A stretch of DNA of 38,098 bases from Dirinaria sp. TL-2023a. Lineage: Eukaryota. A program made the position numbers and the translations under genes. The stretch is from assembly GCA_051941275.1 (NCBI GenBank), contig JAVEBF010000056.1, positions 1 to 38,098 on the forward strand. Reading direction: 5' to 3'. Numbering within the stretch: the stretch's first letter is position 1; each line of letters starts with the position of its first letter. Under the pieces are notes generated by a model, which was not told the origin of the DNA, did no database searches, and worked only from the letters and a program-made list of their open reading frames with translations. Positions 1-38,098 of this stretch are shown piece by piece.

Positions 1-1326
1 CTCTATAGAAGACGGAAGACGGAGGGGGAGGGGGGAATATTCTCTCTTTCTCTTTCTTTTTTTTTTTTCTGTATATTTTTAAATGGTTAGAAGGCAGAGG
101 GAAGGGGGCGCAGAATTTATGGCTTGGTACTCGTACTCGTACGAGTACATGTCTATAAAAGAAGAAGAAAAAGGACAAAAAAAAAAACGCGAATTCATTC
201 CCAGATCCCGCTCGATTCTAATCCATAAAAATCGTGATTCAATGGCGATTGCGGAATTTACTTCCAAATTCTCCCAGGGAGAGAATATGATTTGGTGGCG
301 GAAACTAAGGTACCTGCTAGATACCAAAGGAGTCCTTTATAGAAAGAACCTTATACTTCAAAGGTACCCTCTTAAGCCAAAAACCCCCCCTTCGCTTCAT
401 GACTCTCCGGCAAATGAGCATTTACATGGATACCAAGGGCCAAATCGAGAAGCGGAGAGGAGATGAAATTAAAGATTCAGCGATTTAACCGCTTGAGGGA
501 CGTTATCTAGTGGAAATGCGATGCTACACATTCGAGGGATGAGGAGGATGAGAGTTGAGAAAGCAGTATTTCAAGTGAAACCCTTCCTTCTATCCGCGTT
601 ATGAAGTCCACATTCTTGATTTGAGAGATGGGGGCGGTATCATGATGACTCGATGAAGTCTTGAGGTGATTTCTAGGTTAAAGCTTGGCTTCGTCGTTTC
701 TGATTGGGAAGCACCTTTGCCCGGTATATACTAATTAACTGGAGCATTCGTACATTCGTTACATACTGTAGCCACGATCTGACGGATATCGCAGTTTTTG
801 GAAGACGACATGCATGTTTTCCCATTGCAAGCTGTATGAGAAGACGAGAGATTTCGTGGTGCTGATGTACGCATGGGCGAAATGCGTTCATAGAGGACTT
901 CCAGATAGAATCTCTTTCAGTCCCAAATGGTTCTCTAGAGATTTCCTCAAGTTCGACGCCGCATTTTCAGGATAGCCGTTGGTGGAACCTGTATCTTAGT
1001 CTTCAAAGGTATGTGAGATTTCCGAGACAAAGGAGCTGTTGGTGGAACTAGTACAGTCGATGACCAATGGGATCCAATGAAGCCACGGATTCTAAGCTTC
1101 GTCTGCCTTGCGATTCAAGAAGCTGGTCGGCCGGACGTGCTGTGGCCTTATGTTTACGATGTGGCAGTCGCCGGACTCTGGTAAACTCCGCTCACCGGAG
1201 CTATTTCGCCCACTTCTTAGATACCGGAGACTGGCACTGTGAATCGTATTGTCCAACCTGTCTTCATAAAACGTAATGATGTCTGCATATTGCCCAAAGT
1301 ATGACGAGACGGTCAGACTTCCAATA

Positions 1327-4289
1327 TCATTTCTCCTCTCTCCTTTCCTCCTTCTCTTTCCCTTTCTCCTTATCTTTCGCCACGGTACCTATTGCAGGCC
1401 CCGGAGTCCTCCTCACATGTTCCCTTCTCCTCCGCTTGGGCATGTAAACATCGTTGAAGTTCATCACTACCCCTAGGAACTTCATGTCAACATCGCTCTG
1501 AACCGCCAGATCGCCCAGCAAGACGTTGACCCTCTGTTTGAAATCTTTGGCCAGCTCCCCTAATCTATGCCTGAGCGCAGGCAGCATCTGATCTTCCCCC
1601 GTCGAAGCTGCATTCAAACCCGGAATACCGGCATTGGGGTTCGGTGCGAAGGGACTATCCGTACCCGAGCGATTGCTGTTAATCTGGCGCGAAGATGGAG
1701 GTGTAGGCGAGCGAAAGTCTTCATCATCTTTATCTGTCAAGCCCCACTGACCTCTAGCGGTTCGGGTTTCGATTTTAGCCGCGATTTCCTGGCGACGAGT
1801 GAATTCCGCAACCGAGAAGGAATACAGACCGTCGACGACATCTTTGTACGACAGCATGATTTTCAGGATCTCGTGCAATTGGACCGTGAAGCTTTCCTCC
1901 CGAATCCCAGAGGCTGGCTTGCCAAGAAGCCCTTTGTGCGTGATCGCACGAAGATAGTTGGTGTGAGCACTAATAAGATCGTCGAGGGTGCAATCCGTCT
2001 TGTTGATGGCCTTTTGGAGCTGGTCCCAGCTTGCTTCAATGACTTCGAATAAAATATAATACTGCAGCTGGTTGACAAAATGAATCATTTCCGCAATACA
2101 GCATCGCGCGCTCTTCCAGTCGCGACTCAGCTTGTCGTCGACGGTGGATAGAACACCCCGAGCGCCGGTCATGCAGCGCCGCCAAGTACTACCAAGAGCA
2201 AACTCGACGCGCTTGACCCGCCAAAGGAGGTTGAATATGACCAGGTACTGCTTGCTAGCCCAAGGTGTAATCACTACATCGGCAGGAGCATCGACCTTAT
2301 ACTCAAGGGTAAAGACATCCCAGCCTACGTCACCATGACTGAGCTCCACCAAGCGGGCATCAAGGCGTCGGAGGACATCTTGAGAGTCGTGCTGAGCGTT
2401 AGAGCCGCGAATGGCGTGTTCGAGCTGGGCGGTAAGAGTGTGGCGATACTGGGAGCCAGCGGGATTGTCGAGGTTTGAAGCAAGCGACTCCATGAGCAGA
2501 GCTATGAAATCGCCTTGACCAAGCAGGAGATATTTCTTCAGTGCTTGTAGATGTTCGAGCAAGTGGAATTTGCTATTCATCAGGTGGATCAGTCGGGCCA
2601 TAGTAGTCTTATATGCTTTATCAATCGAGGTCTCCAGCGTAGCTGTGTCGCCGTAATGCAGCTCCCTAGAGGCCTCTTTACAATAGGATTCCACCCATGC
2701 AGAGTCGCCGCAACCGTAGCGGATGAAGTTCAGACTTTTGCCTATCAGGAATACTTTCTTCGCGAGCTCTTCGGCAACAATGGTGGGTACCATGCTTTCA
2801 TCCAGCTTGTACTTGTCTTCCCAGACGCTGGTTGCAGGAACCCTTCGAGCATCCTGTCCCTTCTCGCTTTGATCTTGCGCATCCTGCTCGATGATGAAGA
2901 ACTCGTGATATGGATCGCTCAGCTCGCCGTCGTAAATCCACTGCCGTAGCATGTCATAGAAGGGTCGTGTCACATGAACAAGCATACGCTCCGCGAAAGC
3001 AATTACAAATGGATCGCCGTGCGAAGACGAAAATCGATGGATCATAGATATAAGCTGGCCCCCTTTCTTGGCTGATGCTTCGTTAGTCCGAATTTTCTTC
3101 TAACCTCGGCGACTTACCCGCTGCTTCTTCCACCATTAGACTCATCAGCCGTAATCCCATAGTAGCCTCTCGCGTCCATATCACACATCGTTTGAGCGTG
3201 ACGCCGATTTTGCCAACGCTACCTCTGGCATTGCCATCATTTGCTGCAGAAGTAAGAGCACGCCTGATTTCTCCTTCTAAAGCCGCAATCAACCCCAGAT
3301 ATGAACGTAATTCATTCCCAATGGCAGCTCGTAAGCTCTGACTAACAAGACCCTCATCACGAGATTCTACATATTTTAACAGTCGTCGATACAACAGTGC
3401 CGGCTCGGCAAGTGTGTGTAATAATGATATAAGCGGCAAAGGTAGGGTCGGGGGAAGCTTCAAGGTTGAGTCGTCCGAGAAAGGTAGGTGGGTGGTTGAT
3501 AGACCTTGCAACATAAAGGGCAGATCATGTAGCAGAGTAGCCTCTGATGGCGCCGTATCATTGGACGTATCCATGTTCTGCTGACGCTCATTCGTAGATC
3601 CCAGAACAGGCTTACCCTCGTCTTGAGGTTTCAGAGCGCCATTGGTCTTGTTTTCCACCCTGCTCTTGGATCGGCTCTCACCTGTGGGCAGCCGAGACAG
3701 CCCCGCAGCCGCAAAGGTGTCTTTAATGGCAGAACTTTGCGACTTTTTGTTGATCGTGCCTATCTTCCAGTCGCTATTCTCGATCCCCAATGGAGCTCTC
3801 GGCGCATGGCTATCTGCTTGTCTAGGCGTTGCCTCGTTTCTGAGTCTAGTATCCGCGACCTGATTCAAAAAATGCAGGTGAGCCCACGTCTGCTTAAGAA
3901 CCGGCGATGCAAGCAATCGGGAATAGAGATTGGAAAAGCGGACAGCTCTCTCTGTGGAGTCGGCTTCGTCAAGTACTGTGCGCGCGTTTAGTGAGCGGGG
4001 TTTCACCAAACCTGGCAAAAGATGCGCCTACACTTTTGTTTGATGAGGTCGTAAACGTGGCTGAGATCTTCTGCCAGCGATGGCGCCCCGCACCTACCAT
4101 ATCAATCAGTAAGATGTGTGAGGAGCCATACTGAGAAACATGCCCATCAATAATACTTTTCGCGAGGTTCAGCTCGTCCTCATAACTTTGCTTGTCTGAA
4201 CTGTGTTCTTCATAGTCTCCTCCTAATACCAACCTACCGACGAGTTCTGACAGAACATTTTCCGTATGAGAATCTCTGCCTTCACCCAT
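1327..4289 (-). CDS. SPC98: Gamma-tubulin complex component 3 (Spc98/GCP3/Alp6), about 936 aa, 4 exons: 4289-4144, 4093-4032, 3975-3118, 3071-1327
   Basis: GRIP motifs are present: HGDPF, WIYDGELSDPYHEFF, IGKSLNFIR, LKKYLLLGQGDF, GWDVFTLEYKV, QYYILFEVIE. Splicing joins the 129, 311 and 572 aa ORFs in frame (2811 nt). The start could instead be a slightly more upstream in-frame ATG (about 4350-4358). Confidence 0.93.
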
Positions 4290-4624
4290 GGAGGCATTGT
4301 TGGTTCCCGCTAGGGTTGTTTTCGCCGCGATTGAGACGCGCTCGTTCATGAATGGCATCCCTGCACGGACAGCAAGGCGATCTGACCCTGAATTAGCCCT
4401 GAGCTACATTAGCAGCCAGGTGCTGCGCGGTGAGAGTGGTGAGCTGAGTCAAGCGAGGCAAGCTATGTACAAAGAAATGAGCGAATTTACTAGTAACATT
4501 CTTTGGAATGAAAGGCGTTTCCGGCGATCTATGTCAATGGAATATTGTCCGCAAAATACGAACCGTCAATAATTGCACCATACTTCCTGGGCCAAGTACA
4601 TGATGAGGATCCCAAGTTATCAAA

Positions 4625-4630
4625 ACGCGT
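4625..4630. promoter_or_regulatory. Possible MCB (ACGCGT) G1/S element upstream of SPC98
   Basis: A perfect ACGCGT lies about 340 nt upstream of the ATG, with further CGCG cores near 4326-4340 and 4425. A single 6-mer is weak evidence. Confidence 0.3.
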
Positions 4631-4976
4631 GATATATCTAAAATCATGGGAAAATCCGGCGAAGTACTTCATGTGTCGACAGAATTGACCAAAGCATTGC
4701 TCCAATATTCAATGAATTGAGGAATGGCTTTCTTCTGTTGAGAATTGTATATTACAGCATTTTCCGTTAAAAGTCACGACGGACAGACAAGGTATACTAT
4801 TTGTAGTGACGAAAGAGCGCTAAGTGCTCCAATCAAGTATGACAATCATACTGCAGACTCCAACCCATATGCAGTGTCTAATGATTGTCTATGTTCATAA
4901 GCCTCCCTTTACCGAATATCGGTCCAACCAGAGCCCAAACCATACGCCATCGACCGCTGTGGAAAAAAGAGCAGTG

Positions 4977-7748
4977 CTAAAAAGTCAACAACATCAACCC
5001 GGGATTGAGCACAATTGGCAGGAAGAAGTGGCTGGCCAGTACGGTCGCCAAGGGCCATATGGCAGTGAAAAAGTCGATGCGCCAGAAGGGCGGCGCAAAC
5101 TTGGCAAGATAAATCATAGCGCCGGTGGTGGTGATGCACCAAATAAAGGTGACTTTGTATTTCCGCAGTGCCTTGGTGACTTCCTCGAAGAAAGTGGTGT
5201 CGACCAATTCTTTGGCGGTGGCTCCCCAGCTCATGTCGATGCTGAACATGTGGCAAAGCAAGGCCTGGCTGACGTGTAGAGAGACCCCACCCAAGAAGAT
5301 GGTTAGAAGAAGGATCCATTTGAAATTCATCCACAGTCCCTTGGCTAAGCTCGCGTCTTCCGATCGGTACCTCAAAACGGCCAGAGCAACGTTACCCAGG
5401 CAGTTGAAGACGATGATGATGGCGAAATAGATCTTGAAAGAATCGATATAGTAGTGGTCCAGATGTCCGTTGAACCATCCGATCAGGAAGTAGTTGGCCA
5501 TTGTCAATATCCAGGCTGAACCAATGGCATAGTACGTTCCAATGTATGCCATAATCGTGATCTTCGATGGTAAGGGCATGCACGAGCCGATGAACTTCCG
5601 GAAAAGTGGAGTGAAGGGACCTCGGGTCAACCAGTAGCGCATGGGATGGAAGATCAATTCGTTGCATCCATAAGCATACTTCTCCCAGCGTGCAAGCTCG
5701 TCGTACACGGTCAGAGAGACACCCTCTTTGAAACCGTCGTTCGTATAACCGCCGAGGCGAACCAGATAGCCCGCAGTTTGCAGCCGAAGAGCCATATCGA
5801 AATCCTCAGACACTGTTGCTTCTGACCAGAACTTCTCGACACCATTCTCTTCGTACGAGATATCCTGAATAGCGGACCACCGGAGAATGGCGTTGTGCCC
5901 GACGAATGGGGCCACATCGCCGTTGGCAACAGCAAAGCGGATGGCAGTGTAAATCAGATTGGTAAAAAAGGTGATACCCATCTCGAAGAACGTATCGGAG
6001 ACATTCATCACCCCGGAAGAGTATTGAAGAATGGCGACTTGAGGTGATTGTTCCATCTCACTGACCGCGTCGAGGAAACAATCCTGTGGTACACGCGTAT
6101 CGGAGTCTATGAGAAGGATGTAGTCGCCCATTCGGACGTTTCCGCCTGCCCAAGTCCTACCTTGGTCTTCTTGCTTGACGCTTTCTAAGCACTCGTTATA
6201 CAGGTTCTGCTCGTCGGCCTGACTCCAGGCTGAGGGGCGTGCGAACTGGAGTAGTTTGTCTTCAACTCGAGAGCTGACTGCCATTGCATAGTTCATGTTC
6301 GAAGCCTTCTTGAATTTCCCGGCACGGATAAAGCCTTCTTGGCCGTCCGTTGGTTTGGGATTGTGCTTAGGACGAGCAACCCAACCAATTCGGTTTTGTT
6401 CGTAATACTCTTGTCGTAGCTGAGCGTCCTCAGGCGATATAAGTTGCATACCATCATCGTTGACGAAAATGTTAGCGGAGCCTCCTTGCATCTCGTAGGT
6501 TGCAATTGCTGCCTTTAGAGATTTCATTGTTGGATCAATGACCGAATAGAGACCCTCTTTGTAAACAGGGCATTGTATTGTCACATGTGGAAGGTTGTGC
6601 CGGGAGAGACGAACGGGGGCTTTGCCGGAGTAGTATTTCGAGTTCTCTTTCAGCTGATCGGTCGGGCCGAACAATTGAGCCACGCAGCCCACCACAGACT
6701 GCATGAAGAACTAGTGGGCGAGGTTAGCAGCGGACAGGAGTCTGTTGCTGAGTTGACTTACCAAGGCGAGCCAAATTTGCAGAGGCATAACGACAACGAA
6801 AGCGAGCCGGATCCAGCTTTTGTCGACCATTAGCTCTATTGCTATCTGCCGCCAGCCGGACGCAAGTGCAGCGATAATAAGGAAAAGGGTAGCAGCGCAG
6901 AGGAAGGCTTGATTGAGCTTTATCCGGCGTGGTTTATCTGTCAGGCCGTTCTCCCGTGCAACGCCATCTTCCGCCGAGTCCCAGTCTTCAGCTGGTACTT
7001 CGTTGACAATGACCTCCTCCTTCTCGTCCACGTCGTCGAAACCACTCATACCGCGTGAGAAAACCTGAATGAGCTGCTTCTCTAGGTCCTCGGCGCGTTT
7101 GGCACATTCCCTGGGATTTTCGGCCCAAACGACCAAGATACCCACATCATGGATAAATGCAGCATTTTGATGGGTCTGGCAGTTGGCCAGGTACGGAATG
7201 CTGGGGAGGACTTGTAGACGAAGTCCGTTGGGTAGAGGTACAAATTGAATTTCATCATGCTGCATGATCGTCCGGATGACTGAGGTGTTGACAGTCATCA
7301 GTATCTACATAGGGCGTTAGCCGAGCGAGTGGAATACACCATAACAACTCACTCTAGCATTGAGCGCTTTCGCAGCATCAAAGAGACCTCCTTGTTCACT
7401 TTCCAGCATTACTGGCGCAGCTGCAAACTTTCCCACTGCTTTTCGAATAACTACTCCTTCACCATAGGAGTTTGACGACCAAACATGTTCTTGCTGCATC
7501 TGGTAAACCCACTCCAGGGCAACAATGTGCTTGATCTCATTCACATGTTCGTCCGCATTGTTTCTGAAGTCCCCATCCGGGTACAGTGAGGCTCGCGAGC
7601 GAGGAGTAGCAAAGCCCGAATAGTTTGGGCTCTGGACAGAGTAGGGCGTTCGAGGCGGTTCAGATTTCTCATTGTAAGTAACTGTTGCTGGCGGAGGCGC
7701 AGAATCCTGCTTTTTGGCGGGTCGAATATACGACTTGACCACGTTCAT
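4977..7748 (-). CDS. Family 2 processive glycosyltransferase (cellulose-synthase-like fold), about 890 aa, 3 exons: 7748-7353, 7304-6762, 6710-4977
   Basis: GT2 motifs are present: QCPVYKE, NDDG, KKASNMN, LIDSDT (DxD), SEDF (TED-like), ELARW (QxxRW-like). TM helices flank the catalytic domain. Canonical GT-AG introns of 48 and 51 nt with CTAAC branch points. Confidence 0.9.
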
Positions 7749-10700
7749 GGTTGCGGGTTGTGCTGTCCCAACAGCGGAATGATTGCTTGTATGTGATTAG
7801 ATATTGAAATGTGGGAGGTACCACGTCCTCCTTGTCCTAATCTTCGATGGCTGGTCTTCTATATCATTAAAATTATATGTGGAAGAAGCTTGACAGGGTC
7901 AATTTGGATAGACTCGAGAGTCGAACACTGAACGAGCGACAATAGACAGAAGAAAGAAAAACCCTTATGGGGTATGGCAAACCCACACAGCCCGAGCTCA
8001 CAAGAGAGAGAGTATTCAACGAGGGAACGAGAGACGGTCTCCGGATCAAGAAGCGAAGAGAAGAGAGTTGAGAGGTGAGCTGGATGAAGTAGCATAGGCG
8101 GAAATAGTGGAGCATTGCAAGGCGAACCCAGACTTGGAATTCACCATACCATATCCGCCACGAAAGGCTAGAAAGCATCCTGGGTTTCCCTATCCAGACG
8201 CCCAATATGGCACAAAGTTCCGTCTAGACCTTTAAATGCGCCACGCTAGCCTAACGTGGTGGGCAGTCCCAGAAACAAACCCCTGACGTTTAGTTCCTTC
8301 GAGCTATCCAGCCGCTCCCAGACCTTGTAATGATGTCGTCAAGTCGCGTGTAAGCCGAATCTTGATATCTTCAAAATCCGTTGAACCGTCGGGGCCACCC
8401 TCCGGCGCTGTCCGGGTACACGGCCACACGGCTTGCCAGTTCCAAATACACGATATATGCATTGTTGGTAGTGCCGACAGAAACCTGTCTCAAGAATATG
8501 GTACACGTCGTGGTAGCTTCTGCTTGACCGCTCTTCGCCTTACTGCTTTGACCCGGTGAGCTTGTGCGCTTCTGAAGACGAATCCGCCCCCTCCCAGACG
8601 GCCGTACTCGCTGGGATGGATTTGGAAATGTGCCTGGAGCAAAATTCACTTTGGCGCTGAAAGCAGTTCTGGCGCGAATCGAGGCCTAGCTGCCAACAGA
8701 AAGATTGAGCCAGCGCTATGGGTATGATAGCAATACTAGAGCGGCGTAAAGGCATCGGAGTGGGGTTAGTACCCAGGCCAATCCCATCAGAGATAATGAA
8801 GTTTCCACAACCGTTCAGTACTAATTAGCGGTGGCGTGGACGAAAGGATGCGGTATGAGGGCTAGCAGGATGTCCTATTCGGGCATATAAGATCATCTGC
8901 TAGTCCCTGTTTATTCTGCACCTTCGGAGAAGACATTGCATCTAGAATCCTGAATCTGACACTATCAGCGTCGCAGACTTCCTGGCTCCTGCGAAAGCTT
9001 TTCCAGGAGCGTGGGCGTACCCTTGCTCGGCACATTGGATGCAGCGTCGACTGACCAATGATGCTGAATGATGTTCGTGGGTGGATCCTATGGCAAGATG
9101 TTGACTGCGGTTGTCATTGGAGGTTCAGGGGAAAGGATTATGTTCCGGAAGTGCCAGCACTAGATAAATACTAGCGCCCGCTCCCCTTCGGACACCAGGG
9201 GACGAAAGGCTCGAAGGCACCCTAAGATTGCTGCCAAGCTTTCCACATTATGTATTGAGTATTCCCACCTTCAGTCTTCACACATGGCCATCACAGTAAG
9301 GTACCCTTACCTTACATTACCTTACATACTGCAAAGCCGATCCCGCCCTTATCTACCTTATGTAAAGGATGCAGTGACTTCACAGATCTGCTAATACCAA
9401 TCGCCCGAATATTTCGAGGCCTGCAACTCTCTCATTTCTCTCATGATAACCGAACTCAGATCCAATGCTGAAACGATGCAGATAGCACGAGGAGTCGACG
9501 GGTCATGGAGATGAGGCTCGATTCAATAATGAGCCGCTCCATTATGCGCCCGCTGCGCTAACGACTGTTAGGCCCTTAGGGTCGACCGTTTTGGGTTCTC
9601 GAATACGCCGCCCCTGACGGTTGATCAACGCTTGGCGAAGAGTGGAAAGTAGCCTCGTCGAATGAAATTGCACACTTTCCAAAATAGATAGGAAGATTCC
9701 CCACGCGCCAGAGTCGCGAGGACGTGAAAGCCAACGAATACATACTTCAAAGCTGCTCCTCGCCCGTAGTCTCGGCTCCTACGGGGGGAGCTGTGGCGGG
9801 CTCGGCCAGGGTGTTTGTTGTTCAGGTGTCAGCTCTTTACCATTTCCAATCAAGTACACGGTAATTGTGCATAAGACGATCCTTCCAAATGTTATTAATA
9901 TTATTATTTTATCAGTTGACAGCTCGGCCAGATGCCTGGGGGGTCTCGGAGATACCGAAATCGGAATTGTGGCGCTGGCCTTGGCATCTTCAACCACGCC
10001 AGCCACGATTCAGCCACGACACCCGTCTGCGATCGCTTTCGCAGAGTGCTTGACATACGAGTTCCTGATACCTCCCTCATCGACAGTCAAGTCAAATAAT
10101 ATTAATGCAACATCCACTGCTCCTCAAGACTCCCCGAGTCTAGCGAAACCGGTTGTCCTCGACTCGCCTTCGACTGCCTCCAGCTAGAAAAGCACGAGCA
10201 TGCATTGGTTCTGCTTCGGAAGCTGCCGAGGCTGCTCCCTCCGCATCTCACCCCCTCACTTTCACATCTCCATCCTGTACTGTACTGTAGAGCTTTGACC
10301 ATTTCGACGCTGTCCTCATGATCGGGAATTTGACCAGCACCACTTGTCTCCTTGTTTGAAATACTTTGCGCGCGTTCCCGAGCAAGCGAACCTGACAGGC
10401 GCGCTTTTACAGATGTTTTTCGTGCTGTTTGGGGTCGCCCGCTGCCGTACCTTACTTATGCGATCTGCACCTAGGTTTGGGAAAAACATCAATGTGAAAT
10501 ATCTTCAAAGCGGGGAGCATCAAGAAGGCGTTGACCATGAATTTTTACACCTGAAGCGTGATTGCTCATTGCCGTGTATAGTTTCAATGGTATTTTGGCC
10601 CGCTGCGACTTATCCTCTTCATGATTACATCGAATTGGTAGTATGACGCGATCGCAGGCGGACTGAATCTCCGTTCACGTTCACAGCATTAGCTGCGCAT

Positions 10701-10922
10701 GAAATAGCATGCTGCCTTGGTTAACCTGCCTTGCGCTGCTATACCTTCAGTTACCAAGATCGTGAACAGCTGCTTAAGGCCGAACTAGTCTGCTCTCGAT
10801 CGGTCTTCGAGGCTTCTGGAAATTCACTAATTGACTGGTGCCTGAGTACGTTGTACCTATGCGAAGAACCTCTCCATGTCATGAAGTCGATTTGAGACGG
10901 TGGCGAATTTTCCTGGTGGTGT

Positions 10923-13900
10923 TCATCTGAAGTACAATATAATCATCGACACGATGAGGAATATTATGACGTAGTTTCTGAAATCTAGGGAGAATGCCTC
11001 AAGCGGGCTAGTCTGAGTTGACGCCTTTGGTGGTTTGGATTCGATTTCCTCGAGACTTGTGGCAGCTTTTGAGTTCGGGTCCAAAGGCTCCTCGCTATGT
11101 CGCTCGTTTGGACTCCGATCATTGTGGTCAACTATGTCTCGACCATCGTTCTCTGTGACAGTTGCCCCCCCTACAGTGTTTAACGAGTCTGAGCTTGTGT
11201 TGGGGGTATTCGCGTGAGAGATCGATTCGGCGGCCAATCTTCCAACGTGATCCAGATACTTTGCCACCTCTGCCTTGTCAGCTCGTTTCGCTCGTTCGTA
11301 GGGCGAGCGTCCGTAAGAGTCTTTGACTTGGACGTCCGCTCCAGCTGCGACCAGGCGTTGTACTGCTGTCATGTTGCCTTGCTCGGCCGCGAGAAATAGG
11401 AGATGTGTGATGTCCATATCATGGGCAATATCTAGGCCACGCTGTAAGAACAGGACCTGAAGAGAAGGTGAGGAGTCTTCCATTGCGCTCACGCCCCACT
11501 TATCCTTGGATTTCATGTCGGCGCCCTTGCGCAGTAGATAGCGAGCGATTGACATGCGATATTGCAAGGCTGCAATGTGTAGAGCAGTACGCCCATAATT
11601 GTCCTGAACATCGATGTTGGCACCAGCTCCGTGGAGTTTTTTCACTATGCGTAGGTGTCCCGCATGAGTAGCGAGCTGTAACGGGGTACGCCCGAGCCAG
11701 TCATCCCGTTCTTCAATGTCGATAGACTTATCGTCCGGATACGCCGAGAGGATGGAAGCAACAGCTGCCTCATCGCCTTGTGCTGCTGCTTGAGGTAGCG
11801 TGGGCTCCTCCAACGACATCCCTGTCATAGATCTCTTCGGCACTCCAAAGTCGTCTGCAAACTTCTCTTTCAGAATCCGCACGCTTCTTCTCGTTCCACT
11901 GAGCCTTGCGGTGTCAAGCGGCGTCTTTCCTCGATTATTGCGAATGTCTGTTCTGGCACCCTTACTTAAAAGCAGCTTCAACGCTGGTGAGTCATAGCTT
12001 AGTCCAGCTGCGTCGTGTACAGGAGTATTGCCATTGGAGTCTTGCAAGTCGATTCCAATACCAGGCAGATCGAGCAGGACAGCCAGCGAACGATGGCTAC
12101 CATTGATTGCAGCAGAGTGGACTGCACTCCGCCCAAAATCATCCTTGGCAGTCCAGTCAATCCCTCGATCAATCAGTTCCTGTACAATGTATACAGCATC
12201 GCTATCGGCGGCCCTCATCAAAGCATTTCCTTGGCTATATAGCGGACTTTCTCGGATATTTATGTCCGCTCCTGCGTCAAGTAGGGCTCTTACAGCCGGT
12301 AAGTTGCGCCACAGGGAGGACAATGTCAATACGGGACATCCAGAGTGATCACGATGTCCCAAGTCGACGGACGAAGCACTGACAAGAGCCCTCATTACTT
12401 CGGTATTCCTTGCTCCTGCAATGCGATGGACGGCTGTTCGCCCGTGAGTGTCTTCGGTGTTTACCGTTAGATCCGCTCGGGTTAAAAGCTTAGAGATGAC
12501 TTTCAATTGCTCGTAATTAGTGGCAAGCATGAGTGGCGTAACCTTCCATGAGCCACGTTCTCCGACGTTAGGAGCATTGACGTCCATACCAGCTTGATCA
12601 ATTAAGAGAACCGCGACTTCCTCGTGACCATGTATTATGGCGATGTGGAGAGCATTTTGACCATCGTCGTTGAACACATTGAGAGGCGCTTTCATCTGAA
12701 GAATGATCGTCATCATATCCACATTGCCGGATTGGGCAGCCCACATGAGAGGTGTCATACCGAATGCGTCTTGAATGTCCGCGTTGATGCCATCGTACAA
12801 AAGTCTGTTAGCCAGTCTCTCATAGTTGAAGAACATAGCTAGATGAAGCGGCGATCCACCGCTACGGCTACGCCATGATGCAGTGGCTTCGTCATTTGAA
12901 AACCATAGCGCCTGAATAGATGCGCTGCAGCATTGATCTTTCTTGATGAAGGCATACGATATATCCAGGACTTCGGTATCTCTTGATGCTTGGGCATGTA
13001 CACCCCAAAAGATCGAAGCATAGTCATAGAAAGGAAAAGCCCGAATGCGAGCTTCGAATTCAGCAGCTTCTTCCGCACCGTGTACAGGGCCTTGTTGGAA
13101 TTCGCTTAACTGAAGATATGCAAGAGAGATCTCTGCCATGTACTTGTGGCCATCACCGAAAAGATCACCGCTCCGCTGAGCAAAATAGCCGACAATGGTG
13201 TAGTGGGAAAAGACGATTTCGCCATTCTCGTCCAGATTTACAAGTCCAGCGCATCGCGATATGAGAGTCCCGGTGGGAATAATCTCGTCGTCGAGAATCT
13301 CATCAGCGTCGGGGGTCAAAGCTAGAGCATGCTCTACCTCGCGGATTTTCAAAGGCCGCTGCGCGTAGGCAACTAGCCTCAGCAGTGACCTTCCGTGTCC
13401 CTGGATACGGCTCATTGCGTTGTCATACGAATCGTCCAGGCCCACAGGTAGGCTGTCTAAGGCAGAACGGACTTCGCTAAACTTTAAGAGATCCGGGTTT
13501 GCTAAGGCATCCATGTGAAGTTGTGCCAACAGAAACCTTGTCGACGTCAATTTAATTCAGGGACTAGTTTCACCATCTACTCACATTTTCTGCGCCGAGC
13601 GAGTGACTGTATCCTCGATTTCCTCAGCAAATCCAGGCTTGGTATTGACGAATTTCATCAATACCGCGCTCTGCTGAGTTCTCCTTCTTACGTATCTTCT
13701 GATTGCCCGAGGCCTAGCGGAAACGTCGATTTTCAAACAGTGTAGTCCGGCGACTATAGAGGTGTCGTGACTACTATTTCCTTTCATGCAACGAGTGCCA
13801 GAATCATAGCAAGATACGCATATGGCTGAATGAACCCTCGGACACTGATGGCATAGATATCGTAAGAGTTCGAGCTTGTTCCCACAGTTACTACACTTTT

Positions 13901-15275
13901 CGCTATCCTCGTCCAAGTGCTGAGAGCCGTCTTCATCCCGGATGGCTGAGGTATCTAGTGTGACCGCAGGGATGCCTTCGAGTAACTCAGAATCATACGT
14001 TGGCAAGATTCCTTGCTTTTCCCGATCGCTTCCTTCGTCACTCGAGTCTACTTCCTCTGCACTCTCCCCCGATGTGTCGTACTCATAATCATAATTCATT
14101 CCTGCGTAGCCATCGTCGCTGTACGCGTCATCACTTTCATTCTCACTATCAGTAAGCTCCAGTGTTCCCAAGTCTTCATCAGGGACAACCGAGAGAAACG
14201 TTCTGTCAATTAGATCAAGTGGACGAGAAGTAAACATCACTTGAGGCGCACCCTCTAGCTTCATCAAGAAAACAATGATGCGCTCTCGAGCAGCTTCTTC
14301 CATAATTTCATCAAGACCATCCACTACGATGAACACACTAGAGAAGGTTGGTAAATGTGCATTGATGACTTTTAGTACTTCCTCGAGGTTAGGCTTAGTC
14401 TCATTGGTGTAATAATGCCTATCCAACAATTCTTCGAGATCAGGAGGTATTTGGCAAGCTTTGAGCTGAATGAGCTGTCGTAGCAGCGCCATTGCCAATT
14501 TGTCCACCGAATGAGTGTCTGATCTGTCATGCTTGCAGTATATGACGAACACAGCAGTATTTTGGCCTGCAGTGTCCATGCGCAGGTCATCTATGGCAGC
14601 CGATGCCAGTATAGTCTTTCCAGCTCCACCGATTGCTGAGCAGTACAGAACTCGGTGTTGCTTCTGCTTCCACGTGTTATATTCTGATGATCGGAAAAAC
14701 CACTCACACGTCCCTGGAAAAGCTTTTAAGAATTCGAGGCGCTGCTGCTCAAGAAAATAAAGAGAGGACAGCCATTCCAAGATCGATCTCAACTCACGTT
14801 TGTTGGTTACCTTGTCAATGCGTGTAACGCCTTCGTTGATGGCCAAAGTGAGCTTCAGCGAGGCGTCCTGCAGCACGATAGACACATTGTGCGATAGGCG
14901 CTGCATCTGCCTGATGTTGCGGTCGACATCCTCTTTGATGAATGGCCATGTCCAGTGTACGATCGCGCCTTTGAGCCCCTGCTTGCGCTCGATTTTGAGC
15001 GTGACTTCGGAGATCACATCCTCGATCTGCTCGATGGTGCCACCTTTCTGAGAAAGCTGGCCTACGATGTCAAGCCATGGCTCTTGCTTGTTTACTCGCT
15101 TCGCGTTGTGGTTATCGGTTTGCAGACGACTCAGGACGGACTTCAAATTATCAACTTCTGCGAGTAGCCTGTCTCGGTCCTTGCCGCCCCTCTTGTAATC
15201 ACTTAGCGTCGTTCGCACGAAGTTAGCTGCCTGTATCAAGGTCGCGACACTAGCAACAAGCCCAACTGCCTCCAT
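10923..15275 (-). CDS. Fungal NLR (STAND), about 1434 aa: HeLo-like/SesA-type N-terminus, NACHT with acidic + ZZ-finger insert, ankyrin repeats, C-terminal TM; exons 15275-13585 and 13536-10923
   Basis: N-terminal hydrophobic helix MEAVGLVASVATLIQ and WPF motif. NACHT motifs ILEWLS, GTCEWF, Walker A AIGGAGKT, Walker B FIVVDGLDE, TSR, and MFLLAQLHMD formed across the 48-nt intron. Many GxTPL ankyrin repeats follow. Confidence 0.92.
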
Positions 15276-15841
15276 TGCAGGCGTAAATGCCTACGATGAC
15301 TGTTTGGCTTTGCCCATGATCATAACGTATGGACAGTAGGAAACACGAAGACACCAGTCGAACTCGTGCCGATCTCGCTGACTCAGCCGCAATTGAGGAT
15401 GCATTAGCGGTTTCGTCTTTCCCTGATAGGGACGACATTGCCTCGCTGCCTTACCAGGCCTCATCGAATCACCATGTACCCGTCGCTTCAGCTGCTTCAG
15501 CCCCTTGGTAGATCAATATCGACAGCTTGATTACACAAAAATTAGATCGAGTTCGACCAGGAGTGAACCGGTTTCTAGCGTTATCAACATGACAGGGTGC
15601 TTCTATCGCAGAGCTTCTGAAAGCAGAGAAGATGTGTGTTATGAATGCTCCCCCATAATCGAAAAAGCCACATGCTCGGCTTGGTTAAGGTATACGTCTG
15701 AATGCCGAATCAGCATTCTTCAACCCCTACCTAAACCCTCTTCTTCCTTGCTGAAGGCCTTCTTCTCGCCAAAATTGTGCAGTCGCTCCACAATGTGATG
15801 AACTCAAGTCAAGAGAGTAAGGTTTTTATGCTCTATATCAC

Positions 15842-17708
15842 TCACGGCTTCAATTCCCACCTTAAAGCCACTTTCCTCGGCTGCCGCATCTGCAGCGTGA
15901 TGTAGGAGATGTTACTCCCCTCAACCATACCGATGAGCATCCTCTGGGCGTCTTCAAGACTTTGCCCTTCTCGTAGAACAGGTGTTACACGATGCTTGGC
16001 GAAGAATGTTGCCATCGCAGCGACAAACTCCACTTGTGCGAACTTCTGGCCAGGACAATTGCGAGGCCCGTCCGCCCAAGGAACGAACGTGCCTCTTTGA
16101 GGGCTGATAAGACGGTCTCTCTGCGGTGATAACCCTCCATTGTCAGGTGGCATGATCCAACGTCTTGGATTCCACATCAGGGCATCTGAGCCCCAGTGCT
16201 GGGATTTTGTGTGCAATGCTTGTACATTGAGGTTGATAAACGTTTTGGGAGGTAAACAATAGGACTGTCCTTGGCTTGAGAGTTCCTGGCCGTAGGAGCC
16301 TGTCTCTTTTGGAACATACGGGAGTGATCCATAGAGACGGAGCGTTTCATACTGCGTCTCGTAAGCGCCCATACATAGCTTCAGCGCCTCTAAGAGGTTT
16401 GGATCAGGATTGGACCTACCATCACGGCAAGGCACCTTCGAAATTGCGGGAAAATCTTTTCGTATTCCCAGATTGCAGAGGTCGAGGATGCGTTTAGTAT
16501 ATCCTGAACCTCGTCTGCCAACCATTCCTGGAGATGCGGGTGTGCAGCAAGTAGCACCAACGACATAGAGATGGCATTCGCGGTTGTCTCGTGCCCGGCA
16601 AGGTTATAAATGAATATGTTGCCGAATATCTCCTTATCCGTCAGGCCAAGCTTGGAAATCTTACCGTTCGGGCCCATATTGGTGTCTTCAGAGGCTTGTA
16701 CGAGAGCACCCATCAGATTCGCAGGCCCATGCCGTTTTCCAGTACCCAGGCTACGTTCCTGGGCCAGATTTTCTGCCATGTAAGACTGGAATTCATGTAC
16801 TGCTTGGCCGAGCTGACGGAATCTGCTCGGCAGAAATTTGGACGACAGACACTGCTTAGGGATTATGTTGAAAGCGATTATGTTGTGTAAGCAGACTGAC
16901 AGAGATTCCTTGTAGCTCATACTGTGTCCTTTTGGAAGCTGCTGTACCCCTTGGTCAAATGAATATCGGACACCAGATGCGGCATGGGTCAGAACGTGGA
17001 GAGTCATGGTCTCTGTATCTTTTACTGTGTCGAATGTGCCGTGAACTCCACGTAGGGTCCATGACTTTAGCATATCGTGGGCTTGCCGTAACGCTTCGGC
17101 CCATACCACAGAGCTAGCTTTCTCGTTAAAACTAGGAGCAGTGAGCCGCCGATGGCGCTGCCAGTCATCGCCTTCAACCTGTTTACTTGGTAAGAAGTAA
17201 TGCACATTCGGCGTCAATCACGACTTACAGTAATTAGACTTGGGCCAAAAACATTGAGCTGGTCTGTCCACGAATTAGTGGCGAGTATTCGGCGGCTACA
17301 TGTAGTCGTACCGTAAATCACAGATGGCTTTACAAAGTCCTTCCTGCGTGTATAGATATCATGTGCTGCCGTGGGATCGGCGACAACAACCTCAATACTT
17401 CCAGAACTAACAATGGAGAAGAGATCGCCAAGCTCATCATGTAAAGCACACTTATCGTCAAATGTCCAGCTCGTGTATGTACATCTAGCCCACCTGCCAA
17501 GGCCAAAGGGTAGACGTTTCAAATGTAGCACAGATGGGAAGACTCTGTAGCAGATGAGCCAGAAAGGATTAAGCGGCGTTATCGGACTGACGACAATAGG
17601 CAGGCCTATTCGCCGCGCTACCACATAATTCCTCAGTAAAGTAAACAGGGTCCAAATTAACGCAGCGAGGAAAGCGATGCCGAGGCAAGTGATCAATTGA
17701 GCAGCCAT
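15842..17708 (-). CDS. Cytochrome P450, about 566 aa, 4 exons: 17708-17312, 17263-17229, 17178-16420, 16351-15842
   Basis: N-terminal TM anchor, I-helix AGHETT, K-helix ETLR, PRRW (PERF-like) and heme motif WADGPRNCPG. Spliced length 1701 nt is in frame. Confidence 0.93.
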
Positions 17709-18593
17709 CGCAGATCGTGACTTTGTAAACAGACTTAGGGAAGATTTGTCTTGATAATTGGCAGAGCTACTTAAATTGCTCCATTGACAATGCCTGTGTA
17801 CATCGTCCCGGTGGTTGCAGGATCTTTGAGTAACAAATAAGTGTAGAGCTCACTACCAGGTGAGCTAGATATTTGAGCTCGATGAGGTATAGAGTACGCG
17901 CAGCTGAGGTTCTGCCGTCCTTCTTAACCTATCAAGTGGCACAGCCCGACGAAGCCCGAGCTCTCGGCACATGCTGGATGAGAGATGTCTTGCAGCACCC
18001 CCTGGTAGTAGCGCAGTACCGTCACCACCGTCAAAGTCAGCAACCATTCCGGATTGCAAGCTTGCGCATGCTTGGCTTTGACTCGGTTTCGACACAAGAG
18101 GAGAATTGATCGTCTTTCCACAGAAGAAAGAGAGGAAATTCGGTACAAGCGAGAATGGGAAGGGAAGAAAGTCGAGATTGAAAAAGATATGCGGTGGAAA
18201 CTTCAGGGTTGGAGCAGGGTTGGAGTAGAGATTGCGATTGTTCAGCGTCCAGATGTCTCTTGCTTGATATGAGTAAAGATCATGTGCTATGTGATATGCT
18301 AGAGATACGTTGATGCTCAAATAGATCGAATTTGTATGAGCTCGGGCATGAGTTTGTTTCTCAGCCTTGCCTGACTAATTACTGTCGAAGAACGACCTTT
18401 GTCAAAATTTGGAAAAAGTCAAGCCGCTTACTTTGTTGTAGCGCCATGCATTGTCCGCAAACGTTCCACAGTGTCAAATATTTATGAACCGAGTAGAACC
18501 CGGATCGTTTTGATGTGCGAAGTATCCATCTCGTTCTCCATGTCTATTCCAGAGATCCCCTTTCCCTCTTTCCTAACACCTGCCTCATAATCC

Positions 18594-19747
18594 CTACACC
18601 GCCAAGGACCCATGTGCTTGTTCCCAGCCATCAATCATGGCCTGATGACCCAGGATCTGCAGCTCTTCGATAGGCATCCACCGACATGGTCCTCCCTCGA
18701 GGAAGTTGACGCGGTAGAAAACATTGCCATTTTCTTCGCGCCGCTGGAGGATCCCGGTGGGTGTTCTTGCCTGGCCTGGACCTTGCAGAAGGGGTGAGAG
18801 CGGCTGCTGTACAGGGGCTACGCTAGCAAGGTAAGGAGCCTCGTCAACATCGTGCGAAGAGATCGATGGTTGGTCGTGTGAATGGAGTTGCTGGGTAGGC
18901 GGCTACATTGGCGTCAGCTATTAATGTCCAGGAACCTTGGTCATTGATTCGTAATAGCGCCCATTGGATTGGGAAATTTTGCACGTCTTCTAGGATCGGG
19001 ATTACGTACCTGATATGTTCCTGGCGGAGATGTCGTTGTTGTAGTTCCCTCTAGGGACAGCATTGGCGCGTCTTGAGCGTCCTTGAATAAACGGTGAGCA
19101 TATTTCAAAGCAAATGAGTTGAAGCTTCTCCTTGCGTCTTGACTTACGTTCCAGATCAGAGCATACGCATATGGTGAGCCGCCTCTCCTCAGCTCGCTCA
19201 TCATTGCCAGATAGAAGAGGTTACTATCCAAACGTCTACACGCTTCCTGATTGCCATTAAAGTCGACCAGGGCATATCTCCAAGCGCCGTCAGCGAGCGT
19301 GAACCCATCCGTGCGGCCTTGGAGATACCGGCCTACGACGGGGGCTGAGAGGACCTTTAGACGATCCATGAACGGCGCAAATGGCTCCTTGACTGGGACC
19401 GTCATGCTTTCTGCATTGGCCATGTCTCGCGTATCAAAGACGATGGTGAAGCGGCTAGCTGATGTTTGAAAATAAGGCGAAGGTGGTCCCATCGGCACCG
19501 TGATCGTTAAAGCTTGTTGAGTAGGCGCGTAAGACCCTGCCATCGGTGCCGCCATTTGTCCTGGAGTAAGACCAGTTGGGGTAGTAGCGGTAGTAGGTGC
19601 TCCGGGTACTGCGCTGGTAGCTGTTCGTTCGCTTTCTGCCTCATGACCTACTGACTGTGCTACTTGATGCCGGAACCGAATGTGGGTCTCTAAGACCTCG
19701 CGTTTGCCATACTTGACCTCGCAGTATGGGCAGGGGAAGGAAGGCAT
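18594..19747 (-). CDS. C2H2 zinc finger protein with a C-terminal chromodomain-like region, about 326 aa, exons 19747-19148, 19081-19010, 18902-18594
   Basis: CPYC-x12-H-x4-H at the N-terminus. Introns are GTAAGT..AAG (66 nt) and GTACGT..GCTGAC..TAG (107 nt). The last exon is open for 102 codons and ends GILQRREENGNVFYRVNFLEGGPCRWMPIEELQILGHQAMIDGWEQAHGSLAV*. Confidence 0.72.
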
Positions 19748-20583
19748 CTTTTGCCAATGGAGGCTGCTGACGAAGACACGCTTTGTACCTCGAGGTAATA
19801 GGAGGATATGGTTGCTTCTGTCAGCGATGATAAGAGCAAGGAGGAAATCCACTGATTGAAACAGCGATCTCTAAATGATGATGGCTGGAAGAAGAAGTGG
19901 GAGTGGGCAGTGGATCAAGATCTCTGTTACATGGCTGACAACCGAGTGTTATGCGTGTTGTACATTTGTTTGTTTATGGATATGGGATGCTGCTAGCTAG
20001 CCACTAAGAAAAGCAGATACGAGATATACTCTCTTGACTACGAAACGGTTTTGCTTTCAGTTGCTAGGGAAGACTGGCAAAGAGAGACACTCGATATATT
20101 ACTGAATTCCGCCTCCAGCTCATGAGGTCGTGAAGCACAACAAAATTCAAACGATAAAGTCTCATTCACGTGCGAAGTTTTCGATTATTGGGGACTGGCA
20201 TTGCATCGAAACGGCGAGAAGAAGGCTGATTGTTCGCGTTCGCTTTTGCATCCGTTGAATCGAAATATATTGCTGGCCTTGGTAAGCATTGGGGAAATGC
20301 TGCTCCGTACGAGTACTAAGAGGAACAACATCTACATACCTGGCAACATTCACCTAGATATTGCTTATGAGTGAGTAGATAGGTATCGGGACGATGAAAG
20401 CTGGAGTGGGTTTCCTCGAAAGAGCGATCCTGGTGAGATCACGCAAGCTGCTGCTCTAAAGTCCGTATTACACGTTTAGTTGAACACAGAGTCGGCAGTA
20501 ATCAAATTCGGTCATTGGAGAGAGAGTGAAGTATGCCGCGGCCGAAGGCGAATGAATTGGAAGATGATATAATGAGCCGCGCT

Positions 20584-23259
20584 CTAGGTGCCGGCAGCCA
20601 GCGAAATTTCATTTTCTGCAAAATTCGGCTTCTCCTCAAGCAGCTCTTCCGTGGTTAATGATCTGTGGCCGTGGTTATAGATCTCCACGGTTCTTAGCGG
20701 CTCCATCGAGAATTCCCCGTCAATAACATCCTGCGTTTGCCAGGTCCACACCAGGCTGCGCCTTTCCCAGCCTTTACGTCCTTTCACGTCATATCTTCTG
20801 CCTCTTCCAGTGACCACGATCCAGGCCCATCTCCCGGCAAGGATTGTGAGGTCCGGGATCCCTCGAAACCAGGCTGTGTACTTCTTGAAGCGCCTTGTTC
20901 GTCTCAAACCTTGCATGGCACTTTGGTAGTGGTTTGTAGAAAGGTGGCTTTGCGTGCACCATTCGACCACTATGAAGACAAAAGCTACAACCATTACAAA
21001 AGTGGACACAGCTGTGCCGGCACCCCTATGATCCGTTTTCCTGGTTAGCCTTCGAGTTCAGTATCCATGTCCAAAATGCAGGAATGTCACTCGAGGTAAC
21101 GCGAATCGTAAATTTGACTTTTATGAACCGATGAGGATGGAAGATGGGTGAAATCAAGCCAGCGAAGACGTACCAGTAGAAGGCTACTCCGTGAGCTCTG
21201 TAGTAGTCGAAGCTGCTCGCCAAGTGTCAGTAGAGTATCGTTATCGCAATTGTAGCTTGGGAGTCGAACGTTTCAAAATCCATGTAGCCCTAGGATGAGA
21301 TCAGCAAACGCAATCCCCTGGCAAGTTCCAAATACTTACTCCATCTTTTCCCCAGGTAGAGGACATGCATTGACAGCTCTGATACGACCCAAAGGCCTGT
21401 GCCAATACTATATACGCACACCACGTCGAGTTGACGAAGTCCATGGGGCGTAAAAGGAAGTATTCGATCTTTACATGGGCACTTGCCTCAGATAACCAGG
21501 CGAACCTTGTCAGGATACTACTTCCAGCTCCTGTCGCCCTTTTACCTTGGTCCGTGCGACTGAGTGTCCGCATCATCGCTAACATGAGCGGTCCCTCAAC
21601 CGAATGGCGTCTTACCCATGATCGTACAGAGTCTTGAGAAGTGGACCACCATACAATGAGCTCTATAGCGAAGCTTCCAAGCGTAAGGATGATATATATG
21701 GTGTATCCGCCACTTCGGCAGCCTAGGCCGACTGTTGGAGTGAAGTCTAGGCACAAATCAGCTGATGCTCTCTGGTGACGGACATTAGCCTTACATGAGA
21801 GAATGAATGCGCCTGCAGCTGTGCCTGCGACTATCGTAATCGAGCTCATGATCTGCCACAACATCCTAAAGTCAAAATGCCTCAACCCCTCAAATTGGCC
21901 ATCTTTGGGTCCGTCAACCATATAGGTTAACGCTTTGTTCTCGTCTCGCAACCAGTTCCGTCCTTCGTTTGCCATAAATGTTCTTTCGATGCCCGCAAGG
22001 ATCGAGTGGGCCACCCCGTAATGCCAGCGTAGGCGGCCTTGGCCAGCAAAACGTGTGAAAAAACTGCCGCAGAAAAACTCGTCGTTGTTCAACTCCTTTG
22101 TCCAAGTGAAATCTCTCGGGCCTCGGTTGGTTTCCGTCATGTACGAATGCCGAAGAGATGGATTTAAGAGAGCGGACCGGACAGCGTCTACTAAATCATT
22201 GAGCTGTCGGCGTACAGACTCCGGGGCTACTGGGTTCCGGTCTACGATGGTCACTAAGACGAGGACTGGTAGCCAGCTTAGTAAAAGGCCAATTGCAAGG
22301 TCGTGCGCTGTTTCATTATCGCCAATCTGGCCGAATGCCGATTGGACAGATATTACCAAAGCAAATGTGAACCACATGAACGAGAAGAAAACAGGCACGA
22401 CGCTCCTCCTTCGATACTCTCTTAAGGACTGCGCCAGCTTTTGGCGTCTTTCCGGAAGCTCTGATCTGATATTGTCTGTGCCGCTGGTATCACTTGACCG
22501 TCTTGGGCTTGGCAAGTCAGTCAACCTTAGAGTATCACTGAAAAGCGCTATTCTGAGTAGCTTCTCTGCCTCGACAGCGGGCATTCTGTCCTTGATCGAG
22601 TCTTTATGTGATGAATCAGTAAGGTTGGCTCGATTCGAGGTTTGAGCATTGATCACATACATTGGTTCATGACGCTCAGAATGTAGAAAGAATCTCGAAT
22701 ACGGGCAAACGGCGAGTCTTCGGCAGGCAGAACGTTGTACTTAGTGGCCATGTCCACCATCATTGCACATTTTCCAGTCACTTTGACGTTCCATAATGTG
22801 TAAGCCAGTGTCGCCATAGGACTGCCAATCCACCTTGCGAGCGCGAACATTGTTCCCCAAAACATATTGCTTTCCCATGGTGCTTGGACTAGAACACCGG
22901 CAACGGGTAGGACCCAAGTTGTGATTGTTTGTGAGGCGTTTGCCCAGGGATAGTACTCGACGCCTGGCCCACAGAGGTGGCGACAGCCTTCGTACGTGAT
23001 CAATTTGGGCCTGCCCTGATGGGCGAAGTAACTCGGTACACTTCCATCTAGACAAGTTCAGGGTCAGCACGCTTATTCTGAGTGTTGAAAGTCAATTCAG
23101 ATTATGAGGTCTTGCCTGACTGGCAGTGATCGAGTCCTTTTGGTGCTGATATACGGAACCACGTCTTTTGTTAAGACAATACGTACTATACGTAAATTCT
23201 GGGTAGGAAAAATTGGAAGCGGTAAACTTCGCATTACACTCAGCAAAATTAGGTCTCAT
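20584..23259 (-). CDS. Uncharacterised multipass membrane protein, about 724 aa, 7 exons: 23259-23187, 23047-22661, 22601-21795, 21746-21340, 21289-21270, 21212-21174, 21025-20584
   Basis: Six GT-AG introns with branch points join the 116, 453 and 141 aa ORFs plus small exons into one 2175-nt frame. There are multiple hydrophobic helices and motif-like segments: ITYEGC..LCG, TTWVLP, ARWIGSP, FAGQGRLRWHYGVAH, TPTVGLGCRSGGY, EWCTQSHL. The start codon is less certain. Confidence 0.8.
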
Positions 23260-25171
23260 AGTGCCAGCTACGATAAGTAGAAATTTGAGGATCTTATCCT
23301 TGGTTGGTAAAGAAACAACAACGAGATAAGCACAGGACGGGGCGAATGCATATCCATGTTAAATGTGCGGGAAATGAGGCTCTTCGTGTAGACACGTGCT
23401 AAGGCATCCAGACCGTGTCTGGGACGTAGCAGCAGCAAGATAGCAAAATCCATGTTCTGGAAGCAGATCTGCACGAGGCCACGGGGTGCAGGAGCCTGCA
23501 TATAGCGATCCGGGTTTTCTCTCCAGCGCTTAAGAGAAAACCAAGAGCTGGGGGGTCTGATCCCATGCGTCCGTAAGGCAAGATGGCGATGGTTGGTATC
23601 AGGTCCAGGAGGGAGTCCACGCGTCCGTTTTGCCTAATGGCTACGCCGATATGCAAGAAATTCATCGGGTCAGCTGAAAGGTTAAGTATGGATAACGTAC
23701 TGTACATCCAATGTATCATGAAGCGAGAAGTTTGTGTATGAGGGGTAGCACAAACACGAATTTCAACCGAGGAAGTCGGATCGGGAGGCTGATCAGGTAG
23801 TAAGAGATGGAACAATGCGGTACAGTAAGATGGGTGGCCTGACACGAATACTTGTGCAATGACAGCTGATCTGTTCGTCCATCTCGAGGCACAGGTATTT
23901 CTTACAATAGACAGTCGAATGATGAACAGCTTCCTCGCTTATTACCTTAGTTCATACGTCCCAACCCGTGAATCAGTGCAGCTTGGCGTTATGGGGGTGG
24001 CGTAGTTGTAGCGCTCCTCATACAGGACCAGGGGGAGTGGGGGTTTCCTTGGTAGGGAGCTTTACACTGCTCTTGCAGATCGTGTTCTGATAATGCGTAG
24101 TAATGCAGCTATGAGGTGCGGAGCAGTTGCCTAAAGTAGAGCTGGGGCAGCAAGGGGCAGCTATTAAACTCGGAAAAATATTTGACCGGGATTTCTGCGC
24201 TGGACGATCGTTGGAATGCTTCGGCCCCTCGGGCTTCGGGTCTACCGTATGATTTCGTCCAGCGCTGGGCGATCAACGGGCTACACATAAGGTAGTTTAT
24301 CATGGAAGTGCTGAACAAACAGATACCAGCACATCTACAGCCGTATGCCGATGGAGATGGGTTATCTATCCACTACACCGGTACTTGATATCTGGATGTA
24401 GAGAGGTGAGGTACGAGTACTTACAAAATTGACGGCACCTGGATCAAGTGTAATCGTTATGACGTGGACCCTAATCGAGAAGAGTAAAGTAAGTGATCGA
24501 AGTGATGTCGATTAATTCAAAAGGCTTCCAAGGAATGCCTGAGATTGCTGCCTGAAAAATGTGCTCTAGTGGAATCTTGTGGAGATTGGTGCGAGCTCTT
24601 TCTGCGTTTCGCCACCTCAACCTTGCCGTGGTTGGGTCAGTTTCCCCAATACTTTCGATCAAGATGTGAACCGGCATGCATGCGAAATGATGTAACCTCA
24701 GATAAGCATTTCAGCATCGATTGACCAAAAGCACATCTGTGAGAGTCATATCTGACACGGGAGTAAGCCTTGTTTTGAAGATGGAAAGCACCGAAAGGCC
24801 GAACACGATGGCAAATCAGCCGCATGTGACAAGAGTCTGCCTGAGCTGCTTGGTGCTTCCGACGGTAAACAGTGGAAGATATCTGGTTTACCGAGCCGCT
24901 CACAAGTCGAAAGAGTCCTGAATGGTGCGGAGGATCGAAGCCAACAAGGGAGCCAATCTCTGAGAGCAAAATTTTCGAATATGGATCTCTGAGACTGTCA
25001 TAAAGATGTTGCACGTGGTGGACTGGCCCACAGCGGGATCATGGCATCGTTGTAGAACCCACTCGTAAGCGAAGACTGTGCCTGTCAAGCCTAGATCTTG
25101 GCGATCTCGCGATCCTGCTCCGTGATCTGGACACGCAATGCCGTCGGATGGAGGAATGCTGTTTAGTTTCT

Positions 25172-25312
25172 TTAACCATCATCCGTACTGTCACTACTTG
25201 ACTCACTATCCGTTTCGCTCGAGGATTGTTCGGACCTTGCATTAGCGGAACCTTTGTCGACCACTGTTGCTTGGGTCGTGGCTTTCTCGCCGTCGCTGTT
25301 CGACTCTGAGTC

Positions 25313-25350
<38 letters not shown>

Positions 25351-26626
25351 CATCGTCCGGCACGCCTGTCGTCCTCCTCTTTCTCTTTCTTCTACGTTTA
25401 CGCTTGATCTGGCCTTTCACCAGCCCAGCTCCGTCAGCCTTTGGGGTTAAGTCAACATCCAAACTTGGTATCTTCGCACTGCCGTGCATTTCCGATGTCA
25501 GGCCAATGGTTTCAACCTCGCCGACACTCCAAAGCACCGTCTCAGCTCTCTTTCTCTCGAGGACCTTTTTCTCCCAATCGGTGTACTGCTTCCCCTCTAA
25601 CTGCCATCTTTTCTTCTCTTTGTCTCTCTCTTCCCTGTCATGCTCTAGGTTTTCGAGCCACTCCTTCTCCTTTCTCCACGCCCGTTCATATGCTTCTCTC
25701 TTTCTTTTGCGTCCCTTTCCATCATCTCCCAATTCGGTATTGAGCAGATCGCTGAGCCACATCTCGTTGTCTTTGCGTATCTGTAAAGCGGTGGATCGAA
25801 TTCGTCGACGGCTGGAGGCACCCCTTAAGCCTAAGAGATATTTGTAAATATCGGTATCGTAGAAGTAAGGAATCTTGTTGAGGTCGAAAAGATGTTTGAG
25901 CAAGTAAGTCTGATGATTCTTTGAGAACTTCCAGCCAGATGATGAATTCGTAAATGTAGTCAAGTAATTGAGAGCGGGAGCAATCGCAGATTCATTAGTG
26001 GAAGGTTGTGAAGCTTCGCTGGACCTGACTTTACTTCGCTTCTTAGTGTGGGAGGGTTTAGGTCTCTTGACTCCTGGTGGTTGGTCGAATTGAGTAGAAG
26101 TAGACAAATCTGAGGCTGCTGTCCCAATGTCGAGAGCAGGTGCAGATGTGCGCAGCGTGAACGATGAGTCTGCAGCTTTCTGTTCAGTAACCCACTGCGC
26201 AAAGAGCTCTCGGGTGCTATCTCCGTCTTCGGTCTTGGTTTCGGGTGTGAAAGAGACTGATTTACGGCTCTTCAAAGCTGGTGTCGAAATCGGTGGTGAG
26301 TGAATAGAAGATACAGGCTCAGATGGTGTGATTGTATCCGGCTTAGAAGCATTGTCAGCGCTTCTTTTGCTTGGAAGGGAAGCCTCCTCCGATCCCTCAT
26401 ATGATCTTTTTAACTTCTTGGGGTATCTGGCCTTTACAGCAACGGCATCCAGGTAGTTGCTGGTGTTATCAGCATCCTCTGGGTCGAATTTCCTCTCAAT
26501 GACACTCTGGGTCGCAGAATAAGTTCGAACAAGAGTAGATGGGTTGTTTTTGGCGTATTTAAGTCTCAGGCCTACCCTTTTCCACGCAGGCACATGAGGC
26601 TCTGCTAGTGCTGGCAAAGACACCAT
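25172..26626 (-). CDS. WKF-domain (DUF2373, C7orf50/YCR016W-like) protein, probably nucleolar, 484 aa, no intron needed
   Basis: N-terminal VPAWKRVGLRLK. Core ALNYL..WKFSKNHQTYLLKH..YLLGLRG. Basic NLS-like tracts KRKRRRKRKRR and an acidic/Ser-rich tail. Confidence 0.85.
25314..25348. repeat. (CTG)11 microsatellite encoding poly-Ser (AGC)n in the WKF gene
   Basis: Perfect trinucleotide run seen directly in the sequence. Confidence 0.95.
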
Positions 26627-26727
26627 TATCTATCAGTCAAGATTTTTAATACGATCATTGCACTTAGAAATGATTGACACGCTTTGATGAAGTAAGCCAC
26701 TAAGCCAACATCCAAAACCTTACCTAG

Positions 26728-26760
26728 AATTTTCACGTGCCCTAAAATCTAGCCCTAAAC
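26728..26760. promoter_or_regulatory. Candidate ribosome-biogenesis promoter module: RRPE-like AATTTTCA, E-box CACGTG and two GCCCTAA sites
   Basis: aattttcacgtgccctaaaatctagccctaaac lies about 100-135 nt upstream of the WKF gene ATG. Confidence 0.55.
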
Positions 26761-27031
26761 CGATAGACACCTGCAGGACTGAGGCAAAGTTACCTTACCT
26801 GAGGACTGTCCCCTTAGGTTCACGATCAAAGTACTGCGCCAACAGACTATGTATCAGTTGTTGTTTGGCATGGAGGATCAGTATGTTCCCATCTATGAAA
26901 TCTATGTTTATCACTGTACGCATTCGACCATTGTAGCCGGAACGACAAACCTGAGTCATGTACATGCATTGCTTCAACGCCATAATCCACGCTTGAACGA
27001 CGACAACAAAAATGGAATATCATCAATCTCT

Positions 27032-27846
27032 TCATTTGATGACTCGATCGTACTGCAGTCCTTTCACTGTGCCTCCACCCATCGAACTTCTTACGTTGCG
27101 CTTGAAACCTTCGCGATTTGACCGAAGATCTTCAGCGGCTTCTTTGTTCAGCGGGTCTGAAGCATTTGGCTCGAGGAATAGAAACTACACAGGTAAATAT
27201 TAGCATAGAGAGATTAACATTCGAGGACTCCGATGGCGGCCAACGCTTGCCGTTCCCAGATCAAAGACATCAAGTCTTGCGTTGCCACTTACCTGTAATC
27301 CGACAATAACCGCATTTAAATTCAGCACCGGCTTCCAGTCCTCTCTCAATATGTTCAAACACACGTTACCATCGAGATCTATATTTGGATGGTAAATCTT
27401 CTGGGTGCATTTGACCTTAGGCGGATCGTGTGGGAAATTCTGGTTGATCGTGAAATTGAAGGTGAACGATCCGCCCCTATACATACCCTCGTCGGGCTGT
27501 ATTATGAGAGTAAAGTTGAGGATGTCGTCGGGATCAGGGAATGTGGTCTGCATTGTGTTACCGAGCGACAACTCCGAGAGATCTGGGCGAAGGAGCGAGA
27601 GTCAGTGCTAAAGGCTTCGATACGTTGCTGAGCTTTGTGGATATCATGCTTACCTTTTTGAACTCGAAGCTGAGCCGCTGTGACTTTCTTCTTCCTCTGT
27701 CCACCTTCAGCGTTGGCAGCTGCCTGCTCTTTCTTCTGCAATACACTGTTAGCATGCAGTCACTTAATGCTCAGTTAGGCGAATAATGACCGAGGAGAAA
27801 GAGGCAGATTGGAGGTAGGGCGTACCATCGACCATATTTTCATCAT
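27032..27846 (-). CDS. UBC12: NEDD8-conjugating enzyme E2, 181 aa, exons 27846-27826, 27735-27654, 27582-27293, 27184-27032
   Basis: N-terminal [20 protein letters not shown], catalytic [24 protein letters not shown] and C-terminal [16 protein letters not shown]. Confidence 0.96.
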
Positions 27847-28442
27847 CTTGCCGATGATTGATCACACAACTAGATCGGCCGTTCGTATAGCTCTGGCCTT
27901 GATAGGATTTCACACGGCTGGTAGAAGTTTGATGTTGTTGGGAAAGTTGCGTGCTTCTTAGCTTTGGAGCGAAATGTTGACTGGGTCGGTCAGGGACTAT
28001 TTGAATGACTGAGAAAAGGGGAAGGTGATGTAGACGTTCGTGTGATTGTAGATTCGTCACTACTGTGTAGAAGAGAGGTAGATAATCTGCGAGTGTAAGG
28101 TATGCAAGGTAGGTAAGAATTGAAGGCAAGCTGGTAAGGTACCTTACTTTAGGTAGAGCCAACTCCATGGCTTGGCAAGTCTGCCTTACGCAATAATTTG
28201 TAAAAGTAAGATTACAGTAGCTTGACGGATAACAGTCTTCACAGATAAAGCACATACGATACTATATGAGCACAATGACACATGGGGATCGTCGCTATCA
28301 CAGAGATTCATTCTCTATAACAGCTTACTTCACTACTTACATATCCATCTTTTTGCGGGCTCATGCAGGCTAGACTCCGCTTATGTATGATATGATCGTT
28401 GGTTACCACAAACTTAGAACAGATTTGCTTTCTGGCTTTCAC

Positions 28443-28473
28443 AGCACAGATGACTAGCACAGATGACTAGCAC
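28443..28473. repeat. Short tandem repeat (13-nt unit AGCACAGATGACT, about 2.4 copies) in the chitin synthase 3' region
   Basis: agcacagatgact agcacagatgact agcac seen directly. Confidence 0.8.
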
Positions 28474-28536
28474 TGCTAGTGTAGATAGGGCCACATACGG
28501 CCGTCGCTTATAAGCTTCCTCAATGGACATTCCCGA

Positions 28537-31613
<3,077 letters not shown>

Positions 31614-34151
31614 TCTGGGTGTAGGTTCGATGGAAGATAGGAGGATGGTGCGAGACGAGAAGTGAGCGGTCTCTCAATGATGAGGGTAAGTAGTAGACAA
31701 GGTGAAGGCGAATAAGAGATAAATAGAGATCAGCAACGAGCGATGGCCTCCGGGGCTAAGGTAAGCGAGCTATTCTACACGAGGTTGTGACTTGTAGCAA
31801 AGAATGCGAAGACTAGTGCGGCAACGCTGAACCCTGACAGACAGTGTGTAGGATGATGGAAATGAATAATAAAGGAAGGCCAGGTTGAAGAGGAAAAGAA
31901 TTTGTCGAATGAAGTAATAATGCTGGAGATGTGATTGTCGTGGTGGATTTGTGGTCAGGGGCTTAATTGCGCTTGCAGCTGAGGCGCGGGGTTTAACCTT
32001 AAAAAACCCTGGGTTTCAAGATCCGGTGACAGCCTTAATGTACTGTAAGGTATCTTGCCTTCAATATCAACGAACAACAGCGCAGTGGGAGGAGAGAGGG
32101 AGAGGGTTAGAGTGGAAAGTCCACAAGCGAAGAGTCTTCTAGGATAGACAAGTGAGGTGTACACTGCGGGTTTTTTCACTGATGATGAGGTTCTTTGACT
32201 GCGTGCGGTAAGACGGATTCACCCATTCCATGGACGACGCTCGATGCTGATTCGCCCACACAGCTGTGGCGTCCCGTATTCGTTGCCAGTCGTGTGGCTC
32301 CCAAGAAGCCAGGAATAGCAACGTCTATGGCAGGCCTGCATCTACGAGGGTATTATTGTACCTTAGTCTTGTCAATCATTATTCAAGTCCAAAAAGTGAT
32401 AGAGACCACCTCTGGTGGGTTCACAGCTATACACTTCTGAACAGCCCTACTCTGAACAGCTCAGGGTCTGATGAACCGTTTTGAGATCGGTGAGCTGTCA
32501 AAGATGAGTGTCACCATTAGCGCCATCAGGCGCGCGAATGTCAAAGAGAGTAGTATCCACTGTCTCAACTACCGAGACAACATGATTCACGTGCTTCATC
32601 TTCTCCAACATAACGATAATTGATCAGTGTCAGCAACGAAGAAGAACCAATGTTACGGCATATCGACGACGACTGCAAGAGCCCAAGAGAGGGTAGTCAG
32701 CGGCTAATTGCTTCTTACGGGTACCATGCTTCGACGCTGCATTTGCAAGTCTCCGCTGTCCAACGCCTGACTGCCAAATCCGAGGCTTTATGACCATTCT
32801 CTGTCGGGTAATTCTTGGGTCCATCGGGTCCCCGCAGGCACCTGACTGCAAGGCGGAGGTACAGTCATAATTCAGCAGATACCGTATCGGCTGAAGTCTC
32901 CGAACGCTGAAGGTATTTCCTCAAATTTGTTCCCCATGAAGAGCAGACCGAATCAATGGTCTGGACATTATGAGCAAGAGTCAGTTGCTCGAAAGCAAAC
33001 CTTCACTCAACCAAAAGCTGTCGTGATGACACTGTGCGCGGAAAGTCTCCTCGCCTCTCCTCTCTATGACTCGTGGGGTATCATGATTGGCCGATGCTTG
33101 CATCCTGATCGCAGAGCACAAGACAAGAGAGACGGCCTTTTCAACAATCTGCTCAATCCAAATGAGAAGCAAAATTTGGGTGAAGATGATTGCCCATTGG
33201 CGGAATAGCTCGAGGCAAGTCAGCCCATCTTGCAGGGCTGGACTATCCTACCTGCAAACGCCTTTGCCAATTGAAGGTATCTTAGTGGCCATATGACACG
33301 TCCAAGGGAAATTTGAAAGAAATGGACAACAAGGAGGTATGGAGGAGCTGGTTGAAAGCGTGATCTAGCCCTCACCGGGCTTTTCCCGTCGCATCCAATG
33401 GATGCTTTGTGTTTGCCCGGGACTATAGTTAGCGGCATTATTAGTATTGGGGTGATTCCTTTCCGTTCATGCTCCGCCCGTTCCTTCGTCCCTGTACCTG
33501 CCTGGGAGTTAGTGCGAGCCTGCCCTTTCTCTTCCCACCCACCACAACCCCCCTGGTATCTTCTCTACTCCCGTTGTGCAACTGGTGTTGGTACCACGCT
33601 GCTTTCCATTTTCCTCAAGCAACATCAAAACAGCTCCTCTCGCCTCAGAACCTTCCACCAGACAGTCTACCACGACTCCCCACGCTCGCTCATATCCCCC
33701 TCGCTACACACGCTCGGATCTTGCCTGCTGAATCGTGCATTCGATCTTCCGATAGTGCTGCGGAAAGACATCTTGCGACCGAGCCGATTCGACCGCAATC
33801 TCACCACATCAACAACACGGCCCTTTCTAATCTACCACGAAGGAAGCCTACACCTTGTCAATTCGCCATGTTGCCATAGCGCTCTCGCACATCACTCGCT
33901 CACTTTCTCACCGGCGTCGCTCTTTTATCCTCCTTGATCGTGGTGCATTGTTCTCCTGAGCCAAGCTTAGATCCCCTACCCCTCACGTCCTGCTTCGTCC
34001 AAGGCTGAACTCCGGACGAGCTGCTTCGATCGCTTCTACAACGAGTGGAGTCTGCGAGATCAATTAAAGACCTCGGTTCTTCCATCCAGAGACCCCGCTT
34101 GTGCTGGACACCTTGGTTGAAAAATTCTTTGTCTGACACCTTCGGGTGAAA

Positions 34152-35663
34152 ATGGACTTCTGGGCCCTCGGTAGGCGCTCTGCTCAGACACCATCTGGCA
34201 CAACACTAACCATGGTAGATGTGACGGGAACCACACGGGGTCTATTTCGAAGATGTCTGAAGTGCGATCCCAATGCAAATCCCCGATGTCCTGTCTGTGC
34301 CGCCGACGAGACGTGTACACTGATCAGTCCCTCCTGCAACGCCTGTGCTTCCACACAATGCACCAAGATTGGTGCTAGCAGTAACTCAGCAACTGCAAAC
34401 GTGACCAAGTCAAAGCCACACAAGTCGGCGGCTGGTCCGATCGCTGGAGGTGTCATTGGGGGTATAGCTTTGATCATACTGATAACATACTTGGTCTGGA
34501 GATTTTGCATAAAGAAGAGACGGGATGAATGGCATAAACAATATTGGCAAGATCCAGCAGGCAATGTGGAGAAGGAAAACGACGACTTCACCAGGCGTCG
34601 GGAGGCTAGAGCATCTACACATACCGTGCGCTCGATAGCCTCGACGGTTCGTACAAGAGCTTCCGACATTATCCAAATCGCCTACATACCAGGAATCACC
34701 AACCGATCAGTGGAATCAACGCCCGAGCTGATCCCACCTGTACCACCAATCCCAGCCGCCTCACCTTCACACTCTACTGCCACGACGCCGCAACCTCACC
34801 AGCAAGACCAGCACTTCTTCATGCCAATTGATCTGCGAGATTCTTCGTACTCAGGCTTCACTGAGGATGGTCAGACCTCGTTTGCAAGATCTAGCATAGC
34901 GCCGAGCCATCTGAGAAGTAGCGTGGCGACCTACCGGGGGAATATTAATACTGCCCCAACGCAGACTGCCACACGAGCCAAAGCCATCCCTATCAGCCTG
35001 AAGTCTACCACCACGGGCAACAACACTCCTATCGAAACCCCTCGAACCCAGACGCCACCTGTTCCCACTCTGAATCTGCAACGCAATAACTCCACCCAGA
35101 GCCCGATTGTGGCCCGGTTAGGTGTGCCTCGAGCCGTGACCGTCACCCGAAGCCCCTCCAACGCCAATATGAGAAGTCCTGGTATCGCAGATCGCGGTAA
35201 CCCCAGCCCGAGCAGCAGCGAAGCCTCTCAGGCTGTTTTGGCAAGATTACCGAAACGTGTCTCTGTAGCTGACTCGAGCCGTCACGACGGCAACTCGTCC
35301 ACCTTCGACGATGCATCTAGCAGCGAAGACGATTCGCCGGCCGACCAAAGCCTCATGGGTCATGACAGGCAACAAGCTGCCACCAAGCTTGGCCATTCTG
35401 CCTTCAAGACACCAAGCTCGGCTCCAGATCTAAGACATCATACCCCTTCATCCTCGCCAGACAGTCGAAGCTATGCAGCGAGCGAGAGCCGGCAAAAGAG
35501 ACATAAGAGGTCCGGCAGCCTGAACCAGATCATTGAGGAGGCAACCAGACGCGCCAGCAGGGAACCCAGGCATGGAGGACTGGGCAGTATTGGAAGCTTA
35601 GCTGGGTGGAAAAAGGATACATCAGGGCCATTCTCGGATGCTCACGCTGCAGGAACGCCATGA
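34152..35663 (+). CDS. OPY2: Opy2-type single-pass membrane anchor of the HOG/MAPK pathway (Ste50 binding), about 503 aa
   Basis: 8-Cys extracellular domain RRCLKC..CPVCAADETC..SCNACASTQC, TM helix IAGGVIGGIALIILITYLVW, conserved cytoplasmic ASDIIQIAYIPG motif and a long Ser/Pro-rich tail. The first ATG is at 34152; the ORF track begins at an upstream GTG. Confidence 0.88.
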   Translation: MDFWALGRRSAQTPSGTTLTMVDVTGTTRGLFRRCLKCDPNANPRCPVCAADETCTLISPSCNACASTQCTKIGASSNSATANVTKSKPHKSAAGPIAGGVIGGIALIILITYLVWRFCIKKRRDEWHKQYWQDPAGNVEKENDDFTRRREARASTHTVRSIASTVRTRASDIIQIAYIPGITNRSVESTPELIPPVPPIPAASPSHSTATTPQPHQQDQHFFMPIDLRDSSYSGFTEDGQTSFARSSIAPSHLRSSVATYRGNINTAPTQTATRAKAIPISLKSTTTGNNTPIETPRTQTPPVPTLNLQRNNSTQSPIVARLGVPRAVTVTRSPSNANMRSPGIADRGNPSPSSSEASQAVLARLPKRVSVADSSRHDGNSSTFDDASSSEDDSPADQSLMGHDRQQAATKLGHSAFKTPSSAPDLRHHTPSSSPDSRSYAASESRQKRHKRSGSLNQIIEEATRRASREPRHGGLGSIGSLAGWKKDTSGPFSDAHAAGTP

Positions 35664-36215
35664 TGGGAAAACGTTTGAAGGGTCATGGGTGGCGTTTGTG
35701 GGAAAAATTGGAGTTCTAACGGTAGGCTCTCACGGCGAGTAGCCTGAGCTTGGATATCCTTGGTTGTGACTATTCTCTTCGATCTTTGGGGTCTATCCCT
35801 ATTTTTTGCCTTCGATCTTCAGCGTATTGAACGAGGAATATTTGTGCTATCGGCACATTTTTGGATAGAAACATTTCCGCAGCAGCGCTCATTGGGCAAT
35901 CCCTTTGGCTCCAAGCTGAACCACCGCGACGAGGTTGAGGATAGGGATTCGCAGTCAATTGATTCTGAAACGCTTTAGTAATGCTAGTGTGCTTGCCACG
36001 ACCGTCGTCAGCGTTGTTTGACCATGATCGAATATCCCGTCCTGACTGCTGATGCTGCTAGAACGAAGGTGGACTTGGGGCTTCCTATCACGTCTCGGGA
36101 TTAATTTCTCGTGAGGCTAGACACAAGGCGCGCGACTGAGGCTTCCTATCAGTATCATGTCTCGTGGTGATTCTATTGCTCCTGAGGCTGAGAGACGGGC
36201 TCGGCCTTTCCTGTC

Positions 36216-38098
36216 ATGCCCCGCCTACCCCTCTATAAAGTCTGTAGTTTTCGGCATCCCACACGCCTTGGGAGCAGAACATTTCGCGGTATTTGTCGAC
36301 CCTCATCACAGTCCCCTTCTCACAGTATCCAACCCAATTCACGTCACACACCTCTGGGGTTTGCATTCCAGATTCGTACCTTAGCAACAGCAGCAGCATC
36401 AGCAGCCACCAAGATGTCACCGCAGCTCGACAACTACTTCAAACAGTAGGCATCTACGTTCGCTACAGACTTGATACTAAAGATTGACAACGCTGCTCCT
36501 AGGGTCGACAACCTCTCCAATTCCTTTGTAGAACGCAAGTCCTTTCCCTTCATGTTTGCTCTTTGAACTCCGTCTGACCTTCCAACAAGGCCTCCGCTCT
36601 GCCGTCGCCATCCCCTCCGTCTCCGCAGACGAAGACCGCCGCCCAGATGTGGTCCGGATGTCAAAATTCCTGTTTGACGAACTCACTACCCTAGGCGCAC
36701 ATGTCGAGGCCCGCCCACTGGGCCCGCAACCGGGGAAACCACATCTCCAGCTTCCTCCAGTCATCGTCGCTCGCTACGGTTCCTCGGCTGACAAACGCAC
36801 CATCTTGGTCTACGGACACTACGACGTACAGCCTGCGTTGAAGGAGGATGGGTGGGCGACGGAACCATTCAGCCTCTCGGTCGATGAGAAAGGGAGGATG
36901 TACGGGCGCGGAAGCACAGATGACAAGGGACCCGTGCTAGGCTGGCTGAATGCGATCCAGGCGCATCAAGAAGCCCGGGTCGAGTTTCCCGTGAACTTAC
37001 TCATGTGTTTCGAAGGCATGGAGGAGTACGGGTCCGAAGGGCTAGACGAGTTCATCGAGAAAGAAGCCCGGCCAGGAGGGTTCTTCGCCGACGCCGACGC
37101 CGTCTGCATCAGCGACAACTATTGGCTGGGCACGGAGAAACCGTGCCTCACGTACGGCCTGCGCGGGTGCAACTACTACAGCCTGAGCATCAGCGGGCCC
37201 GGGCAGGACCTGCACAGCGGCGTATTCGGTGGGTCGACGCAGGAGCCGATGACGGATCTGGTGCGGGTGCTGGCCCGCCTGGTGGACACGGATGGCAAGA
37301 TCCTGATCCCCGGCGTCAACGAGATGGTCGCGCCCGTCTCGCACCACGAGAAATCGCTCTACGGAGACATCTCGTATACGATGGAGAACCTGTACGAATC
37401 GCTGGGGTCGCAGACCTCGATCCACGCCTCCAAGGAGCCCACGCTGATGGCGCGCTGGCGGTATCCATCCCTGAGCGTGCACGGCGTCGAGGGCGCCTTC
37501 TCGGCCCCCGGCGCGAAGACGGTCATCCCCGCCAAAGTCGTCGGCAAGTTCTCCATCCGGACCGTGCCGGACATGGAGAGCGAGAAAGTCGATCAGTGCG
37601 TGTTCAAGTACGTGCATGACGAGTTCAGGAAGCTGCGCAGCAAGAACAAATGCGAAGTGCAGCTGCTGCATTCTGGGAATTGGTGGGTCGCGAGCCCCCA
37701 ACACTGGAACTTCAGCGCGGCGGGGAAAGCGGTGGAGAGGGTGTTTGGGGTCAAGCCGGATCTGACGCGCGAAGGAGGAAGGTATATTTCTCTCCTCCCT
37801 CCCCCCTATCCTATCTCCTTTCCCCCCTATCCTACATTATCTATCATTTCCATGCAGCAAAGCTAGCTAGCTAGCTATCCAACCAACCGATCACTGACAC
37901 CGAAAAAAAACCATTATATAGTATCCCCGTAACTTTAACCTTCGAGAACGCCACGGGCAAAAACGTCCTCCTGCTCCCCATGGGCAGCTCGACGGACGCG
38001 GCGCACAGCATCAACGAGAAACTGGATCGGAGGAATTACATCGAGGGCACGAAACTGCTGGGCGCGTATCTGCATTATGTGGCGCAGCAGCCGATCCC
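36216..38098 (+). CDS. DUG1: Cys-Gly metallodipeptidase (M20, Dug1/CNDP2), truncated by the window end; exons 36216 (or 36414)-36445, 36503-36534, 36590-37781, 37922-end
   Basis: [43 protein letters not shown] formed across intron 3, and AHSINEK. Intron 2 has a GC donor. Confidence 0.95.

Follow-up and report, generated by a model that had tools for sequence, protein, structure and literature searches.

Accounts of NLR/STAND receptors usually distinguish three blocks and place any extra domains at the ends. The window analyzed here, a stretch of 38,098 nucleotides from a Dirinaria genome assembly, raises the question of whether such a receptor may also carry extra domains within its nucleotide-binding domain (NBD), and of what they might do there. 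On its minus strand (15275..10923) the window has a gene with two exons and one intron, whose product is a fungal STAND/NLR of 1434 aa. Judging from its translation and from comparison with homologues, this protein contains a lineage-restricted module of ~145 residues, inserted into the loop that leads from the helix behind TSRP to the final strand of the NBD. The presence of a conserved, presumably folded domain and a long disordered tract at this place indicates that the loop tolerates large cargo. It also offers a natural system for asking whether NOD switching is open to regulation from inside the ATPase fold, even if, by its sequence, the protein would for now rank as the architectural curiosity of a very small gene family.

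Gene structure and the site of the insert

Splicing joins 563 codons of exon 1 and one split codon to 870 codons of exon 2 (Table 1), which gives the 1434 residues announced in a preliminary description of this DNA. The first residues of exon 1 (MEAVG...) agree with the starts of the orthologues P0003, P0004, P0005, and P0014. The RNA data available to us consist of three runs from one sample, whose contigs are ~95-97% identical to the window and thus represent a related organism. Contigs of two of these runs (X2 and X3) lack the intron, joining 13534/13583 with a cut of +2. In the NCBI model of P0003, the residues ...AAQKMFLLAQ span the point of the 48-nt intron, and the metagenome gene L001 has an intron at the same site. 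The gene is transcribed and spliced in the related organism.

Table 1. Features of the NLR gene and of its product, with positions in the window.
Feature	Position	Strand	Basis or content
Coding exon 1	13585..15275	-	ORF and translation; residues 1-563 and two bases of codon 564
N-terminal helical domain, PigL_N-like, residues 3-144	14844..15269	-	Pfam PF17111 and long helices in model
NPHP3_N-type NACHT nucleotide-binding domain, residues 188-351	14223..14714	-	PF24883
Walker A GGAGKT, residue 216	14613-14630	-	motif
Walker B VVDGLDE, residue 317	14307-14327	-	motif
TSRP (sensor-1 strand; FTSRP residues 348-352)	14220-14231	-	motif
Acidic, Ser/Tyr-rich tract, residues 356-454, predicted disordered	13914..14210	-	composition and model
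ZZ-like zinc finger, residues 455-513	13737..13913	-	Cys/His spacing and profile matches
Last NBD strand (LKIDV) and Arg-rich helix SARPRAIRRYVRRRTQQ after the insert	13671..13736	-	model
Intron, 48 nt, GT..AG, phase 2	13537..13584	-	sequence and RNA joint
Coding exon 2	10923..13536	-	870 aa and stop; probable helical/winged-helix part of the NOD, then ankyrin repeats and the C-terminal tail
Ankyrin repeat array, at least P0002 residues 230-655	11571..12848	-	Pfam Ank, Ank_2, Ank_4, Ank_5
Hydrophobic C-terminal tail NYVIIFLIVSMIILYFR	10926..10976	-	translation

By its profile matches the protein belongs to the NACHT/STAND NTPases of the NPHP3_N type. The family PF24883 (NPHP3_N) is matched over its full profile (1-164) with an E-value of 5.4e-30 and 105.2 bits for a cut-off of 24.8, and the residues G217, G219, K220, D319, D322, and E323 are invariant among 29 homologues. 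The NACHT domain has a pLDDT of 86-97 in the AF2 model of exon 1. When compared with the PDB, this model gave 7 matches at E <= 0.001, with plant CNL resistosomes and further P-loop ATPases, which do not bear on the finger. A phmmer search of exon 1 against the PDB sequences gave 0 matches at E <= 0.01. In the ESM Atlas, residues 188-563 matched NPHP3_N clusters only, with scores of 0.89 or below and no ZZ among them; we took these as leads only. The match to PF17111 (PigL_N) at the N-terminus is below the cut-off of 27.2 (E 9.6e-06, 25.6 bits) and is weaker still in the orthologues. One source labels P0003 as 'Fungal N-terminal domain-contain...'. The winged-helix family GPIID_WHD stays under its cut-off of 27 with 16.8 bits in the window protein and 22.5 bits in P0003, and PF22939 is given for the orthologues in the precomputed Pfam annotation. 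Exon 2 matches Ank_2 with an E-value of 1.9e-69, and both P0003 and P0014 end in tails that resemble the hydrophobic tail of the window protein. The protein has the domain order of fungal NACHT-ankyrin NLRs (PF24883, PF17111-like N-terminus), including Walker A/B, TSRP, the segment MFLLAQLHMD, a probable winged-helix part, and the array of ankyrin repeats.

Where the fungal NACHT-ankyrin NLRs have 12-15 residues, the window protein has 161. Its segment VMFTSRP begins at residue 346 and the segment LKIDVSARP at residue 514, so that 161 residues separate SRP from LKIDV. The shorter gap was measured from TSRP to the next NBD strand in 23 NPHP3_N-type fungal homologues, i.e., the 25 non-family PF24883 proteins minus P0033, which has no match to the Walker A pattern, and P0020, which has a local deletion. 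The preliminary description had reported ~150 extra residues between two NACHT segments that are normally ~10-20 aa apart, and its figures and location hold. In the five finger-bearing relatives the insert has 153-161 aa, and in P0014 it has 97 aa.

One might suspect that the insert is an unrecognized intron or an assembly error, as the RNA contigs leave 13880-14341 uncovered. The acidic tract falls in this interval and is therefore not directly seen in RNA. The contigs speak neither for nor against the tract. One of them extends without a break between 13664 and 13877 and so includes most of the finger, and the 48-nt intron is the sole joint seen. Yet the 161 codons of the insert have no stop in the coding frame and 3-22 stops in the other five frames, a stop-free frame of this length having a chance of ~1e-4 given the base composition, and the same in-frame architecture recurs across independent assemblies and deposited models. 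We thus regard an artefact as hardly credible. Within the reach of these data the insert is exonic, and it lies inside the NBD, ahead of its last strand.

The finger and its relation to ZZ domains

The second part of the insert has the pattern C-x2-C-x10-C-x2-C-x7-C-x2-C-x6-C-x6-H, which starts with CSNC at 13895 (residue 461) and ends with the codon of the His ligand at 13767 (residue 503). The candidate ligands are C461, C464, C475, C478, C486, C489, C496, and H503. All eight are invariant in six distinct genes (the window gene, P0003, P0004, P0005, P0006, and L001), and so are Y473, Y489, G492, and R494; C513 is also invariant. ZZ domains have the ligand pattern CxxC-x(9-14)-CxxC-x(4-8)-CxxC-x(6-12) followed by two more ligands, and their last pair is H-x(2-4)-H. 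The eight-ligand spacing of the finger agrees with this pattern, except that its last pair is C-x6-H rather than H..H, and would fit a two-zinc cross-brace of the ZZ type. Like the ZZ fingers (PF00569, PF25299) of p62, p300/CBP, ZZZ3, and Ada2, it has three CxxC pairs at comparable distances, with aromatic residues ahead of the second pair and behind the third. It differs from them in the last pair, in its scores, which are under the gathering thresholds, and in its location inside an ATPase domain.

Sequence searches repeatedly pointed to ZZ families. ZZ_ADA2 matched seven of the eight family fingers, the best being the one of the window (E 6.1e-05, 23.5 bits, below the cut-off of 27.5 bits). 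PF00569 matched one of the eight (E 0.0092) and did not match the window finger at E <= 1. Searches of PDB sequences put the ZZ domain of ZZZ3 first, with E-values of 0.0074 and 0.14. Finally, the profile of the family matched residues 476-525 of the multi-ZZ protein P0010 (E 8e-5), a stretch in which Pfam identifies a true ZZ (PF00569, 1.3e-15, best stretch 475-509). In other words, ZZ is the best-fitting family for this putative finger, with every sequence match being subthreshold. The preliminary description had called it ZZ-type: the spacing and the first rank of ZZ in every sequence test speak for this call, which has no match at a curated threshold behind it.

Structural comparisons were less informative. 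The finger has a pLDDT of 79-86 over residues 461-510 in the exon-1 AF2 model, and when modeled in isolation its mean pLDDT is 53. With this poor isolated model, none of the 129 Foldseek matches at E <= 10 reached E <= 0.001 (best E 0.31). The ten best rows, all non-significant, include four ZZ domains of p62/p300 and three SAGA/HAT entries containing Ada2. In the VIA comparison of the same model, 3 of the 129 chains had Z >= 2 (best Z 2.5) and none of them was titled as a ZZ domain. The finger also gave no usable match in the ESM Atlas. As the isolated model is too poor, these fold searches do not count against a ZZ fold.

The finger might nonetheless be a real zinc module of another kind, such as a small treble-clef or zinc-ribbon fold that shares the CxxC spacing. 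The subthreshold scores, the atypical last ligand pair, the structure searches without a significant match, and the weaker Pfam matches of family fingers to DZR (4/8) and Zn_ribbon_3 (3/8) would all agree with this explanation. However, ZZ-type families hold the top rank in Pfam, in the searches of PDB sequences, and among those matches of the exhaustive profile search that lie outside the family, and ZZ and Ada2 entries make up most of the ten best Foldseek rows, for what such non-significant matches are worth. We see a non-ZZ fold as the less probable option, albeit one to be taken seriously.

A ZZ-like fold would not imply the function of p62. According to PMC6197226, the residues of the p62 ZZ domain that hold the N-degron are D129, N132, D147, and D149. 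In a by-eye register anchored on the cysteines, these positions are not conserved in the family, which has Ser, Gly/Asn, and non-acidic residues instead. The residue after the first Cys is S, H, G, or E, and none of the eight family fingers has a conserved acidic residue between the fourth and fifth Cys in the same register. The window finger thus has no counterpart of the acidic D129, D147, and D149 that hold the peptide N-terminus according to that paper. From its residues the finger is probably not a p62-type N-degron reader, and the parallel with N-degron binding drawn in the preliminary description is not supported.

The acidic tract and the relatives of the module

The preliminary description placed a D/E-rich tract ahead of the finger, and the composition bears this out: the 108 residues from TSRP to the first finger Cys (353-460) include 35 D+E and 5 K+R, for a net charge of -30. 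The pLDDT is below 50 over residues 369-454 in the exon-1 AF2 model. There are no tandem repeats in 13600-14300, so a recent microsatellite expansion does not account for the tract. After the insert, the model has a strand (E512-517) and a helix (H522-535). The 30 residues downstream of the insert have a net charge of +5 to +8 in the family, and in 24 other homologues it ranges from -5 to +5. This pairing of an acidic tract and a basic helix is a correlation within a single clade and counts as one evolutionary event.

Searched exhaustively with the family profile, 1.84 billion representatives yielded only 10 matches, so the architecture is rare. It is shared by P0003-P0006, which are full-length or have the length of exon 1, and by the metagenome gene L001. 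Their identity to the window protein varies between segments, being 70-80% in the NBD, 22-40% in the tract, 37-53% in the finger, and 70-84% downstream; the finger of P0003, which was measured apart from these figures, is 48% identical. The tract has kept its length and a net charge of -24 to -30 in all six cases measured. Each of P0007, P0008, and P0009 lacks one Cys of the finger, P0014 has the acidic tract and no finger in its deposited protein model, and L001 and L003 have a frameshift upstream. With the finger damaged or missing in several relatives and the frame disrupted in others, the module may be dispensable. ZZ families are absent from the precomputed Pfam domains of 44 NACHT homologue matches.

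These losses, the tiny size of the family, and an insertion point that is a loop of 12-15 aa in other homologues could reflect a decoration specific to this lineage that does little or nothing in particular, where a low-complexity expansion and a captured finger were tolerated in a surface loop, within a family that evolves fast by birth and death. We hold this to be rather unlikely. It is at odds with the invariance of the eight ligands and of the four other residues in six genes whose fingers are otherwise so divergent, with the retention of tract length and charge, and with the presence of a spliced transcript in a related organism.

Possible roles within the nucleotide-binding domain

We favor, with a probability of about 55%, the reading that this fungal STAND/NLR uses the inserted disordered acidic tract and the ZZ-spaced finger as a docking knob and an electrostatic regulator. 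The finger would form a folded knob where the loop is rooted, adjacent to the last NBD strand and to the start of the helical lid, and would offer a surface for protein contact or intramolecular docking. The acidic tract would regulate electrostatically as a tethered element. By shielding the poly-Arg helix that is specific to the family and comes right after the insert, or through phosphorylation, it could set the threshold at which the NOD opens or oligomerizes. In the P-loop topology, the insertion loop is on the side of the NBD that faces away from the nucleotide pocket, and for this reason we only infer that the module is wired into the switch, as the preliminary description had it.

In plant NLRs with integrated domains (HMA in RGA5/Pik-1, WRKY in RRS1), these domains are typically terminal or interposed between others, and a paired helper NLR acts together with the receptor. 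Such NLRs resemble the window protein in having an extra non-canonical domain. They differ from it in position, the module being internal to the NBD in our case, and in the partner: none of the 15 other large ORFs of the 38-kb window encodes a second NLR. The neighboring large ORFs match the families GCP, GT2, P450, WKF, chitin synthase, Opy2, and M20, or nothing.

ZZ fingers in fungal NLRs are already in print. A survey of Sordariales NLRs (PMC12258605) counts 57 NLRs with zinc fingers, including 17 with ZZ, and places 52 of the fingers C-terminal and 5 N-terminal to the NB domain. It discusses them as possible integrated decoys. The association of a ZZ finger with a fungal NLR is thus the same as here, but it is described there as C- or N-terminal, which agrees with the preliminary remark that a position inside the NACHT domain is unusual. 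Some of those fingers may nevertheless follow immediately on the Pfam NB match, like the present one. Our literature search found no description of a ZZ finger inside a NACHT domain.

The module could likewise be an integrated decoy or bait. In that case the loop or the finger would mimic a host protein on which the protease, kinase, or effector of an antagonist acts, and once modified would set off the NOD from inside. The model does predict a long, exposed, and disordered loop within the switch domain, ZZ-type fingers bind peptides in other proteins (PMC6197226), and non-canonical domains of fungal NLRs have been proposed as decoys (PMC12258605). Against a decoy, the profile search gave no free-standing host look-alike beyond the multi-ZZ protein P0010 and an 89-aa fragment, and no obvious donor. 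There is also no NLR partner among the ordinary genes nearby, the finger lacks the binding residues of p62, and the fast divergence of the tract suits an element driven by composition better than the mimicry of a specific target. We find a decoy improbable. A more elaborate trip-wire can be imagined, where an antagonist protease or kinase hits the loop, the finger captures the new chain end or the released or modified loop, the last NBD strand and the lid uncouple from the rest of the domain, and the receptor fires. This is a long shot, which if true would make this receptor the first NLR with an integrated sensor in its nucleotide-binding domain.

The NLR biology of the lichen-forming fungi is almost unstudied. 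These fungi, or lichen samples, are the source of the named relatives and RNA runs, which include Endocarpon, a MAG labeled Heterodermia, and lichen metatranscriptomes.

Architecture and transcripts of the receptor gene

The NLR-type gene of the window encodes a NACHT-ankyrin NLR of fungal type. Its nucleotide-binding domain (NBD) contains a rare insertion, made of an acidic tract predicted to be disordered and a ZZ-like finger. The spliced product comprises 563 + 1 + 870 residues, in agreement with the 1434 aa of the preliminary description. RNA contigs were available from a single lichen metatranscriptome sample (three runs), and their identity to the window (around 95-97%) points to a close relative of the window organism as their source. 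They cover much of the gene, and in two of the runs one contig each lacks precisely the 48 nt of the intron. In Endocarpon pusillum, the deposited model of the orthologue (P0003) continues across the same splice junction, and a relative found in metagenome contigs (L001) has an intron at the identical place.

Features of the NLR-type gene (forward-strand coordinates) and of its product (residues)
Feature	Position	Strand	Evidence
Exon 1	15275 (ATG) to 13585	minus	ORF/translation
Intron, 48 nt, GT..AG	13584-13537	minus	sequence and RNA contigs
Exon 2	13536 to stop at 10923-10925	minus	ORF/translation
PigL_N match, subthreshold	residues 3-144		Pfam
NPHP3_N (PF24883)	residues 188-351		Pfam, 105 bits (cut-off 24.8)
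Walker A GGAGKT	residue 216		motif search
Walker B VVDGLDE	residue 317		motif search

The protein has an ordinary fungal NLR-type architecture. Aside from the matches in the table, Pfam returned a subthreshold winged helix and strong ankyrin matches, and the TSRP strand is present. The AF2 model of the residues encoded by exon 1 has a pLDDT of 86-97 across the NBD, and its top matches in the PDB are plant CNL resistosomes and other STAND/AAA+ ATPases. Its N-terminal helical domain and NBD align with plant CC-NLR resistosomes over around 350-380 columns (Sr35, E 4.8e-05; ZAR1, E 1.1e-04), with low TM-scores. The Walker B motif of a fragmentary relative (P0009) reads DELDE instead of DGLDE. The hydrophobic C-terminal end NYVIIFLIVSMIILYFR (10926-10976, minus strand), with similar ends in P0003 and the related protein P0014, suggests a tail anchor, which would place the NLR at a membrane. 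The window has no NLR cluster: its other large ORFs, 15 in number, have matches to gamma-tubulin complex, glycosyltransferase, P450, WKF, chitin synthase, Opy2 and M20 peptidase families, or are unmatched. The neighbouring minus-strand gene past the start codon of the NLR, at a distance of around 550 bp, is a cytochrome P450 split across several ORFs (15842-17849).

The insert and its acidic tract

The NBD alignment comprised the window protein, five family members and 24 further NPHP3_N fungal homologues; a 25th homologue, P0033, had no match to the Walker A pattern used and was left out. The distance from SRP to the next strand (LKIDV in the window protein) is 161 residues in the window protein, 153-159 in P0003, P0004, P0005 and P0006, and 97 in P0014, against 12-15 in 23 other homologues (P0020 has a deletion there and was not counted). 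The large insert first described, in place of a normal gap of around 10-20 aa, is thus borne out. Its 161 codons have no stop, compared with 3-22 stops in the other five frames, and the probability of a stop-free frame is around 1e-4 from base composition. One RNA contig runs unbroken over 13664-13877, where it takes in the greater part of the finger and the NBD segment downstream of it. We consider the insert real. The shallow RNA contig sets have no cover in the region of the acidic tract (13880-14341), and the presence of this part in the mRNA is therefore deduced from its open frame and in-frame conservation in relatives. Third-position GC is 0.47 in the insert (13737-14219, minus strand) and 0.56 in exon 1 upstream of it.

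The acidic tract spans 108 residues (353-460) from TSRP to the first Cys of the finger, with 35 D+E against 5 K+R, and is rich in Ser, Thr and Tyr. Residues 369-454 are predicted to be disordered (pLDDT <50), and a search for tandem repeats in the tract found none. Its sequence drifts (22-40% identity between window and relatives); the six proteins measured all have a tract of similar length (96-108 aa) and net charge (-24 to -30). Downstream of the insert, the next 30 residues (SARPRAIRRYVRRRTQQ...) are unusually basic in the family, with a net charge of +5 to +8 versus -5 to +5 in the 24 other homologues. This pairing of charges is confined to one clade, hence it counts as a single event. 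In the Arg-rich segment RPRAIRRYVRRR (13671-13736, minus strand), straight after the insert, the Asp of the D-[IV]-x-x-Y motif common in the other aligned NACHT homologues is substituted.

A ZZ-like finger

The finger (residues 461-503) reads C-x2-C-x10-C-x2-C-x7-C-x2-C-x6-C-x6-H, and is followed by an invariant Cys (513) directly before LKIDV. The window protein, P0003, P0004, P0005, P0006 and L001 all share the eight ligand candidates as well as Y473, Y489, G492 and R494 without variation, with an overall finger identity to the window of just 37-53% among finger-bearing relatives. This knob probably binds zinc. Its pLDDT is 79-86 in the exon-1 model versus a mean of 53 when folded alone, which may reflect packing on the NBD.

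The finger had been described as ZZ-type. The Cys spacing fits and ZZ ranks first in every sequence-based test, but every match is under the curated cut-off. ZZ_ADA2 (PF25299) is covered over the whole profile (23.5 bits, E 6.1e-05, cut-off 27.5) and matches seven of the eight family fingers at E <= 1, PF00569 one of eight. Against PDB sequences, a three-finger profile placed the ZZZ3 ZZ domain first (E 0.0074; dystrobrevin ZZ, E 0.47), as did an eight-finger profile (E 0.14). The top non-family match of the exhaustive profile search was P0010 (residues 476-525, E 8e-5), where Pfam identifies genuine ZZ domains (1.3e-15, best stretch 475-509). Foldseek with the poor model of the isolated finger gave no match at E <= 0.001; its ten best, non-significant rows include four titled p62/p300 ZZ domains and three Ada2-containing SAGA/HAT entries. 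In a second look (VIA) with the same poor model, Z >= 2 was reached by just three chains out of 129, and no ZZ title is among them. With the ligand pattern present, the profile threshold missed and no clear fold assignment from the structure searches, we call the finger ZZ-like.

As described in PMC6197226, p62 holds N-terminal Arg by D129, N132, D147 and D149, and every Asp is required. In a register anchored by eye on the Cys ligands, the finger has instead Ser after the first Cys (relatives have His, Gly or Glu) and either Gly or Asn after the second, and no acidic residue is conserved between the fourth and the fifth. With these equivalents replaced, a p62-type N-degron mechanism is unsupported in this register.

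Distribution, damaged copies and possible roles

The profile search of 1.84 billion cluster representatives identified ten proteins at E <= 0.001. In six (P0003, P0005-P0009) the finger occupies the same place, within an NPHP3_N protein, a piece of one, or a fragment that shares the downstream segment. Among the others, P0010 is a multi-ZZ protein and P0012 an 89-aa fragment with a similar finger; P0011 and P0013 are repeat proteins that we regarded as spurious. P0004 came from a word-based search. The metagenome scan added one gene, present in three contigs (L002 matches L001 exactly over a 2595-nt overlap, and L003 is 99.1% identical to L001). The relatives with a name are E. pusillum (P0003) and, as the label of a MAG, Heterodermia aff. 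obscurata (P0014); the RNA runs bear the label lichen metagenome.

Several copies are damaged. The fragmentary P0007, P0008 and P0009 each miss one finger Cys (R, R and W instead) and look like decaying paralogues. The deposited P0014 keeps the acidic tract and passes from ...GSAP directly to CLKVDV without the finger, which was either truly deleted or spliced out by the gene caller. In both L001 and L003 the reading frame shifts by one base immediately after LIEK, ahead of the acidic tract (L001 5690-5720, likewise in L002), and the L001 finger and remainder are open in the shifted frame. This shift is probably not an assembly slip, since it is common to contigs differing at 0.9% of sites. 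Because of such copies, near-neutral decoration is a serious rival explanation of the insert.

The conserved knob and the acidic loop, conserved in composition, sit in the loop preceding the last NBD strand. In the preferred reading, the finger would serve for docking, either of a partner or of the receptor's lid, and the acidic loop would act as a tethered electrostatic regulator of the neighbouring basic helix, possibly tuned by phosphorylation. By the general topology of P-loop domains the insertion loop would lie opposite the nucleotide pocket, and any effect on the switch would therefore be indirect. A decoy, as first proposed, or a trip-wire is possible but finds no specific support. The preliminary description is confirmed in its observation and partly supported in its interpretation.

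In the literature searched, we found no ZZ finger described within a NACHT domain; as the Pfam NB model stops at TSRP, domain surveys would score fingers placed as here as "C-terminal". PMC7145615 mentions ZZ in NLR-like genes of moss. A survey of Sordariales reports 57 NLRs with zinc fingers (17 ZZ), 52 C-terminal and 5 N-terminal, discussed as possible integrated decoys (PMC12258605); the supplements examined give no positions for the ZZ fingers. The fingers of that survey are described as C- or N-terminal and the ZZ-like finger of the window lies inside the NBD; some of the survey's fingers may likewise lie directly past the Pfam NB match.
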